Assembly (NCBI GenBank): GCA_002310055.1
Contig: DBXS01000010.1
Span: forward strand, 2,598 to 66,597
Length of the DNA: 64,000 bases
Direction of reading: 5' to 3'
Source: Clostridiales bacterium UBA1206
Lineage (GTDB): Bacteria > Bacillota > Clostridia > Oscillospirales > CAG-382
How positions within the stretch are numbered: the first letter of the stretch is position 1; the number at the start of each line of letters is the position of its first letter. The translations under genes were made by a program, and so were the position numbers. A model generated the notes under the pieces. That model was not told the origin of the DNA and made no database searches. It was given only the letters and a program-made list of their open reading frames with translations. This document shows positions 1 to 64,000 of this stretch, piece after piece.

Positions 1-912
1 CTTTACTATAAAGAATACGGTGAACCTATGCTTATGCGCGATTTTGCGGATATCTTTCCGCTGCTCGCGTGCGGACTTTTTGGCAGCGGCTCGGAATGTT
101 TCGGCTACGACGACGAAATATCGCGCGATCACGATCTTGAACCCGGGTTCTGCATCTTTCTGCCCGGCGAAGACGTGATAGACAGGCGCGCGGCGTTTTT
201 GCTGGAGCGCGCGTACGCGAAGCTGCCTTCGGAATATATGGGACTTTCCCGGCAGGCGTCTTCCCCCGTGGGCGGTGCGCGGCGCGGAGTGATGCGCACG
301 GCGGAATTCTTTGCCCAAAGGACAGGTTCGACGGACGGGATTCTCACCGATTTCGAGTGGCTTTCCCTGCCCGACCAGGCGCTTGCGGAATGCGTAAACG
401 GCGAACTGTTTTACGACGGGTACGGCGAAGTCGGCGCCATAAGAAAACGTCTCGCCTCGCAGCCCGCCGACGTGCGGCTGAAAAAGCTGGCGGGCGAGCT
501 GCTTCTGGCAGGCCAGAGCGGCCAGTACAACTTTATGCGCTGCGTAAAACACGGCGAACCCGGCGCCGCCGCGCTTGCGATAAGCGAATTCGCAAACCGT
601 ATTATGAAATGCTGTTTTCTTATAAACGGAAAATATATGCCGTTTTACAAGTGGAGTTTCCGCGCGCTGCGCGGGCTCGATATGCCTCAGGGACTTGCGG
701 CGGAGCTTGAAAAACTCGTATGCGGCGGCTTTGCGGGCGTGGAAGAAGCCGCGCGGGAGGCGGAAAAAATATCTGCCGCCCTTGCAGACGAACTGCGGCG
801 GCAGAATCTTGTAAAAAGCGATACGAATAATCTCGAGCAGCTCGCTTACGAAGTGAATGCTTCAATAGCGAGCGAAGCTGTGCGCAACGCGCACATCCTT
901 GCGGGGGCGTGA
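1..912 (+). CDS. DUF4037-like protein (nucleotidyltransferase-associated family), N-terminus outside the window
   Basis: The reading frame of ORF 28..912 stays open to base 1. The motif GSGSECFGYDDEISRDHD resembles DUF4037 proteins as I remember them. Confidence 0.55.
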   Translation, partial: LYYKEYGEPMLMRDFADIFPLLACGLFGSGSECFGYDDEISRDHDLEPGFCIFLPGEDVIDRRAAFLLERAYAKLPSEYMGLSRQASSPVGGARRGVMRTAEFFAQRTGSTDGILTDFEWLSLPDQALAECVNGELFYDGYGEVGAIRKRLASQPADVRLKKLAGELLLAGQSGQYNFMRCVKHGEPGAAALAISEFANRIMKCCFLINGKYMPFYKWSFRALRGLDMPQGLAAELEKLVCGGFAGVEEAAREAEKISAALADELRRQNLVKSDTNNLEQLAYEVNASIASEAVRNAHILAGA

Positions 913-916
913 CAGA

Positions 917-1576
917 TCATTCGATCTCCCACACCGCGCTCACGCTTTCTTCGATATCGATATCGTGCGGAGCGATGTCGGCGATGGAGCTCTTTGCGTT
1001 CATCATACGCGCGGCGACCGCGTCTTCGCGGAATTCCGTGCGCGAGACGAAGTTGTGCGAAACGCCGCTCTGTTCAACGCTCAGCACTTTCAAAAGCCCT
1101 ACTCCCATCGCTTTGGCGAGGGACGCGGCTTTTCTTTTTGCGTCTTCGGCGGCGAGCGAAAGCGCCGTATCGACCGCTTCTTCCTTGGATTCGAGCGCGA
1201 ACGAAATGTTGAGTCTCGCGTCGGCTCCGCTCTTTGCGGCGGCGGCGAGCACGTCGCGCAGCTTTTGGGTGTCGCATCCGAAGCTGAGCTGCATATTGTA
1301 ACGCACGCAGTAGCCGGCAAAAACGCTCTTGTAGTTGCCGTCCTTGTCGCGCACTGATTCATATTCGGTGGTGACGTTGAACGACGAAGTCTTAAGGTCG
1401 TTTTCTTCGAATCCGCATTTTACGACGGCGCTCTTCAGCTGCTCGACGGCGCGCGCCGAAAGCGAAAGCGCTTCTTCGTAATCCTTGCTGCGGCGTTCGA
1501 TATCGGCGAACAGCTGGATTGTATCGGGCGCGAACGAGCATTTCCCCGTTCCTCTTACGGCAATTGTCCTTGGCAT
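917..1576 (-). CDS. SIMPL/DUF541 family protein
   Basis: ORF 917..1615 trimmed to ATG 1576, which is preceded by AAGGAGG. It resembles the SIMPL (26-kDa periplasmic immunogenic protein-like) family overall. It overlaps the psuG 3' end by 22 nt. Confidence 0.65.
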   Translation of the reverse strand: MPRTIAVRGTGKCSFAPDTIQLFADIERRSKDYEEALSLSARAVEQLKSAVVKCGFEENDLKTSSFNVTTEYESVRDKDGNYKSVFAGYCVRYNMQLSFGCDTQKLRDVLAAAAKSGADARLNISFALESKEEAVDTALSLAAEDAKRKAASLAKAMGVGLLKVLSVEQSGVSHNFVSRTEFREDAVAARMMNAKSSIADIAPHDIDIEESVSAVWEIE

Positions 1577-2514
1577 TGTTGTTCCTCCTTTTTTATAAGC
1601 GCGCAGTATTCGCACGCGGTGCGCGCGGCGAGCCGCGCGTTGTTAAGCACGAGCTGTATGTTCGATTCCAGACTCAGTCCGCCCGTCAGTTCCTTGACCT
1701 TTGCGAGCAGGAACGGCGTGGTCTCTTTGCCCTTTATCCCCTTTGCGCGCGACTGGGCTATCGCTTCGTCGATAGCGGAATCGATGTATTCTTTATCCAT
1801 AGAATACTCTTCGGGTATGGGGTTGGCGACGAGCATACCGCCGCCCAAACACATCTTTTCGCCGCAGCGGAACGCGCGCGCGAGTTCTTCTTCGCTGTCC
1901 ACACGGTAGTCCACGCCGAAACCGCTCTTGCGCGTGTAGAACGCGGGCAGTTCGTTTGTCCCGTAGCCGATGACCGGCACGCCTCTGGTCTCCAGATATT
2001 CGAGCGTGAGCCCTAAGTCGAGTATGGATTTCGCCCCGGCGCAGACGACCATCACCGGCGTGCGCGCGAGTTCTTCCAGATCGGCGGAAATATCCATAGT
2101 CGTCTCGGCGCCGCGGTGAACGCCGCCTATGCCGCCGGTGGCGAATATCTTTATGCCCGCCATCGCGGCGATTATCATTGTCGAAGCGACCGTCGTCGCG
2201 CCGTCGCACGAGCGCGATATGAGAAACGCCAGGTCGCGCCGCGACGCTTTGGTTATCTGCGTCCCTTTTTTGCCCAAATATTCTATTTCATCGCGCGTGA
2301 GCCCCGCTTTGAGTTTGCCGCCGATTATCGCTATGGTAGCCGGAACCGCGCCGCATTCGCGCACCGCTCCTTCCACCGCCAGCGCGGTCTGCACGTTCTG
2401 CGGATAGGGCATCCCGTGGCTGATTATAGTAGATTCGAGCGCCACGACCGGTCTTCCCGCGGCGAGCGCGGAGGCAACTTCGGGCGAGACCGACAAATAT
2501 TCGTTGAATTCCAT
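1555..2514 (-). CDS. psuG: pseudouridine-5'-phosphate glycosidase
   Basis: Full-length similarity to the IndA/PsuG family (VALESTIISHGMPYP, FATGGIGGVHRG, VVCAGAKSILD). An SD sequence precedes ATG 2514. Confidence 0.9.
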   Translation of the reverse strand: MEFNEYLSVSPEVASALAAGRPVVALESTIISHGMPYPQNVQTALAVEGAVRECGAVPATIAIIGGKLKAGLTRDEIEYLGKKGTQITKASRRDLAFLISRSCDGATTVASTMIIAAMAGIKIFATGGIGGVHRGAETTMDISADLEELARTPVMVVCAGAKSILDLGLTLEYLETRGVPVIGYGTNELPAFYTRKSGFGVDYRVDSEEELARAFRCGEKMCLGGGMLVANPIPEEYSMDKEYIDSAIDEAIAQSRAKGIKGKETTPFLLAKVKELTGGLSLESNIQLVLNNARLAARTACEYCALIKKEEQQCQGQLP

Positions 2515-2599
2515 TGTTTTTTACTCCTTACGGATATATGATACCACAAAAAGCGGCGCGTGTAAAGCATAAAAACGTTAAACGCTGAAAATACCGTTA

Positions 2600-2628
2600 T
2601 TGACACGGTGCGGCGCGCATGCTATAAT
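2600..2628 (+). promoter_or_regulatory. sigma-A promoter, exact TTGACA-N17-TATAAT, for the nrnA-nrnA-surE operon
   Basis: TTGACA at 2600-2605, 17-nt spacer, TATAAT at 2623-2628, about 30 nt upstream of the start codon. Confidence 0.7.
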
Positions 2629-2657
2629 ATAAAAAATAATATTTTGGAGTGAAATAT

Positions 2658-3593
2658 ATGTTTGAAAAAGCCATTGAACTTATACAGAACTTCCATACCG
2701 TGATCATCCACCGCCATTCCAACCCCGACGGCGACGCCATAGGCGCACAGACCGGGCTTTGGTTTTTCATACGAGCCAACTTTCCCGAAAAGCAGGTCTT
2801 CTGCGTGGGCGACGACCCCAAGCGATATTCGTTTATGGAACATTCCGCGCCCGACAGCATACCCGACGTCATATATTCCGACGCGCTTGCGGTGATACTC
2901 GACTCCTCTTCCGCCGAGCTGATAAGCGACGTGCGCTGGAAGACCGCCAAAAGCACGCTGCGGATCGACCACCACGTAATGCTCGCGCAAATCGCGGAAT
3001 ATGAGATAGTCGACCCCGCGTACGAAAGCTGCTGCGGTATGATAGCCGATATGATCCGCGAAAGCGGACTCAAGCTCACGCCCGAATGCGCAAAAGCGCT
3101 CTACACCGGGCTCGTGACCGATTCGGGCAGGTTCCTGTACGACAGCACCACCTCCGCCACGTTCAAGCGCGCCGCGTATCTCACTTCGGCGGGATTCAGC
3201 TGCGAAAGCATATTCAAGAACCTCTATTCCAACGATTTCAAAAACCTGCGCGCGCGTGCGCAGTTCATACTCAACATAAAATTCACAATGCACAACGTGG
3301 CGTACGTATATACCACGCTCGAGGAATTCCCAACTTACGGGCTCGACGCCTTTTCGGTCTCGCGCGGGATGGTCAACACGATGTCCGACATCCGCGGCGT
3401 TGAGATCTGGGCGAACTTCACCGAGACCGAAAGCGGCATATGGTGCGAGATCCGCTCTTCGGGCAAAAACGTCTGCCCTGTCGCCGTGAAATACGGCGGC
3501 GGCGGTCACGCCAAGGCGTGCGGAGCCACGCTCCCCGACCGCGAGACGGCGATGAAGCTGCTCGCCGAGCTCGACGAAATGTGCGGAGAATGA
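2658..3593 (+). CDS. DHH/DHHA1 phosphoesterase, NrnA-like (paralog 1)
   Basis: Motifs HRHSNPDGDAIGA, RIDHH and GGGHAKACGA. ATG 2658 is preferred over GTG 2649 because GGAG lies 8 nt upstream. Confidence 0.85.
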   Translation: MFEKAIELIQNFHTVIIHRHSNPDGDAIGAQTGLWFFIRANFPEKQVFCVGDDPKRYSFMEHSAPDSIPDVIYSDALAVILDSSSAELISDVRWKTAKSTLRIDHHVMLAQIAEYEIVDPAYESCCGMIADMIRESGLKLTPECAKALYTGLVTDSGRFLYDSTTSATFKRAAYLTSAGFSCESIFKNLYSNDFKNLRARAQFILNIKFTMHNVAYVYTTLEEFPTYGLDAFSVSRGMVNTMSDIRGVEIWANFTETESGIWCEIRSSGKNVCPVAVKYGGGGHAKACGATLPDRETAMKLLAELDEMCGE

Positions 3594-3594
3594 T

Positions 3595-4575
3595 ATGAAA
3601 AACAAGAAGACGACCGATCTTATACTCGCCAAGATAAAAGAATACGATAAAATCGTCATTTCGCGCCATCTGCGCCCCGACGGCGACGCGCTGGGGTCTT
3701 CCAAAGGGCTCGCGGCGGCGCTGCGCGATACGTTCCCGAAAAAGCGCATTGTGCTCGCGAGCGAGGACGCAAGCGAAAACCTGGCGTTTCTGGGCCCCGA
3801 CGACGGTCAGCCCGACGACGCGTTCTATTCGGGCGCGCTGCTCATATGCCTCGACTGCGGCAACGTGGAACGGCTTTCCAACAAAAAGTACGCGCTCGCC
3901 AAAGAGATAATAAAGATCGACCACCACCCGAATATCCGCCCCTACGGCGACGTTATGTGGGTGGAACCCGCGCGCTCCTCGGTGTGCGAAATGATTGCCG
4001 ATTTCTGTATGCGGTACAAGAGCGATATCGTAACGACGCGCGACGCCGCGTATTTCCTTTACGCCGGGCTCGTGACCGATTCGGGCAGGTTCAAGTATTC
4101 GGTCGACGGCGACACGATGCGCGTCGCGGGGTTTTTGCTCGACAAAGGCATAAACACCGAACTGCTTTTCGCACATCTGAATCTTGACGATTTCTCGTGG
4201 CTCAAATACAAGTCGTTCGTTTACAAAAATATGAAGATAACCCCCAACGGCGCGGCGCACATACGCATAACGCGCAAAACGCGCGAAAAGTTCGCGCTCA
4301 CGTCCGAGCAGGCGAGCGAGACCGTATATATGATGGAATCCATCAAGGGCTGCCTGATCTGGCTCGCGTTTATCGACTACGAAGACGGCTCCACCCGGGT
4401 GCGGCTGAGATCGCGGTTCGTGCAGACCAACCGTATCGCCGAAAAATACGGCGGAGGCGGTCACGAATACGCCAGCGGCGCCACTCTGCGCGGCTCAAAA
4501 CAGATAAATTCTTTCCTCGCTGATTGCGACGCGCTGCTTTACGAATACAAATCCACTCACGAGGGCTGGATATGA
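3595..4575 (+). CDS. DHH/DHHA1 phosphoesterase, NrnA-like (paralog 2)
   Basis: Motifs SRHLRPDGDALGS, KIDHH and GGGHEYASGA. It starts 1 nt after the paralog 1 stop codon. Confidence 0.85.
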   Translation: MKNKKTTDLILAKIKEYDKIVISRHLRPDGDALGSSKGLAAALRDTFPKKRIVLASEDASENLAFLGPDDGQPDDAFYSGALLICLDCGNVERLSNKKYALAKEIIKIDHHPNIRPYGDVMWVEPARSSVCEMIADFCMRYKSDIVTTRDAAYFLYAGLVTDSGRFKYSVDGDTMRVAGFLLDKGINTELLFAHLNLDDFSWLKYKSFVYKNMKITPNGAAHIRITRKTREKFALTSEQASETVYMMESIKGCLIWLAFIDYEDGSTRVRLRSRFVQTNRIAEKYGGGGHEYASGATLRGSKQINSFLADCDALLYEYKSTHEGWI

Positions 4576-5282
4576 AGATACTTCTGACCAACGACGACGG
4601 GCTCAATTCCGAAGGGCTCGCGGTCCTGCTTGAAAAAGCCGGGAACATAGGCGAGATCACCGTCGTGGCGCCGCTCGCCGAGCAAAGCTGCAAAAGCCAT
4701 GGAATAGAAGTGAAAAAGCCGTTTGCGGTGCAAAAATGCTCGCTCCCCGGAGCCGCGCGCGCCTACGCCGTGGATTCCACCCCCGCCGACTGCGTGCGGT
4801 TCGCAATAGAGGGCCTTGGCGAAAGTTTCGATCTGGTGCTTTCGGGCATCAACCGCGGCTATAATCTGGGCAAGGATATACTCTATTCCGGAACCGTCGG
4901 CGCGTGTTTCGAAGCTTCCGCTTTCGGCGTCAAGGCGGTAGCGGTCTCCACGTTCCCCGAATCGCCGCTGGTGGCTAAGTCGTATCTCAAAGAGCTGTAC
5001 GGGCTGTTCCGCGACCGCGAGCTTCTGAAGATCGCGGACGTGTTCAATATCAACGTGCCTGAAGAACCCAAAGGGATACTTTTCACGCGTCAGGGCGGGC
5101 CGTATTACCGCGACCGTTTCACCGATCTGGGCGACGGCACGTTCATACAGCGCGGTTACTGCGCTTACGAAAGCTCGGACGACCTTTCGTTCGACACCGA
5201 CGCCGTTATGAACGGATATATTTCGGTCACTCCCCTCACTACCGAGCGCACGGATTTAAAAGCATACGAAACGCTCAAATAA
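4572..5282 (+). CDS. surE: 5'/3'-nucleotidase SurE
   Basis: The N-terminal MKILLTNDDG signature and the SGINRGYNLG motif. ORF 4524 trimmed to ATG 4572, which forms an ATGA overlap with the upstream stop codon. Confidence 0.9.
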   Translation: MKILLTNDDGLNSEGLAVLLEKAGNIGEITVVAPLAEQSCKSHGIEVKKPFAVQKCSLPGAARAYAVDSTPADCVRFAIEGLGESFDLVLSGINRGYNLGKDILYSGTVGACFEASAFGVKAVAVSTFPESPLVAKSYLKELYGLFRDRELLKIADVFNINVPEEPKGILFTRQGGPYYRDRFTDLGDGTFIQRGYCAYESSDDLSFDTDAVMNGYISVTPLTTERTDLKAYETLK

Positions 5283-5297
5283 AAAATGACAGAAAAA

Positions 5298-5330
5298 GAC
5301 GGCTGCAAAACGCAGCCGTCTTTATTATTT
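5298..5330. terminator. bidirectional rho-independent terminator shared by two convergent operons
   Basis: Hairpin GACGGCTGC-aaaac-GCAGCCGTC flanked by an A-run upstream and a T-run downstream. Confidence 0.8.
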
Positions 5331-5341
5331 TTGCGGGTTCG

Positions 5342-7576
5342 TTATTTGGTGAACGTACAGCCGGAATCAAATTCGATGGTGCCCTGGAAATTCTTGAGCT
5401 TGCCGGAGACGGTTATGACGTCGCCCACGGCGAGGTTTTCGGCGCCTTCGCCTTTGAGGCGGTAGCACATAACGGATTTATCCGCCACTTTTATGGTAAC
5501 GGTGATATTGCCGTATTCTTCGCTGTACTCGGTGTTGATCTCGGTGATCTCGCCGGTGAGCGAATAGATGTTGCCGAGCGCAGTGCCGACTTCGAGCGCG
5601 AACGCGGCTTCGAGTATTTCGGCTTCGGTGGTGAGGACCGCTTCGCCTTCGCCCTTGGAGACCGTGACGAAAGTGGAATTTTCGACGAATTCTACGGTGC
5701 CTTTGTAGTTCTTTATGTCGCCGGTGACGGTGATGACGTCGCCCACGCCGACAGTCGCGGCGTCGTCGCCTTTGAGACGGAAGCATTGCAGAGTCTTATC
5801 GCCGACTTTTATATTGACGGTGACGTTATCGAACTGTTCGTTGTAAGGCGTGACCATGGCGGTAACTTCTCCCGTAAGGGTGACAGCGCTGCCAAGCGCC
5901 TCGCCGTCTGCGAGCGCGAACGCCCTTTCGAGTATCGCCGCCACGTCGCCGCTGACTTCGCCGCCGTGTTCGTTGTGGCCGCCGAGTACGAAGGTGCAGC
6001 CCTTGTCGAATTCGATGGTGCCGTTATAGTTCTTGAGCGTGCCGGTGACGGTGATGACGTCGCCGACGGCGAGGTTTTCGGCGCCTTCGCCGGTGAGACG
6101 GAAGCACTGAACGGTTTTATCCGCAACTTTGATGTTGACGGTCACGTTTTTGAATTCCTCGCTGTACTCGGTGGGGATCTCGGTTATCTCGCCCGTGAGG
6201 GTGTAGGAGCCTTCGAGCGACTTGCCGGCTTCGAGCGCGAAAGCTTTTTCGAGTATTTCGGCTTCGGTGAGCTCGTGAGCCACGAGTTTGATATCGAACG
6301 TAACCTCCTTGCTCGCGTCGCCGCACTTGAGCGAAGCGGTGACCTTGACTGCGGCGTCGGTATCGGGGAGCGTGATGATCATCTTGCCGTTTTCGAACCT
6401 GACGGCGTCGTTATCGGAGCTCCATTCTATGCTGACCTGTTCGTAGGATTTGCCGACCGCGGGGACTTCGATTTCGGCGGCGCTGTAGTATTCGTTCTTC
6501 AAGCTGAGGCTGCCCGCTTCGAATTCGAGCATTTCCTCATCGCTCTTGGAAGGAAGACTTACATATTCGAACGCGTCGACGCTCACGGGAGTGAGATAGA
6601 ACGCGCCGTTGTAAACGCAGATGACGCCGGTGGCGTTGGCGACCCAGCCGAAGTGGTCGGCGTGATCTTTCTTGAATTTTTCCTGGTCGTCCTTGGAGAT
6701 GGGGCAGGTGGAAGACGAGATGCGGATGTAGGATTCTTTATCGCCCAGTTTGAACTTGTAGTAACCGCTGCCGGCTTCTTCGCCGGTGATCTCCACGTTC
6801 TTGAGCGTGACGAGCATCGCCTGCTTTCCGGCAAGAGCCGCGTCGTCGAGCGCGGAAGCCGAGGCGTAGATCTCGGTATAATCGACGGGAACGACTTCTC
6901 TCTTGCCCGCGTCGAGTATCTCGACCGTGGCGGAAGTGATCTCGAGAGTGCCGTTATACAGCGATTTGACGCCGGAGACCGAAACGGTCATACCGACTTC
7001 AACTCCGTCGTCGGCGGCGGGATCGCTCGCCATTCCGTAAACGTAGAAGCCGCAGTCGTCGCCCTGGATGTACAGGCAGTTGGCGGTGTTGCCGAGCGAT
7101 TTTGCCATTATGCCGGTGACTATGCCTTTGACCGCGACCGCGTCATTTTCGGCGGCGGCGAGATAGCCTTCCCACGAAAGCATCTTGAATTCGGGGACCT
7201 TGCATTCGAGCGCAAGCTCGGAAGTGTTGCCGGCTTCGTCCTTGACGGCGCCCTTGAGGGTGTATTCGATATCGGTGACGGCTTTTTCGTCGACGTCTAC
7301 GGTGACTTTGCCTTCGCCTTTGACTACCTTTACGCCTTCGGGGTTGCCGGACTTGACGTCAACGGTCCAGTCGACGTCGTATTTGACGTCGTCGATGGTG
7401 ACGGAATCGACGAGGTCGAAATCGCCTGCCGTGACGGAAATGTTCTTGTACTTGGAAAACAGATACTCTTTTGCACGGGTGAGCGGATCGTCGGCTTTGT
7501 TATCGCCGCCGCCGCACGACACGAGCGCGACCGCGCAGAGCGCGACAGCGAGGATCAGCGCTAATAGTTTTTTCAT
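5342..7576 (-). CDS. surface lipoprotein with several OB-fold-like modules, including three C-terminal tandem repeats
   Basis: Signal peptide plus lipobox (LVS|CGG). Segments of the type VAVKGIVTG...YIQGDD.GFYVYG...VSGVKSLYNGTLEI resemble the OB folds that flank secreted nucleases. AAGAGGA precedes the ATG. Confidence 0.8.
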   Translation of the reverse strand: MKKLLALILAVALCAVALVSCGGGDNKADDPLTRAKEYLFSKYKNISVTAGDFDLVDSVTIDDVKYDVDWTVDVKSGNPEGVKVVKGEGKVTVDVDEKAVTDIEYTLKGAVKDEAGNTSELALECKVPEFKMLSWEGYLAAAENDAVAVKGIVTGIMAKSLGNTANCLYIQGDDCGFYVYGMASDPAADDGVEVGMTVSVSGVKSLYNGTLEITSATVEILDAGKREVVPVDYTEIYASASALDDAALAGKQAMLVTLKNVEITGEEAGSGYYKFKLGDKESYIRISSSTCPISKDDQEKFKKDHADHFGWVANATGVICVYNGAFYLTPVSVDAFEYVSLPSKSDEEMLEFEAGSLSLKNEYYSAAEIEVPAVGKSYEQVSIEWSSDNDAVRFENGKMIITLPDTDAAVKVTASLKCGDASKEVTFDIKLVAHELTEAEILEKAFALEAGKSLEGSYTLTGEITEIPTEYSEEFKNVTVNIKVADKTVQCFRLTGEGAENLAVGDVITVTGTLKNYNGTIEFDKGCTFVLGGHNEHGGEVSGDVAAILERAFALADGEALGSAVTLTGEVTAMVTPYNEQFDNVTVNIKVGDKTLQCFRLKGDDAATVGVGDVITVTGDIKNYKGTVEFVENSTFVTVSKGEGEAVLTTEAEILEAAFALEVGTALGNIYSLTGEITEINTEYSEEYGNITVTIKVADKSVMCYRLKGEGAENLAVGDVITVSGKLKNFQGTIEFDSGCTFTK
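5345..6268 (-). repeat. three tandem coding repeats (about 93 aa each, spaced about 105 aa apart) inside the lipoprotein gene
   Basis: The protein segments at about aa 437-529, 545-638 and 650-742 align by eye. Repeats 1 and 3 match at 71 of 93 positions. Confidence 0.9.
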
Positions 7577-7592
7577 TGGTCATTCCTCTTTC

Positions 7593-8930
7593 TTAATAAA
7601 ATGTGATATCCGAAAGCGCGAACACGCGCACCTGATAATTGCCGTTGAAATACGCCACCACGCCCTTTACGTCGATGGTCTTGCCTATCCACGACTTGCC
7701 GTCGATAAGCTTGCCGTCTTCGCCGTAAAACGGATTGGTGCGCACGGTGATGGTCTTGCCGCCGTATTCGACCGTGAGCGAAAGCGCGCCGTACGAAGAG
7801 CTGTCTTCGTTGGAGGTCATATACACGTCGGTGATACGCGCCTCGCGCAGTTCGACCGAGGTATCCATCGCCAGGAACGCGTAGTCGAATTCTTTTTCGC
7901 CTTTGTCTTCGCCGAGGTCGACAGTGACTTTGCCGCCCGCGAGCGTGGGCACCGAAACGGGCACGAACGCCGCCGCGTTGCCCTTGCTTATGAGCATTAT
8001 GTTGTTTGGATCGTCGGGTTTCATGGCGCGGTATGTGAGGCCGGAGACCTGATACGTCCCGCCGCCTTCGTAATACTGCACCGAGCCGACGATGCGCGAG
8101 CGGTTGCCGACTTCGAGTATATCGAGTCCGTCGCCGGTGAGCCCGAAGCCGTAATAGACGTAGATGCCGTAATAGCGGTCGGTCTCGGCGTCGTAATCTT
8201 CTATATACACGCCGTTGTTATAGTTTTTGGTTATGACGCCCTCGAACGAGACCTTTTTGCCGTTATATTCTTCTATATTGCAGCGGATCTCCTTGAGCGT
8301 GACGGGGATGGCTTCGCCGTACGGGAAATCGGGGTCTTTTTCGCCCGAATAGATATTGAGCTTTTCGCGCTTGGCCTGGGCTATGGCTTTGGTGCAGGTC
8401 TCACCGTAGCGGTTGTTCGCCGAAGACGAGGCGACCGCGAGCCCTTCCTGCAATATCTCTATATTCAGGTTGCGGTATTCCGATTGCGCGTCGGGCTTGT
8501 ACCAGATCCACACGAGATGTCTGCCGCCGGTGGAATCGAGGTTCCAGTTGGCATCGTCGGATTCGACGAGTATCTCGTACGCGGACGAAAGCTTGGATTT
8601 TGTGAAGTTGGAAGCTTTTTTGCCGTATTCTTCGATCTTGCCGGTGGATTCGGGGGTGTTGACCGCGAGATATCTCGCTTTGAGCACTCCGCTGTCGCTC
8701 ACGGACGAAGGCACGTTGAAATGCGTGGTGTCGCCGTCAATGAACATCTTGACCGTAACGACCTGCTTGAGCGTATCGGAATTCATATCCAGCGTCAAAG
8801 CGGCGTAGTCTTTGTGCTCGGTGTCTTCGGGCGCGGAATTTTCGGCGGGATCTTTGCGGCACGCCGCCAGGCACCCGAGCAGCAGCGCGAGCGCCAGCAG
8901 CAGCGAAAGGATCTTTAAAGTGTTTTTCAT
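7593..8930 (-). CDS. thermonuclease (staphylococcal nuclease, SNase) family lipoprotein with C-terminal OB-like domains
   Basis: Lipoprotein signal (LLLGC/LAAC). It aligns by eye to S. aureus nuclease A: FIDGDT, ARYLAVNTPES, YGKKASNFTKSKL, GGRHLVWIW, NIEILQEGLA, AQAKREKLNIYS. Confidence 0.9.
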   Translation of the reverse strand: MKNTLKILSLLLALALLLGCLAACRKDPAENSAPEDTEHKDYAALTLDMNSDTLKQVVTVKMFIDGDTTHFNVPSSVSDSGVLKARYLAVNTPESTGKIEEYGKKASNFTKSKLSSAYEILVESDDANWNLDSTGGRHLVWIWYKPDAQSEYRNLNIEILQEGLAVASSSANNRYGETCTKAIAQAKREKLNIYSGEKDPDFPYGEAIPVTLKEIRCNIEEYNGKKVSFEGVITKNYNNGVYIEDYDAETDRYYGIYVYYGFGLTGDGLDILEVGNRSRIVGSVQYYEGGGTYQVSGLTYRAMKPDDPNNIMLISKGNAAAFVPVSVPTLAGGKVTVDLGEDKGEKEFDYAFLAMDTSVELREARITDVYMTSNEDSSSYGALSLTVEYGGKTITVRTNPFYGEDGKLIDGKSWIGKTIDVKGVVAYFNGNYQVRVFALSDITFY

Positions 8931-8948
8931 AGCTTTGTTATTGCGTTA

Positions 8949-10355
8949 TCAGCCGCCCTGATATTCGCATTCGTCTATAGCGTCGGAGAACGCTTTGTTG
9001 ATGAACGCGTCGACGTCGGCGACGTCGGTTTCGGAAATGCACTTGGAAATGAGCGCGCCGACCTGGTCGCGGGCGGTGGAGGAACCGTTGAACGCGGGAG
9101 AGGTGTAGTAGTAGTCGGCCTGTTCGAGGCACACTTTGGCGCTGAGCGCGGAGATGTATTTGCCGCCGTCGGCTTTGGCTATAAAGTCGGCGTAAGTGGG
9201 ATTTTCGGAAACCGATTTGATCACGGGAACGTAGCCCGAAGCCATGGAGAATTCCGCCTGGAATTCAACGGAAGTGATGAGGTACTTGAGGAACAGCCAA
9301 GATGCGAGCACTTCCTGAGGATTGTCTTTTTTGAAGATGCAGATGCTCGGGCCCTGGGAGATTATCTTCTGGTTGTCGGCGTTGGCCTGAGGGATGGAGG
9401 TTATGCCCACTTCGAACGGATACGAGCCGTCGTCGTTGGCGCTGGGGCGCTGATGGGTGGCGCCGGCGGAAGAGCCGATGCACATATAGCATCTGATGCC
9501 GTTGGTGGAAGTGAACAGGCCGGAGGTGTAGGAGCCGTAAAGTTTCTGGGTGGTGATCCAGCCGTTCTGATACCATTCGCGGAATCTCTTGACGAAATTC
9601 TTGTTGGTATCGTTATTGAACAGATAATGCTCGCCGTTGGCGCTGGTGTACGGGGATTCCAGCTGTTCGCACATAGTGATGAACCAGTTGGCTTCGCTGT
9701 CGTAGCCCATGGGGATACTGTTGGGGTCGATCTCCTTTATACGGCGGCAGAGGGCTTCCATTTCGTCCCAGGTCTTGGGAGGAGTGAGCCCGTTGGCTTC
9801 GAAGAAGGTCTTGTCGTAATAGAGCACTTCGGTGGATTTGGAAAACGGCATGGTGTACATAAGGCCGTCGCCGAACTGCATACCTTCTTCGTAGTAACCT
9901 TTGATGAAGTCGTTCTTCTGCTCTTCGGTTAGGCCGAGTATCTCTTTGGTGCCGTCGGCGCGGGTGACTTCGATCTGGCTGTCGATGATGTCGTCGAGCG
10001 TGGCGACCGCGCCGGTGAGGTTATACAGCGCTACGTGGTCGGGATAGCAATACGCCATATTGGGTTCGGTGCGGTACGAAAGCTCGGTGCTGATCTGGTT
10101 CCTTACGTCGTCGTAGCCGCCGATCTTCTCGTAGGCTATATGGATGTTGGGATAAAGCTTGTTGAATTCTTCGATATAGATATCGAGAACGTCGCTCAGG
10201 TTGGAACCCATGGTGTGGTAGAATTTGACGGTGACTTCGCTTCCGTCGTAGCCGCCCTCGGGGACTATGAAGTTGGGCGCGGCTTTTGCTTTTCCGCAGG
10301 CGCAGAGCGTGAGCGCCATGGCGGCAAGCAGGATGAAAACAAGCAGCTTTTTCAT
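8949..10355 (-). CDS. ABC transporter substrate-binding lipoprotein (solute-binding family 1, CUT1-type); ligand unknown
   Basis: Lipobox LTLCAC|G. The 468-aa length and overall pattern fit family-1 extracellular solute-binding proteins. It sits directly downstream of two CUT1 permeases. Confidence 0.85.
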   Translation of the reverse strand: MKKLLVFILLAAMALTLCACGKAKAAPNFIVPEGGYDGSEVTVKFYHTMGSNLSDVLDIYIEEFNKLYPNIHIAYEKIGGYDDVRNQISTELSYRTEPNMAYCYPDHVALYNLTGAVATLDDIIDSQIEVTRADGTKEILGLTEEQKNDFIKGYYEEGMQFGDGLMYTMPFSKSTEVLYYDKTFFEANGLTPPKTWDEMEALCRRIKEIDPNSIPMGYDSEANWFITMCEQLESPYTSANGEHYLFNNDTNKNFVKRFREWYQNGWITTQKLYGSYTSGLFTSTNGIRCYMCIGSSAGATHQRPSANDDGSYPFEVGITSIPQANADNQKIISQGPSICIFKKDNPQEVLASWLFLKYLITSVEFQAEFSMASGYVPVIKSVSENPTYADFIAKADGGKYISALSAKVCLEQADYYYTSPAFNGSSTARDQVGALISKCISETDVADVDAFINKAFSDAIDECEYQGG

Positions 10356-10402
10356 TTCGGGGGATCCTTTCTAAGTAAAAAGTATTTATGTTATAAAATC
10401 TT

Positions 10403-11296
10403 TTAACCTTTTATGCCGCTGCGCGAAACGCCGCGGATTATGTATTTGCGAAGGAACACGAACACCAAAAACAGCGGCAGCGAGACGAGCGCGACCGCGG
10501 CCATCTGCGCCGGATAGTTCGTTTCGCCCGCTTCATCCAGGAACGCGGTGCCGCGCAAGCCGTTGGTGATGAGCTTGTGCAGGTCGTCGTTGGCGACGAG
10601 CCGCGGCCAGATGTAGGAGTTCCAGGCGCCCATCATCTTGAGGATCGTGATCGAGATGATGGTGGGCAGCGAAAGCGGGATCATCACTTTCCACAGATAT
10701 TTGATGTCGCTGGTGCCGTCGACCTTGGCGGCGAGATACAGCTCGTTGGGTATCTGCAGGAAGTTCTGACGAAGCAGGTAGATATAGAACACGCTCACCA
10801 AGAACGGGACGATAAGGACGGTGTAGGTGTTCATCCACCCGAGGTCGTTGACCGTGCCGTAGTTGGTTATGGTGAACAGCTCGCCGGGGATCATCATTGT
10901 GGCGAGCAAGCCCGCGAACAGTATGTTCTTGCCCTTGAACTGCAGTCTGGCAAACGCGAACGCCGAAAGCACGGTGATTATGAGCGAAAGGATGGTGGAA
11001 ACGACGCCCACTATCACGGTGTTCAGGAACAGTCTGCCCAAATTGGCTACCCTGAACGCCTCGCTGTAGTTGGACCACATAACGTGCTGAGGCCAGAAGG
11101 TGGGGGTGCTCATACGGTATTCCTCTATGGATTTGAGCGAGGAGTTGATCATCCAGTAGAACGGGAACAGGACCACGATCGCCATAAACACGAGGAACGC
11201 GTAGGTGAGCACTTTTGCGACCACGCCGCCCGTCTTTGCGCGGCGGGTGACTTTGGAGATATCTTTTTCTTTCATAACTTTGATATTATCCGCCAT
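10403..11296 (-). CDS. ABC transporter permease (MalG/UgpE-like)
   Basis: Six-TM profile and the EAA loop LAAKVDGTSDIKYLWKVMIP. GAGGAGG lies before the ATG. Confidence 0.9.
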   Translation of the reverse strand: MADNIKVMKEKDISKVTRRAKTGGVVAKVLTYAFLVFMAIVVLFPFYWMINSSLKSIEEYRMSTPTFWPQHVMWSNYSEAFRVANLGRLFLNTVIVGVVSTILSLIITVLSAFAFARLQFKGKNILFAGLLATMMIPGELFTITNYGTVNDLGWMNTYTVLIVPFLVSVFYIYLLRQNFLQIPNELYLAAKVDGTSDIKYLWKVMIPLSLPTIISITILKMMGAWNSYIWPRLVANDDLHKLITNGLRGTAFLDEAGETNYPAQMAAVALVSLPLFLVFVFLRKYIIRGVSRSGIKG

Positions 11297-11309
11297 TGCT
11301 CACACCTCC

Positions 11310-12254
11310 TCAATAATGAACGCGTTTTTTGCTGACGTAAAGGTTTATAAGCGTAACGACGAGAATGATGCCGAACAGTATGAGCGCCGCGGCCGAAGCG
11401 CGCCCCTGGTTATTGCTGCTGAGCGCGTCGTAGATGAACCCGACCATCGTATTCAGGCGTCCCGCGTCGTTGGCGGGGCCCATCGACTGCCCGAATATAC
11501 CTATGACGCTGGAATACTCTTTGAACCCGCCGATGAATCCGGTTATGACGACGTAGGCGATCATCGGGGAAAGGAGCGGCACCGTTATGCGCCAGAAGGT
11601 GCGCGCGCGCGAAGTCCCGTCGACTTTGGCGGCTTCGTAATACTGTTTGTTGACGCTCTGCAGGCCGCCGAGCAGTATGAGTATCTTGAACGGCAGCGCG
11701 TTCCATACGATATACACCACCATAACGGCGATATTCGCGGCGTAGGAGGACCCGGTGTTGATCCAGTTGACGTTGGAGCCGCCGAAGAACGTGATGATGT
11801 TATTGATGATACCGGCGTTGGAAATGAGTTCGTTCTGCGTGCCGATGAAGCTGCCGACGATGTTGAACATCGCGGCGAAGACCATGCCTATGGCGATGGT
11901 GTTGGTGACGTACGGCAGGAAGAATATGGTCTGCAGCGGCTTTTGCAGCGCCTTGATGGAATTGAGGCAGACCGCGATGAACAGCGCGAGCAGCGTTGAG
12001 ATGGGGACCGTGAGCACGCACATCAGCGCGGTGTTGCCGAGGCACTGCAGGAATTTCTGATATTTTACGACTTTGACGAAATTCTGCACGCCGAAGCTGA
12101 ACGTCGCGCCGCCCGCGGCCTCGAGCCCTTTATATCCGTCGAGGAAAGCCATACGGACCGTGTTGATTATGGGCCATACCGTGAACACCAGCAGCAATAT
12201 GATAGCCGGCGAAAGGTAGAGCCACGCTTTCCATTGTTGTTTGTTGTCTACCAT
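11310..12254 (-). CDS. ABC transporter permease (MalF/UgpA-like)
   Basis: EAA loop EAAKVDGTSRARTFWRITVP and a multi-TM profile. Confidence 0.9.
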   Translation of the reverse strand: MVDNKQQWKAWLYLSPAIILLLVFTVWPIINTVRMAFLDGYKGLEAAGGATFSFGVQNFVKVVKYQKFLQCLGNTALMCVLTVPISTLLALFIAVCLNSIKALQKPLQTIFFLPYVTNTIAIGMVFAAMFNIVGSFIGTQNELISNAGIINNIITFFGGSNVNWINTGSSYAANIAVMVVYIVWNALPFKILILLGGLQSVNKQYYEAAKVDGTSRARTFWRITVPLLSPMIAYVVITGFIGGFKEYSSVIGIFGQSMGPANDAGRLNTMVGFIYDALSSNNQGRASAAALILFGIILVVTLINLYVSKKRVHY

Positions 12255-12266
12255 TTTATGTACCCC

Positions 12267-13352
12267 TTAAAAACGTATTCTTTCTTCGGTGGTTTTATCG
12301 AAAATGAACACCTTGTTGGGTTTGAGCGTATACCTTACTTCGGCGAGCGTGGGATCTACGGTGACGTCGGAATTGATTATGGAACGCACGACTTTGCCGT
12401 CTTTTTCCGAAACGACGCTCATATCGCGGCCCATGACTTCGATACCGGTGAGCTTGCACACGAGAGAACCCGCGGGGTCGTAAACGAAACCTTCGGGACG
12501 GACGCCCACGGTGACTTCCCTGTCTTCGACTCCGCCGACATCAAGCACGGCGTCTTCGCCGATATACAGCGTGCCGTTTGCGACTCTGCCTTCGAAAACG
12601 TTGATGGGCGGCGTGCCTAAGAACTTGGCGACGAACAGGTTGACGGGGTCGTCGTAGACGTCCTGAGGCTTGCCGATCTGCTGGATGATGCCTTTTTTCA
12701 TAACGACGATGAGGTCGGAAATGCTCATAGCTTCTTCCTGGTCGTGCGTTACGAAAACGGTGGTGATGCCGGTCTCGCGCTGGATACGGCGGATCTCTTC
12801 GCGCGTTTGAAGTCTGAGTCGCGCGTCGAGGTTGGAAAGCGGTTCGTCGAGCAGCAGCACTCTGGGCATTTTGACCAGTGCGCGCGCGATCGCCACACGC
12901 TGCTGCTGGCCGCCCGAAAGCTCGCTGGGTTTGCGGTCCATAAGCTCGTCGATCTGGACCAGGCGCGCGGCGGTGGTGGCGCGGTCGAGCATTTCGTCTT
13001 TGGAAAGCTTGTCGTCGCCTTTGAGGTTCTGCAGCGGGAAGAGGATGTTCTGCCTTACCGTCATATGCGGATAAAGCGCGTAGTTCTGGAACACCAGACC
13101 CACTCCGCGTTTTTCGGCGGCGAGATCGGTCACGTCGTCGTCGTCGAAAAAGATCTTACCGCCCGAAACCTTTTGCAGGCCGCTTATCATATAAAGCGTG
13201 GTGCTTTTGCCGCAGCCGGAAGGGCCGAGCAGCCCCACGAGCTTGCCGTCGGGGACCGTGAAAGTAAAATCGTCGACCGCTATGACCGATTCCTTGGATT
13301 TTTTGTTCCTGCTGGGAAAGATCTTGGTTACGTTTTGCAGTACTACTTTCAT
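12267..13352 (-). CDS. ABC transporter ATP-binding protein (MalK/UgpC/MsmX-like)
   Basis: Walker A GPSGCGKST, signature LSGGQQQRVAIARAL, Walker B LLLDEPLSNLD, and a C-terminal TOBE-like region. Confidence 0.92.
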   Translation of the reverse strand: MKVVLQNVTKIFPSRNKKSKESVIAVDDFTFTVPDGKLVGLLGPSGCGKSTTLYMISGLQKVSGGKIFFDDDDVTDLAAEKRGVGLVFQNYALYPHMTVRQNILFPLQNLKGDDKLSKDEMLDRATTAARLVQIDELMDRKPSELSGGQQQRVAIARALVKMPRVLLLDEPLSNLDARLRLQTREEIRRIQRETGITTVFVTHDQEEAMSISDLIVVMKKGIIQQIGKPQDVYDDPVNLFVAKFLGTPPINVFEGRVANGTLYIGEDAVLDVGGVEDREVTVGVRPEGFVYDPAGSLVCKLTGIEVMGRDMSVVSEKDGKVVRSIINSDVTVDPTLAEVRYTLKPNKVFIFDKTTEERIRF

Positions 13353-13384
13353 ACTTGGCTCCTGTGTGTGTTTTATATTTTCAT

Positions 13385-14146
13385 TTAATAATCTTCACGG
13401 GATTCGCGGTATTCTTTCTGCTCCTGCAGATACTCTTCGAGCGCTTCGCGCGTGTCGAATATCTTCTGCGTGGCGCCGTCCACCGCGGCGGTGGAGGCGA
13501 GCAGGTCGTGGATGGCGGCTCCGTTGCGCGTGCAGAGCACGAGCGCCACCTGAAGTATGAGCAGCAGACCCATAAGCACCACGCCGAGCATCCCTATGCC
13601 GTTGAACAGTATGAGGAACACCATAAACACCGGCACCATTATCTCGATCGCGTACTTGCCGAGTATCGAGCGCACGAACAGCGTGACGTTGCTTATGCGC
13701 ACCCCGTCGACGCCGACGACGCAGATGTTGAACACTTTCTTGCCCACCGTCTGGCCGTTTTTGAAATAGAGCGGCACGAAGAATTCCAGCGACAAAACGG
13801 CAAGAAAAATACCCAAAGAAGTCATAAGCATAGTGAGGTTCACGACGCGTTTGTACGCGTTCGCCGTCTCTTCGTCGCCGGCGATAAGCTCTGCGATCTC
13901 GTCGTAACGGGCCTGCTCTTCTTTGGGGAGTTTCTGATATTCTTCGTTGGTTATGCTGAGCTTGACGTTATAAGTCTGCTCGAAATAGTCGTATCTCGCG
14001 GCGAGGCGCTCGTTGGCGGAATCGTAACCGGTGGCGAACGCGACCGCCGTTATAAAGCCGGCGGACAGCACGCAAAGCAGTATCACGTCCAGCACCAGGG
14101 CCGATATCCTTTTCCAGAGTCCGGCTTTTTGAAGTTCGTACGTCAT
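13385..14146 (-). CDS. RDD family membrane protein
   Basis: N-terminal WKRISALVLD, GQTVGKKVFNICVV and a C-terminal HDLLASTAAV, which match the RDD pattern. Lies 32 nt upstream of the ATPase gene. Confidence 0.7.
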   Translation of the reverse strand: MTYELQKAGLWKRISALVLDVILLCVLSAGFITAVAFATGYDSANERLAARYDYFEQTYNVKLSITNEEYQKLPKEEQARYDEIAELIAGDEETANAYKRVVNLTMLMTSLGIFLAVLSLEFFVPLYFKNGQTVGKKVFNICVVGVDGVRISNVTLFVRSILGKYAIEIMVPVFMVFLILFNGIGMLGVVLMGLLLILQVALVLCTRNGAAIHDLLASTAAVDGATQKIFDTREALEEYLQEQKEYRESREDY

Positions 14147-14198
14147 GGCAGAGCATTCCTTTTTTTACAGATTTTCCACGCCTTGTTGATACACTATA

Positions 14199-14227
14199 AT
14201 ATTACCACAAAACAGCCGTTTAGTCAA
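14199..14227 (-). promoter_or_regulatory. sigma-A-like promoter for the RDD-ABC-nuclease operon
   Basis: On the minus strand: TTGACT (14227-14222), 17-nt spacer, TAATAT (14204-14199), about 50 nt upstream of ATG 14146. Confidence 0.55.
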
Positions 14228-14250
14228 CTGCAAACGACAAGATTTTTGCA

Positions 14251-14279
14251 AAAAAAATCCCGCAGAACCGTTCTGCGGG
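14251..14279 (-). terminator. rho-independent terminator (minus strand)
   Basis: Minus-strand CCCGCAGAAC-cg-GTTCTGCGGG followed by A+T8. Confidence 0.75.
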
Positions 14280-14394
14280 AAGGGTTTGTTAACATAATTA
14301 GCAAATCAGCCTAAATATTTTTTTACGTCGCTTTCCGAAAGCCCGAAACGGCTCTTTGTCTGCTTCACGATCTCGTCGCGGCGCACGGCTTTGA
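14251..14394 (-). ncRNA. candidate roughly 140-nt transcript (sRNA, leader/attenuator or 26-codon micro-ORF); function unknown
   Basis: Bounded by the promoter at 14401-14429 and the terminator at 14251-14279. Contains GTG-initiated RRDEIVKQTKSRFGLSESDVKKYLG* without an SD sequence. No known RNA family recognised. Confidence 0.3.
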
Positions 14395-14400
14395 ATTATA

Positions 14401-14429
14401 ATTATAACACGAATTGTCGAAAAATGCAA
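14401..14429 (-). promoter_or_regulatory. sigma-A-like promoter (TTGCAT-N17-TATAAT) for the small unit
   Basis: On the minus strand: TTGCAT (14429-14424), 17-nt spacer, TATAAT (14406-14401). A second TATAAT follows immediately (14400-14395). Confidence 0.55.
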
Positions 14430-14476
14430 TATTTTTCATTTCCGGCGTTTTTCTGCGACAAAACGGCATTTTCGCC

Positions 14477-14505
14477 TTGTAAAAACGCAAAAGATATGAT
14501 ATAAT
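14477..14505 (+). promoter_or_regulatory. sigma-A-like promoter for the chromate-transporter pair
   Basis: TTGTAA at 14477-14482, 17-nt spacer, TATAAT at 14500-14505. Confidence 0.55.
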
Positions 14506-14540
14506 CCGGGTTAGGCAAAAGACTATATTCGAAAGGCAAA

Positions 14541-15131
14541 ATGATGAAAGAAAAAAGACCGCTCGCAGCGCTCTTCTTCACGATGCTCAAAATAGGGCTG
14601 TTCACTTTCGGCGGCGGCTACGCGATGCTCGCCCTGCTGGAAAACGAGTTCGTGGAAAAGAAAGCCTGGATGACCAAAGACGAGTTTCTGGACATGACGG
14701 CGCTCGCCGAATCCACGCCCGGCCCCATAGCGATAAACAGCGCGACGTATATCGGATACAAAAAAGGCGGCGTTGCAGGTTCGGCGCTGGCGACGCTCGG
14801 CGTCTGCATACCGTCGTTCGTCATAATTTTCATAATTTCCCTTTTCTTTGACGAATTCTTAAAATTCGAACTCGTTGCGCGCGCGTTCCGCGGGATACAG
14901 GCGTGCGTGGTGTATCTGATCGCCGCGGCGGGGATAAAGCTTTTGAAAAGCTCGGTCAAGGACGTCTTTTCGGTCGTGATCTTCGCGCTCACGCTTATTC
15001 TCTGCGTTTGCTTTTCGCTGTTTTCGGTCAGCTTTTCTTCGGTGTTCTTCATACTCATATCCGGCGCGGTCGGTTACGCCGCGTGGCTTATAAGGCGGCG
15101 TTCGTCTTCTGAAAAGGAGGCGGAAAAATGA
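14541..15131 (+). CDS. chrA: chromate transporter family protein (short-chain CHR, first half)
   Basis: Motif GLFTFGGGYAMLALL...ESTPGPIAINSATYIGY, typical of ChrA. Confidence 0.85.
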   Translation: MMKEKRPLAALFFTMLKIGLFTFGGGYAMLALLENEFVEKKAWMTKDEFLDMTALAESTPGPIAINSATYIGYKKGGVAGSALATLGVCIPSFVIIFIISLFFDEFLKFELVARAFRGIQACVVYLIAAAGIKLLKSSVKDVFSVVIFALTLILCVCFSLFSVSFSSVFFILISGAVGYAAWLIRRRSSSEKEAEK

Positions 15132-15694
15132 TTTATCTAAAACTGTTCCTGGTATTCCTCGAACTCGGCGCGGTGTCGTTCGGCGGCGGCTACGGAATGA
15201 TCTCGCTGCTGCGCGAACAGGTGCTTTCGCACGGGTGGATGACCGAGGAAAGCTTTATGAATATGCTCGCGGTATCGGAATCCACGCCCGGGCCTATTGC
15301 CGTGAATATGGCGACTTTCGTGGGCTCTGCGCAGGGAGGGCTGTTCGGCTCGTTCTGCGCCACGCTGGGAGTGGTGCTGCCCGCGTTCATAATAATGCTC
15401 GTAATCGTTTCGCTCATCCGCAATTTCATAAACCTTCCGCCGGTGCAGGGCGCGCTCGGCGGGATCCGTCCCTGCGTGGTGGCGCTCATATGCGGCACGG
15501 CGCTCATAATGGGACTGCGCGCGGTGTTCGGCGTTTCCGCCGGCGACTTCGTTTTGGATTTCGACTTGCGCGCGCTCGGGATAATCGCGTTCGTCGCGGC
15601 GTTCGCTTTCGCCTGCAAACGCTTTGCAAAGAAAAAGCCCTCGCCGATAATCCTTATAGTCATATCGGCGGGGCTCGGGATACTGTTATACTGA
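15128..15694 (+). CDS. chrA: chromate transporter family protein (short-chain CHR, second half)
   Basis: Motif SFGGGYGMISLL...ESTPGPIAVNMATFVG. ATGA overlap with the first half. Confidence 0.85.
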   Translation: MIYLKLFLVFLELGAVSFGGGYGMISLLREQVLSHGWMTEESFMNMLAVSESTPGPIAVNMATFVGSAQGGLFGSFCATLGVVLPAFIIMLVIVSLIRNFINLPPVQGALGGIRPCVVALICGTALIMGLRAVFGVSAGDFVLDFDLRALGIIAFVAAFAFACKRFAKKKPSPIILIVISAGLGILLY

Positions 15695-15701
15695 GCTTTG
15701 T

Positions 15702-17480
15702 TTAATCGAACAATACTTTCTTCATAAGGTCGGGGATCAGATACAGATCGCTGACCTTATTGTCGCGAAGCCAGCTTGCGGCGTAACGCTCGCTCCAGTC
15801 GAGGAACGCGCTTTCGCTGACTTCGGTTTTCGCGCCGAGCATACGGGCGAACCCCATGCTCAGGTAATAATCCGCTTCGGCGGCGAGCACGAGGTCTTCG
15901 TATATCTCGCCGGCGCCGAGCGACGCGAATTCTTTGGAAATGCCGAGACACACGTTTGCGTTTTCAATGAACTTCGCCGCGTCTTTTTCGCCCAGTTCGA
16001 GCGCTTTGCCGTAATAGCTGTGCACGCCGAAATGCCACTGGGTGAAGATGCCCCAGTTCATAACGCTTTCGGTCTCGCCGAGCTTTTCTATGAGCTCGAC
16101 CGTTTTTCCGGTGCCGTCGCCGTATACGAGCGAAGACACCGCTTTGTTATAATCTTTGCCGAACACGTCGGTACCGCACCGCCATCCCTTGACGGCGCCG
16201 AGAACCAGTCCGTAGAGCGAGCAGTTGGCGGAACAGACGTGGCCGTAATCGCCCCACGAGGTGTTGAGGATGCCGAGCACGCCGTTCTTCATCCCGCCGT
16301 CGGCCATGGCGACTATGTTCTTGCGGGCGTATCCCAGAGCTTCGGAAAAATGGTTCCACGAAGAACAGCCCGGGCAGACCATCTGGCGCACGCCCGCGGA
16401 AGCGAATTTGTCAATGGCGCCCACGTTGGGGGCATCGCGGTAATCCCAGCAGAGCATGACCATATCCTTGGGGAAGGACGGAATGATCTCGGGATGGTTG
16501 AGCACGATGTCGCCCCACATCATAGCGGTCTTCCCGCGCGAAGAAACGTGCTCGATGAGTTTTGTGGTGAATTCAAGATACAGCTTCGCCTTGTCCTTGC
16601 CGGCGTTGCGCCCGCGGCAGAGGTCGAACGTTTCGTCACAGCAGATGTTGAAATAGCTGCTCCGAAACAGCGGTATGAACTGGTCGATGAGCGATTTTAT
16701 AAGCTCGAAGCTTTCGGGATTGGAAGCGTCGATGGTGTGGTGGAGCATACGGTTCACCCAGGGGTTGGGATCGGGCTTGTAATCTTCGAGCTCGCACAGA
16801 TGCGCGTAGCGCTTGGAAGAAAGCAGCCGGTAAAGGTGCCCGAAGGTGGAAAGCGACGGCACGAAATCTATGAAGTTATCGTAGCAGTAGTCGTCAAGTT
16901 CCATTATCTCCTCGGCGGTCATATAGCCGTCGGGATCGAGGAAGCAGCGGTATTCTTTGAAATCGAACGCGTGCTCGATATACACCTGCAGCATATTCAC
17001 TTTGTAATACGCGAGCATGTCTATTATCTTTTTCACGCCTTCCACGGTGGGGACTCTCCCGCGCGAAACGTCCAGATAATAGCCGCGCAGCTTCATATCC
17101 GGCTCGTCCTTTATTTCGCAGTACGGCACTTTTCCGCCGCCGTTTTCGGCGAGCTGTCTGAGCGTCTGGATCCCGTAAAACGCGCCCGCGAGCGACTGCG
17201 AAGCTATCTTCACGCCGTTTGGACCGACGGTGAGCGCATACGATTCGGTATTCTTTTTGGCGCCGGCGCATACCGAAACGCAGACTCCGCAAGACGCGGG
17301 ATCGAACGCCTTGTTTATTTTGGAAAAAGCTCCGGTAAGAGATTCGAGTTCGTCGGCGAGCGTCTTGCACGCCTTGAATATCCTCGCGTCGCACGCCGTG
17401 TTCATAACTATCTGCATCCCGCGCAGATCGAGCTCGCCGCGGTGGACGCGCATTCTTTTGGGGCTGGGTACGAGTGTCAT
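15702..17480 (-). CDS. glycoside hydrolase family 20 (beta-N-acetylhexosaminidase-like), cytoplasmic
   Basis: IKDEPDMKLRGYYLDVSRGRV, the TIM-barrel pattern and a CCDE catalytic-pair position. No signal peptide. ATG 17480 is preferred (GAGGG 8 nt upstream) over TTG 17486. Confidence 0.8.
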   Translation of the reverse strand: MTLVPSPKRMRVHRGELDLRGMQIVMNTACDARIFKACKTLADELESLTGAFSKINKAFDPASCGVCVSVCAGAKKNTESYALTVGPNGVKIASQSLAGAFYGIQTLRQLAENGGGKVPYCEIKDEPDMKLRGYYLDVSRGRVPTVEGVKKIIDMLAYYKVNMLQVYIEHAFDFKEYRCFLDPDGYMTAEEIMELDDYCYDNFIDFVPSLSTFGHLYRLLSSKRYAHLCELEDYKPDPNPWVNRMLHHTIDASNPESFELIKSLIDQFIPLFRSSYFNICCDETFDLCRGRNAGKDKAKLYLEFTTKLIEHVSSRGKTAMMWGDIVLNHPEIIPSFPKDMVMLCWDYRDAPNVGAIDKFASAGVRQMVCPGCSSWNHFSEALGYARKNIVAMADGGMKNGVLGILNTSWGDYGHVCSANCSLYGLVLGAVKGWRCGTDVFGKDYNKAVSSLVYGDGTGKTVELIEKLGETESVMNWGIFTQWHFGVHSYYGKALELGEKDAAKFIENANVCLGISKEFASLGAGEIYEDLVLAAEADYYLSMGFARMLGAKTEVSESAFLDWSERYAASWLRDNKVSDLYLIPDLMKKVLFD

Positions 17481-17574
17481 TTTCAATTCCCTCTTTTCAT
17501 GGTTTTTGTATGCGTATATTATAACGCTTTTGCTTTAAAATGTCAATGACGCGAAATACCGCGCGCGATAATTA

Positions 17575-17603
17575 TTGACATCGGGTGAGGGAAATGATAT
17601 AAT
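17575..17603 (+). promoter_or_regulatory. sigma-A promoter, exact TTGACA-N17-TATAAT
   Basis: TTGACA at 17575-17580 and TATAAT at 17598-17603, upstream of the gene starting at 17627. Confidence 0.7.
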
Positions 17604-17626
17604 GAACGCACAGGAGGCGGATAAAT

Positions 17627-17971
17627 ATGGAACTCTACTGCAAAGACTGCAAGCTCGTATATTCCACGCCGCGCTGCCCCGTGTGCGGCGGCAAACGCGG
17701 CACGCCCGCCTGCGGCGACGATATCTGCTTTTTGACCGAGCGCGAGCAAATGTGGGCAGAAATGCTTGAAGACGTGCTCAGGCAGAACGGCATACCGTAT
17801 ATCTTCAAAAACCGCTACGGCAGAGGGATCACGGTGACGCTGGGGTTCGGCTCGGAACGCGTTTCGTTCTTTGTAAAATACCGCGACCTCGCACGGGCGC
17901 AGTCGATAGTCGAAGAGCTGTTTGAAGCTCCGGCGGACGAAAACAGCTTCTCCGAAGAAACACACCGGTAA
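17627..17971 (+). CDS. hypothetical protein: N-terminal CxxC...CxxC zinc ribbon plus a DUF2007-like domain
   Basis: GGAGG SD sequence. CKDC...CPVC pair. The C-terminal half loosely resembles the putative signal-transducing DUF2007 fold. Confidence 0.55.
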   Translation: MELYCKDCKLVYSTPRCPVCGGKRGTPACGDDICFLTEREQMWAEMLEDVLRQNGIPYIFKNRYGRGITVTLGFGSERVSFFVKYRDLARAQSIVEELFEAPADENSFSEETHR

Positions 17972-17994
17972 ACGCTTTTTGAAAGGAGAAAACG

Positions 17995-18489
17995 ATGCAA
18001 TTTAAACGTGCTTTTATCATCCTTATTACAGTAATTCTGATTTGTACGGTCTGTGCCGCATGCGACCCGGTAACCCACGAACTCCCTGATCCGAACGGGA
18101 TCACTTCATTTGTTCCCGAATCGATGACCGTCCAGCTTGTGAAATGTGAATCGCTTCAGGACATGTGGGATCTGTGGGGCACGGGGACAATAAAAGATAC
18201 GTCCTCAAAAGTGTTAAAGTCGGCGCTGTATATGCTTGCAAAGGACGGCTGGAGCGATTTCTCGTCCGAAGCGAACGTTGACGCAGATATCATCTTTTTC
18301 GCCGAGCAGCAGGACGGGATAGTGATCTCATATGTCATCGACATCGACGCCGGCACAGCCGTATTTTATCCGTATTCCAACGAATACGCAAACCTGCCGC
18401 GCTATTCGCACAAACAGCTTACCGCAGACGAGATAAGCAATATAAAACAAGTGGCTTACTATTATTTCAGCGAGCATTTGGAAAATTGA
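17995..18489 (+). CDS. hypothetical lipoprotein
   Basis: AAAGGAG SD sequence. Signal peptide with lipobox (CAA|CDP). No family recognised. Confidence 0.6.
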   Translation: MQFKRAFIILITVILICTVCAACDPVTHELPDPNGITSFVPESMTVQLVKCESLQDMWDLWGTGTIKDTSSKVLKSALYMLAKDGWSDFSSEANVDADIIFFAEQQDGIVISYVIDIDAGTAVFYPYSNEYANLPRYSHKQLTADEISNIKQVAYYYFSEHLEN

Positions 18490-18506
18490 AATAAGCTATA
18501 AGAATC

Positions 18507-18549
18507 ATCTCCCGAATACGGAACGGACCGGATTCGGGAGATGTTTTTT
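18507..18549 (+). terminator. rho-independent terminator
   Basis: ATCTCCCGAAT...ATTCGGGAGAT hairpin followed by GTTTTTT. Confidence 0.75.
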
Positions 18550-18563
18550 GATCGTATGCGCTT

Positions 18564-21272
18564 TCAATCGCCAACGCGCGCTTTGAGGCGGTTTATCATC
18601 CGCGCCAGGCAGGAACGCATCTGCGCAAGATCGTTCAGGACCGCTTCGGTGCAGGGACCGCTTTCCATATCGGCTATTTTGAACAAGTTATCTATTCCAA
18701 GCAGCGTTTCATACGCTTCTTCGGCGAAAGCGAGCTTTTCGGCGAAGCCCGATCCGGTAAACGACGCGCATTTTTCGCGCAGTTCCGCGAGAGGCGCGTC
18801 TAATAAATCGGAAAACGCGTACGATTCGCCGTAAAGCGTATCGCGCTTGCGGAAAAAGTCGTCTATCTGCGCGGCGAGCGTTTCGTTGAGCTTATACGTC
18901 TGTACCGACGGGCGCGAATAAGCGCCGAGCTTGAGCACGCGGGTATACCGTTCGGAATTCCTGAGCCAAGATTCGCTGTTCTTGCAGGTCAAGGCAAACA
19001 GCGATTCGCCGCTCGCCCCCGCTTCGCGCGAAACGGCAAACTGGTTTACCAGCACTTGCGGAGCGGTGCCGCTGTACCCGTCCAGTCCCGTGGAATAAAA
19101 GCATTTGTCGCCTATTGCTTTGACGAAGCTCTTTGCGTTGGAAAGCACGTAGGAATTATCGCTGCTGTAGGTCATCGAAAACACTTCGTCGATCCAGCCG
19201 TTTTCGACCCACGCCGCCACGTCCTGAAATATGGTGTTCTTTGCGTTTTTCATATCGGGGTACGCGGCGACGCTGATCCACGCCTGCGGCCTTACGCGCA
19301 TGACCAGTTCGTACACCTCGCCCACGAACGAAGTGATTATATTCCTGCGGAATTCGCTGAATTCCTTATATACGGCGCTTTCTTTGGACACCCTGCGCAG
19401 ATCGCCGGAATATCCGCTCTGCGCCTTGAAGGCGTTTACTATATCGTCGTTGTAGCCGTAATCGTTTTCGCCGTTGAGCTCGGGGAACCGGATGTAATCG
19501 AGATGTATCCCCGCTATATCGTAATTTTCAAGCAGTTCTTCATAGACCGCAAGCACCAGCGCGCGGTTTTCGGCGTCGTATGGATCGAGGAATACGAACC
19601 CGCCCGTGGGGAGCGGATAGTAATCGTTGCCGGCGCGGTCGATGAGCCGCTTTTCCTTTGGCAGCGTGTTTGCAAGGCAGTTCGGTTCTTTCGCCAGGTT
19701 CTGCGTGAGCCCTATGCAGAAATTCTGCACCCACGCGTGGATCTCTATGCCGTATTCTTTCGCTATGCGGCAAAAGCCCTCCAGCGCGTCGTATTCGCCG
19801 TTTGCGGGATTGTGCAGCACCCCCGGCACGGACGAATATCCGATCGTATAGCCGTAATACCACGTTTCTATATACAGCGCGTTTATGTTCATCGCCTTTG
19901 CTTTTTGCAGCAGGGCGCGCACCTCTTCGTCGCTCTTTTCGGTGGAACGGTACCACGCGGCGCGGTTTTCCGCGGCTTTGGATGGTATGAGACGGTAACG
20001 CAGCTCGCCGAGCGCCGCTTTTTCGGCGGAAACGAGTTCGAGCACGGCATAATATTCTTCTGCCGCCATACGCTGCATCGCTTCGTACCTGAGGTCGCAG
20101 GCGCGCCGGAAAAGCTCGTCGCAGACGGCGTAATCGATATCGAGGAATTCCGCGCGCGCGGATCTGAGCGCGTTGTCCGCCTCGGTCAGCATCAATTCCT
20201 GCGATACGTATTCCGTGAGCGGAGTCTGTACGATGGTCACGGTGTTGTTTGCGCGGTCGAGGAACGCGTACGCGCCGTGTCTGTACGCCTCTTTGAGCGC
20301 GGTCTCGTTCTTGCCGTGGCCGGATATTACGAATCCGCCTTCGGGGATGGCGGCGTTGCCGCCGTAAACTTCGCCCACGCACATCAGGTTTTTATCCACC
20401 TGCACCTCGTAGCCGTAAGGGTTGGTGCCGGTCGTGCTTTTTCCGCTGTATATGACCAGGAAATCCTGCTGCCGCACGTCGTTGTACCTGTCCACGGAGA
20501 GCACGGTTTTTTCGTATTTGCCGTTTTGCAGATGTATCTCGGCGCCGGTTTCGCTTTGATCCGGCTTGGACGCGTTGGGACCGAACGAAAGCACAAAACC
20601 GTTTTCGGGGATATCCGTGTCGCCTTCTTCGTATACGCCGGTGATCTTTCCGTCTTCTATGACGAATTCGACCCCTCCCGCGGAAGTGCGCGTGGATTCG
20701 CCGAACGACGGCGTGTACAATATGACCGAACGCTTGTCGCGTTCACAGTCCCTGCCGGTGATACGGCAGGTCTTTGCGCCTATCACGGCGTAATCGGCGT
20801 ACAGTGTTTCGACTTTTCCGGTCTTGATTATCGCCTTTTCGCCCGCCTTAACGTTTTCTCCGTGCGCGGCGTATTCCCCGCAGAACGATATGATATACGT
20901 ATCCGGCATTATGATGAGCCGTTCGCCGGGTTTGCCGACGTAAACAACGGTGCGGTCCCTGACCGCGAGCTCGACGAAATCCACATCCTTTTCGGACGTT
21001 ATCTCGCCGTATTCGTAATTATATATGCGCACGCAGTCGCCCGCGGGTCCGGTGTTGACTTCGGCTTCGTATATTTCGCCGCCGAGCTCGAGCCCGACGC
21101 GCTTTATTTCGGCTTCGGAAACAGGTTCGGAGCTTACGGAGCTTTCCATGCCGCTCACCTCCGTGTCAGTCATATCTTCGCCGTCCGAAACGTCGCCGGT
21201 GCCGCCTTTGCAGGCATAAACGAACGCGCACAGCAAAACTGCGGCGGCGAGCAGTAAAGCTTTGAATCTCAT
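18564..21272 (-). CDS. glycoside hydrolase-like family 10 (GHL10/YngK-like, DUF187) lipoprotein with a long N-terminal extension
   Basis: ORF trimmed to ATG 21272 (GGAGGA SD sequence; MRFKALLLAAAVLLCAFVYA|C lipobox). The C-terminal half has NALYIETWYYGYTIGYSS...EYGIEIHAWVQNF, typical of GHL10. Confidence 0.75.
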   Translation of the reverse strand: MRFKALLLAAAVLLCAFVYACKGGTGDVSDGEDMTDTEVSGMESSVSSEPVSEAEIKRVGLELGGEIYEAEVNTGPAGDCVRIYNYEYGEITSEKDVDFVELAVRDRTVVYVGKPGERLIIMPDTYIISFCGEYAAHGENVKAGEKAIIKTGKVETLYADYAVIGAKTCRITGRDCERDKRSVILYTPSFGESTRTSAGGVEFVIEDGKITGVYEEGDTDIPENGFVLSFGPNASKPDQSETGAEIHLQNGKYEKTVLSVDRYNDVRQQDFLVIYSGKSTTGTNPYGYEVQVDKNLMCVGEVYGGNAAIPEGGFVISGHGKNETALKEAYRHGAYAFLDRANNTVTIVQTPLTEYVSQELMLTEADNALRSARAEFLDIDYAVCDELFRRACDLRYEAMQRMAAEEYYAVLELVSAEKAALGELRYRLIPSKAAENRAAWYRSTEKSDEEVRALLQKAKAMNINALYIETWYYGYTIGYSSVPGVLHNPANGEYDALEGFCRIAKEYGIEIHAWVQNFCIGLTQNLAKEPNCLANTLPKEKRLIDRAGNDYYPLPTGGFVFLDPYDAENRALVLAVYEELLENYDIAGIHLDYIRFPELNGENDYGYNDDIVNAFKAQSGYSGDLRRVSKESAVYKEFSEFRRNIITSFVGEVYELVMRVRPQAWISVAAYPDMKNAKNTIFQDVAAWVENGWIDEVFSMTYSSDNSYVLSNAKSFVKAIGDKCFYSTGLDGYSGTAPQVLVNQFAVSREAGASGESLFALTCKNSESWLRNSERYTRVLKLGAYSRPSVQTYKLNETLAAQIDDFFRKRDTLYGESYAFSDLLDAPLAELREKCASFTGSGFAEKLAFAEEAYETLLGIDNLFKIADMESGPCTEAVLNDLAQMRSCLARMINRLKARVGD

Positions 21273-21362
21273 TTTCTTTCCTCCGTTGACTACTGTCAAT
21301 ATAATACCAAAACTTCCGCACGCCGTCAACACCGATTTATTCAAATACACCGCTTTTTTCGC

Positions 21363-21391
21363 TTGACAGCGGGAAATGTATAAAGTATAAT
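21363..21391 (+). promoter_or_regulatory. sigma-A promoter, exact TTGACA-N17-TATAAT
   Basis: TTGACA at 21363-21368 and TATAAT at 21386-21391, upstream of the ABC exporter gene. Confidence 0.7.
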
Positions 21392-21428
21392 TAAATTATA
21401 AATATGCAGCCGGAGAAGGTGACAGCGC

Positions 21429-23150
21429 GTGCTGAAAAGATTTATCGCCTATTACAAGCCGCACCGAAAGATGTTTTATCTGGATATGGCGGCTTCCATG
21501 CTCATTTCGCTCATAGGGATGGTCTATCCCATTGTGACGAACCTTATGCTCAAGGATCTTATCCCCAACCGCAACTACCGCGCGGTGATAATCGCCGGCG
21601 TATGCGTGCTGGCGCTTTACATAGCGCGTCTGCTTTTGCGCTATTTCGTGCAGTATTACGGCCATATGATAGGCGTGGGGATGCAGGCGCAGATGCGGCG
21701 CGACCTGTTCGCTCACCTGCAGAAGCTGCCGTTTTCGTTTTACGACGAACACGAGACCGGCAAGATAATGACGCGTATGACGAGCGATCTGTTCGACGTC
21801 AGCGAGCTCGCCCACCACGGTCCCGAAAACATAATAATCAGCTCGGTGATGCTCATCGGTTCTTTCATTTACCTCTGCACCATAAACGTGTGGCTCACGC
21901 TCATAATATTCTGCTGCGTGCCCATACTCGTTTCGGTGGCGATATATTTCCGCAAAAAGATGCGCGCCGCGTTCACCGAACGCCGCAAAGAGACGGCGGT
22001 CATCAACGGCGCGCTCGAAAGCAGCATTTCCGGCATCCGCGTAACGAAGGCGTTCACTAATTCCGAAAAAGAAAAAGAAAAGTTCGAACGCGGCAATTCG
22101 GCGTTCGTGCGCGCGTGCCGCGCGGCGTACAAGGCGATGGCGCAGTTCTTTTCCGGCACCTCGTTCATCACCGATATTTTCAACGTGATAATCCTTATAG
22201 CCGGCGGCCTGTTCCTTTACGACGGCAAAATAGATTTCGCCGAGTATTCCACTTTTATCGTTTCGGTCAACCTCTTCATCTCGCCCATCACCACGCTCAT
22301 CAACTTTGTGGAATCGTACCAGAACGGCGTGACGGGGTTCAGCCGGTTCCTTGAGATACTGGACGAGAAGCCCGAAGAAGACGCGCCCGACGCCGTCGAC
22401 ATAGGCAAGGTCGAAGGAAAGATAGAGCTGGACGACGTTGAATTCTCGTATAACAATTCCGAAGAAGTGCTGCACGGCGTGTCGCTGACGGTGGAAAAAG
22501 GCGAAGTCCTTGCGCTCGTGGGCGCTTCGGGCGGCGGCAAGACCACGATATGCCACCTTATCCCGCGGTTCGCCGACGTCACCGGCGGCGCCATACGCAT
22601 CGACGGCAGGGATATCCGTTCCGTAACTATGGATTCGCTGCGGCGCAACATAGGCATAGTGCAGCAGGACGTGTTCCTGTTCGGCGGCACGATACGCGAA
22701 AACATTCTTTACGGCAGACTCAACGCCACCGACGACGAAGTGATCGAAGCCGCCAAACGCGCCAACCTGCACGACTGGATTATGACGCTGGAGCACGGCT
22801 ACGACACCGAGATAGGCGAGCGCGGCGTAAAGATATCCGGCGGGCAGAAACAGCGCATAAGCATAGCGCGCGTGTTCCTCAAAGACCCGGCGATACTCAT
22901 ACTCGACGAGGCGACGTCGGCGCTCGACAACGCCACCGAAATATATATTCAAAAGGCGCTCGACGAGCTCTGCCGCGGCCGCACGACGATAGTCGTCGCC
23001 CACCGGCTTTCCACCATACGCAACGCCACGCAGATAGCGGTCATAGACGGCGGCAGAGTGGCGGAGCTCGGCACGCACGAAGAGCTGATAAAGCAGAACG
23101 GTATTTACGCTTCGCTCTATTCCCTGCAGTTCAGGGAAAGCGACAGATAA
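21429..23150 (+). CDS. ABC transporter permease/ATP-binding fusion (type I exporter, MsbA/MDR-like)
   Basis: Six-TM N-terminal half. Walker A GASGGGKTT, signature ISGGQKQRISIAR, Walker B ILILDEATSALD. GTG start. Confidence 0.9.
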   Translation: MLKRFIAYYKPHRKMFYLDMAASMLISLIGMVYPIVTNLMLKDLIPNRNYRAVIIAGVCVLALYIARLLLRYFVQYYGHMIGVGMQAQMRRDLFAHLQKLPFSFYDEHETGKIMTRMTSDLFDVSELAHHGPENIIISSVMLIGSFIYLCTINVWLTLIIFCCVPILVSVAIYFRKKMRAAFTERRKETAVINGALESSISGIRVTKAFTNSEKEKEKFERGNSAFVRACRAAYKAMAQFFSGTSFITDIFNVIILIAGGLFLYDGKIDFAEYSTFIVSVNLFISPITTLINFVESYQNGVTGFSRFLEILDEKPEEDAPDAVDIGKVEGKIELDDVEFSYNNSEEVLHGVSLTVEKGEVLALVGASGGGKTTICHLIPRFADVTGGAIRIDGRDIRSVTMDSLRRNIGIVQQDVFLFGGTIRENILYGRLNATDDEVIEAAKRANLHDWIMTLEHGYDTEIGERGVKISGGQKQRISIARVFLKDPAILILDEATSALDNATEIYIQKALDELCRGRTTIVVAHRLSTIRNATQIAVIDGGRVAELGTHEELIKQNGIYASLYSLQFRESDR

Positions 23151-23165
23151 ACGGCATATAACGCA

Positions 23166-23208
23166 AAAGGCAAAGACTTTTTTAAGGTCTTTGCCTTTGT
23201 TTTATTTT
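23166..23208 (+). terminator. rho-independent terminator
   Basis: AAAGGCAAAGAC-loop-GTCTTTGCCTTT followed by a T-rich tract. Confidence 0.75.
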
Positions 23209-23903
23209 ATAATGAACCAATACATTTCGCACTGCGCTTTTTCATAGTCCGTGGTCTTCTGCAGTGCAAGCGACGCCTTGTTGCTTATGAACACCTGGCC
23301 GTACGGGTAAAGCCCGGCTCTCATCATCTCTCCGGTCATGAAAAGCTCCATTTCCCTGCCGTAGCCGCAGCGTCTGAAACGCGGCAGCACGTAAAGCATT
23401 CCCATGCAGCCTTCGGCGTGCACGCCTATAAATCCGACCTTTACGTTCCCGGCGCGCGCTATGAAGAGCTCTTTTCTTTTTACAGCCAGTTCGAGCATAT
23501 CCTCATCCACCAGATGATAATGCCTGCGCACGAACGGAAGATCGTCCGGCGTCGCGGCGCGCATATCCAGCCGCTTTTCATATTCCGGCGGCTCTTTTCC
23601 CAAATATACGTACTGCCTGCATTCGGTGAACGTGGCGCGGGGGTACGTTTTTTGTATATATTCCGCCGTTTCAGCCGTAAAGACTTCACATTCGTCGCCC
23701 GGCGCGAGCGGATGAGAAGCGAGCAGCTTTTCCGTTTCCGCGGCGTCGGGAGACGCAAGGAAATATATGCCCGAAAAAGCTTCGCGAATAAAGAGCCCGC
23801 GTTCGCTGTGCGCGATTACCTGCGCGCTGCCGCGCTTTATGCAGTTCATCATCCCGCAGTAGCGCGGGATATCGGTCAGCAGGAATTCGTAAACGCCGTT
23901 CAT
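23202..23903 (-). CDS. GNAT family N-acetyltransferase with an uncharacterised N-terminal domain
   Basis: ORF trimmed to ATG 23903 (ATGA overlap with the upstream gene). Acetyl-CoA motif LPRFRRCGYGREM. Confidence 0.7.
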   Translation of the reverse strand: MNGVYEFLLTDIPRYCGMMNCIKRGSAQVIAHSERGLFIREAFSGIYFLASPDAAETEKLLASHPLAPGDECEVFTAETAEYIQKTYPRATFTECRQYVYLGKEPPEYEKRLDMRAATPDDLPFVRRHYHLVDEDMLELAVKRKELFIARAGNVKVGFIGVHAEGCMGMLYVLPRFRRCGYGREMELFMTGEMMRAGLYPYGQVFISNKASLALQKTTDYEKAQCEMYWFIIK

Positions 23904-24238
23904 TCCGCGTTCTCCCAGCGGTGCATATTGCGCTCGTGCTTGGCGTAATACGCGCTTTCCATCTCGTCGGGCTCTATGCCGTAGCATATCAGCACGTCGT
24001 TCAGATACATGAGCACGTCGCACATTTCTTCCGTAAAGCGCGCACGCGCTTCGCCTTTTTCAAGGATGGCTGCGTCGCCGTCTTTTTTTATCACGTCCGC
24101 CGCCTCGCCCGCTTCTATCATCATCCACAAAAGCTTGCTCCGCGCTTCATCGGGGCCGCACGGCGGCCAAAGGTTCCTGTATTTGTCCTGCAGCTCTTTC
24201 TGGAGCCGCTGCATTTCGTCAAAGCCGATCTTGTTCAT
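23900..24238 (-). CDS. MazG-like nucleotide pyrophosphohydrolase
   Basis: ORF trimmed to ATG 24238. All-alpha MazG pattern EAGEAADV...EEMCDVLMYL. Confidence 0.7.
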   Translation of the reverse strand: MNKIGFDEMQRLQKELQDKYRNLWPPCGPDEARSKLLWMMIEAGEAADVIKKDGDAAILEKGEARARFTEEMCDVLMYLNDVLICYGIEPDEMESAYYAKHERNMHRWENAE

Positions 24239-24375
24239 AAGTCCAACCGCCTTTCTTATACAAAATATAACACAAGCGGCGGAATAAATCAAGTTATTTT
24301 TGCCCTGCCCGCACGGAACGACGTTTTACGACCGCAGTGATGGTATATAATGGCACGCAAAGGAGGCAAAAAGCA

Positions 24376-24702
24376 ATGGAACACACGATAAAAAGCGAAA
24401 ACGGCGTTATGACTGTATACCTGCGGGGCGAGATGGATCACCACAACGCCGCGCCGCTGCGTGAACAGATCGACGCCGCGCTGACGTTTGAAAACCCCGC
24501 CGTGCTGAAGCTGGACCTTTCGGAGATCGCGTTCTGCGATTCTTCGGGTCTGGGATTCATCATGGGGCGTTACCGCCGTATGGAATCCGCCGGCGGAAGC
24601 ATGGTCTTAGTCAACCCTTCCGAACCCACTATGCGGATACTCAGGCTCGCGGGAGTGGATTCGATAATAAACGTAGAATACACGAAAGGAGCGGCAAAAT
24701 GA
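24376..24702 (+). CDS. spoIIAA: anti-sigma F factor antagonist SpoIIAA (STAS domain)
   Basis: AGGAGG before ATG 24376. The DSSGLG phospho-serine motif. Operon context with spoIIAB-sigF. Confidence 0.9.
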   Translation: MEHTIKSENGVMTVYLRGEMDHHNAAPLREQIDAALTFENPAVLKLDLSEIAFCDSSGLGFIMGRYRRMESAGGSMVLVNPSEPTMRILRLAGVDSIINVEYTKGAAK

Positions 24703-25145
24703 AAACTTCACCGCAAAACCGGTTCAAATGCGTTTTTCCCGCCAAATCGGCGAACGAAAGCTTTGCGCGGATGATCGCTTCGGCGTTCGTCGCACAGCTC
24801 GATCCGCGCGTGGACGAGCTCGCCGATCTCAAGACCGCCGTGAGCGAAGCAGTCACAAACGTCATAGTCCACGCCTACTCGGGGACGGATATCCCGCCGG
24901 AAGAACGTGTAGTCATAATGAGCGGCGAACTGCGCGAAGGCAGGCGGATCGCCGTGACCGTGAAAGACCGCGGAAAAGGAATAGAAGACGTAAAGAAAGC
25001 GCGCGAGCCGCTTTTCACCACTTCCGCCGCCGAGGAGCGTTCGGGGATGGGATTCACCGTGATGGAAACGTTCGCCGATACGGTAAAAGTCGCGTCGCGC
25101 CCCGGAAAAGGCACTTCCGTGCGGCTTTACAAGCGTTTTACTTAA
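24699..25145 (+). CDS. spoIIAB: anti-sigma F factor SpoIIAB (serine kinase)
   Basis: HATPase N-box EAVTNVIVHAY and G-box ERSGMGFTVM. ATGA overlap with spoIIAA. Confidence 0.92.
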   Translation: MKTSPQNRFKCVFPAKSANESFARMIASAFVAQLDPRVDELADLKTAVSEAVTNVIVHAYSGTDIPPEERVVIMSGELREGRRIAVTVKDRGKGIEDVKKAREPLFTTSAAEERSGMGFTVMETFADTVKVASRPGKGTSVRLYKRFT

Positions 25146-25853
25146 ATGACGTTCGCCGAGATCAACGCGCCCGAACAGCTCAAGAAGGCGAAAGAGGGCG
25201 ACAGGGCGGCGTTCGACCGCATAATAGCGGCGAATCTGGGGCTGGTGCGTTCGATCGCATCTCGCTTCACCGGGCGCGGCACCGAATACGAAGATCTGGT
25301 GCAGATAGGCAGCATAGGGCTCATAAAGGCGCTCAAAAACTTTGACCTTGGCGCAGGCACGTGTTTTTCCACCTACGCGGTCCCTATGGTGACGGGCGAA
25401 ATAAAAAAGCATCTGCGCGACGACGGCGCCATAAAAGTCTCGCGCAATATCAAGCGCGACGCGACGAACGTGGCGCGCAAACGGCAGGATTTTATGAAAG
25501 AAAACGGCCGTGAACCCACGGTGAACGAACTCGCGTCGCTTACGGGCATTTCCGCCGAAAACGTCGTCGCCGCGTGCGAGGCGAGCGCGCCTATGCTTTC
25601 GTTTTCCGCGCCGCTGGGCGACGCCACGCTCGAAAACCTTGTGGGGACCGACAACATAGCCGAAACGTGCGAAAAACTATCGCTCCGCCAGGCGATTTCC
25701 CGGCTGGACCCCGAAGAGCGCGCGATAGTGGAACTGCGGTATTTTCTGGGAAGATCGCAAAAAGAGACCGGCGAAAGACTGGGACTCACTCAGGTCACGG
25801 TCTCGCGCCGGGAAAAGAATATACTCAAAAAACTGCGGGAATCGCTGTTATAA
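25146..25853 (+). CDS. sigF: RNA polymerase sporulation sigma factor SigF
   Basis: Sigma-70 regions 2-4 (EDLVQIGSIGLIKA, YAVPMVTGEIKKHLRD, GLTQVTVSRREKNILKKL). Third gene of the spoIIA operon. Confidence 0.92.
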   Translation: MTFAEINAPEQLKKAKEGDRAAFDRIIAANLGLVRSIASRFTGRGTEYEDLVQIGSIGLIKALKNFDLGAGTCFSTYAVPMVTGEIKKHLRDDGAIKVSRNIKRDATNVARKRQDFMKENGREPTVNELASLTGISAENVVAACEASAPMLSFSAPLGDATLENLVGTDNIAETCEKLSLRQAISRLDPEERAIVELRYFLGRSQKETGERLGLTQVTVSRREKNILKKLRESLL

Positions 25854-26612
25854 TCCGCCGCCCGGCCTTTTGCGCGCGTGCGGGACGAGCTTGAAGCCCG
25901 AAACGCCGCCGCGTTCCATTGCGCCGAAAACGCGCTTTTTGAACCCGTGGTCTTCGCGCTCGCGTTCGCGGATGAAGGTCTTCATCTTTTCGCGGTCGGT
26001 GAATCCGTCGGCGGGGCAGGTCTTTTGTACCACTTCTATGCCTTCGGCTGCGACGAAACGCTTTACGTCGCTTTCGGGCGTGTAGATCAGCGGGCGGATG
26101 AGGGTAACGCCCGTGCGGTCGAGGTACGTCACCGGCGAAAAACAGCCGATGCGCCCTTCGTTGAAAAGGTTCATGAAAAACGTTTCGAGTGCGTCGTCGT
26201 AATGATGCCCCAAAGCGACCTTTTTTATCCCTTCGGCGACCGCGGTATCGTAAAGCGCGCCGCGGCGCAGATTGGCGCACAGCGAGCACGGATTGCTTTC
26301 CCTGCGCAGTTCAAAGACGATCTGGTAGATATCGGCCTTTTTGATTATCAGTTCGACCTCCAGCTCGTCGCACAGCCGCTTTACGGGCCCGAGGTCAAGC
26401 CCCGGAACGCCGGTATCGAGGCATATCGCCTTGACTTCGAACGGCTGCGAATAGAAACGCGAAAGCGCTTTGAGCGCACAGAGCAGCGTGAGGCTGTCCT
26501 TGCCGCCGCTGACGCCGACCGCGACCGTATCGCCCGCGGATATCATATCGTACCCGTCGACGGCGCGCCGCACCTGGGAAAGCAGTTTTTGTATGTGTTT
26601 GAATTCTCTCAT
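25848..26612 (-). CDS. ttcA: PP-loop ATPase, tRNA 2-thiocytidine synthetase TtcA-like
   Basis: SGGKDS PP-loop and CSLC/CPADG cysteine motifs. Its 3' end overlaps the sigF 3' end by 6 nt. Confidence 0.75.
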   Translation of the reverse strand: MREFKHIQKLLSQVRRAVDGYDMISAGDTVAVGVSGGKDSLTLLCALKALSRFYSQPFEVKAICLDTGVPGLDLGPVKRLCDELEVELIIKKADIYQIVFELRRESNPCSLCANLRRGALYDTAVAEGIKKVALGHHYDDALETFFMNLFNEGRIGCFSPVTYLDRTGVTLIRPLIYTPESDVKRFVAAEGIEVVQKTCPADGFTDREKMKTFIREREREDHGFKKRVFGAMERGGVSGFKLVPHARKRPGGGL

Positions 26613-26758
26613 ATTATCACCGCATTCTTTATATCACAAAAGCCGCCGAAACACAAGCGCCATTTTGTAAAAATGTACGGCGGCGTGCGGCGAAATGCGA
26701 AAAAAACGCACGAAAACGTAAAAAATGCGAAGAATTTTGATTTTTTTTAAAAAAACTC

Positions 26759-26786
26759 TTGACAAACGGGATTTTTCTGTTATAAT
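26759..26786 (+). promoter_or_regulatory. sigma-A promoter (TTGACA-N16-TATAAT) with an upstream A/T-rich UP-like tract
   Basis: TTGACA at 26759-26764 and TATAAT at 26781-26786. T8/A7 tract at 26743-26757. Confidence 0.65.
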
Positions 26787-26828
26787 ACGCAGGCAAGTTA
26801 AAAAACACAAAAGGAGAAAAGTTCCAAA

Positions 26829-27260
26829 ATGACTTCATTCATGGCAAAAAAAGAGGAAGTCGAACGCAAGTGGTACGTTATCGACGCCGCCGGCAAAACG
26901 CTCGGCAAAGTCGCAGTTGCCGCCGCGACCGTCCTCAACGGTAAACACCGTCCCGAATACACCCCGCACGTTGACTGCGGCGAATGCGTTATTATCGTAA
27001 ACGCAGAAAAAGTCGTCCTCACCGGCAGAAAACTCGATCAGAAGACCTATTACCATCACAGCGGTTACGTAGGCGGTCTCAAAGCGGTAAAATACCGCAC
27101 GCTTATGGCGACCAAACCCGAAATGGTCGTAGAGCTCGCGGTCAAAGGCATGCTTCCCAAGAACAAGATCGGCGCCGAAAGTTTCAGAAGACTCCGCGTT
27201 TTCAAAGGCCCCGACCACAAGCAGCAGGCTCAGCAGCCCATAGCGCTTGAAGTAAAGTAA
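26829..27260 (+). CDS. rplM: 50S ribosomal protein L13
   Basis: KWYVIDA...[14 protein letters not shown]...[12 protein letters not shown], canonical L13. Confidence 0.97.
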
Positions 27261-27273
27261 GGAGGAAGCTACG

Positions 27274-27678
27274 ATGACTTATACATCTTCTAAACCCTAT
27301 TTCTACGGCACCGGCAGAAGAAAATCCTCTACCGCCCGCGTTCGCCTCGTCCCCGGCTCCGGCGTCATCACCGTCAACAAAAAGGACGTCGACGAATATT
27401 TCGGTCTCGATACCCTTCGTCTTATAATAGACCAGCCGTTCAACGTTACCGGCACCATGGGCAAGTTCGACGTCATCGCCACCGTCGAAGGCGGCGGCAT
27501 TTCCGGCCAGGCGGGCGCCGTGCGTCACGGCATTTCCCGCGCGCTGCTCCAGGCGGGCGACGAATATCGCGCTCCGCTCAAAAAAGCGGGTCTGCTCACC
27601 CGCGACCCCAGAATGAAGGAACGCAAAAAGTACGGTCTCAAAGCCGCACGCCGCGCTTCCCAGTTCAGCAAACGTTAA
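27274..27678 (+). CDS. rpsI: 30S ribosomal protein S9
   Basis: [12 protein letters not shown]...[19 protein letters not shown]...[16 protein letters not shown], canonical S9. Confidence 0.97.
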
Positions 27679-27700
27679 CACGTTTTACGCATACGAAACA

Positions 27701-27735
27701 GCCGCAGGCAAGAACCTGCGGCTTCGTTTTTATTT
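27701..27735 (+). terminator. rho-independent terminator after rpsI
   Basis: GCCGCAGG-caagaa-CCTGCGGC followed by TTCGTTTTTATTTT. Confidence 0.75.
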
Positions 27736-28866
27736 TGCTATCTGCCTTATTTTCGCGACGGCGCGCGTTATCAAATCGACTGCATACGCGACTTCCTCGC
27801 GCGTGTTGAACGCCGAAAGCGATATCCTAAGTTCGCCTTTGGCTATTTCGGGCGGGACGCCCATCGCCGTCAGCGCGCGGCTCGGTTCGTTATGATCGCC
27901 GCGGCAGGCGTTCCCCGAAGAGACCGCTATGCCCGCCATATCGAGCAGCGAAGCGAGCGAAGGGCCCTGCGCGTTTTCGAAACAGATCTGCAGTATCCCG
28001 GGCAGGCGTTCGACACCGGCGCAGATTACGTGCGCGCCTTCTATGCGCATAAGCCCGCGTTCGGCGAACTCGCGCAGTTCGGCGACTCGAGATGCGGCGG
28101 AGGAAAGCTCCTTTACGCTTTTGCGCAAAGCGAGCGCCGTACCGAATGAAGCGATACAGTCCTGAGTCCCCGCGCGCATACCGTTCTGCTGAGTCCCGCC
28201 GACAATGAACGGCGAAGCTTTTCCGCCGCGAACGTACAGTAATCCCGCGCCTTTGGGCCCGTGGAATTTGTGCGCGGACGCCGAAAGCATATCGACTTTC
28301 GTCTTTGAAAGATCTATCGGGATATGCCCGACCGCCTGGACGGCGTCGGTGTGGAAGGCGATCCCCTTTTCGCGGCAGAGCGCGGATATTTCTTCCACAG
28401 GCTGGATCGCGCCGGTCACGTTGTTCGCGTACATCACGCTGACGGCGGCGGTCCCGGGCGTGAGCGCGCGCAAAACGTCTGCGGCGGCGACGCGCCCGTC
28501 GGGGGAGCATTTTATGGTATTCACGCTGTCATAATACTTTTCCGCGGCGCGCAGCACGGCGGCGTGCTCGATCGCCGAAACGGCGACTTCCCTTTTGCCC
28601 TGCGCGCACGGCGAAGCGGAAAGCGCGTAAAGCGCCCAGTTGTCGGATTCCGTGCCGCCGGAGGTGAAGAATACCTCGCCTTCGTCGCAGTTCAGGCATT
28701 CAGCTATTATGCGGCGCGCCTTTTTGATAAGCTCCGCGGACTTTGCGCCTTCGGCGTGGGACGACGACGGATTGCCGTAGTATTCTTTTGCAAGCGCGAA
28801 CATTTCGCCGGCGACTTCGTCATATATCCGCGTCGAGGCGGCGTTATCAAGATATATCCTGCCCAT
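27730..28866 (-). CDS. nifS: cysteine desulfurase (NifS/IscS-like, class V aminotransferase)
   Basis: RIYLDNAAST, PLP-lysine SASAHKFHGPKG and the catalytic loop SSGNAC. ATG 28866 (AAAGGGA SD sequence) is preferred over GTG 28884. Confidence 0.85.
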   Translation of the reverse strand: MGRIYLDNAASTRIYDEVAGEMFALAKEYYGNPSSSHAEGAKSAELIKKARRIIAECLNCDEGEVFFTSGGTESDNWALYALSASPCAQGKREVAVSAIEHAAVLRAAEKYYDSVNTIKCSPDGRVAAADVLRALTPGTAAVSVMYANNVTGAIQPVEEISALCREKGIAFHTDAVQAVGHIPIDLSKTKVDMLSASAHKFHGPKGAGLLYVRGGKASPFIVGGTQQNGMRAGTQDCIASFGTALALRKSVKELSSAASRVAELREFAERGLMRIEGAHVICAGVERLPGILQICFENAQGPSLASLLDMAGIAVSSGNACRGDHNEPSRALTAMGVPPEIAKGELRISLSAFNTREEVAYAVDLITRAVAKIRQIAK

Positions 28867-28884
28867 AGCGCGTTTCCCTTTCAC

Positions 28885-28912
28885 TTGACAAAACGAAAAT
28901 GAGTGTTATAAT
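28885..28912 (+). promoter_or_regulatory. sigma-A promoter (TTGACA-N16-TATAAT) for the ArsR-family gene
   Basis: TTGACA at 28885-28890 and TATAAT at 28907-28912. It lies just upstream of the divergent nifS start (ATG 28866) and abuts the alternative GTG start at 28884. Confidence 0.65.
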
Positions 28913-28955
28913 GATACTGTAACGATCCAGTAAAACCCCCGAACGAGGTGAAGAT

Positions 28956-29318
28956 ATGAAAGAACTCCACGTAAAAATGCCCGACGACGGCGAGACCGCG
29001 CTCATAGCCGAGACGTTCAAAGTCATAAGCGACCCCACGCGGCTCAAGATACTGTTCCTGCTCTGCCACAGCGAGCAGTGCGTGAACGGCATAGCCGCTT
29101 TTATGGAAATGTCGCCGCCCGCGGTGGCGCATCATTTAAGACTGCTCAAATCGAACGGTCTGCTTTCGGCGCGCCGCGACGGCAAAGAGGTCTTCTACAC
29201 CCTCGCCGACACCGAATACGCTTCCACCGTGCACCGCACCATAGATACCGTTTTCGGCTGCAAATGCTCGGTCTGTTCGGGAGCCAAGAGCGGACGTAAA
29301 TGCAAGTGCGATAAATGA
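28956..29318 (+). CDS. ArsR/SmtB family transcriptional regulator with a Cys-rich C-terminal tail
   Basis: HTH ISDPTRLKILFLLCHSEQCV...VAHHLRLLKSNGLL. Tail CKCSVCSGAKSGRKCKCDK. Confidence 0.85.
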   Translation: MKELHVKMPDDGETALIAETFKVISDPTRLKILFLLCHSEQCVNGIAAFMEMSPPAVAHHLRLLKSNGLLSARRDGKEVFYTLADTEYASTVHRTIDTVFGCKCSVCSGAKSGRKCKCDK

Positions 29319-29327
29319 ATATTACGG

Positions 29328-29362
29328 CTGCGCCGCGGGCAAACGTCCGCGGCGGCTTTTTT
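29328..29362 (+). terminator. rho-independent terminator after the ArsR-family gene
   Basis: GC-rich hairpin (GCCGCGG...CCGCGGC) followed by T6. Confidence 0.7.
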
Positions 29363-31286
29363 ATTCGGTTTCGCCCGGGAGCTCGAATATCACCGATTCG
29401 TACGGCCTGAGCCCGTAGGTCAGCCGGTACGGATATCCGTCGCATTCGCCCGCGGCCGCTTCAAGCGGCGGGATATCGCCGTTTTCCGCCGGGCCTCCGC
29501 CGCCGGGAAGCGTGTCGTAGGTGCTGAAAACGCGTTGGTACATACCGGGAAGCGGGACGCCGAACGAATAATTGCCGTACCCTACCGGCGAAAAGTTGCA
29601 CACCACAGCCAGTGCGCCGCCGTAGGAAAACGGATTGCGGCGGATAAAGCTCACGGTGTTGCGCGGTGCGTCCGCGCGGTTTATCCACTGGAAGACGCGG
29701 GAATCGCGCCCGTCGGTGTAAAGACATTCGTATTTTTTATATATCGAAAGCAGCGATCTCACGCATTCCATAACGTCGCGGTGCCACATATCGCTCGCGC
29801 GGTGCCATTCGATCTGGCGGTCTTCCATCCATTCGCCCTCGCTCGCGATATCCTGCCCCATAAACAGCAGTTTTTTGCCGGGGAGCGTGAACATATACGT
29901 GTAAAACGTCTTGAGCGCGCCGAATTTGTCGGGCATCGAGCCCGGATTCTTGAGCAGCATCGACTTTTTGAGATGCACCACCTCGTCGTGCGAGATGACG
30001 AGCACGTAATTTTCGTTGAACGCGTATTCGGGCGGATGCGTGAGCAGGTCGTGATGATACTTGCGGTATATGGGATCTTTTTCTATGTATTTGAGCATTT
30101 CGTTCATCCAGCCCATATTCCACTTGAACATAAAGCCGTAGCCGCCGTATTCGGGATCGGTGGTCATGCCCGCTTCAATGGACGAATCCTCCGCCATAAC
30201 GCAGGCGGTGGAGTTATGCTTGACCGCCGAATTGAGCTGCCTGAGAAACGCGCGGCTTTCGAGATTTTCGCTGCCGCCGAATCTGTTGGGGCGCCACGGA
30301 TCGCGGCTGAAATTGGTAAACAGCATTGCCGCCACGGCGTCGACGCGCAGCGCGTCGGCGTGGAATTCGTTTATCCAGTACATTACGCTGGAAATGAGGA
30401 AGCTTCGCACCTCGGGTTTGCCGTGGTCGAACGCCATCGTGCCCCATTCGGGATACTCCGCGAGCAGCGGATCGGCGGATTCATAAAGCGCGCTGCCGTC
30501 GAAATGCTCGAGCCCGAAATCGTCTTTGGGAAAATGCGCCGGCACCCAGTCGATTATGACGCCTATGCCGTTTTGGTGCAGATGGTCTATGAAATATCTG
30601 AAGTCGTCGGGCGTGCCGTGGCGCGACGTAGGCGAAAAATACCCCGTGACCTGATACCCCCACGAGCCGTCGAAAGGATATTCGCATATACCCATAAGCT
30701 CCACGTGGGTGTAGCCCATAAACTTTACGTATTCGGCGAGCTGGTGCGCAAGCTCGCGGTAATTGAGAAAGCCGTCTTTGTTTTTGCGGTAGTCCTTTTT
30801 CCACGAGCCGAGATGCACTTCGTAGATGGCGACCGGCTTTTTCCACAGCGACGAGCTGTCGCGAGAAGCCATCCATTCGCCGTCGTGCCATTTATATCCG
30901 TTAAGCGGCCATACCACCGAAGCGTTGGAGGGACGAAGCTCGGAATAAAACGCGTACGGGTCGGATTTATACCGCGTCACGCCGTCGGCGCCCAGCACGG
31001 CAAAGCGGTAGCTGTCGCCCTTTTTCATCCCGGGCAGGAAGACGGTCCACACACCGTCCTTGCATTCCATTTTGTCGCATCCGGCGGTCCAGCCGTTGCC
31101 GCCGTGCATAACGCTTACTTCGCGCGCGTTGGGCGCCCATACGCACAGCTCTACTCCTTTTACGCCGCCGCGCGTTGCGATATGCGCGCCGAAACGGCGG
31201 TAGCTCTGGTAATTAGTCCCCTCGCGGAACAAAAATCTATCGTATGAAGAAAACCATATCCTTTTGCGTTCCGTTCCCTGCGGCAT
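29361..31286 (-). CDS. glgB: 1,4-alpha-glucan branching enzyme
   Basis: GH13 motifs DWVPAHF, ALRVDAVA and ISHDEV, plus an N-terminal CBM48-like region. AAGGAG before the ATG. Confidence 0.92.
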   Translation of the reverse strand: MPQGTERKRIWFSSYDRFLFREGTNYQSYRRFGAHIATRGGVKGVELCVWAPNAREVSVMHGGNGWTAGCDKMECKDGVWTVFLPGMKKGDSYRFAVLGADGVTRYKSDPYAFYSELRPSNASVVWPLNGYKWHDGEWMASRDSSSLWKKPVAIYEVHLGSWKKDYRKNKDGFLNYRELAHQLAEYVKFMGYTHVELMGICEYPFDGSWGYQVTGYFSPTSRHGTPDDFRYFIDHLHQNGIGVIIDWVPAHFPKDDFGLEHFDGSALYESADPLLAEYPEWGTMAFDHGKPEVRSFLISSVMYWINEFHADALRVDAVAAMLFTNFSRDPWRPNRFGGSENLESRAFLRQLNSAVKHNSTACVMAEDSSIEAGMTTDPEYGGYGFMFKWNMGWMNEMLKYIEKDPIYRKYHHDLLTHPPEYAFNENYVLVISHDEVVHLKKSMLLKNPGSMPDKFGALKTFYTYMFTLPGKKLLFMGQDIASEGEWMEDRQIEWHRASDMWHRDVMECVRSLLSIYKKYECLYTDGRDSRVFQWINRADAPRNTVSFIRRNPFSYGGALAVVCNFSPVGYGNYSFGVPLPGMYQRVFSTYDTLPGGGGPAENGDIPPLEAAAGECDGYPYRLTYGLRPYESVIFELPGETE

Positions 31287-31508
31287 TCTATCAGCTCCTT
31301 TTTGATCATTATATCACAAACGATTTGCCTTTTCAATATTTTAACGTATAATTTTGCCGGCGTCAGACGGCGCAAATAATATACGGCAAAACCGCAAATA
31401 AACGCATACGGAAAAAAATACCTGTAATAATCCCGCCGCGCGGCGGCAGAATATTAGCGAAGGCAAAAAGACCTTTGAAAAACAAAACAAAAGGAGAAAA
31501 AAACGATA

Positions 31509-31697
31509 ATGGCTAACAAGTCTCTCGTTCCCGAAGCAAAAGAAGCTCTTAAGAAATTCAAGATGGAAGCCGCCAACGAAGTAGGCGTCAACCTCAAGCA
31601 GGGTTACAACGGCGACCTCACCTCCAAGCAGGCGGGCAGCATCGGCGGTCAGATGGTCAAGAGAATGATCGAAAACGCCGAACATTCGATGAAATAA
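31509..31697 (+). CDS. alpha/beta-type small acid-soluble spore protein
   Basis: 62 aa. KFKMEAANEVGV...SKQAGSIGGQMVKRMIE matches the SASP signature. AAAGGAG SD sequence. Confidence 0.9.
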   Translation: MANKSLVPEAKEALKKFKMEAANEVGVNLKQGYNGDLTSKQAGSIGGQMVKRMIENAEHSMK

Positions 31698-31703
31698 GAG
31701 CGC

Positions 31704-31783
31704 ATATAAGCGGTGATTTACGCACCCTGAAGATGCGAAAAAAGAGGCTCGGAGGTAGTTTTTACCTCCGAGTATCGTTTTTT
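31704..31783 (+). repeat. direct repeat copy 1 (80 bp), containing the SASP terminator hairpin
   Basis: ATATAAGCGGTGATTTACGCACC...CTCGGAGGT-agttttt-ACCTCCGAG-TATCGTTTTTT. Hairpin at 31748-31772. Confidence 0.85.
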
Positions 31784-31911
31784 GTAAGTTATTGACCCGA
31801 TCTCCTCAAGATAAGGTGCTTCAACGAAAAACTCGACTGCCGTACGTCTGTACGCCGACGCTCGTTTTTCGTCGAAAATCGCCAGCTTCTATGCGCTCTC
31901 CGGCGCTTTGA

Positions 31912-31989
31912 ATATAAGCGGCGATTTACGCACCGGTATTATGCAAAAAACGCTCGGAGGTAGTTTTTTACCTCCGAGTATCGTTTTTA
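31912..31989. repeat. direct repeat copy 2 (78 bp), containing a bidirectional terminator hairpin
   Basis: About 85% identical to copy 1 by hand alignment. The hairpin at 31953-31978 has T-runs on both strands, so it also terminates the convergent gene ending at 32002. Confidence 0.85.
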
Positions 31990-32001
31990 TTGGATTTCGT
32001 A

Positions 32002-33111
32002 TTATATACGCGTTTTCGCCATGGCGGCTATCTCGCGGCAGAAGATCTTCACTTCTTCCGCCGTGTTCTGTTTTCCCAGGCTTACGCGGACGCCGCCGGA
32101 AAGCGTGCCGAGCGCGCGGTGGGCGAGCGGCGCGCAATGGAAGCCGCCCCTCACGCATATCCCTTTGCGCGCAAGGCGTTCGGTGACGTCTTCGCAATCC
32201 ATGCCTTCTATATTGAAAAGCAGCACCGGCAGACGTTCTTCGCCCTTATCGGGGCAATATACCGTAACTCCTTTGATATCGCGCAGCGTATCGCACAGCA
32301 GATCGAACGCCGAAAAATCGGAATAAAGCGAAAATTCGTCCAAAGCCGCCGAAAGCCCCGCGAACAGCGCGACCGCGGGCGTTCCCGCCTCGAGCCGTTC
32401 CGGCAGGAAAGGCGGCATATCCTCATCGAGCGAATACACGCCCGTACCGCCTTCGAGTATCGTGGCGGGCGTGATATCGAGAGCGCGGTTTATAAGCAAA
32501 AGCCCCGTCCCCATCGGACCGCCCAGACCTTTGTGCCCGGCGCAGCATACGATATCGACGCCGGTGCGCTCGAGCGAAACTTCGCGATACCCGGCGGTCT
32601 GCGCCGCGTCGACGACCGCGAGTGCGCCGTTTTCGTGCGCGTGCTTTACGAGCGCGGCGAGCGGGAGCAGTTTTCCGCACACGTTGGACCCGTGCGTGAA
32701 CACGGCTGCGGAAGCGCCTTTGACTTTTCCGGCAAAATCCTCCGCGGCGTCTTTGGCGAGCGCGTCGAAAGATACGAGCTCTATGCGGCCCGCGCCGCGC
32801 ATTGAATAGAGCGGGCGGCACGCAGCGTTGTGTTCAAGGTTGGAAAGCAGGACTTTTCCGCTATTTATATATCCTTTGACCGCCATATTCAGCGCCGCCG
32901 TGCAGGAAGGCGCGAGTATCACGCGCTCCGGATCGGTGCCGAACGCGCGTGCCGCTTTTTCGCGGCATTCGTACATAATCTTCGCCGCGCGCATAGCGGG
33001 CGCGTGGCCTCCCCTGCCCGGGTTGCCGCAAGAGCGCATAGCTTCCGCAACGGCGCGCACCGCCGCCGGGCTTTTGGGGTACGAAGTGGCGGCGTTGTCG
33101 AAATATATCAT
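32002..33111 (-). CDS. class V aminotransferase (cysteine desulfurase / selenocysteine lyase-like)
   Basis: ORF trimmed to ATG 33111 (ATGA overlap with the upstream gene). MIYFDNAATSYP and PLP-lysine CCAGHKGLGGPMGTG. Confidence 0.8.
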   Translation of the reverse strand: MIYFDNAATSYPKSPAAVRAVAEAMRSCGNPGRGGHAPAMRAAKIMYECREKAARAFGTDPERVILAPSCTAALNMAVKGYINSGKVLLSNLEHNAACRPLYSMRGAGRIELVSFDALAKDAAEDFAGKVKGASAAVFTHGSNVCGKLLPLAALVKHAHENGALAVVDAAQTAGYREVSLERTGVDIVCCAGHKGLGGPMGTGLLLINRALDITPATILEGGTGVYSLDEDMPPFLPERLEAGTPAVALFAGLSAALDEFSLYSDFSAFDLLCDTLRDIKGVTVYCPDKGEERLPVLLFNIEGMDCEDVTERLARKGICVRGGFHCAPLAHRALGTLSGGVRVSLGKQNTAEEVKIFCREIAAMAKTRI

Positions 33112-33338
33112 CCACGCCGCCTCTCGTCCACGGCGCCGATCACGTTTATCCCGCTTTGCGCAAGGATCTTGAGCGCCGTTTCGCGGTCGCCGTATAATTC
33201 CACTCCGTAACCGCAGCCGCGCACTTTTTCCACGTCGGGCGATTTTACGGGGTACGCGCGCATCCCTTCCGCCGCGAGTATCCCCGCCGCTTTGTACGCG
33301 TAGGTGACGGAGGTCAGCACCAGGGTACATTTGTTCAT
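33108..33338 (-). CDS. DUF3343 domain protein (putative Se/S carrier-like)
   Basis: 76 aa with an AAGGAG SD sequence. The pattern CTLVLTSVTYAYKAAGILAAEG...VKSP resembles DUF3343, which usually accompanies this aminotransferase type. Confidence 0.65.
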   Translation of the reverse strand: MNKCTLVLTSVTYAYKAAGILAAEGMRAYPVKSPDVEKVRGCGYGVELYGDRETALKILAQSGINVIGAVDERRRG

Positions 33339-33386
33339 TCTGCATCACTCCTTCGCTACATTATATGAAATATGCCGGGCAGATGC

Positions 33387-33419
33387 AAAATAAAAGCTCC
33401 GCGGCGTTCGGCGCGGAGC
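33387..33419 (-). terminator. rho-independent terminator after the SLOG gene
   Basis: Minus-strand GCTCCGCGCCGAACGCCGCGGAGC followed by TTTTATTTT. Confidence 0.75.
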
Positions 33420-33426
33420 GTTACAT

Positions 33427-33759
33427 TCATTTATTCAGTTTCATCACCTTGAGCGGTTTCTTCACTCGGCGGGCGTATTTGATGGTATACGCCGTGCCGG
33501 GCGAGCTGCCGTCCCAGAAAGCGAGCACCAGATCGGCGAGATCGACTATGCGCTTGTTGCGCACCAGCGGCGCCGCCTTGCCGTGGCGGTCGTAATCCGG
33601 GCGGATGATATGCTTGGAAATACCGCGGCTGTCCGCGCAGCGCTCGGCGGACCGGTCGACGCCCGCGGCGCCGCCGGTGATTATCTCGGTGGCGCCCTGC
33701 GGGATGTATTTTGCGATATCGGAATTTATGCCTCTGGAACCGATCACGGCGACTTTCAT
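33427..33759 (-). CDS. SLOG superfamily protein (DUF2493-like)
   Basis: 110 aa. MKVAVIGSRG...ITGGAAGVDRSAE...PDYDRHGKAAPLVRNKRIV...AFWDGSSPGTAYTI matches the GGAxGxD Rossmannoid SLOG pattern. AAGGGAG SD sequence. Confidence 0.7.
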   Translation of the reverse strand: MKVAVIGSRGINSDIAKYIPQGATEIITGGAAGVDRSAERCADSRGISKHIIRPDYDRHGKAAPLVRNKRIVDLADLVLAFWDGSSPGTAYTIKYARRVKKPLKVMKLNK

Positions 33760-33790
33760 AATACTGCGCTCCCTTGTTTTCGTACTTTCG

Positions 33791-33819
33791 ATTATACTTT
33801 ATAAGCGCCGGTTTGTCAA
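33791..33819 (-). promoter_or_regulatory. sigma-A promoter, exact TTGACA-N17-TATAAT, for the SLOG gene
   Basis: On the minus strand: TTGACA (33819-33814), 17-nt spacer, TATAAT (33796-33791). Confidence 0.7.
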
Positions 33820-33887
33820 TACGCGGTTTTGTTATGAAAATGAGTTTTAAAAGGTGCGAAAATATGCAAAAAAATATTCAAAAGCTA

Positions 33888-33916
33888 TTGACAAAGCGGC
33901 CGCGTTTGTGTATAAT
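33888..33916 (+). promoter_or_regulatory. sigma-A promoter, exact TTGACA-N17-TATAAT, for rpmG-secE-nusG
   Basis: TTGACA at 33888-33893 and TATAAT at 33911-33916. Confidence 0.7.
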
Positions 33917-34027
33917 GGCTTTACCTCTGCGAAAAGAGGGCTTTTTCCCTTATGCTCACGGTTTTTTCGATTTCCGCCGCGGGCGTTTTACAGAGGGAGG
34001 TTACATTAATATGGAGGTGCCGAAAAA

Positions 34028-34177
34028 ATGAGAGTTAAGATCACAATGGTTTGCAGCGAATGCAAACAGAGGAACTACGACACTGTCAAGAACAAAAAGA
34101 ACGACCCGGACAGACTTGAAATGAAAAAATACTGCAAGTTCTGCCGCAAACACACTCTTCATAAAGAGAGCAAGTAA
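34028..34177 (+). CDS. rpmG: 50S ribosomal protein L33
   Basis: Not in the ORF track (49 aa). [49 protein letters not shown] is canonical L33 with two CxxC pairs. GGAGGTG SD sequence. Confidence 0.93.
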
Positions 34178-34189
34178 GGGGTACGCGCA

Positions 34190-34399
34190 ATGGCAGAAAA
34201 CGAAAAGAAAACCAACCGTATCGTCAAGTTCTTCAGGGATTTGAGAAGCGAAAGAAAGAAAGTCACCTGGCCCACCGTCAAAGAGACCACCAAACAGACC
34301 GGCGTCGTTATAGTGGAGCTCATAGCCGTGGCCGCCATAGTCGGCGTTCTCGACCTCGCTTTCAGCAAGCTCTTCATGTGGCTTGCGCAGATTATCTGA
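34190..34399 (+). CDS. secE: preprotein translocase subunit SecE
   Basis: 69 aa. FFRDLRSERKKVTWPT followed by a single TM. Conserved rpmG-secE-nusG order. Confidence 0.9.
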   Translation: MAENEKKTNRIVKFFRDLRSERKKVTWPTVKETTKQTGVVIVELIAVAAIVGVLDLAFSKLFMWLAQII

Positions 34400-34414
34400 C
34401 GGGGGCGGTCCGCA

Positions 34415-34948
34415 ATGGCGATCGCAAGTGATTCCACTCCCCGCTGGTATGTAATTCACACATATTCCGGCTACGAAAGCAAAGTCGCCGGCAATATCGA
34501 AAAGATCGTGGAAAACCGCGGTTTGTCCGATATGATCTTCGACGTAAAGGTCCCGACCGAAAAAGTCGTCGAAGTCACGGGCAGCAACAAAGAAAAGGAA
34601 ATCGAACGCAAACTTTTCCCGAGTTATGTTCTGGTCAAAATGATCATGAACGACGTAAGTTGGCACATCATACGCAACACCACCGGCGTGACGGGTTTCG
34701 TCGGCCCGGGATCCAGCCCCGTAGCGCTTTCGGACGCGGAAGTTGAAAAACTGGGTGTGGAAACCAAGGTCATAGAGATCAAGTTCGCCGTGGGCGACAA
34801 CGTGCGTATCACCGGCGGCGCGCTCACCGGGCTCATAGGGCTCGTCGAGGCGATATCCGACGATAAGCAGAAAGTCAGCGTAAGCGCCAACATGTTCGGC
34901 CGCGAAACCAAAGTAGAAATAGACGTTTCGCAGGTCGCGCCGCTATAA
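34415..34948 (+). CDS. nusG: transcription termination/antitermination protein NusG
   Basis: WYVIHTYSGYE NGN domain and a KOW motif (GDNVRITGGALTGLIGLV). Confidence 0.95.
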   Translation: MAIASDSTPRWYVIHTYSGYESKVAGNIEKIVENRGLSDMIFDVKVPTEKVVEVTGSNKEKEIERKLFPSYVLVKMIMNDVSWHIIRNTTGVTGFVGPGSSPVALSDAEVEKLGVETKVIEIKFAVGDNVRITGGALTGLIGLVEAISDDKQKVSVSANMFGRETKVEIDVSQVAPL

Positions 34949-35054
34949 AATCGGCAAAACGGCCGGCGGGAATATTGCCGTTTCCGCGTATATACGGCCG
35001 TGTGGGAGGGACAAAGTCCCGTAAAATTCTACCACATTCGGAGGTGTAAAAACA

Positions 35055-35480
35055 ATGGCAAAGAAAATTATAGGTTTTATCAAACTTCAGCTCCCCGCAG
35101 GTAAAGCGACTCCGCAGCCGCCCGTAGGCCCCGCCCTCGGTCAGTACGGCGTTGCCATCCCTATGTTCACCAAGGAATTCAATGAACGCACCAAGAACGA
35201 TATCGGTCTCATAATCCCGGTAGTCATCACCGTTTACGCCGACCGTACGTTCTCCTTCATCACCAAGACTCCGCCCGCAGCCGTCCTCATCAAAAAGGCC
35301 TGCAATATCGAAAGCGGATCCGCTACTCCCAATTCCAACAAAGTGGCTAAGATCACCAAAGATCAGATCAAACAGATAGCCGAAACCAAAATGCCCGACC
35401 TCAACGCCGCTTCGCTCGAAGCCGCGATGAGCATGATCGCCGGCACCGCCCGCAGCATGGGCGTTGAAGTTATAGACTAA
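35055..35480 (+). CDS. rplK: 50S ribosomal protein L11
   Basis: [25 protein letters not shown], canonical L11. Confidence 0.97.
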
Positions 35481-35494
35481 GGGGGAGCGCAACG

Positions 35495-36187
35495 ATGAAA
35501 AGAGGTAAAAATTACAACAGCGCCGCAGCCGCAGTGGAAAAACTCAAGGTTTACGATTCCGCAGAAGCGCTCGCGCTCGCATGCAGCATTTCCAAAGCAA
35601 AATTCGACGAAACCGTTGAAGTTCACGTTCGCCTGGGCGTCGACTCGCGTCACGCAGACCAGCAGGTCAGAGGCGCCGTGGTGCTTCCCAACGGCACCGG
35701 CAAGACCGTAAGAACTCTCGTCTTCGCCAAAGGCGATAAAGCCAAGGCAGCCGAAGAAGCCGGTTCCGATTTCGTCGGCGCCGAAGATCTCGTCCAGAAG
35801 ATCCAGAAAGAAAACTGGTTCGATTACGACGTGGTCATCGCCACTCCCGATATGATGGGCGTCATCGGCCGTCTGGGCCGTGTGCTCGGTCCCAAAGGCC
35901 TTATGCCTAACCCCAAGGCCGGCACCGTCACCATGGATATCGAAAAAGCGGTCAAAGAAGCCAAAGCCGGTAAGATAGAATACCGTCTTGACAAGACCAA
36001 CATCATCCACTGCCCCATAGGCAAAGTTTCGTTCGGAGCCGAAAAACTGCAGGAAAACTTCGTCACCCTGCTCGGCGCCATCATCAAAGCCAAGCCCGCC
36101 GCAGCTAAAGGTCAGTATATCAAATCCTGCACCGTAGCTTCCACCATGGGCCCCGGCATAAAGATCAACACCGCTAAGATCATCTGA
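35495..36187 (+). CDS. rplA: 50S ribosomal protein L1
   Basis: [14 protein letters not shown]...[19 protein letters not shown], canonical L1. Confidence 0.97.
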
Positions 36188-36216
36188 TTTTAAGTTTGAT
36201 TTTTATAAAAAAAGTC

Positions 36217-36245
36217 TTGACAACCCGCAAATAATATGTTATATT
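36217..36245 (+). promoter_or_regulatory. sigma-A promoter (TTGACA-N17-TATATT) for rplJ-rplL
   Basis: TTGACA at 36217-36222 and TATATT at 36240-36245. Confidence 0.6.
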
Positions 36246-36251
36246 ATTCGG

Positions 36252-36420
36252 GCTGAATAAAAAGTTCGCAGACAGCAGGTACGTTCGTTCAAAGGCAAAA
36301 GCCGCCGGCCGAGAACAGTTTTAAGCTTTTTCACAAGGTTTTAAAATGCTCTCACGGCGCTGTCGCCCGCGGGAGCATTTCCTGTTGTATGCCCCAAAAT
36401 TTACCCGGAGGTGAAACCAT
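36252..36420 (+). promoter_or_regulatory. putative ribosomal protein L10 leader (autoregulatory 5' UTR)
   Basis: An untranslated leader of about 170 nt lies between the promoter and rplJ. It contains a long imperfect hairpin (GCTCTCACGGCGC...GCCCGCGGGAGC) followed by a T-rich tract. Firmicute rplJ operons are known to carry an L10(L12)4-binding leader. The family assignment was not verified. Confidence 0.45.
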
Positions 36421-36954
36421 TTGGCAAACGCACAGATCCTTGAACAAAAGAAGCAGATCGTCGCCGATCTTGTCGAAAAGATCAAAAATTCGGCAGCAGG
36501 CGTTATTGTGGATTACAAGGGTATCACCGTTGAAGACGACACTAAGCTCCGCGCTGATTTGAGAAAAGCCAACGTCGAGTATATGGTCGTCAAAAACACC
36601 CTCACGTCCAAAGCGTGCGACATCATAGGGTTCGAGAACATCAAAAAAGTGCTCGAGGGAATGACCGCTATAGCGATTTCCGAAAAAGACCCCGTCGCCG
36701 CCGCAAAGATCATTGACGAATATGCGTCCAAGCACGACAACTACCAGATCAAAGCCGGCTTTTGCGAAGGCAAAGAGCTCAACGTCGACGAAGTAAAAGA
36801 ACTCGCCAAGACGCCCAGCTTCGAAGCACTCATCGCCAAAATGCTCGGTTCTCTGCAGTCTTCGCTCTACAACCTCGCTTACGTTCTGCAGGCGATCGTT
36901 GACAAAGACGGCAGCGCCGCTCCCGCAGAAGAAGCGGCTCCCGCAGCCGAATGA
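36421..36954 (+). CDS. rplJ: 50S ribosomal protein L10 (TTG start)
   Basis: GGAGGTG lies 7 nt before TTG 36421. Typical L10 N-terminus (KKQIVADLVEKIKNS...VDYKGITV). Confidence 0.95.
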   Translation: MANAQILEQKKQIVADLVEKIKNSAAGVIVDYKGITVEDDTKLRADLRKANVEYMVVKNTLTSKACDIIGFENIKKVLEGMTAIAISEKDPVAAAKIIDEYASKHDNYQIKAGFCEGKELNVDEVKELAKTPSFEALIAKMLGSLQSSLYNLAYVLQAIVDKDGSAAPAEEAAPAAE

Positions 36955-36996
36955 TCGGCAAAATCATTTATTTAAAATAACGGAGGAATTATTATC

Positions 36997-37377
36997 ATGG
37001 CTAATGAAAAAACCACTCAGATCCTTGAACTCGTAAAATCTATGACCATTCTCGAAGTTGCCGATCTCGTTAAGGCGCTCGAAGAAGAATTCGGCGTTTC
37101 CGCAGCCCCCGTGGCAGTCGCAGCAGGCCCCGCAGCCGCAGCCGCTCCCGCCGCTGAAGAAAAGACCGAATTTGACGTTGAACTCACCGGCTTCGACGCC
37201 GCTGCCAAGCTCAAAGTCATCAAAGCCGTCAAAGACATCACCGGCCTTTCGCTCGGCGAAGCCAAAGATCTTGTTACCGCTGCTCCCAAAGCCGTTAAGA
37301 CCGGCGTTTCCAAGGAAGAAGCCGAAGATCTTAAGAAACAGCTCGAAGAAGTCGGCGCTCAGATCACCATTAAGTAA
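36997..37377 (+). CDS. rplL: 50S ribosomal protein L7/L12
   Basis: [26 protein letters not shown], an Ala/Pro hinge, and the C-terminal [21 protein letters not shown]. Confidence 0.97.
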
Positions 37378-37398
37378 TATCTTAAAGGTAAAAAACAA

Positions 37399-37440
37399 AG
37401 GCATAATACGGGCGACCGCATTATGCCTTGTATTTTATTA
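37399..37440 (+). terminator. rho-independent terminator after rplL
   Basis: AAGGCATAAT-loop-ATTATGCCTT followed by GTATTTTATT. Confidence 0.75.
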
Positions 37441-37458
37441 AAGCAGAGGTCAAAAGGT

Positions 37459-38391
37459 ATGAAAAAGATTCTTTGCATAATACTTGCGCTCGCCGTCGCA
37501 GCGTGCGCGCTGTGCGCGTGCGCAAAAGAAGGATCGAAAAAAGAAGACGTACGCAAATCGATGTATTCCGAGCTCGAAGCGTTTTACAAAAACAAACGGC
37601 CCGCCGACCTTAACGAGTTATCTTCTCTTTTTGCGTCCGGAGCGGACCTTGGGGAGTTTGACTGCTCGGCGCTGTTTGGAGAAAACGTTTCGGACCCCGA
37701 TTACGTCGCCGCGTACTGCCTACTTAAAAAAGCGGGTCATCCGACGGCGCAGAGCGCAGACGCCGGGACGCGCGTAACGCGTTTGCAAAGCGCGAATATC
37801 GAAATGCTTTCCACGCGCGAGCTTTACGAGACCGTGCTGGCGCTCACGCTTTACGGCGCGGAGTTCGACAAAGGCGCCGTCGCGCAGAGTCTGATCTTGC
37901 GTCAGGACGAGATATCCGGCGGCTCGTACGACTACCCGCAGACCGGCGGAGGCAGCGCGCGTGTGAGCGCCGAAAACGCCGCATATTCCCTGCTTTGCTA
38001 TATGCTCGTACGCGATTCGGTGCGCACGACCTTGCTTGAAGACGCCCTGCACGATTCCGCGCTGGTTTACTTAGGCAACTGCATAGACGAAAACAATACG
38101 GTGCGCGGCGTTGACGGAAAAGCGAACAGCGCCGTCACGGCTAAAGTGCTCGTAGCCCTTATGGTCTGCGGCGTGCCGCAGAACGGCGAGATAGCCTCCG
38201 CGCTGCTTAACGCGATACACAACTTTGCCGTCTTTAAAAACGGCGCGCTCATCGGCTACCGCGAGACCGAAGACGATGATGCAAAAAGAAGTACCGCCGC
38301 GGAGATAATGTTCTGCGTGACCTGCGCGTTATACGGAAACCCGTATTTCGGCGCAACGCTTTCCCCCGCGGGCGGTACTCAGAATAACTGA
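37459..38391 (+). CDS. lipoprotein with possible prenyltransferase/terpene-cyclase-like (alpha-alpha toroid) repeats
   Basis: ORF trimmed to ATG 37459 (MKKILCIILALAVAACALCA|C lipobox). The Q-D-E-I-S-G-G-S-Y segment resembles the QxxDGG repeat. The fold assignment is tentative. Confidence 0.6.
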   Translation: MKKILCIILALAVAACALCACAKEGSKKEDVRKSMYSELEAFYKNKRPADLNELSSLFASGADLGEFDCSALFGENVSDPDYVAAYCLLKKAGHPTAQSADAGTRVTRLQSANIEMLSTRELYETVLALTLYGAEFDKGAVAQSLILRQDEISGGSYDYPQTGGGSARVSAENAAYSLLCYMLVRDSVRTTLLEDALHDSALVYLGNCIDENNTVRGVDGKANSAVTAKVLVALMVCGVPQNGEIASALLNAIHNFAVFKNGALIGYRETEDDDAKRSTAAEIMFCVTCALYGNPYFGATLSPAGGTQNN

Positions 38392-38394
38392 ATA

Positions 38395-39465
38395 TCAGTC
38401 GATATTTACGAGTTTGCCCGTTTGTGCGGATTCGTAAATGGCGTCGATCATTTTCATCAGCGTCACTCCGTCCTCTGCGGGAGCGCGGCATTCTTCCTTG
38501 CCCTGCGCGCAGTCGACGAAGTGGCGTATTTCGTTTTCAAAGAGCCCGTTGAACGCCAGCGCGGTATTCCCGCTCGGGCGCACATCCACGAGCATACCGT
38601 TCATATCGGTATAGAATTCTATCTGCGGATCGATCCTCGCGCCAGACTTGGTGCCGAACAGCTCGATATTGCCGATATCCTGTTTGATATTGAGGTTGAA
38701 CGAGGCTTCGACGCTGAGCGTGAGACCGTTGTCGAACTTTATTATCGCGCCCACAAAGTCTTCTACGTCGTATTTGAATTCCTTTACGGCGCTGGAAGTG
38801 GAAGCCATCCAGGTCTGACCGCCGTGCGCGCGGTCGAAGCCCAGATTATCGTATGTGAAGCCATACGCCGAAACGGGCTTTGGATTGTGGCACAGGTAGC
38901 GCACAAGATCCATAACGTGCACGCCCAGATCAATGAGCGGACCGCCGCCCGAATACGCTTTGTCGCCGAACCATCTGCCCGGGCAGCCGTTGCGGCGCAA
39001 ATAGGTCGCCTTGGCGTAATAGATATCGCCCATCGAGCCGGCGTCGATAAAGGTCTTGAGTATGTCGGCGTCGTTGCCGAAACGGCGCACGAAACCTATT
39101 TGCAAAAGCTTGCCGCTCTTCTTTGCGGCGTCGCACATTTCCTGCGCCTCAAAACGATTCATCGCCATGGGCTTTTCGCAGATGACGTTCACGCCCGCGT
39201 TCAGCGCGGCGACAGTGGGCGCCTTGTGGGCGGCGTTCCAGGTGCAGACCGAAACGGCGTCCAGCTTTTCGTTCGCCAGCATATCTTCGTATTTTTCGTA
39301 CACGCGCGCCCCGGGGACTCCCAGCCGCGTACCGAAACGCTTTGCTTTTTCGACGTCCAGGTCGCACAGCGCGACGACTTCGACATCGGGGTGCGCCTTG
39401 TACCCCGCCATATGGAATTCGGCGATACCGCCGGTGCCTATGATACCTACTTTGAACTTTGCCAT
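38395..39465 (-). CDS. Gfo/Idh/MocA family oxidoreductase
   Basis: ORF trimmed to ATG 39465 (GGGAGG SD sequence). Rossmann motif KVGIIGTGGIA and the EKP motif (ICEKPMA). Confidence 0.85.
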   Translation of the reverse strand: MAKFKVGIIGTGGIAEFHMAGYKAHPDVEVVALCDLDVEKAKRFGTRLGVPGARVYEKYEDMLANEKLDAVSVCTWNAAHKAPTVAALNAGVNVICEKPMAMNRFEAQEMCDAAKKSGKLLQIGFVRRFGNDADILKTFIDAGSMGDIYYAKATYLRRNGCPGRWFGDKAYSGGGPLIDLGVHVMDLVRYLCHNPKPVSAYGFTYDNLGFDRAHGGQTWMASTSSAVKEFKYDVEDFVGAIIKFDNGLTLSVEASFNLNIKQDIGNIELFGTKSGARIDPQIEFYTDMNGMLVDVRPSGNTALAFNGLFENEIRHFVDCAQGKEECRAPAEDGVTLMKMIDAIYESAQTGKLVNID

Positions 39466-39542
39466 AAAAACGCCTCCCGCTTTATTTCTTTGCCATATTA
39501 TAGCACCGCGCGTGCATTTCGTCAAGAATTTTCAAAAATTTG

Positions 39543-39571
39543 TTGCTTTACGCGGCGGGATATAGTATAAT
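39543..39571 (+). promoter_or_regulatory. sigma-A-like promoter (TTGCTT-N17-TATAAT) for the two-component system
   Basis: TTGCTT at 39543-39548 and TATAAT at 39566-39571. Confidence 0.55.
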
Positions 39572-39645
39572 ATACAAAATATATCATTATAGAGCGGTCG
39601 CTTTTCCGTTTTACGGACTCATAATGAATTCCAAAGGAGCATGAC

Positions 39646-40341
39646 ATGACCAGAATACTCGTATGCGACGACGACGCCGACATCGTTTCGGCGGTAAAAA
39701 TATATCTTTCCGCTGAAGGCTACAACATCATCGGCTGTTCAAACGGCGCCGACGCGATCGAAGCCGTAAAAAACGAGCCGGTCCAGCTTGTGATAATGGA
39801 TATAATGATGCCTAAGATGGACGGGATCACCGCCGTGGCGCAGATACGCGCGTTTTCCAACGTGCCGGTGATATTCCTTTCCGCCAAGGGCGAAGATACC
39901 GACAAGGTGCTGGGCCTTAACATAGGCGCCGACGATTACATCACCAAGCCGTTCAATCCGGTGGAACTGACCGCGCGCGTCAAGGCGCAGCTGAGGAGAT
40001 ATATGAATTTCGGCGGCTCGAGAGGCGCCGAAAGCGAGATACGCATAGACGGCATAGTGCTGAACGATTCTTCAAAAGCGGTGACGGTCGACGGCGAGCC
40101 GATATCGCTCACGCCCACCGAGTTCGATATACTCAAACTGCTGATGCAAAACCCCGGCACGGTGTTTTCTTCCGCGCGCATATATTCCGAAGTCTGGAAA
40201 GACGAGCCCTACGGTTCTGATAACATCATAGCCGTTCACATACGCCACATACGCGAAAAATTAGAGATCAACCCCGCCGAACCCAGATATCTCAAAGTGG
40301 TCTGGGGGCAGGGCTACAAATTTGAAGGAGGAAAGAGCTGA
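39646..40341 (+). CDS. OmpR-family response regulator
   Basis: Receiver domain (DDDADI, phospho-acceptor MDIMMPKMDG, K in ITKPF) plus a winged-helix output domain (LTPTEFDILKLL...YLKVVWGQGYKF). Confidence 0.92.
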   Translation: MTRILVCDDDADIVSAVKIYLSAEGYNIIGCSNGADAIEAVKNEPVQLVIMDIMMPKMDGITAVAQIRAFSNVPVIFLSAKGEDTDKVLGLNIGADDYITKPFNPVELTARVKAQLRRYMNFGGSRGAESEIRIDGIVLNDSSKAVTVDGEPISLTPTEFDILKLLMQNPGTVFSSARIYSEVWKDEPYGSDNIIAVHIRHIREKLEINPAEPRYLKVVWGQGYKFEGGKS

Positions 40342-40342
40342 G

Positions 40343-41923
40343 GTGAAAAGGCTCGCGCGTCTTCCCGGGCTGAAATACACCTTTTACGGTGTTTTCTGTC
40401 TCTTTTTTTCCACGTTCATAGCCGCCGCGACAGGTTTTATATACTGCATAACTCGCGGCCATTTCAATTCCGCCCCGCCGGAAGGCACGGGCTTTGAAAG
40501 CTTTGCCTACGGGATGCGCTACATATTCGGCGTGATCACGGTATCGTGCGGAGTGATCGCTGCGCTGATGCTGATCTTCGTGCTCATAGGCGCGGGCAGA
40601 CGGCGCGGCGACGACGAACTGCATACCCGCAAGATAGACCGCATCCCTTACGAATTCTGCATCGCCATATACGGCGCGCTCATTTACGGCATAGTTTATC
40701 TTTGCATAAAAGTGCTGCGGGATCCGGGGCTGTGGAACCTGTTCGTGATAGTGCCGCTTTTGCTTCTGGGCTCGCTCTTCTTTGAAGAACTTTGCATTTC
40801 CACCGCCATAAGATACAAATCCGACACGCTGTTCAAAAACTCGTTCACCTACCGCGTGTTTGCGCTGCTCAAGCAGATATACGATCACTTTACCCCTTCG
40901 TGGAAGCTGACGGTCGCCGCGGCGGCGTATTTCGGCGCCACGTACTACGTCTTTTCGTATATGAACGCGGTGCTGCTCACGGTATGGGGTCTTCTTTCCA
41001 TCGTTTTGTGCGTGCTCACGGGCGCGAGCGCGGTGTTTCTTGATTCCATAAAGCAGGGCACCAAAGAGCTCGCCGCCGGCAATCTCGAGCATAAGATCGA
41101 CACCGTGGGTATGTTTTCCCGCTTCGCCGAGATCGGCGACGACCTCAATCACATAAGCGAGGGTATGTCCAAAGCCGTTTCCGAAAAGACCCGCAGCGAA
41201 AGATTGCGCACCGAACTCATAACCAACGTTTCGCACGATATAAAGACGCCGCTCACTTCCATTGTGAACTACGTCGACCTGCTCAAGCGCGGGAATCTTT
41301 CGGAATCGCAGCGCGCCGAATATCTTTCGGTGCTGGACAGGCAGTCGCAGAAACTCAAAAAGCTGGTGGTGGACCTTGTCGAAGCTTCCAAAGCCATAAC
41401 CGGCAACATCACGGCGAATCCCGTGCCCACCAACCTTAACGAGCTCGTCAACCAGTCGGTGGCGGAATATGCCGACAGATTTGCCGAAAAGTCGCTCGAA
41501 GCAATAGTCGCCATGCCCGAAAACGCCGTCACCGCGAACGCGGACGGACGGCTGACCTGGCGGATCTTCGATAATCTGCTCGGCAATATCTGCAAGTATT
41601 CGATGCCCGGCACGCGCGTTTACATAGAGCTTGCGCAAAACGAAAACACCGCCTCGGTGGTGTTCAAGAACATTTCCGAAACGGTGCTGAATATTTCGCC
41701 CGACGAACTCGTCGAACGTTTTGTGCGCGGAGACTCTTCGCGCTCCACCGAAGGCAGCGGGCTGGGACTTTCGATAGCCGCGAGCTTAGCCGAGATCCAG
41801 CAGGGCCGGCTCGCGATCGACGTGGACGGCGACCTGTTCAAGGCCTCGCTCTACCTGCCGCTCGCCGCCGAGGATATGAACGAAAGTATATCCGACATGA
41901 CCTCTTCCCTCACGGGTTCGTGA
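40343..41923 (+). CDS. sensor histidine kinase (multi-TM sensor, HisKA + HATPase_c)
   Basis: H-box SHDIKTPLTSI, N-box RIFDNLLGNICKYS, G-box GSGLGLSIA. GTG 40343 after GGAGGAAAGAG is preferred over TTG 40322. The start is uncertain. Confidence 0.85.
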   Translation: MKRLARLPGLKYTFYGVFCLFFSTFIAAATGFIYCITRGHFNSAPPEGTGFESFAYGMRYIFGVITVSCGVIAALMLIFVLIGAGRRRGDDELHTRKIDRIPYEFCIAIYGALIYGIVYLCIKVLRDPGLWNLFVIVPLLLLGSLFFEELCISTAIRYKSDTLFKNSFTYRVFALLKQIYDHFTPSWKLTVAAAAYFGATYYVFSYMNAVLLTVWGLLSIVLCVLTGASAVFLDSIKQGTKELAAGNLEHKIDTVGMFSRFAEIGDDLNHISEGMSKAVSEKTRSERLRTELITNVSHDIKTPLTSIVNYVDLLKRGNLSESQRAEYLSVLDRQSQKLKKLVVDLVEASKAITGNITANPVPTNLNELVNQSVAEYADRFAEKSLEAIVAMPENAVTANADGRLTWRIFDNLLGNICKYSMPGTRVYIELAQNENTASVVFKNISETVLNISPDELVERFVRGDSSRSTEGSGLGLSIAASLAEIQQGRLAIDVDGDLFKASLYLPLAAEDMNESISDMTSSLTGS

Positions 41924-42777
41924 AGCAGCTCGTGTCGTCCTTCGTAAAGCTTTAGCGTTACGTTTATACCCGCCTTTTTCATGGCGTTAAAGACCTTGAC
42001 CACGGCTTTACCCATCCCGCCCACGGGGTCCGATCTGCCAGAGACGAGCAGTACCGGCGCGTTTTTGGGGCAGGTAGCGTAGTTTTTGCCGTTCCTGATA
42101 TAATCCATACCGCCCAGCATATCTTTGAAAAGCGAAGGCGACACGGCGTAACCGCAGTCGGGATCCGCCATATAAGCGTCGACTTCGGCGTTATCCGAAG
42201 AGATCCAGTCGAATTCGGTGCGGTTTTCGAACGTCTTGTTATAAGAACCGAAAGCCAGCTTGTTGACGGTTTGATCGGGTTCGTATTTGCTCGCGTGCTT
42301 TCTGCAGGCACGTTTTGCCACGAGCTTTCCCGCTTTTGCAAGCGGAGCGCTGATCTGCCCCGTGCCCGAAAAGATATAACCTTCGGCTTTTATCATATTC
42401 TTCATAAACACAGTGCGCGAAGCAAAACTCCCCATCGAATGCCCGAACAGAAAATACGGCGCGCCGGGATGTCTTTCGTGCTCGAGCTCCGAAAGCTGCG
42501 CGATATCGCGGCATATGAATTCCCAGCCGTCTTTATCGGCGAAAAAGCCGCGTTCTTCTTTGGACGCCGACTTTCCGTGCCCCAGATGGTCGTTGCCGCA
42601 GACGGCGACCCCGCGCGACGTCATATATTCGCAAAGCCCGGTATATCTGCCGAAATGCTCGCTCACGCCGTGAGCGACCTGGATCACGGCTTTTATCTCG
42701 CCTTCCGGAAGGTATTCGCAGGCGTAGATATCGTGTATCCCGTCGACCGAACGGAACGAAAATTCTTTTTTGATCAT
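41851..42777 (-). CDS. alpha/beta hydrolase (lysophospholipase / monoacylglycerol lipase-like)
   Basis: ORF trimmed to ATG 42777. HGVSEH oxyanion region, GHSMGS nucleophile elbow, and a C-terminal GRHELLHE histidine. Confidence 0.8.
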   Translation of the reverse strand: MIKKEFSFRSVDGIHDIYACEYLPEGEIKAVIQVAHGVSEHFGRYTGLCEYMTSRGVAVCGNDHLGHGKSASKEERGFFADKDGWEFICRDIAQLSELEHERHPGAPYFLFGHSMGSFASRTVFMKNMIKAEGYIFSGTGQISAPLAKAGKLVAKRACRKHASKYEPDQTVNKLAFGSYNKTFENRTEFDWISSDNAEVDAYMADPDCGYAVSPSLFKDMLGGMDYIRNGKNYATCPKNAPVLLVSGRSDPVGGMGKAVVKVFNAMKKAGINVTLKLYEGRHELLHEPVREEVMSDILSFISSAASGR

Positions 42778-42849
42778 AAAGATACCCCCTTTTTTATATA
42801 TAGTAAAACAATTATCCGTTATTGTCAACACCCAAACGCGGAGGAAAAT

Positions 42850-44343
42850 ATGGAAAAATACATTTTATCGCTCGACCAGGGCACCACAAGCTCGCGTGCA
42901 ATACTGTTTTCTTCATCCGGCAAGATGATCGCTTCGGCACAGAACGAATTCGCCCAGCATTTCCCTTTCCCCGGCTGGGTGGAACACGATCCCGCCGACA
43001 TACTCGCTTCGCAATTCGACGCAGCGTCGCAAACGGTCGAAAAGGCGGGGATCCGCCCCGAGGCGGTCGGCATAACCAATCAGCGCGAAACCGTCGTAGT
43101 GTGGGAAAAATCCACGGGCAAGCCGGTCTCCAACGCCATAGTGTGGCAATGCCGCCGCACCGCGCCGATCTGTGAAAAACTGCTTGCCGAAGGCGCCGGA
43201 GATATGATAAAAGCGCGCACCGGGCTCGCCGTTGACGCGTATTTTTCCGGCACCAAGATAAAATGGATACTCGACAATATCCCCGGAGCCGCGCGCCGCG
43301 CGCAAAACGGTGAGCTGCTCTGCGGCAACGTTGACACCTGGCTCATATATAATCTCACCGGAGGCAGGATCCACGCCACCGACTACACCAACGCTTCGCG
43401 CACGATGCTGTTCAACATCAACACGCTCGAATGGGACAAAGACATCTGCGCCCTGCTCGGGATCCCTCTGTGCATGCTCCCCGAGGTCCGCGACAGCGCG
43501 GGCGATTTCGGAGTCATAGACGCCGGATACGCCGGAGTTTCGCCGCTGCTCGACGAAGTCCCTATCCGCGGAGTGGCGGGCGATCAGCAGGCGGCGCTTT
43601 TCGGGCAGACCTGCTTTGACATTGGCGACGTTAAAAACACTTACGGCACCGGCTGTTTCACGCTTATGAACGTGGGCGGGGAGCCGGTCAGGGACACGGG
43701 CGGACTTATATCCACCATCGGCTGGAAAATAGGCGACGAAACCGTTTATGCGCTGGAAGGCAGCGTGTTCAACGCCGGCAGCTCCATTAAATGGCTGCGC
43801 GACGACCTGGGCGTGATAAACACCGCGCGCGAATGCGACATACTCGCCGAAAGCGTCCCCGACACGGGCGGCGTACATTTTGTTTCGGCGTTTACGGGGC
43901 TCGGCGCTCCGTACTGGGATATGTACGCGCGCGGAAGTATGACCGGCATCACCCGCGGCACCACCAAAGCGCATCTCTGCCGAGCGGTGCTCGAAGGCAT
44001 AGCGTTCCAGGTTTGCGACCTTGCGGAAGCGATGTGCAAATGCTGCGCGCACCCTATATCCGCGCTGCGCGTGGACGGTGGCGCTTCGGTAAGCGATTTT
44101 ATGATGCAGTTCCAGGCGGATATGCTGGGCGTGACCGTCGACCGGCCCGAGATAGTGGAGACCACCGCGATGGGCGCCGCGTTCCTGGCGGGGCTTGGCT
44201 GCGGTATATGGAAAGACAAAAAAGAACTGTATTTCGCGCGGCAGACCGCGCGGCTGTATAAGCCGTCCGTCACCTCCGCCGAACGCGCTTCGGCGCTGTC
44301 GGCGTGGCACGAAGCTGTCCGGCGCACGGTATCGAATATCTGA
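42850..44343 (+). CDS. glpK: glycerol kinase
   Basis: ORF 42271 trimmed to ATG 42850 (GGAGGAAAAT SD sequence). YILSLDQGTTSSRAILF, GDQQAALFGQ and the FGGY family C-terminus. Confidence 0.95.
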   Translation: MEKYILSLDQGTTSSRAILFSSSGKMIASAQNEFAQHFPFPGWVEHDPADILASQFDAASQTVEKAGIRPEAVGITNQRETVVVWEKSTGKPVSNAIVWQCRRTAPICEKLLAEGAGDMIKARTGLAVDAYFSGTKIKWILDNIPGAARRAQNGELLCGNVDTWLIYNLTGGRIHATDYTNASRTMLFNINTLEWDKDICALLGIPLCMLPEVRDSAGDFGVIDAGYAGVSPLLDEVPIRGVAGDQQAALFGQTCFDIGDVKNTYGTGCFTLMNVGGEPVRDTGGLISTIGWKIGDETVYALEGSVFNAGSSIKWLRDDLGVINTARECDILAESVPDTGGVHFVSAFTGLGAPYWDMYARGSMTGITRGTTKAHLCRAVLEGIAFQVCDLAEAMCKCCAHPISALRVDGGASVSDFMMQFQADMLGVTVDRPEIVETTAMGAAFLAGLGCGIWKDKKELYFARQTARLYKPSVTSAERASALSAWHEAVRRTVSNI

Positions 44344-44367
44344 CATTCAAAATAAAAAGGCGCGTCT

Positions 44368-45633
44368 ATGGAAGCGGACATCAAAAAAAGATCGACTCTG
44401 CTCATAATACTCTGCTGGGCGGCGTACGCCACGCAGTACATAAACAAATACAGCATCCAGATATGTCTCAAAGGGATGATCGAAAGCGGTCTGTTCACCG
44501 AATCGTTCGGCGGCAGCGTGCTGACGGCGTTCTTTGCGAGCTACGCTTTCGGGCAGTTCGTGAACGGCTGGCTCGGCGACAAAGTCAATCCGCGCTATAT
44601 GATAGGCACGGGACTTGCGGGCGCCGCGGCGATGAACCTTATGATGGGACTAGCCGGCGACAAGATCGTTGTACTCATTATATGGTGCCTCAACGGCTGG
44701 TTCTGCTCCATGCTCTGGGCGCCGGTGGTCCGCTGTGTGGCGGAGTTCATACCGGTCGAACGCCGTTCCGGCGCGGGCGCCTCGCTTTCCGCCACCAGCC
44801 CCGTGGGGCTGCTGACTGTCTACGCGCTGGGCGGCATATTCCTTGACGAGATCGGCTCGTATCGCCATGTATACATTGCCGCGTCGTGCTTCGCCGCGGT
44901 GATGGCGATAGTGTGGTTCATTGGGACGCATAAACTCAGAGACCATTTCAAACACTATTCGTCCGTCGCGCCGGAGACCGGCAAAAACGGCGGCGGCGCG
45001 CGCGTGGGCGGCAAAAAGCTCGCGTTCCTGCTCATCTCTTCGGGCGCCGCGTTCGGGTTCGGCTGCATAATGTTCAACGGCGTGCTCAAAGACGGCGTTT
45101 CGTCGTGGACGCACTCGTATCTCGTTTCCAATTACGGCATCACCGAATCGCTCGCCTCCACCCTGCTTATGATACTGCCGTTCGTCAACCTCGCCGGCGC
45201 TTTTTCGGCGGTGAAGCTGTTCAAGAAAAACAAAAACGAATTCCTCACCACCGCGGCGATGTTCGCGGTGTCTGTGGTCTCGATATCGCTCCTGCTTGCG
45301 GTGCGAAATTTCAGCGCCGTGTTCGGCGTGATACTGCTGGCGCTTTCTTCGGCGGCGATGCTGGGCGCAAACACGATGCTGCTCACGTTCCTGCCTATGC
45401 GGTTCGCCCACGTGGGGCGCGCCGCGACGTTCACAGGGATGCTCGACACCGTTTCGTACCTTTCTTCCGCGGTGTCCGGGACGGTGAACGGCAATATTAT
45501 AGAAAACAGCGGCTGGAACACGCTGATACTCGTCTGGGTCGGACTCGCCGCAGCCGGCGTGACGGTATCGGTGCTCGGCACGCTGAAATGGCGCAAGCGC
45601 AAGGAATCGCCCGAAGCGGAGCAAACGGAATAA
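44368..45633 (+). CDS. MFS transporter, probably of the organophosphate:Pi antiporter (GlpT/UhpC-like) family
   Basis: Twelve-TM profile. GQFVNGWLGDKVNPRYMIGTGL resembles the GlpT/UhpC D-R-x-N-P-R loop. Follows glpK. Confidence 0.65.
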   Translation: MEADIKKRSTLLIILCWAAYATQYINKYSIQICLKGMIESGLFTESFGGSVLTAFFASYAFGQFVNGWLGDKVNPRYMIGTGLAGAAAMNLMMGLAGDKIVVLIIWCLNGWFCSMLWAPVVRCVAEFIPVERRSGAGASLSATSPVGLLTVYALGGIFLDEIGSYRHVYIAASCFAAVMAIVWFIGTHKLRDHFKHYSSVAPETGKNGGGARVGGKKLAFLLISSGAAFGFGCIMFNGVLKDGVSSWTHSYLVSNYGITESLASTLLMILPFVNLAGAFSAVKLFKKNKNEFLTTAAMFAVSVVSISLLLAVRNFSAVFGVILLALSSAAMLGANTMLLTFLPMRFAHVGRAATFTGMLDTVSYLSSAVSGTVNGNIIENSGWNTLILVWVGLAAAGVTVSVLGTLKWRKRKESPEAEQTE

Positions 45634-45647
45634 ATGCAAAAAGGAAA

Positions 45648-45678
45648 ACGCAGGATGCACGCATCCTGCGTTTATTCT
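45648..45678. terminator. bidirectional rho-independent terminator
   Basis: CGCAGGATGC/GCATCCTGCG hairpin with A-rich 5' and T-rich 3' flanks, between convergent genes. Confidence 0.7.
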
Positions 45679-45691
45679 TATGTTTTCGGTA

Positions 45692-46813
45692 TTATTTATC
45701 GTGATAATACGCGCCCCAGTAGCGCTTGCCGGTCGTGGTGGTGGAGTTGAGGTCCATAAGCTGCGCCACGGTGACGAAGACATAGCCTTTGGCTTCGAGT
45801 ATCTCGGTCACGCGCTTGAACGCCTCGATGGAGTTTAGATACAGGTCGTGGAACAGTATTATGCTGCCGTCGCGCAGATATTTTGAATTGACCACGTTAT
45901 TCACGATGGTCTGTATATTCTGTTCGGCCTGTTCGGTGGTCTTTCTGCCGGTGTGCTGCCAGTCTTCGGAATCGACGTCCCAGATAATAATGTTGAAATC
46001 GCTCGCCTTGGCGCGTTCCTTGGTTATTTCGCCGTAGGGCGGACGCATCACTATGGGATAGTACCCGGCGTATTTTTCGACGAGCGTCGCCGTGTCGTAT
46101 ACTTCGTGTTTGTAAGTCTTGTCGCTGCAGGTCTTATACGAATATTCGTGCGTATATCCGTGCACGCCCGCTTCGCATCCCAAAGACACCGCGCGGGTGA
46201 TGTATTCACCGACTTTGCTGCTTTCGAGCCGGTGTCCCACCGAGAAGAACGTAACGACGTATCCTTTTTCTTCGAGAAAATCGAGCAGGATCGGGGTGTT
46301 GGACGAAGGACCGTCGTCAAACGTTATGGCGACGTATTTTTTGCCTTCCTCGCGTGTGATGTACTGCGGCTGCTCGTAGTTGCGCGTCTGTCCGCTCGGC
46401 GAAGACGTCTCTTCCTTGCTTTCTTCTTTACTCTCTTCTTTGCTTACTTCCTTGCTCGGCTCTTCGCTCGGTTCGTCGCTCGATTCTTCAACGGGCGGCT
46501 CGCTCGATTGTTCAACGGGCGGTTCGCTCGATTCTTCGACCGGCGCGGAAGATTCTTCCGTGCTCGGTTCGGTCGAGGGCTCGGCTTCGCTGCTTTCCTC
46601 GGGCTCGCTCGCCGTACCGGAGACCGCGCTTTCGTCGGCGGAAATATCTTCCGGCGCGGAGCCGTCTTCGGAAGGAGAAGCGCTTTCTTCGGCGGATTCG
46701 CTGATCTTACCGGGGTCGGATCTGTTGCCCACCTTGTTGGCGATGACCACGGCGAGCAGGACGCACAGGGCGCACGCCAGGATTATAATGCATTTAAAAA
46801 GCGTAGATTTCAT
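45692..46813 (-). CDS. polysaccharide deacetylase (NodB/CE4) with an N-terminal TM anchor and an acidic Ser/Glu/Pro-rich linker
   Basis: ORF trimmed to ATG 46813 (AGAGGGA SD sequence). The TFDDGP motif and H-x-x-x-H (HGYTHEY). Confidence 0.85.
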   Translation of the reverse strand: MKSTLFKCIIILACALCVLLAVVIANKVGNRSDPGKISESAEESASPSEDGSAPEDISADESAVSGTASEPEESSEAEPSTEPSTEESSAPVEESSEPPVEQSSEPPVEESSDEPSEEPSKEVSKEESKEESKEETSSPSGQTRNYEQPQYITREEGKKYVAITFDDGPSSNTPILLDFLEEKGYVVTFFSVGHRLESSKVGEYITRAVSLGCEAGVHGYTHEYSYKTCSDKTYKHEVYDTATLVEKYAGYYPIVMRPPYGEITKERAKASDFNIIIWDVDSEDWQHTGRKTTEQAEQNIQTIVNNVVNSKYLRDGSIILFHDLYLNSIEAFKRVTEILEAKGYVFVTVAQLMDLNSTTTTGKRYWGAYYHDK

Positions 46814-46837
46814 TTGTATCCCTCTGCTTTCCAAGAC

Positions 46838-47473
46838 TTATATCATCGGTTTCACCGGTTCCGTGACGAGCAGCGCCACGATTGCGGCGACGCATATGAC
46901 AAGGATCCCTATCATAACCGCGACGCCCGGCTTTTTGATCTTCACTCTGGAAATGAACAGCAGTCCCAATATAAGATACGCGGCGCGGAACACCCATCCC
47001 ATAACGCAGGGATCGATGTATTTGAGCATCATCACGAGTACGGGCAGCACGAAACATATCGTGGGGATAGGCGCGCCGGTGAAAGTCTTGAGACTTAAGT
47101 CTTCGGTCTCGGTTATCGCCTGCATATTGAAATACGCAAGCCGGATCGCTCCGCACGCGGCGTAGATGACGAGCAGTATGTAATCGTACCATTTGTTGCA
47201 GCCCAGCATATACGCTATCACCGCGGGGGTGACGCCGAACGACACCATATCGCACACCGTGTCGATCTGGATCCCGAACATTTTCGCCTTGACGTCTTCG
47301 CGGTTGGCGTGGCGCGCCACGCGGCCGTCGAACATATCGGAAATGCCGGCTATGAGCATTGCTATTACGGCAAACTCGTAATGCCCCGCTCCCGCAAGGC
47401 AGATCGCGACGACAGACGACGCGAGCCCCGTGAGAGTGATGAAATTCGCCAGATTGTAATATCCTATAAACAT
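46838..47473 (-). CDS. pssA: CDP-diacylglycerol--serine O-phosphatidyltransferase (CDP-alcohol phosphatidyltransferase family)
   Basis: D-x2-D-G-x2-A-R...G-x3-D-x3-D motif (SDMFDGRVARH...GIQIDTVCD). Multi-TM. Confidence 0.8.
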   Translation of the reverse strand: MFIGYYNLANFITLTGLASSVVAICLAGAGHYEFAVIAMLIAGISDMFDGRVARHANREDVKAKMFGIQIDTVCDMVSFGVTPAVIAYMLGCNKWYDYILLVIYAACGAIRLAYFNMQAITETEDLSLKTFTGAPIPTICFVLPVLVMMLKYIDPCVMGWVFRAAYLILGLLFISRVKIKKPGVAVMIGILVICVAAIVALLVTEPVKPMI

Positions 47474-47505
47474 ATCTATTCTCCCGAACGTTTAGTTTGC
47501 ATCTT

Positions 47506-48387
47506 TTAATACTGAGTCTTCTTTTTTAAAACTTCAAACAGTTTTTTGTAGCTTTCGTGCCTGGAAACGGGTATTTCCCCGCGCCCGACCGCGTCTATTA
47601 CGGCGCAGCCGATCTCTTTGGTGTGGCCGCAGCCGCGGAACCTGCATTTGCCGGAAAACGGTTCGAATTCCGGGAAACAGTACTCCAGGTCGTCGAATAC
47701 GAGCAGATCCTCGGTCTCGGGGTCGAGCGCCGAAAACCCGGGCGTGTCGGCGATATATCCGCCGTCGCCTGTCGCGAAAAGCTCGGTGTGGCGCGTGGTG
47801 TTTTTGCCGCGCGCGATCTTTGCGCTCAGCTCGCCGGTCTGCGCCGCGTACTGCGGGTACAGCCGGTTGAGCAGGCTGGATTTTCCCACTCCCGAAGCGC
47901 CGGCAAAGACCGCGAGCGCGCCTTTCAGGCGGCGCCGCAGCTCTTCGTCGCCATTGACGCCGATGCCGGTGCGGAACACCTCGAACCCGCACGCGGAATA
48001 TATGCGCGCGTATTCGTCGCCGCTCGACAGATCGCATTTGTTGATTATTATCACCGTGTCGACGCCGTACTTGACGCCGAGGCAGGTGAGGATATCCACG
48101 CAGTAGAGGTCGGGTTCGGGCTCGTGCGCGGAAATGACTATGCAGAACACGTCCGCGTTCGCCACGCTGGGCCGCGGGAAGCAGCACCTGCGCGGCAGTA
48201 TATCCGTTATGAAACCCGTGCCGTCGCCGTTATCGGTAAACACGGCGACGTCGCCGCAGAGCGGCTCTTTTTTTTCGCGCCGGAGCCGCGTGGCGGCTTT
48301 GCACACGCATACGCCCCGGGGCGTGGAAACGTCGAAAAATCCTTTGCGGCTGCACACTATGGTGCCGGTCTTCTGCTCCTCTTTCAT
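47506..48387 (-). CDS. rsgA: ribosome small subunit-dependent GTPase A
   Basis: Circularly permuted GTPase (NKCDL...GASGVGKSSLLN) and a C-terminal zinc motif CRFRGCGHTKEIGC. Confidence 0.92.
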   Translation of the reverse strand: MKEEQKTGTIVCSRKGFFDVSTPRGVCVCKAATRLRREKKEPLCGDVAVFTDNGDGTGFITDILPRRCCFPRPSVANADVFCIVISAHEPEPDLYCVDILTCLGVKYGVDTVIIINKCDLSSGDEYARIYSACGFEVFRTGIGVNGDEELRRRLKGALAVFAGASGVGKSSLLNRLYPQYAAQTGELSAKIARGKNTTRHTELFATGDGGYIADTPGFSALDPETEDLLVFDDLEYCFPEFEPFSGKCRFRGCGHTKEIGCAVIDAVGRGEIPVSRHESYKKLFEVLKKKTQY

Positions 48388-51176
48388 TCCGCAAGCGTTA
48401 TACTGATCTCGGTGTAGAAATCGACGTGCGAATACGGAGCGGGATACTGCTCGATGACCGTGCCGGAAGGTTCGTCGGACGGAGCGTAGTTGAGATCGCC
48501 GAGCGAAAGTCTGGCTGCGTCGAGCAGGTCCATCACCTCGTCGAGCGTCTTGCCGGTGAGGTCGGGCACGACCGCAGCGGTCTGCTGCACGCAGACGCGT
48601 ATGGTCACAACTGTCCCGGCGGCATGCTGTTCGCCGTCGGCAAGGCTCTGTTCGAGCACCTCGCCGTCATTGCCGAACGCGTTGACTTTTTCGACTTTTA
48701 CGTAATACCACGCGCTTTCGAGCGCGCGTATCGCCTGTTCCTCGTCCATACCGACGACGTCGGGCACTTCGTCAGCGAGCTGTTCGGTGCCGTAAAGCGT
48801 TACGTCGAGCGGCGCGCCCTGCAGTAAGTATTCGCCCTCGGGCGTGCCCTGGTCGACGACGTCGAACTGGTTGAAACCTTCGTAGTCGGTGCTGAAGGTG
48901 ACGTAGCCGGGGACGAGCCCGTTCTGGCGGAGCGCGGTGAGCAGCTGCACGAACGTGTAGCCCTTATAGTTGCCCACTAGCACGGAATCCTTTGCCACGC
49001 TTACGGTGATGGTTATGTTGGTGCCGACTTCGTAACCGGTGGCGCCGGACTGAAGCGACTGCGCGATTATTATGCCGGGCGTGGTGTTTTCGGCGACGCG
49101 GCGCTGAACGGTGACGTTATAGCCCGCTTCCTCGAGCATTGCGCGGCCTTCGTCGAGCGTCTTATTGCGGACGTCGGGGACTTCGAGCGCGTACTGCTTG
49201 CCCTCGCCGCAGAGCACGAGATCGATGACAGTGCCGGGAAGCACCGAGGTGCCCGGCTCGATGGACTGCCTTATGACGGTCCCCTTGGGGTACAGCAGCG
49301 AAGGTTCATATTTGACGCTGCCTCTGATGAGCCCGTCGAATTCCATCATGCTCTGGGCTTCCTGCAGCGTTTTGCCGCGGTAATCCTGCACCTTTTTGCT
49401 TTCCACGTAATGGCTGACGGTGAGTTTGACGGTCGTCCAGGCGGCGAGCCCCATCGTGTGCGGAGGCACGCTCTGTTCGAGCACCGTGCCGTCGGGCTGC
49501 TCGGATTCGCGGTATTCCACGGTGACGAGATAGAACGATTCCTCGAGGTTTTTAGTCGCGGCTTCGACCTTCAATCCCACAACGTTGGGGGTGGTCTTTG
49601 CGTCGACGATCTCTTCGGAATAACAGACGTTGAGAGTTACCGTCGTTTCGGGATTGATATACGAGCCCACGGCGGGGTTGGTCGACACCACCTGGTTGTC
49701 GTTGGCGTACTTATCGAGCACGCGGTTTATCTTGGTGGCGATCCTCAGGTTGCGGAAGACCGCCTCGGCGTCGGCGACGCTCATATAGCGCACGTCGGGG
49801 ACCGTGAGGTCTTCGGGGTATTTGTTGACCCACAAAGTCATGCGGCATTTGCCGTCGGCAAAGCGCTTTCTGCCCGCGGCGGGATCCTGCTTGATTATCA
49901 TATTGAACTTTACGCCGGGCTGGTACGATTCTTTTACCGTCACGACGTAATTGCTCTTTTCGAGTTCGTTCCGCAGGTCGGAAGTGTAGATCATCTCCAC
50001 GAGGTTGCGCACCTCAAAGTCTTCCTGCTCCTCGCTCGCAAACAGCGTGGGGATCCATTTTACCGCAAGATACGCGCCCAAAAGCAGCGCCACGACAAGA
50101 AACGCCAGGAAAACGCCGGTTATGACCGGGAAGATCGAATGGCTGGGATGTTCCTTGCGTTCGCGCTTGCGCTCTTTTTTGCGTTTCTGGCGCTTGGATT
50201 CGCCTTCTTCTTCGGCTTTTTTATCTTCTTCAAGCTTGATCACGTATTCGCCGATCTCGCCGGTGTTGATCATACCTATATTCACACTGTCAACGTCCTC
50301 GGGGTCGTGTTCTTCCCCGTCTTCATAAAAAACCACTTCAGGATGTTTTATGACGTAATCGACCGCTTTGAGCATGGCGTGTGCGTCTTCAAAGCGTTTT
50401 TCGGGCTGTTTCTGCATCGCTTTGCGGACTATCTGCGCCACGCCGTACGGAACGGTGGGGTTCAGCTCCTCCACGTCTTTCGGCGTGTCGTTGATCTGCA
50501 TCATCGCGATAGTGACCGCCGAATCCGCGGTGAACGGGAGCTGGCCGGTGAGCATTTCGTAGAACAGCACGCCCACCGAATAGAGGTCCGAAGCGTATGA
50601 AGTCTCCTGACCGCTCGCCTGCTCGGGCGAAATATAGTACACGGTGCCTATGGCTTTCTCGTCGCTCGAAGCGTCGGACATATCGGGCGTCTTTGCAATG
50701 CCGAAGTCCGTCACCTTGACGCAGCCGTCTTTCATAAGCATAATGTTCTGAGGCTTGATGTCGCGGTGGATGACGTTTTTGCTGTGAGCGTGTTCGAGCG
50801 CGCGCAGTATCTGCAGAGTGTAGACGCACGCCTCTTTCCACGGCAGGACTTTTTTGTTGTCCATATACGTGCGCAGCGTGATGCCGTCGAGATATTCCAT
50901 AACGATATACTTGATATCGGGATATATCGCCACGTCGTAGACGCTGACGATATTCTGGTTCGAAAGCATCGCCACGGCTTTGGATTCGTTTATAAAGCGC
51001 TTTTCGGCCTCTTCGTCGCCGTTGTACTGCTCGTTGAGTATCTTAACGGCGACCACCCTGTTCATAACGAGGTCTTCGGCTTTTAGTACGAACGCCATGC
51101 CGCCCACGCCGACCGGCTCGAGTATCTTGTACCTGCCGTCGAGTATCTTGCCTATGATGTTCTCGTATTTGTTCAT
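48384..51176 (-). CDS. prkC: Ser/Thr protein kinase PrkC/Stk1-type with eight extracellular PASTA-like repeats
   Basis: Hanks kinase motifs (GVGGMAFV, HRDIKPQN, DFG, SPEQ). One TM at about aa 348-375. Then 8 repeats of about 68 aa. Confidence 0.92.
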   Translation of the reverse strand: MNKYENIIGKILDGRYKILEPVGVGGMAFVLKAEDLVMNRVVAVKILNEQYNGDEEAEKRFINESKAVAMLSNQNIVSVYDVAIYPDIKYIVMEYLDGITLRTYMDNKKVLPWKEACVYTLQILRALEHAHSKNVIHRDIKPQNIMLMKDGCVKVTDFGIAKTPDMSDASSDEKAIGTVYYISPEQASGQETSYASDLYSVGVLFYEMLTGQLPFTADSAVTIAMMQINDTPKDVEELNPTVPYGVAQIVRKAMQKQPEKRFEDAHAMLKAVDYVIKHPEVVFYEDGEEHDPEDVDSVNIGMINTGEIGEYVIKLEEDKKAEEEGESKRQKRKKERKRERKEHPSHSIFPVITGVFLAFLVVALLLGAYLAVKWIPTLFASEEQEDFEVRNLVEMIYTSDLRNELEKSNYVVTVKESYQPGVKFNMIIKQDPAAGRKRFADGKCRMTLWVNKYPEDLTVPDVRYMSVADAEAVFRNLRIATKINRVLDKYANDNQVVSTNPAVGSYINPETTVTLNVCYSEEIVDAKTTPNVVGLKVEAATKNLEESFYLVTVEYRESEQPDGTVLEQSVPPHTMGLAAWTTVKLTVSHYVESKKVQDYRGKTLQEAQSMMEFDGLIRGSVKYEPSLLYPKGTVIRQSIEPGTSVLPGTVIDLVLCGEGKQYALEVPDVRNKTLDEGRAMLEEAGYNVTVQRRVAENTTPGIIIAQSLQSGATGYEVGTNITITVSVAKDSVLVGNYKGYTFVQLLTALRQNGLVPGYVTFSTDYEGFNQFDVVDQGTPEGEYLLQGAPLDVTLYGTEQLADEVPDVVGMDEEQAIRALESAWYYVKVEKVNAFGNDGEVLEQSLADGEQHAAGTVVTIRVCVQQTAAVVPDLTGKTLDEVMDLLDAARLSLGDLNYAPSDEPSGTVIEQYPAPYSHVDFYTEISITLAE

Positions 51177-51919
51177 AGCTGCTCCTTCCCGTCAAAAACG
51201 ACTGCGGTGATGTTGTCCGCGCCGCCGCGCTCGTTGGCGACTTCCACCAGGATGTTGAGCTTGGTGACGTCGTCGAGCCCGTCGGTGAGCACGTTGAGCA
51301 TTTCTTCTTTGCTTACCACGTTGGAAAGTCCGTCGGTGCACAGCAGGAGGTAATCGAAATCCGTGATGTTGAACACGTCGCATTCGGTAGATTCCGCCAC
51401 GCCCACGACTTTGAGTATTATGTTTTTCTGCGGATGGTTCGCGGCTTCGAGTTCGCTTATCGCTCCGCTGTCTATGAGGTACTGCACGAACGAATGGTCT
51501 TTGGTGATCTGCCTTATCTCTTCGCCCTTGACCGCGTAAAGGCGCGAATCGCCCGTGTTGACTATATACGCCCTGTCGCCTATGCACACCGCGCCGACCA
51601 GCGTGGTGCCCATTCCCTCGTAGGAATCGTTGGTGCCGGCTTTTTCGTATACTGCCGTATTGGCGAGATTGAGCGAATTTGCGAGTATGCGGTCGATATC
51701 GCCCGTGGTAAAGCGGTCGAAATTGAGCGACGCCAGCGAGGTGCGCAGACTCTTCATAAACGCGGTCGCCGCGGTGCGGCTCGCGGTGCTGCCGCCTTTC
51801 GCTCCGCCCATGCCGTCGCAGACCACCGCCGCCGTATAGCGTTTGGTGGAATGTATGCGAAAGCAATCCTGGTTGCTCTTTCGCTTCAGCCCTATGTTCG
51901 TTATTCCGTTGCACAACAT
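51173..51919 (-). CDS. stp: PP2C-family Ser/Thr phosphatase (Stp/PrpC)
   Basis: GLKRKSNQD, CDGMGGAKGG, CTDGLSN and GGADNITAVV. ATGA overlap with prkC. Confidence 0.92.
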   Translation of the reverse strand: MLCNGITNIGLKRKSNQDCFRIHSTKRYTAAVVCDGMGGAKGGSTASRTAATAFMKSLRTSLASLNFDRFTTGDIDRILANSLNLANTAVYEKAGTNDSYEGMGTTLVGAVCIGDRAYIVNTGDSRLYAVKGEEIRQITKDHSFVQYLIDSGAISELEAANHPQKNIILKVVGVAESTECDVFNITDFDYLLLCTDGLSNVVSKEEMLNVLTDGLDDVTKLNILVEVANERGGADNITAVVFDGKEQL

Positions 51920-51934
51920 AGCGTTACCAGCCTT

Positions 51935-52951
51935 TCAGTCGTTTTCTGCCTTCAGCTGCCCGCAGGCGGCCGAAATATCGTTGCCCAGACTCCGGCGCAC
52001 GGTCGCGGTGACTCCGTGCTTTTCCAGCACCTCCGCAAACGCCCGGACGGCGTCGCGTTCGCTGCGTTTATATCCCCGGCGCCCGGTGTGATTGAGCGGT
52101 ATGAGGTTCACGTGGCACAGCGTGCCTTTTAGCCTTGACGCGAGTTCAGACGCGTTTTCGGGACTGTCGTTCACTCCCGAAATGAGCGCGTATTCGAACG
52201 AAATGCGCCGTTTGGTCTTCTGCTCGTATCTGACGCACGCTTCGAGCAGTTCGTCGTAGCCGTACCGGTTCGCCACCGGCATTATCGACTTGCGGATATC
52301 GCCGTTAGGCGCGTGGAGCGACACCGAAAGCGTTATCGGAAGCCCCTCGCCGGCGAGCCGGTCCATTTTGTCTATAAGCCCACAGGTCGAAAGCGATATA
52401 TGCCTGTAACCGATGTTCAGGCCTTTTTCGTCGTTGACGAGCCGTAAAAAACGCATTACGTTTTCGTAATTGTCGAGCGGTTCGCCCATTCCCATAAGCA
52501 CCACGTTCGAAACCCGTTCTCCGGTGTCGGACTGTATCTCGAGTATCTGCAAAAGCATCTCGCACGCGTAGAGCGAACGCCTGAGCCCCTTTACGGTGGA
52601 AGCGCAGAACGAACATCCCATCCTGCACCCCGCCTGGGTCGAAACGCACACGGTGTTGCCGTGGCGGTAGCGCATAAACACGCTTTCTATGCGCTCGCCG
52701 TCGTAAAGTTCGAACAGGTATTTGCGCGTGCCGTCGGTCGAGATCTGCCGCCTGACCGTTCTGCAGGTGCATAGCAGGCAGTTTTCCTTGAGCTTTTCAC
52801 GCAATGCCGCCGGCAGGTTGTTCAGTTCGTCGAACGACCTTATCCCCTTCTGCAGCCAGCCGAAAAGCTGTTTCCCGCGGTAGGCGGGCTCGCCGAGCGA
52901 AACGCAGAACTCCATAAGTTCCGGTTCGGTCATTGACATAAGATCTGTCAT
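51935..52951 (-). CDS. rlmN: 23S rRNA/tRNA (adenine-C2)-methyltransferase RlmN (radical SAM)
   Basis: CRMGCSFC radical-SAM cluster, GMGEPLDN and a C-terminal AACGQL. Confidence 0.92.
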   Translation of the reverse strand: MTDLMSMTEPELMEFCVSLGEPAYRGKQLFGWLQKGIRSFDELNNLPAALREKLKENCLLCTCRTVRRQISTDGTRKYLFELYDGERIESVFMRYRHGNTVCVSTQAGCRMGCSFCASTVKGLRRSLYACEMLLQILEIQSDTGERVSNVVLMGMGEPLDNYENVMRFLRLVNDEKGLNIGYRHISLSTCGLIDKMDRLAGEGLPITLSVSLHAPNGDIRKSIMPVANRYGYDELLEACVRYEQKTKRRISFEYALISGVNDSPENASELASRLKGTLCHVNLIPLNHTGRRGYKRSERDAVRAFAEVLEKHGVTATVRRSLGNDISAACGQLKAEND

Positions 52952-52957
52952 CGCGCT

Positions 52958-54202
52958 TTAACGTATCCTTTCAATAAGTGCGGCGTAAAACGCGTCGAAC
53001 CGACCGTTTTCCGCAAGAAAAGTATGCTCGGATATGAGCCTGAAACCGTCGTTTTGACGGATGAAAGATTCGACCTGCCGCCCGTTTTCGTCTTTGTTGA
53101 ACGTGCAGGTGGAATATACCATCCTCCCGCCCGCGCGCAGATACGCCGCCGAAGCGGAAAGGATCTGCGCCTGAGTCTGATACAAAGGCGCGAGCGTGGA
53201 AATATCTTTGTACCTTATTTCGGGTTTTGAAGCGAGCACGCCGAGCGACGAGCACGGCACGTCGCATATCACCCTGTCGGCGCTTTGGGCGAGCGCCGGA
53301 TCGGGAACGCGTGAATCGCGTTCATACGCCGAGATTATATCTATCCCCAGCTTTTGCGCCGAAGAAACGATGAGCGAAAGTTTGTTTTTGTGGATATCGA
53401 AAGCCGTAATTGCGCCGGTATTTTTCATATCGAGCGCGGCGCCGAGCGCTTTTCCGCCCGGGCAGGCGCAGACGTCTATGACGTTCATACCCGGCTCCGC
53501 GCCGAGCAAGGATACCGCGAACTGCGAATTGGCGCCCTGCACGAAATAGTCGCCGCCTATGCCTTCGATTATGCGGTCGCCGCCCGAAGTTACGGTGACG
53601 GTATTCCCGTTCGCCGTACATTCCGCGCCGTCTTTTGCAAGGCGGGACGCGAGTTCTTCCGCCGTGGTGCGCAGCGTGTTCACGCGCAGGCACAGCTCCG
53701 GGCGCGAAAACACGCATCCGAGCGCGTACCCGGCTTCGTCCGGATATTGCTTGCGCAGCATATCGCAGATATCCTGCGACAGCGAACATCTTATATGCTC
53801 GGGAGCTTCGCTTATGTATTCAAGCACTTCGTCTTTTTCGCGGCAGACCGAACGCAGCACGGCGTTCACGAAACCGGCGCGGCGTTCGTCGGTGAGCTCT
53901 TTCGCCGCCTTGACGGTCTCGTCGCACGCGGCGGAAGGCGGTATTTTTTGCATATACAGTATCTGCGCGAGCCCCGCGTAGAGGGCGCAGACGAGTTCCG
54001 GCTCCGGCTTTTTGCGCACGTATTTTGAAAGCACGCAGTCGAGCGTGAGCTTGCGTTCGAGCACCGTGCGGACGATCGCGGCGTAAAGCGCGCGGTCGGC
54101 GCCGGAAAGCCCGTCGGTATGCATAAGTTCTATGGAAGAATACGCTCCGTCGCGCAGCACGCGGCGCAGAGTCCGGACGGCTTCAAGGCGCGGCGAGCCC
54201 AT
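52958..54202 (-). CDS. rsmB: 16S rRNA (cytosine967-C5)-methyltransferase RsmB
   Basis: ORF trimmed to ATG 54202 (TGATG overlap with the upstream gene). NusB-like N-terminus, DVCACPGGK SAM motif, DVPCS and TCT catalytic cysteines. Confidence 0.88.
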   Translation of the reverse strand: MGSPRLEAVRTLRRVLRDGAYSSIELMHTDGLSGADRALYAAIVRTVLERKLTLDCVLSKYVRKKPEPELVCALYAGLAQILYMQKIPPSAACDETVKAAKELTDERRAGFVNAVLRSVCREKDEVLEYISEAPEHIRCSLSQDICDMLRKQYPDEAGYALGCVFSRPELCLRVNTLRTTAEELASRLAKDGAECTANGNTVTVTSGGDRIIEGIGGDYFVQGANSQFAVSLLGAEPGMNVIDVCACPGGKALGAALDMKNTGAITAFDIHKNKLSLIVSSAQKLGIDIISAYERDSRVPDPALAQSADRVICDVPCSSLGVLASKPEIRYKDISTLAPLYQTQAQILSASAAYLRAGGRMVYSTCTFNKDENGRQVESFIRQNDGFRLISEHTFLAENGRFDAFYAALIERIR

Positions 54203-54915
54203 CAATCGTTCCTCCTGCCGGCGAAACGGGAAATGAGCGCCAGATACCTGAGGATGGTCATAACCGAGGTGAACAGCGCGGCGACGTAGGTCAGCGCGGC
54301 GGCGGAAAGCACCTTGCGGGCGCCTTTCTGCTCCTCGGCCGTGAGTATGCCGGTGTCCTTGATGGCTTTCATCCCCCGGCGCGAAGCGTCGAATTCGGTG
54401 GGCAGCGTGACGAGCTGGAACAGCGCGCACGCGGAATACGCGGCGATGCCTATATACGCGACGATGACGAGTTCCGGGTTGAGCGTCGCCATAAATATGC
54501 CGGCGATTATGAGTATGACCCCCAGCCGCGAACTGATATTCGTCGCCTTGACGATGGCGTTGCGGAATTTGGCGGGCAGATATCCTTCGTAATGCTGCAC
54601 CGCGTGTCCCGCCTCGTGGCAGGCGACGCCGACCGCGGCGATAGAAGCCGAATCGTAGACTTTCTGCGAAAGCCGTATGACGTCTTCCTTCGGGTCGTAA
54701 TGGTCGGTGAGATCTCCGGCTATGCGCTCTATACGCAAATACGTTATGCCGTTCGCCAAAAGCACCCTGCGGGCGGCCTCGGCCCCGGTCACGCCCTGCG
54801 CCGCAAGCACTTTGGAATACTTGTTGTAGCGCGACGTGACGAGCAGCTGCGCCAGCAGCGAAACGACGAGCGCAGGCACTATGAATATCAGATAAGTCGA
54901 ATCGAAATAGAACAT
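54202..54915 (-). CDS. membrane-associated zinc metallopeptidase (Zn_peptidase_2-like)
   Basis: The HEAGHAVQH zinc motif flanked by TM segments. AAGGAG SD sequence. Confidence 0.8.
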   Translation of the reverse strand: MFYFDSTYLIFIVPALVVSLLAQLLVTSRYNKYSKVLAAQGVTGAEAARRVLLANGITYLRIERIAGDLTDHYDPKEDVIRLSQKVYDSASIAAVGVACHEAGHAVQHYEGYLPAKFRNAIVKATNISSRLGVILIIAGIFMATLNPELVIVAYIGIAAYSACALFQLVTLPTEFDASRRGMKAIKDTGILTAEEQKGARKVLSAAALTYVAALFTSVMTILRYLALISRFAGRRND

Positions 54916-54940
54916 TTCTTCTCCTTACGGCGTAAACGGT

Positions 54941-55924
54941 TCATATGACTTTGTTCCCGGCCAAAAACGCCTGAGCGGTCATCCTGCCCTTGCCTTCGGG
55001 CTGGAGCTCGGTAATGACTATCGCTCCCGCGCCGCAGGCGATACAGATGCCGCGTTTATCGGCGAACAGAATCTCGCCCGGCTCGCCGGAACTTTTGTCG
55101 TTTGCGGTGAGTTCGAGAAACGCGCCGGAGAAGTCGTCGAAATAATGCTTGGGGTACGGCTGACCTTCCGAATGCGCGAATTTCGCCTTAAATACCTTCA
55201 CGCGCTTGCCGGCGAGGAAGGTATACGCCCCCGGCGAGGGGCAGAGCCCGCGGATGAGGTTATACACATCGCAAACGGGTTTTGTAATATCGATCTGCGT
55301 TTCTTCTTTTTCGACCTTGGGCGCGTAGGTCGCAAGGTCGTTGTTTTGTTTGATATGCCCGACCGGACCTTCGGCCGCGAGGTTTACATAATCTTCCAAC
55401 GCGTCGCACCCGAGCTTGGTAACCATCTCATAATACGCGCCGAAATCCATATCGTACGGAATGACTGCGGTCTTTATGAGTATGATATCTCCGGTGTCCA
55501 TACCCTCGTTCATATACATTATCGTGACGCCGCCCAGCGTGTCGCCGTTGATTATCGCGCGGTTGATGGGCGAAGCGCCGCGCAGCATAGGCAGCAGCGA
55601 CGCGTGCACGTTCACGCAGCCCATCGGCGGTATGGAAAGCACCTCGGGCGGGAAGATCTTGCCGTACGCTGCGGTGATGAACACGTCGGCGCCGAAAGAC
55701 GCAAGAGTTTCACGCGCTTCTTCCGTGCGCAGCGTTGCGGGCTGATAAACGGGCAGACCCAGTTCCAGCGCCGCTTTTTTGACCGCGGACGGTTCGAGCT
55801 TATATCCCCTGCCCTTGGGTTTGTCGGGCGCGGTGACGACGCACAGCACCTGAGTGCCGGTGTCGACGAGCCGTCTGAGACACGCCTCGGCGATCTCGGG
55901 CGTTCCGAAAAATACTGCTTTCAT
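54941..55924 (-). CDS. fmt: methionyl-tRNA formyltransferase
   Basis: MKAVFFGTPE and HASLLPMLRGASPI (the SLLP motif). Confidence 0.95.
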   Translation of the reverse strand: MKAVFFGTPEIAEACLRRLVDTGTQVLCVVTAPDKPKGRGYKLEPSAVKKAALELGLPVYQPATLRTEEARETLASFGADVFITAAYGKIFPPEVLSIPPMGCVNVHASLLPMLRGASPINRAIINGDTLGGVTIMYMNEGMDTGDIILIKTAVIPYDMDFGAYYEMVTKLGCDALEDYVNLAAEGPVGHIKQNNDLATYAPKVEKEETQIDITKPVCDVYNLIRGLCPSPGAYTFLAGKRVKVFKAKFAHSEGQPYPKHYFDDFSGAFLELTANDKSSGEPGEILFADKRGICIACGAGAIVITELQPEGKGRMTAQAFLAGNKVI

Positions 55925-55952
55925 ATCGTTTGCGGTAATTCCTTCTTTGTTT

Positions 55953-56426
55953 TCAGTCTTCGGTCTCTATCTCGTCGGGGTCGAGCATACGCTCGGCTTT
56001 GTCTATATAAAGCACTCCGTCGAGATGGTCCAGCTCGTGGCAGAAACAGCGGGCGGTGAGCCCGGTGCCGGTGTACGTTTTTTCGACTCCGTGCCTGTCG
56101 AGCGCCCTGACCGTGACTTCTGCGGGGCGTTTGACTATTCCCCACTGGCCGGGACACGAAAGGCAGGCTTCTATTTCTTCCTGCTCGCCTTTGGTGTCGA
56201 CGATGACGGGATTTATGAGCTCAAGTATTTCACTGCCGTCATCCACCAGCACGATGCGTTTGAGCACGCCGACCTGCGGCGCGGCGAGCCCCACGCCGTT
56301 GGCGTCTTTAAGCGTTTCGCGCATATCGTCGAGCAGGGTGAGTATGCGCGGAGTTATTTCTTCTACCGGGCGGCATTTTTTGCGTAAAATGCCGTCGCCG
56401 TTTTTGCGTATGTTCAAAAGTGCCAT
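55953..56426 (-). CDS. def: peptide deformylase
   Basis: Motifs GVGLAAPQVG, EACLSCPG and HELDHLDG. Confidence 0.95.
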   Translation of the reverse strand: MALLNIRKNGDGILRKKCRPVEEITPRILTLLDDMRETLKDANGVGLAAPQVGVLKRIVLVDDGSEILELINPVIVDTKGEQEEIEACLSCPGQWGIVKRPAEVTVRALDRHGVEKTYTGTGLTARCFCHELDHLDGVLYIDKAERMLDPDEIETED

Positions 56427-56443
56427 ATTGCCTCCGGAAAAAC

Positions 56444-58912
56444 TTAGATAATGGGCGGGTTGATATCGATATCCGCGCGCACCGGCTTGCGGACGAGCTT
56501 ACATATTTCGGCGTACGATTCCGCAAGGAACGCGCGGGATGCGGATTTGTCTTTGTATTTTATGATTATCCTCTGCCTATATTTGTTGCGCAGCCGGTAC
56601 ACGCCTTCACGGTACGGGCCGAGCTTGATTATGGGAAGTTCGGGATATTTCTGCGCGTGGATGCGCGCTATCACGCCGCTCATCGCCTCGGCTGCCGAGT
56701 TCGCGTCGGATTCGGTCTCGGCGGCGAAGGTGAACACCGCGATATCGCAGAACGGCGGGAACACCACCGCGCGCCTGAGCGCGATCTCGCTTTTGTAGAA
56801 CTTTTCGTAATCCTGCGTCATCGAAAGACGGAGTATCTCGTTTTCGGGATTATACGTCTGGAACAGCGCTTCGCCTTTTCGGTCGCTTCTGCCGGAGCGC
56901 CCCGCCAGCTGAGTGAACAGCGAAAACGTGCGCTCGCCCGCGCGGAAGTCGTTCATATAAAGCGACGAATCGGCCGAGACCACGCCCACCAGCCCCACTT
57001 TGGGGAAATCCAGCCCTTTGGCTATCATCTGCGTGCCGAACAGCACGTCGTATTCGCCCTGCGCGAAGGCGCGGATGATGTTTTCGTGCGAATATTTTTC
57101 CGACGTGGTGTCGGCGTCCATACGCACGCAGTTGAGGGACGGAAAATCTGACGCGAGTTCGTCCTGGAGTTTCTGCGTGCCGAAACCCGTGTGGCCGATA
57201 TGCGGACTGCCGCATTCGGTACATACGTCGGGCTTGTTCATAACGTAGCCGCAGTAATGACAGATGAGCTTGTTGCGTTTTGAAGCGTCGCCGTACGCAT
57301 GGTACGTGAGCGACACCGAGCAGTTGGGGCAGGTGAAGACGTGCCCGCATTTCATACAGTAAAGGTGCGAATCGTACCCGCGACGGTTGACGAACAGTAT
57401 GCTCTGCCGCCCCTCACGCGCGGTGTTTTCGATTTCTTCGGCGAGCTGCGACGAGATTATCATGCCGTTTTCGGCGCGTTCGTCGCGGCGCATATCGAGA
57501 GCGCGGCATTCCGGCATTTCGGCGTCGCCCGCGCGTGACGGAAGCCGGATGAGTTCGTATATCCCCTGCTGCGCTTTGAAGAAGCTTTCGACAGAAGGCG
57601 TCGCCGAAGCGAGCAGCATAAGGCATTTGTTATGCGCGCAGCGGAACCGCGCTATGTCGCGCGCGTGATATTTGGGAGTGTTTTCGGATTTATAAGTGTG
57701 CTCCTGTTCTTCGTCTATAGCGATGAGCCCGATATTGTCGAGCGGCGCGAATACCGCCGAGCGGGTGCCTATGACCACGTCCACTTCGTGAGCGAGTATG
57801 CGGCGGCAGGTATCCAGCCGTTCTCCCACCGAAAGCATCGAATGCAGCACCGCGAGCCGTTCGCCGAAAGCGCCGCGGAACACCGACACCGCCTGCGCGG
57901 TGAGTCCTATCTCCGCCACGAGCACTATGGCGGATCTGCCCGACGCAATGGCTTTTTTGCACGCTTCGATTATGACGCGCGTCTTGCCGCTGCCGGTCAC
58001 GCCGTAAAGCAGCGCGGCTTTGGGCTCGCCGCTTTCCATAAGCGTTCCTATCCGTTCGAACGCCGCAGTCTGACATTCGTTGAGCGGGAGCGCGGAAACG
58101 TCTTTTGCCGTGCGCGGTTCGGAAATATAGTACGCGCGTTCTTCCGGGCGTTCGTATTTTTCAAGTATGTTCGACCTGCAAAGTCCGGTAAGCACCGACC
58201 TGCCTATGCCGAAAAGTTCTTCCGCTTCGTTCGCGCCTATGACGCCGCCGTCTTTGAGGAAGGCGACTATGCGGCGCTGTTTTTCGGTGCGCAGCGATTC
58301 GGGGTTTTCGGCGGCGTACGCCGCCTCGTCGCCCGACGCGAGCTTATACATAAGCGACTTTTTTTCGTTTATCTTTTTGCGGGATTCGCTCGTCATCCTG
58401 AGCGCGCCGAGCTTTGCGAGCGAACGCAGGAGTATCGAGACCTCCTCGCCGAATTCGGTGACAAGCGCGCTTTCGGGAGTCCTGCCGTTTTCCGCGATAT
58501 AATCGTAGATAAAGCATCCTTTGTCGTTTAAGCGCGTTTTGTCGTATTCGAGCGCCTCGAAATAAACGCGCGTCTCTATCTCCTGCCCCGCGGGCAGCGC
58601 GGTGCGCACCGCCGCGCCGAACGTGCAGAAACAGCGTTCGCTCATAAAGCGGCAGAGCGAAAGCGTTTCGTCGTTCAGCGGCACGGGATATTCGAATATG
58701 TCGGCGAGCGGCTTGACCTGCGGATATTCGCATTCGTCGGCGAGCGAGGTTATGACCCCGGTGCGCAGTTTGTTGGAATTGCCGTACGGCACCGTACACA
58801 TCGCGCCCGCGCGCGCTTTGGCGCGCAGTTCGGGACGGATATAGTAAGTATATTCGCGGTCATAGCGCTGCGTCGCGTTGAGGATGCGCACAAAGGCGTA
58901 GACCTTTTCCAT
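56444..58912 (-). CDS. priA: primosomal replication-restart helicase PriA
   Basis: Walker A GVTGSGKT, DEEQ box, and a Cys-rich zinc insertion (CMKCGHVFTCPNC...CHYCG...CTECG). Confidence 0.95.
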   Translation of the reverse strand: MEKVYAFVRILNATQRYDREYTYYIRPELRAKARAGAMCTVPYGNSNKLRTGVITSLADECEYPQVKPLADIFEYPVPLNDETLSLCRFMSERCFCTFGAAVRTALPAGQEIETRVYFEALEYDKTRLNDKGCFIYDYIAENGRTPESALVTEFGEEVSILLRSLAKLGALRMTSESRKKINEKKSLMYKLASGDEAAYAAENPESLRTEKQRRIVAFLKDGGVIGANEAEELFGIGRSVLTGLCRSNILEKYERPEERAYYISEPRTAKDVSALPLNECQTAAFERIGTLMESGEPKAALLYGVTGSGKTRVIIEACKKAIASGRSAIVLVAEIGLTAQAVSVFRGAFGERLAVLHSMLSVGERLDTCRRILAHEVDVVIGTRSAVFAPLDNIGLIAIDEEQEHTYKSENTPKYHARDIARFRCAHNKCLMLLASATPSVESFFKAQQGIYELIRLPSRAGDAEMPECRALDMRRDERAENGMIISSQLAEEIENTAREGRQSILFVNRRGYDSHLYCMKCGHVFTCPNCSVSLTYHAYGDASKRNKLICHYCGYVMNKPDVCTECGSPHIGHTGFGTQKLQDELASDFPSLNCVRMDADTTSEKYSHENIIRAFAQGEYDVLFGTQMIAKGLDFPKVGLVGVVSADSSLYMNDFRAGERTFSLFTQLAGRSGRSDRKGEALFQTYNPENEILRLSMTQDYEKFYKSEIALRRAVVFPPFCDIAVFTFAAETESDANSAAEAMSGVIARIHAQKYPELPIIKLGPYREGVYRLRNKYRQRIIIKYKDKSASRAFLAESYAEICKLVRKPVRADIDINPPII

Positions 58913-59188
58913 TTATTCCTGTTCGGCTTTGAGCAGCTCTTCGGGGAGTATTATCTTGAACTCCTCGTCGCAGAGCTTGCGGATGGTCACCGAAACGGCT
59001 TTTTCGTTTACGGCTTCGCCGGTCGGAAGTTTGACGTCCTTGCCGTGTTCTTCGCGCTTGAGTTCGACTTCCTCGCGTTCCTTGTTCTGCTTGTCGTTGA
59101 TATAACGCGCTCCCTTTGCGGTGGCTATGACGAGAGCGTAACGGTTGACTTTGTCGTTAGTCATTTGCTGAACGGAAGGGTACAACAT
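58913..59188 (-). CDS. rpoZ: DNA-directed RNA polymerase subunit omega
   Basis: NRYALVIATAKGARYI core. Position between gmk and priA. Its stop codon abuts the priA ATG. Confidence 0.88.
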   Translation of the reverse strand: MLYPSVQQMTNDKVNRYALVIATAKGARYINDKQNKEREEVELKREEHGKDVKLPTGEAVNEKAVSVTIRKLCDEEFKIILPEELLKAEQE

Positions 59189-59221
59189 TTTATTTATCTC
59201 CTTAAAAATGTAGAATATGTA

Positions 59222-59830
59222 TTATTCCGGTAAAATTATATGCGGGATACCGCGCTTTGACGAAAGCTGCTCCGCGCGCACGATCTCGCGCACGTACTGC
59301 GCCGAAAGATCGCTTTTCCCGTCTTCGTTGACGATTATATAATCGTACTTGGGCATAAGCGAAAGCTCGTGACGCGCCGTGGAAAGCCGGCGGATAATGG
59401 CTTCCTCGGTCTCGGTGTTCCTGCCGCGCAGACGGGCTTCGAGCTGTTCGTACGAAGGCGGGCAGATGAATATCAGCACAGCGTCACGCATCTTGCTCTT
59501 GACCTGGAACGCGCCGTCGGTCTCTATTTCGAGCACCACGTTTTCGCCCGCTTCGAAATGCGCTTTCATGGGTGGGAGCGGCGTGCCGTAATAGTTGCCG
59601 TTGTATTCGGTGTATTCGAGCATTTCGCCCCTCTTTACGCGGCGCATGAATTCGGTGCGGGTGACAAAGTAGTAATCCTCGCCCTCGCGTTCCATATAGC
59701 GCGGTTTGCGCGAAGTTGCGGAGACCGATTTGAAATAATTGCTTTCACCTTCCACAAGGTAATTGACAATGGTCCCCTTGCCCACTCCGGCGGGGCCGGA
59801 AATTATAAGCAGTAATCCTTTATTTATCAT
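59222..59830 (-). CDS. gmk: guanylate kinase
   Basis: P-loop GPAGVGKGT and the pattern S.TSR.PR..E..G.DY.F. Confidence 0.95.
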   Translation of the reverse strand: MINKGLLLIISGPAGVGKGTIVNYLVEGESNYFKSVSATSRKPRYMEREGEDYYFVTRTEFMRRVKRGEMLEYTEYNGNYYGTPLPPMKAHFEAGENVVLEIETDGAFQVKSKMRDAVLIFICPPSYEQLEARLRGRNTETEEAIIRRLSTARHELSLMPKYDYIIVNEDGKSDLSAQYVREIVRAEQLSSKRGIPHIILPE

Positions 59831-60065
59831 CGGCGGCGTTCATCCTTTCTATTATCGTTTCGGGCTCTTCTGCCGAAAGAATGAAATGCTCGCTGTCGGT
59901 GATTATGACAGAGCGCGTCTTTTTGCCGCAGCTGACGTCGATGGCGCGGTTGGCGTTTTTGGCGTCCTGGACCAGCCGGCGAACCGGAAGCGAATCCGGC
60001 GATACCACGCAGACCACTCTTGCCGCGTTGACGCTGCTGCCGAAACCGATATCGGCAAATTTCAT
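59820..60065 (-). CDS. remA: DUF370 protein RemA (extracellular-matrix regulator family)
   Basis: 81 aa. IGFGSSVNAARVVCVVSPDS.PVRRL...KTRSVIITDS, canonical DUF370. Conserved position upstream of gmk. Confidence 0.88.
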   Translation of the reverse strand: MKFADIGFGSSVNAARVVCVVSPDSLPVRRLVQDAKNANRAIDVSCGKKTRSVIITDSEHFILSAEEPETIIERMNAADDK

Positions 60066-60079
60066 TTTTATGCCTCCGT

Positions 60080-60958
60080 TTACTCTATGTTCTGTATCTG
60101 TTCTCTGATTTTTTCAAGTTCCGCCTTGGCGTCTATGACAATTCCCGCCATTTCGGTGTTGTTGCATTTGGAACCCGTGGTGTTGATCTCGCGGTTGATC
60201 TCCTGCACCAGAAAATCCATTTTTTTGCCTATGGCGGCGGATTTTTCGAGCATATCCTCGAACTGCGCGAGATGGCTGCCCAGCCGCACGAGCTCTTCGG
60301 TGACGTCGCAGCGGTCGGCGTAGACCGCGCATTCGGTGAGCAGACGGGTCTCGTCCACCGGCGCGCCGCCCAGCAGTTCTTTCACGCGCTCGCACATACG
60401 CGCGTTGGCTTCTTTGACCGAATCCGGCGCGAGCAGCGCGAGTCTTTCGCGCATAGACGCGAGTGACGCGAGCCGCGCAGAGATGTCTTCGCGCAGTTTT
60501 TCGCCCTCTTTTTCGCGCATCTGCATATAAGCGTCGAGCGCCTCGCCTAGCACGGCGCGGACGTCGAGCCACACCGATTCTATGTCTTCTTCGGGCTTTC
60601 GCGCGATGAATACTTCCTGTTTCATCGAAAGCATGCGCAGGTCGATCTCCCCCGCGACGCCGTAATCCTCTTTTATCTTGCGCAGCGAATCCATATATGC
60701 TTCAAGATATTCGCGGTTCAGCGAAAGTTGCGTGGGATCGCCTTCTATATTGTCGATGGAAACGTATACGTCGATCTTCCCGCGCGAAACGCGTTCCGAA
60801 ACGGTCTTCTTGATGCGCTCCTCGAACGCCGAATACATACGGTTGATGCGCACGTTCTGTTCGAGATAGCGGTTGTTGACGGATTTTATCTCGCAGGTGA
60901 TGTCCCTGCCGCCGATCAGTTTTCTGGCGCGGCCGTAGCCGGTCATGCTTCTTATCAT
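60080..60958 (-). CDS. yicC: YicC/YloC family endoribonuclease (stress-induced protein)
   Basis: MIRSMTGYGRA N-terminus and C-terminal EINREINTTGSK...ELEKIREQIQNIE. Confidence 0.9.
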   Translation of the reverse strand: MIRSMTGYGRARKLIGGRDITCEIKSVNNRYLEQNVRINRMYSAFEERIKKTVSERVSRGKIDVYVSIDNIEGDPTQLSLNREYLEAYMDSLRKIKEDYGVAGEIDLRMLSMKQEVFIARKPEEDIESVWLDVRAVLGEALDAYMQMREKEGEKLREDISARLASLASMRERLALLAPDSVKEANARMCERVKELLGGAPVDETRLLTECAVYADRCDVTEELVRLGSHLAQFEDMLEKSAAIGKKMDFLVQEINREINTTGSKCNNTEMAGIVIDAKAELEKIREQIQNIE

Positions 60959-60959
60959 T

Positions 60960-61469
60960 TCAGCTCCTCCCGCGCTTGAAAAGCGCGTAATACCTTGATA
61001 TCATAAGCGTGAGCGCTATATCGTAGACGACGAAGATGAAGTTGCCCAGCAGATACACCCACCATACGAACCCCAGCGGCTCGTCGCTCGCCACGGTAAA
61101 ATACATGCCGAGCCAGATTATAAGCGTGAGCATCACGTTTGAAACGACTATCTTTACCGCCCACATAAGCGGCTTGTTTTTTATGAGCTCGCAGAATTCC
61201 TTGATTATGGAATACAGCCCGCCGTAAAACACGAAAACTATGGCGGTATTCTTGTTTGGCAGCAGCACGAACGCGAGCAGTCCGGACGCGGCGTAAACGC
61301 CGAGCGCTGTCACCCGGTCGCATTCTATGCGCGCGATTATGACGAGTATCCCGGCGGCGAACGCCGCGGTCATATCCAGCGAGGTTATCACGCTGCCCAG
61401 CGACATCAAAAGCACCGCGGAAGCCGAAAGCACTCCGGCGAGCGCCACGCGTTTAGTCTTTTTTTTCAT
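60960..61469 (-). CDS. small multi-TM membrane protein of unknown function
   Basis: ORF 60960..61718 trimmed to ATG 61469 (the upstream part overlaps the J-protein gene). About five hydrophobic helices. No family recognised. Confidence 0.6.
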   Translation of the reverse strand: MKKKTKRVALAGVLSASAVLLMSLGSVITSLDMTAAFAAGILVIIARIECDRVTALGVYAASGLLAFVLLPNKNTAIVFVFYGGLYSIIKEFCELIKNKPLMWAVKIVVSNVMLTLIIWLGMYFTVASDEPLGFVWWVYLLGNFIFVVYDIALTLMISRYYALFKRGRS

Positions 61470-61477
61470 ATCGCGCC

Positions 61478-62074
61478 TCACCTGCAGCAGCTGCACATAA
61501 GATCGGCGCAGATGAGCCCGGTGCAGATATCGCATCCGGTGCATCCTCCGGTATCGGCGGTGTTGTACGGCGAACTGCGGGCGGTGTTGGAAAACATATC
61601 GAGCATATTGCGGTATTCGGCGTTGGAAGGATCCAACTGACAGGCGAGCGTAAGATGCTCGCGCGCCTGCTGCAGCCATCCCTTGCGCATATATACCACG
61701 CCGGTGAGGAAATGCCATTCGGCGCTGTTTTTGTCGGGCTCGCGGTCTAACAGGATCTCGGCTTCGGATATGCGGTTCTGATTTAGCAGGTCGCGTATGC
61801 GGGCGTAACCCGAAGACGCGCCCGAACTGCCGGTATAACCGGAAGAATATGTATCGTTCCCGCCGCTCGAATACGTTCCGCCCGAAGCGCGCATCTTGGT
61901 GATCGTGTCGTACGCTTCGTTTATTTCCTTCATCTTTTCGTCGGCGAGGTCGGCGAGCGGGTTGTCGACGTAGTTGTCGGGATGGTATTTCTTTACCAAG
62001 GCGCGGTACGCCTTTTTGATCTCTTCGTCGGACGCCTGAGGCGAAACGCCCAAGACTTTGTAGGGATCTGTCAT
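61478..62074 (-). CDS. J-domain protein with a TPR-like middle and a cysteine-rich C-terminal tail
   Basis: J-domain DPYKVLGV...[17 protein letters not shown]-like [24 protein letters not shown]. Tail [23 protein letters not shown]. Confidence 0.85.
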
Positions 62075-62928
62075 TTATCGGTTCCTTTCAGTTTATTCGC
62101 CGCGGCGGCGAAACAATCCGCCGAGCCGAGCTGCGCGATATTGTAGACCAGTTTATCGTAAACGCTGCCGCCGGACCGTTCGTACGCGCGGCAGAACGCG
62201 TGGATGCTGTCGCGCAAAGTCTGCCCGATATCCCCGGCGGCGCCGATGACGGCGTCCGGAGAGCCGTAATATTCCGCAAGCACGTTGAAATTGCCCTTTT
62301 TTTCGTCGCGCAATACGTCCTCGAACGCGTCTATAAGGTAGATATATCTGCCGATATGGTAGCCGCATTCCCAAAGGATATCGCGTTCTTCCCCTTCGGT
62401 ACCGTACGACGCGGCGAGCGCCGTGACGGCGGCAAAGGAATCCGAAACCAGATCGGGCGAAGAGACGCGCGCTTTTTCAAGCCCGGCAAGCGCCGAAAGC
62501 CGCTCTTTCACGTCTTCCGCAAGGCCCGGACACAGCGCCGAAGCGCGTTTGAACATACCGCGTGCGAACAGCGCCCTGAATTTTGCCGCGACGCGTGAAA
62601 GACCGCGATTGTCGGCGACGTCGTCGAGCGCCTTGTAATACAGCAGTATTCCGAAAGCCGCCGAAGTATAGAGGGCGGATTCGTTTTCGCACAGCATACA
62701 TTTCTTTTTGAGCGAATACGGGCAGCGGCGCGTTTCGGCGCACGCTTTGTCGCCGCATACCGCCATGCGCACCAGACACAGAAAGACGAAATCGTTATTC
62801 AAAAGCAGCCGCGTAAAGCGCGAAACGCGCTTGCCGCCGATACGGCAGATCCCGCAGTAGACCGCTTTGTAAAACTCGTTTTCCTTGACCAGAAGTTCGG
62901 AGGCGCGGGGCTTTATGTAACCGAACAC
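62071..62928 (-). CDS. DUF5685 family protein
   Basis: GTG start after AAGGAGG. The N-terminus (M)[28 protein letters not shown] matches the DUF5685 signature as I remember it. ATGA overlap with the J-protein gene. Confidence 0.7.
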
Positions 62929-62986
62929 GGCGACGCCTCCTTCTGAAAGTCATAATCTGCGCATATTACAGTTATTTTATTATAGT

Positions 62987-63015
62987 ATAATAGCACAAAC
63001 GAACCGAAAAATCAA
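62987..63015 (-). promoter_or_regulatory. sigma-A-like promoter (TTGATT-N17-TATTAT, TG-extended) for the DUF5685-led gene string
   Basis: On the minus strand: TTGATT (63015-63010), 17-nt spacer ending in TGC, TATTAT (62992-62987). Confidence 0.5.
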
Positions 63016-63060
63016 TAAATTTCGGTAAATTTAACGTTACATAAATTTTACGGGCAAATA

Positions 63061-63082
63061 TTTTTACGCGCGCGCGTAAAAA
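63061..63082. repeat. perfect 22-bp palindrome TTTTTACGCGCGCGCGTAAAAA
   Basis: Self-complementary over all 22 nt, with an alternating (CG)5 core. It lies between divergent promoters. Confidence 0.9.
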
Positions 63083-63117
63083 AGACGTACGGTGCGTTTG
63101 TTTTTGTAAAAAAACAG

Positions 63118-63146
63118 TTGCAATTCCCCGCCGGGTGATGTATAAT
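63118..63146 (+). promoter_or_regulatory. sigma-A-like promoter (TTGCAA-N17-TATAAT) for gpmI
   Basis: TTGCAA at 63118-63123 and TATAAT at 63141-63146, leaving a 5' UTR of about 85 nt. Confidence 0.6.
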
Positions 63147-63235
63147 ATCATATTGAATAATTATATATGCCGCCTTGCGGGACACCCGCTTCAAGGAGCG
63201 TCCGCGGCGGCTCGCATACAAGGAGAAACAAAGGT

Positions 63236-64000
63236 ATGAAAAAAGTCTTTGAAAACGAAAAAAGGCCCGTTGTCCTTATAGTGATGGACGGCGTGGGCTA
63301 CACCGAATCCGCTGTCGGCAACGCGGTCAAAGCCGCCAACACTCCCGTGCTCGATATGCTTGCCGAAAAATATCCGCATCTGCTGCTCAAAGCGCACGGG
63401 ACCGCGGTGGGGCTCCCCTCCGACGCCGATATGGGCAACAGCGAAGTCGGCCACAACGCGCTCGGCGCGGGCCAGGTCTTCGCACAGGGCGCCAAGCTCG
63501 TTTCGGGCGCGATCGAAACCGGCAGGATCTTCGCTTCCGACACCTGGAAAGAGCTCGTGGAAAACTGCGTGAAAAACGGCACGACGCTGCATTTTCTGGG
63601 ACTTTTTTCGGACGGCAACGTCCATTCGCATATAGACCACCTCAAAGCGCTCATAATCAAAGCCAAGGAATGCGGAGTAAAGCGCGTCCGCGTCCATACC
63701 CTGCTCGACGGCCGCGACGTCGGCGAGACTTCTGCGCTCGAATACATACTCCCGTTCGAAGAATTCCTGCGTTCGCTCAACTGCTCGTCTTTCGACGCGC
63801 GCATCGCCTCCGGCGGCGGCAGGATGGTCATAACGATGGACCGCTACGAAGCGAACTGGAAGATGGTCGAACTGGGCTGGAACACCCACGTGCTGGGCGA
63901 GGGCAGACAGTTCGCCACGGCCGAGGAAGCCGTTAAGACATACCGCGCCGAGACCGGCAAGATCGACCAGGATCTGCCCCCGTTCGTCATAGCCGAAAAC
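63236..64000 (+). CDS. gpmI: 2,3-bisphosphoglycerate-independent phosphoglycerate mutase (3' end outside the window)
   Basis: Not in the ORF track (no stop codon within the window). AAGGAGAAAC SD sequence. VVLIVMDGVGY, DADMGNSEVGHNALGAG, HFLGLFSDGNVHSH and RIASGGGRM are canonical iPGM motifs. Confidence 0.92.
   Translation, partial: MKKVFENEKRPVVLIVMDGVGYTESAVGNAVKAANTPVLDMLAEKYPHLLLKAHGTAVGLPSDADMGNSEVGHNALGAGQVFAQGAKLVSGAIETGRIFASDTWKELVENCVKNGTTLHFLGLFSDGNVHSHIDHLKALIIKAKECGVKRVRVHTLLDGRDVGETSALEYILPFEEFLRSLNCSSFDARIASGGGRMVITMDRYEANWKMVELGWNTHVLGEGRQFATAEEAVKTYRAETGKIDQDLPPFVIAEN

Follow-up and report, generated by a model that had tools for sequence, protein, structure and literature searches.

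Enzymes resembling isoprenyl diphosphate synthases of the trans type (trans-IDS) that are encoded beside peptide substrates do prenylate them, as is the case for ComQ, ChrPC and PalQ (PMC13290415, PMC10853753), and every such peptide prenyltransferase that has been characterised acts on tryptophan (PMC13290415). Here, we describe a locus of a Clostridiales bacterium that resembles ComQ/ComX, PalQ/PalX and ChrPC in the predicted isoprenoid-synthase fold and the Asp-rich motifs of its enzyme candidate (PMC13290415, PMC10853753, PMC5331326), as well as in the position of the enzyme gene just ahead of, and in many cases overlapping, a gene for a polypeptide with a conserved C-terminal region as the would-be target. 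This polypeptide is a J-protein. The order of the genes, DUF5685 and then the J-protein, mirrors ComQ/ComX and PalQ/PalX, and the outcome that we propose would mirror the farnesylated DNAJA/Ydj1 and the palmitoylated cysteine-string protein (CSP). DNAJC5 (palmitoylated) and Ydj1/DNAJA (CaaX-farnesylated) also combine an N-terminal J-domain with a cysteine-based element, either C-terminal or central, which in eukaryotes is a lipid-bearing membrane anchor; however, they share no homology with the bacterial J-protein beyond the J-domain, and lipidation of the bacterial tail is hypothetical. CSP (DNAJC5) lacks a TPR and carries its string internally, whereas the bacterial string is C-terminal and follows a TPR, and Ydj1, which belongs to class A, has one CaaX cysteine that is modified by an alpha/beta barrel zinc farnesyltransferase. 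The module yielded no fold of the alpha/beta protein prenyltransferase kind. The E. coli protein DjlA, like the J-protein studied here, is a bacterial class-C J-protein and is believed to deliver DnaK to the cytoplasmic membrane, but it has an N-terminal transmembrane anchor and a C-terminal J-domain and is devoid of a TPR, a cysteine tail or a coupled enzyme; NCBIfam matched only the J-domain part of our protein.

The locus is located on the minus strand of the window, by which we mean the whole 64,000-nt stretch of DNA that was analysed, and comprises the genes for DUF5685, the J-protein and a small membrane protein (Table 1). The open reading frame coordinates, overlaps, motifs and TG-extended promoter reported in a first-pass annotation of this DNA were all confirmed from the sequence. 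The promoter agrees with the consensus at 9 of 12 positions plus the TG and is situated ~50–60 nt upstream of the DUF5685 start, inside a 307-nt divergent intergenic region common to gpmI. The membrane protein gene ends 1 nt short of the yicC ATG at 60958, and the genes from yicC to priA (56444..60958, minus strand) are probably co-transcribed with the triad; they are context and stand outside the conserved module. An Rfam scan of the whole window gave no riboswitch or leader RNA match, and a PADLOC scan of all three triad proteins returned 0 defence-system matches.

Table 1 Features of the DUF5685/J-protein locus; positions refer to the window.
Feature	Position	Strand	Details
Promoter, sigma-70-type	62987..63015	-	TTGATT, 17-nt spacer, TATTAT, TG-extended
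DUF5685 gene	62071..62928	-	285 aa; GTG start; AGGAGG 7 nt upstream of start
C25-G-I-C28 in YCGxC motif	62845..62856	-	YCGICR at residues 24–29
C69, R68-C69-P70 motif	62722..62724	-	On beta-hairpin 64–79, inserted ahead of the first-Asp-motif helix
First Asp-rich motif, D102-D-V-A-D106	62611..62625	-	C-terminal end of helix 83–106
Second Asp-rich motif, D200-AFE-D204-VLR-D208	62305..62331	-	Followed by N215 at 62284-62286
J-protein gene	61478..62074	-	198 aa; ATGA overlap with DUF5685 stop
J-domain, residues 3–59	61898..62068	-	Pfam DnaJ, E 1.6e-18
HPD, residues 31–33	61976-61984	-	Inside J-domain
TPR-like segment, residues ~90–158	61601..61807	-	After Gly/Ser/Tyr-rich linker, residues ~63–89
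C-terminal cysteine-string tail, residues 176–198, [23 protein letters not shown]	61481..61549	-	Conserved cysteines
Small membrane protein gene	60960..61469	-	169 aa; start 8 nt past J-protein stop
yicC	60080-60958	-	Downstream of triad
remA-like	59820-60065	-	Downstream of triad
gmk (guanylate kinase)	59222-59830	-	Downstream of triad
91-aa ORF at rpoZ position	58913-59188	-	Downstream of triad
priA	56444-58912	-	Downstream of triad

The three genes of the triad form a conserved module and are translationally coupled. The J-protein gene lies directly 3′ of DUF5685 in 158 of 160 related loci, the remainder being contig ends; these loci form two sets of 80, namely, the genome loci closest to the window (79/80) and those of the Pusillibacter clade (79/80). 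The median gap between the DUF5685 stop and the J-protein start is −4 nt, with overlap in 61% of the pairs. This co-occurrence upholds the tight coupling of the three genes and the DUF5685/J-protein linkage that the first-pass annotation had proposed. The adjacency holds at every extra locus checked, including loci at 26–27% DUF5685 identity, that of Subdoligranulum variabile and those reached by a reverse search starting from the J-proteins. All flanking genes change while the adjacency and the start/stop overlap persist down to 26% identity. The same annotation had placed the triad at the head of a yicC-remA-gmk cluster, which is true in the window but does not define the module, as only 45 of the 80 closest genome loci have yicC next after the triad. 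The membrane protein gene is present in 76 of these 80 loci. In the Pusillibacter clade, the six-helix membrane protein is absent and an RseC-family protein takes its place, with an RseC_MucC protein (PF04246, E 1e-25) encoded directly upstream of DUF5685 in 76/80 loci; a search for RseC-like genes in the window's clade found none.

The recurrent neighbours of the module are housekeeping genes (dnaG, sigA, pheST, yicC, remA, gmk and priA). Recurrent isoprenoid, Fe-S (isc, suf, nif) or chaperone genes were not found in the neighbourhoods, nor were polyprenyl synthase genes in the window and 80 flanks. The genes ispD and ispF occur ~4 kb upstream in Pusillibacter and are not recurrent. The large DUF5685 family comprises 5,726 clusters at 50% identity (E ≤ 1e-3), and it occupies core housekeeping neighbourhoods in Oscillospiraceae and Ruminococcaceae-type gut Clostridia, including the cultured Subdoligranulum and Pusillibacter. 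The only paper found to mention DUF5685 has it as an entry in a domain list of hypothetical proteins of C. difficile R20291, with no function described (PMC9403866), and our literature search found no paper on bacterial cysteine-string J-proteins.

The DUF5685 protein matched Pfam PF18937 (DUF5685) with an E value of 8e-57 (193.1 bits versus a cut-off of 26.7) over profile positions 1–268 of 272, and its AF2 model reached a pLDDT of 94 and a pTM of 0.91. When this model was compared with the PDB using Foldseek, all of the top 50 matches were trans-prenyl synthases or prenyltransferases, including IspB, GGPPS, MoeN5 and Ord1 (best match 3wjn_B, E 1.6e-4; TM range 0.55–0.66). DUF5685 is thus predicted to adopt a divergent trans-isoprenyl-diphosphate-synthase (class I terpenoid synthase) fold. 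This assignment rests on the predicted model, because the hhalign comparisons of DUF5685 profiles with E. coli IspB or with a 10-sequence polyprenyl-synthase alignment stayed below significance (E 0.058–0.24); in these alignments, which are supporting only, both Asp motifs are in register with the FARM and SARM of IspB. There was no significant profile similarity of DUF5685 to PF00348 or related families, and the weak Pfam matches among 28 members were to polyprenyl_synt (1/28, E 0.02) and to DUF2600 (2/28, E 0.009), the YtpB terpene synthase family. A PDB-sequence profile search returned only designed helical repeats and Pil1 (E > 0.03), which we judged to be noise. A reading by eye of GGKRVSR (residues 31–37) as the region I motif GGKRxRP was dropped, as global hhalign sets region I on the K74–K76 hairpin.

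In the model, DUF5685 shares with the trans-IDS (E. coli IspB, IspA, GGPPS; PF00348) an all-helical fold within the TM range given above, a D(D)xxD motif at the end of the corresponding helix and, on the helix that opposes it, another Asp-rich motif. It differs from them in that this second motif reads DxxxDxxxD instead of DDxxD, a beta-hairpin with R68, C69 and K74–76 appears to stand in for helix C and the region-I loop, an N-terminal YCGxC helix is added and the protein is shorter. Among 151 representatives (26–43% identity), conservation is 100% for D102, D106, E151, D200, D204, D208 and N215, and D103 is variable, with Gly in Pusillibacter. The first motif was aligned by hhalign to HDDVVD, the FARM of IspB, and D200xxxD204xxxD208 was placed on its SARM, IDDLLD, neither alignment being statistically significant. 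The second motif departs from the canonical form of both DDxxD and NSE/DTE, although its i, i+4, i+8 spacing equals that of the metal triad (NSE/DTE) in class I terpene synthases. The synthase-like fold of the model together with the invariant Asp-rich motifs suggests that DUF5685 is most likely an enzyme with a prenyl diphosphate as its substrate, and such an identity would provide a concrete reason for its coupling to a cysteine-string tail.

The first-pass annotation had suggested that DUF5685 may be a Cys-rich client or cofactor of the J-protein, without sight of the synthase-like fold and the Asp motifs. DUF5685 is not simply such a client, as only its cysteines C25, C28 and C69 are conserved in the family. 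These three residues are invariant in 28 sequences and conserved to at least 99% in 151 representatives (C69 to 100%), so that the cysteines described as conserved are partly so family-wide, but C77 and C80 of the second cysteine motif, [12 protein letters not shown] (residues 69–80, present in the window protein), are clade-specific. C25, C28 and C69 form a putative metal site (Cys3). Three-Cys zinc sites that take the substrate thiol as the fourth ligand are found in thiol-alkylating enzymes such as BHMT and MetH. The extra Cys3 site and the lack of significant PF00348 similarity set DUF5685 apart from the ComQ-type enzymes, and the substrate relation is here one that we infer.

The J-protein is a class-C J-domain co-chaperone with an HPD J-domain, a linker and a TPR. 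Its J-domain had been called canonical, in agreement with the Pfam DnaJ match (Table 1) and with H31, P32 and D33 being invariant in 22 orthologues. The TPR segment matched TPR_2 with 27.1 bits (cut-off 27.0) and TPR_16 with E 1.4e-5, and TPR_2 was detected in 22/22 family members. No match to PF00684 or PF01556 (zinc finger and DnaJ_C) was obtained at E ≤ 0.1, and the NCBIfam DnaJ equivalogs covered only residues 1–60 to 1–98, with scores far under their cut-offs. A membrane-associated, DnaK-recruiting role of the J-protein is plausible.

In the window, the tail has 7 Cys among the last 21 residues, ends in ...CSCCR and is preceded by a near-invariant S-P-Y170 8 residues upstream. C181, C184, C189 and C194 do not vary, and conservation of C178 and D182 is at least 90%. 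The tail is present in 197/197 full-length homologues, where it is 35% Cys, and in 190 unique J-proteins the last 42 residues contain a mean of 8.8 Cys versus 1.2 elsewhere in the protein, an enrichment that argues against chance. Tails are 20–30 residues long and rich in Leu, Ile and Met, with Asp, Gly and Pro also occurring, and have a Kyte-Doolittle hydropathy of ~1.3 (hand calculation). The spacing CxxC(D)xCxxxxC and two Asp are strongly conserved in the large clade of the window, and the tails of the RseC-linked (Pusillibacter) clade are without CxxC and acidic residues and are the only ones to contain a Trp or Tyr. Across clades, the Cys-rich, hydrophobic and C-terminal character is kept but the spacing differs, a pattern more in keeping with a lipidation or membrane string than with a fixed metal site.

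The tails of the family have many endings, among them RCC, SCC, CCR, RCI, GRC and PCH, and no conserved CaaX, CC or CXC box was found at the C-terminus. Comparison of the tail with Pfam, including CYSTM and the DnaJ zinc finger, gave no match, and with no PF00684 match and no CxxCxGxG repeat, an ordinary DnaJ zinc finger, which the first-pass annotation had named among the findings that would overturn its model, is ruled out. CYSTM (PF12734) is a eukaryotic cysteine-rich tail-anchored transmembrane module, and it also places a Cys-rich hydrophobic segment at the very C-terminus; however, Asp, Gly and Pro occur in the bacterial tails, which are only moderately hydrophobic, and CYSTM proteins have no J-domain. 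The residue modified by the known ComQ-type enzymes is a tryptophan of small secreted RiPP or pheromone peptides, whereas the candidate substrate here is a 198-aa cytoplasmic co-chaperone with a tail lacking Trp (0.0% in the window's clade).

The small membrane protein has six predicted helices, and its two ends carry basic residues. Searches of Pfam, NCBIfam and the PDB sequences gave no match, including for 16 diverse members at E ≤ 10, and a word-index search yielded only 13 close homologues; the AF2 model (pLDDT 75) was built from this shallow 13-sequence alignment. Its best Foldseek match, a weak one, was the ECF S-component TmRibU (5kbw_B; E 0.5, probability 0.94, TM 0.55), with 5edl at rank 3. 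ECF S-components, the only structural match to a membrane protein, are alike in their ~170 aa, six helices and basic ends, but the protein has no Pfam S-component match and ecfA and ecfT are not among the recurrent neighbours of the triad, although shared Ecf modules may be encoded elsewhere. An ICMT-like or Rce1-like fold, which would support a CaaX-type pathway, was not among the Foldseek matches.

The best mechanism that we can offer, and we do so tentatively, is that DUF5685 S-prenylates the tail of the J-protein and thereby converts it into a lipid-anchored DnaK recruiter. DUF5685 would bind a prenyl diphosphate, for example farnesyl diphosphate, via Mg2+ on D102/D106 and D200/D204/D208 and would move the prenyl group onto the thiols of the tail cysteines, the thiol possibly being activated by a metal at the Cys3 site. 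The lipidated tail would hold the J-protein at the membrane, beside the partner membrane protein, where the J-domain would stimulate the DnaK ATPase and recruit DnaK to membrane-proximal clients, while the TPR may pick the client or dock on the partner. The fold, the 100% conserved Asp motifs, the invariant Cys3, the presence of the tail in all 197 homologues and the linkage in 158/160 loci speak for S-prenylation. On the other side, we know of no trans-IDS-fold enzyme that prenylates cysteine, a conserved CaaX-like terminus is missing, the conserved spacing and the two Asp in the window's clade look metal-binding, and the partner in one clade belongs to the RseC family, which is tied to redox and Fe-S maintenance. 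The further-reaching claim, that this is the first bacterial protein cysteine S-prenylation system, in which DUF5685 with a thiol-activating Cys3 metal site modifies the cysteine string of a dedicated J-protein to give a lipid-anchored DnaK recruiter in many gut Clostridia, convergent with the farnesylated and palmitoylated eukaryotic J-proteins but using an unrelated enzyme fold, is possible though doubtful.

The fold and the Asp motifs are also those of small-molecule prenyl-diphosphate enzymes. DUF5685 could hence be a small-molecule isoprenoid enzyme (a terpene synthase, prenyl-chain transferase or prenyl-chain synthase), with the six-helix protein handling a hydrophobic product or substrate at the membrane and the J-protein, held by an unmodified tail, acting as a dedicated DnaK recruiter that helps to assemble, activate or turn over the enzyme or the membrane complex. 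We consider this rather unlikely: the weak matches to the YtpB/DUF2600 family, the weak likeness of the membrane protein to substrate-binding ECF S-components, a tail hydropathy that could allow membrane association without modification and the fact that class-C J-proteins commonly serve a single client agree with it, but it leaves both the Cys-rich tail in every clade and the invariant Cys3 site unexplained, few metabolic enzymes have a J-protein of their own, the tail includes Asp or Pro residues and has little length for a transmembrane helix, and the six-helix protein is missing in one clade. The small-molecule reading comes close to the earlier client model with an enzyme identity added.

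A metal, Fe-S or thiol-redox module appears distinctly unlikely. In such a module, the tail and the DUF5685 Cys3 would bind Zn or Fe-S, and the J-protein would recruit DnaK for cluster or cofactor transfer in the manner of HscB/IscU or would resemble the Fe-S chloroplast proteins CDJ3-5, with RseC-type partners supplying reducing power. The CxxCxxCxxxxC pattern with conserved Asp in the window's clade is ferredoxin-motif-like, the three invariant cysteines of DUF5685 are what a cluster with one open iron typically has, RseC_MucC directly precedes DUF5685 in nearly all Pusillibacter-clade loci, and J-proteins with metal or Fe-S domains exist (HscB, Dph4, CDJ3-5). However, the Cys spacing varies by clade and the very clade linked to RseC has neither CxxC nor acidic residues in its tails, Leu/Ile/Met-rich tails are unlike known cluster-binding peptides or metallothioneins, the invariant diphosphate-binding-type Asp motifs are given no role, and isc, suf or nif genes are not recurrent neighbours. 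Finally, the genes might have no specific functional relation and merely share a housekeeping operon for expression, DUF5685 being a non-catalytic structural relative of prenyl synthases; the housekeeping neighbours, the sigma-70-type promoter driving the operon and the absence of a sequence-significant tie of DUF5685 to characterised enzymes would fit. We regard this as very improbable, since the adjacency and overlap are kept to 26% identity as the flanking genes change, and the full conservation of the putative catalytic Asp/Asn in 151 divergent representatives argues against a dead enzyme.

Prenylation of the tail, if it takes place, would constitute a new protein lipidation chemistry in bacteria, would take the trans-IDS-like prenyltransferases beyond tryptophan to cysteine and beyond RiPPs to a housekeeping protein, and would show how Gram-positive anaerobes place DnaK at the membrane. 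Should the module instead bind metal or make a terpenoid, it would still be a new specialised Hsp70 co-chaperone system. Through the pairing of a predicted prenyl-synthase fold with a cysteine-tailed J-protein, the anonymous DUF5685 family becomes the subject of a directly testable hypothesis.

The DUF5685 gene, a J-domain protein (J-protein) gene and the gene of a 169-aa membrane protein form a triad, and a re-reading of the sequence together with Pfam searches reproduced the coordinates, overlaps and TG-extended promoter of the first-pass annotation. The genes on the 3′ side encode YicC, a RemA-like protein, guanylate kinase and PriA (Pfam), while the divergent phosphoglycerate mutase gene and the triad have a 307-nt intergenic region in common, with a plus-strand promoter-like site at 63118-63146. 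From DUF5685 through priA every intergenic gap is ≤33 nt and no terminator-like site was found on the minus strand between the genes, suggesting one long operon. Within this stretch, the gmk start overlaps the remA-like stop region by 11 nt (59820-59830), and a 91-aa ORF (58913-59188, minus strand) occupies the position annotated as rpoZ in relatives; it bears an RpoZ-like NRYALVIATAKGAR stretch and had no Pfam match at E ≤ 1e-3. No coaBC was found between this ORF and priA, an arrangement that differs from the B. subtilis gene order. A goat-omasum Clostridia MAG shows ~96% protein-level identity to the window. Rfam families gave no match in the window, nor did defence-system models for the three triad proteins.

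Features of the DUF5685 triad and of its RseC-containing variant
Feature	Position	Strand	Remarks
DUF5685 gene	62071-62928	-	GTG start; AGGAGG ribosome-binding site upstream; Pfam E 8e-57
J-protein gene	61478-62074	-	ATGA overlap with DUF5685 stop; Pfam DnaJ E 1.6e-18 plus TPR unit
Membrane protein gene (169 aa)	60960-61469	-	Starts 8 nt past J-protein stop; ends 1 nt short of yicC
TG-extended promoter	63015-62987	-	TTGATT-17-TATTAT
BPG-independent phosphoglycerate mutase gene	63236-64000	+	iPGM_N E 1.7e-45; divergent from triad
RseC-variant module	L097 5586-7508 (Pusillibacter faecalis NZ_AP023421); L099-L178		One gut Oscillospiraceae clade

The DUF5685 family comprises 5,726 clusters at 50% identity (E ≤ 1e-3), and a scan with one genome per species yielded at least 591 loci, the sampled ones deriving mostly from Oscillospiraceae-type and unclassified Clostridia MAGs and the comparison being confined to clusters other than the most divergent ~4,000. 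The linkage between DUF5685 and the J-protein gene, which had been left to be looked for in other genomes, is strict: the J-protein gene lies directly 3′ of DUF5685 in 79 of the 80 closest loci, the sole exception being a contig end, and the membrane gene follows downstream in 76 of them. In 61% of pairs the J-protein gene begins within the end of DUF5685 (median distance from stop to start -4 nt), and the membrane gene begins a median of 3.5 nt after the J-protein stop. The gene order is kept in cultured Subdoligranulum variabile, in representatives just 26-27% identical to the DUF5685 of the window, and also when the search begins at the J-proteins (two independent look-ups). The position of the triad at the head of a yicC-remA-gmk cluster holds in the window but not as a general feature, yicC following in only 45/80 closest loci; the flanks are housekeeping genes of variable identity, among them dnaG, sigA, pheST, tex and spoIIR, a rimO-like gene and the gene of a dGTPase-like HD protein. 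The triad is therefore a conserved module, whereas its linkage to yicC is not conserved. In one distant clade (L084 3121-3984, also L085 and L086; 27% DUF5685 identity), a 287-aa protein with a hydrophobic N-terminal region and no Pfam family is encoded 16 nt upstream of DUF5685, and a MatE transporter and a lipase take yicC's place after the triad.

The AlphaFold2 model of DUF5685, computed from a 28-sequence alignment, is all-helical with one beta-hairpin (residues 64-79; pLDDT 94, pTM 0.91). The 50 best PDB matches found by Foldseek were all trans-isoprenyl diphosphate synthase enzymes (trans-IDS) or related prenyltransferases, including IspB, GGPPS, hexaprenyl and heptaprenyl synthases, MoeN5 and Ord1 (best E 1.6e-4, TM up to 0.66). 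Across 151 representatives (26-43% identity), Y24-C25-G26-x-C28, C69, D102, D106, E151, D200, D204, D208 and N215 are 99-100% conserved. In a profile-profile alignment to polyprenyl synthases that was statistically non-significant (E 0.058-0.24), DDVAD (102-106) falls on the first Asp-rich motif of IspB, HDDVVD, and IDAFED (199-204) on the second, IDDLLD, both in one register. A few members had weak Pfam matches to polyprenyl_synt and to DUF2600, the latter including YtpB, a terpene synthase of B. subtilis. Of the family-level comparisons, only those of fold and motif with the isoprenoid-synthase superfamily gave agreement, on a predicted model and with a second Asp-rich motif (D200xxxD204xxxD208) that is neither a canonical DDxxD nor a canonical NSE/DTE; at the sequence level DUF5685 showed no significant similarity to PF00348. 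Based on predicted structure and motif conservation rather than on significant sequence homology, DUF5685 is most likely a divergent isoprenoid-synthase-fold enzyme binding Mg2+-prenyl diphosphate. Two elements are peculiar to the family, an invariant YCGxC helix and an R68-C69-P hairpin, the latter falling, in a non-significant global alignment, on the trans-IDS region-I loop that binds the nucleophilic substrate. Of the DUF5685 cysteines initially described as conserved, C25, C28 and C69 are so family-wide and make up a putative metal site, while C77 and C80 are clade-specific.

The J-protein combines a canonical J-domain with invariant HPD, which looks functional, a Gly/Ser/Tyr-rich linker, a TPR-like unit (TPR_2 match in 22/22 family members), a near-invariant S-P-Y and a cysteine-rich C-terminal tail. 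This tail is present in all 197 complete orthologues, with a median of 25 residues and a composition of 35% Cys, 11% Leu, 11% Gly and 10% Asp, Lys, Trp and Tyr being nearly absent. Tail cysteines in the window's clade are spaced as CxxC(D)xCxxxxC, with more of them beyond this motif. An ordinary DnaJ-type zinc finger, which the first-pass annotation had named as an alternative, is ruled out by this spacing, which is not CxxCxGxG, and Pfam models did not match the tail. Since the Pusillibacter-clade tail (type DLCGSNLCLPMCCLWSLCSGSVPICCYC) has neither CxxC nor acidic residues and contains Pro plus Trp or Tyr, what is constant across clades is a terminal, cysteine-rich, hydrophobic string and not a fixed ligand geometry. 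In every clade inspected a Tyr lies 7-12 residues ahead of the first tail cysteine, in the window within S168-P169-Y170 (61565-61573; SPY with ≥90% conservation among close family members) and elsewhere in a GYR, GYN, AYR or PYG context; such a motif might serve for docking or recognition.

The 169-aa membrane protein could not be assigned to a family by Pfam, NCBIfam or PDB sequences. Its model, of moderate confidence (pLDDT 75), has six helices, and its best and sole membrane-protein structural match was to ECF S-components (TmRibU on top, E 0.5, TM 0.55), a tentative resemblance that did not extend to membership in an S-component sequence family; the structural matches included neither an ICMT-like nor an Rce1-like fold. 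The six-helix gene is present in 0/80 metagenomic loci of the Pusillibacter clade, 76/80 of which carry directly 5′ of DUF5685 a gene for a membrane protein of the RseC_MucC family (PF04246, E 1e-25). This protein is Cys-rich at its N-terminus (SACGHDCEECAGCG), and the J-protein tail in the clade is of the Asp-free type. RseC-like genes were found neither in the window nor in its clade. Tail chemistry and membrane partner thus change together, a hint, from two clades only, that the two interact. The L097 replicon (NZ_AP023421.1) is a 504-kb 'plasmid', pMM59_01, typed as conjugative; it carries the core genes priA, rpoZ, gmk, def, fmt, ispD, ispF and cdaA and therefore behaves like a chromid or chromosome fragment. 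The same plasmid collection also holds chromosome-sized records (Acetoanaerobium noterae, 2.6 Mb, L092; E. coli, 4.8 Mb).

The module pairs a predicted prenyl-diphosphate-type active site and the three-cysteine site with a J-protein ending in a universal cysteine string and with a membrane partner. A three-cysteine zinc site with the substrate thiol as fourth ligand is a classical device of thiol-alkylating enzymes. As the best, if tentative, explanation, we infer that DUF5685 would prenylate cysteines of the tail, which would then anchor the J-protein, a DnaK recruiter, at the membrane. This reading draws on the parallel in gene arrangement to ComQ/ComX and PalQ/PalX, in which trans-IDS-like enzymes modify a polypeptide encoded next door (PMC13290415, PMC10853753). 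Against it stand the lack of a conserved CaaX-like terminus in the J-protein family and the fact that all characterised trans-IDS-like peptide prenyltransferases act on tryptophan (PMC13290415). DUF5685 might instead be an isoprenoid enzyme acting on small molecules, with the J-protein as its dedicated helper tethered to the membrane, which we consider rather unlikely. Metal or redox chemistry fits the RseC link and the CxxCxxC spacing conserved in the window's clade just as well; that the module is a Zn, Fe-S or redox system seems improbable to us. That genes so strictly coupled have no functional link is hardly credible.

The module would work like class-C membrane J-proteins such as DjlA, like lipidated eukaryotic J-proteins and like ComQ-type enzyme-substrate pairs, although it belongs to none of them. 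The J-protein has no conserved CaaX box, and tails of the window's clade have practically none of the Trp that the characterised trans-IDS-like peptide prenyltransferases modify. A literature search found nothing relevant on bacterial cysteine-string J-proteins, and the sole mention of DUF5685 was its listing among the domains of C. difficile R20291 hypothetical proteins (PMC9403866). The proposed prenylation of the J-protein tail would provide this widespread, anonymous DUF with a testable hypothesis.
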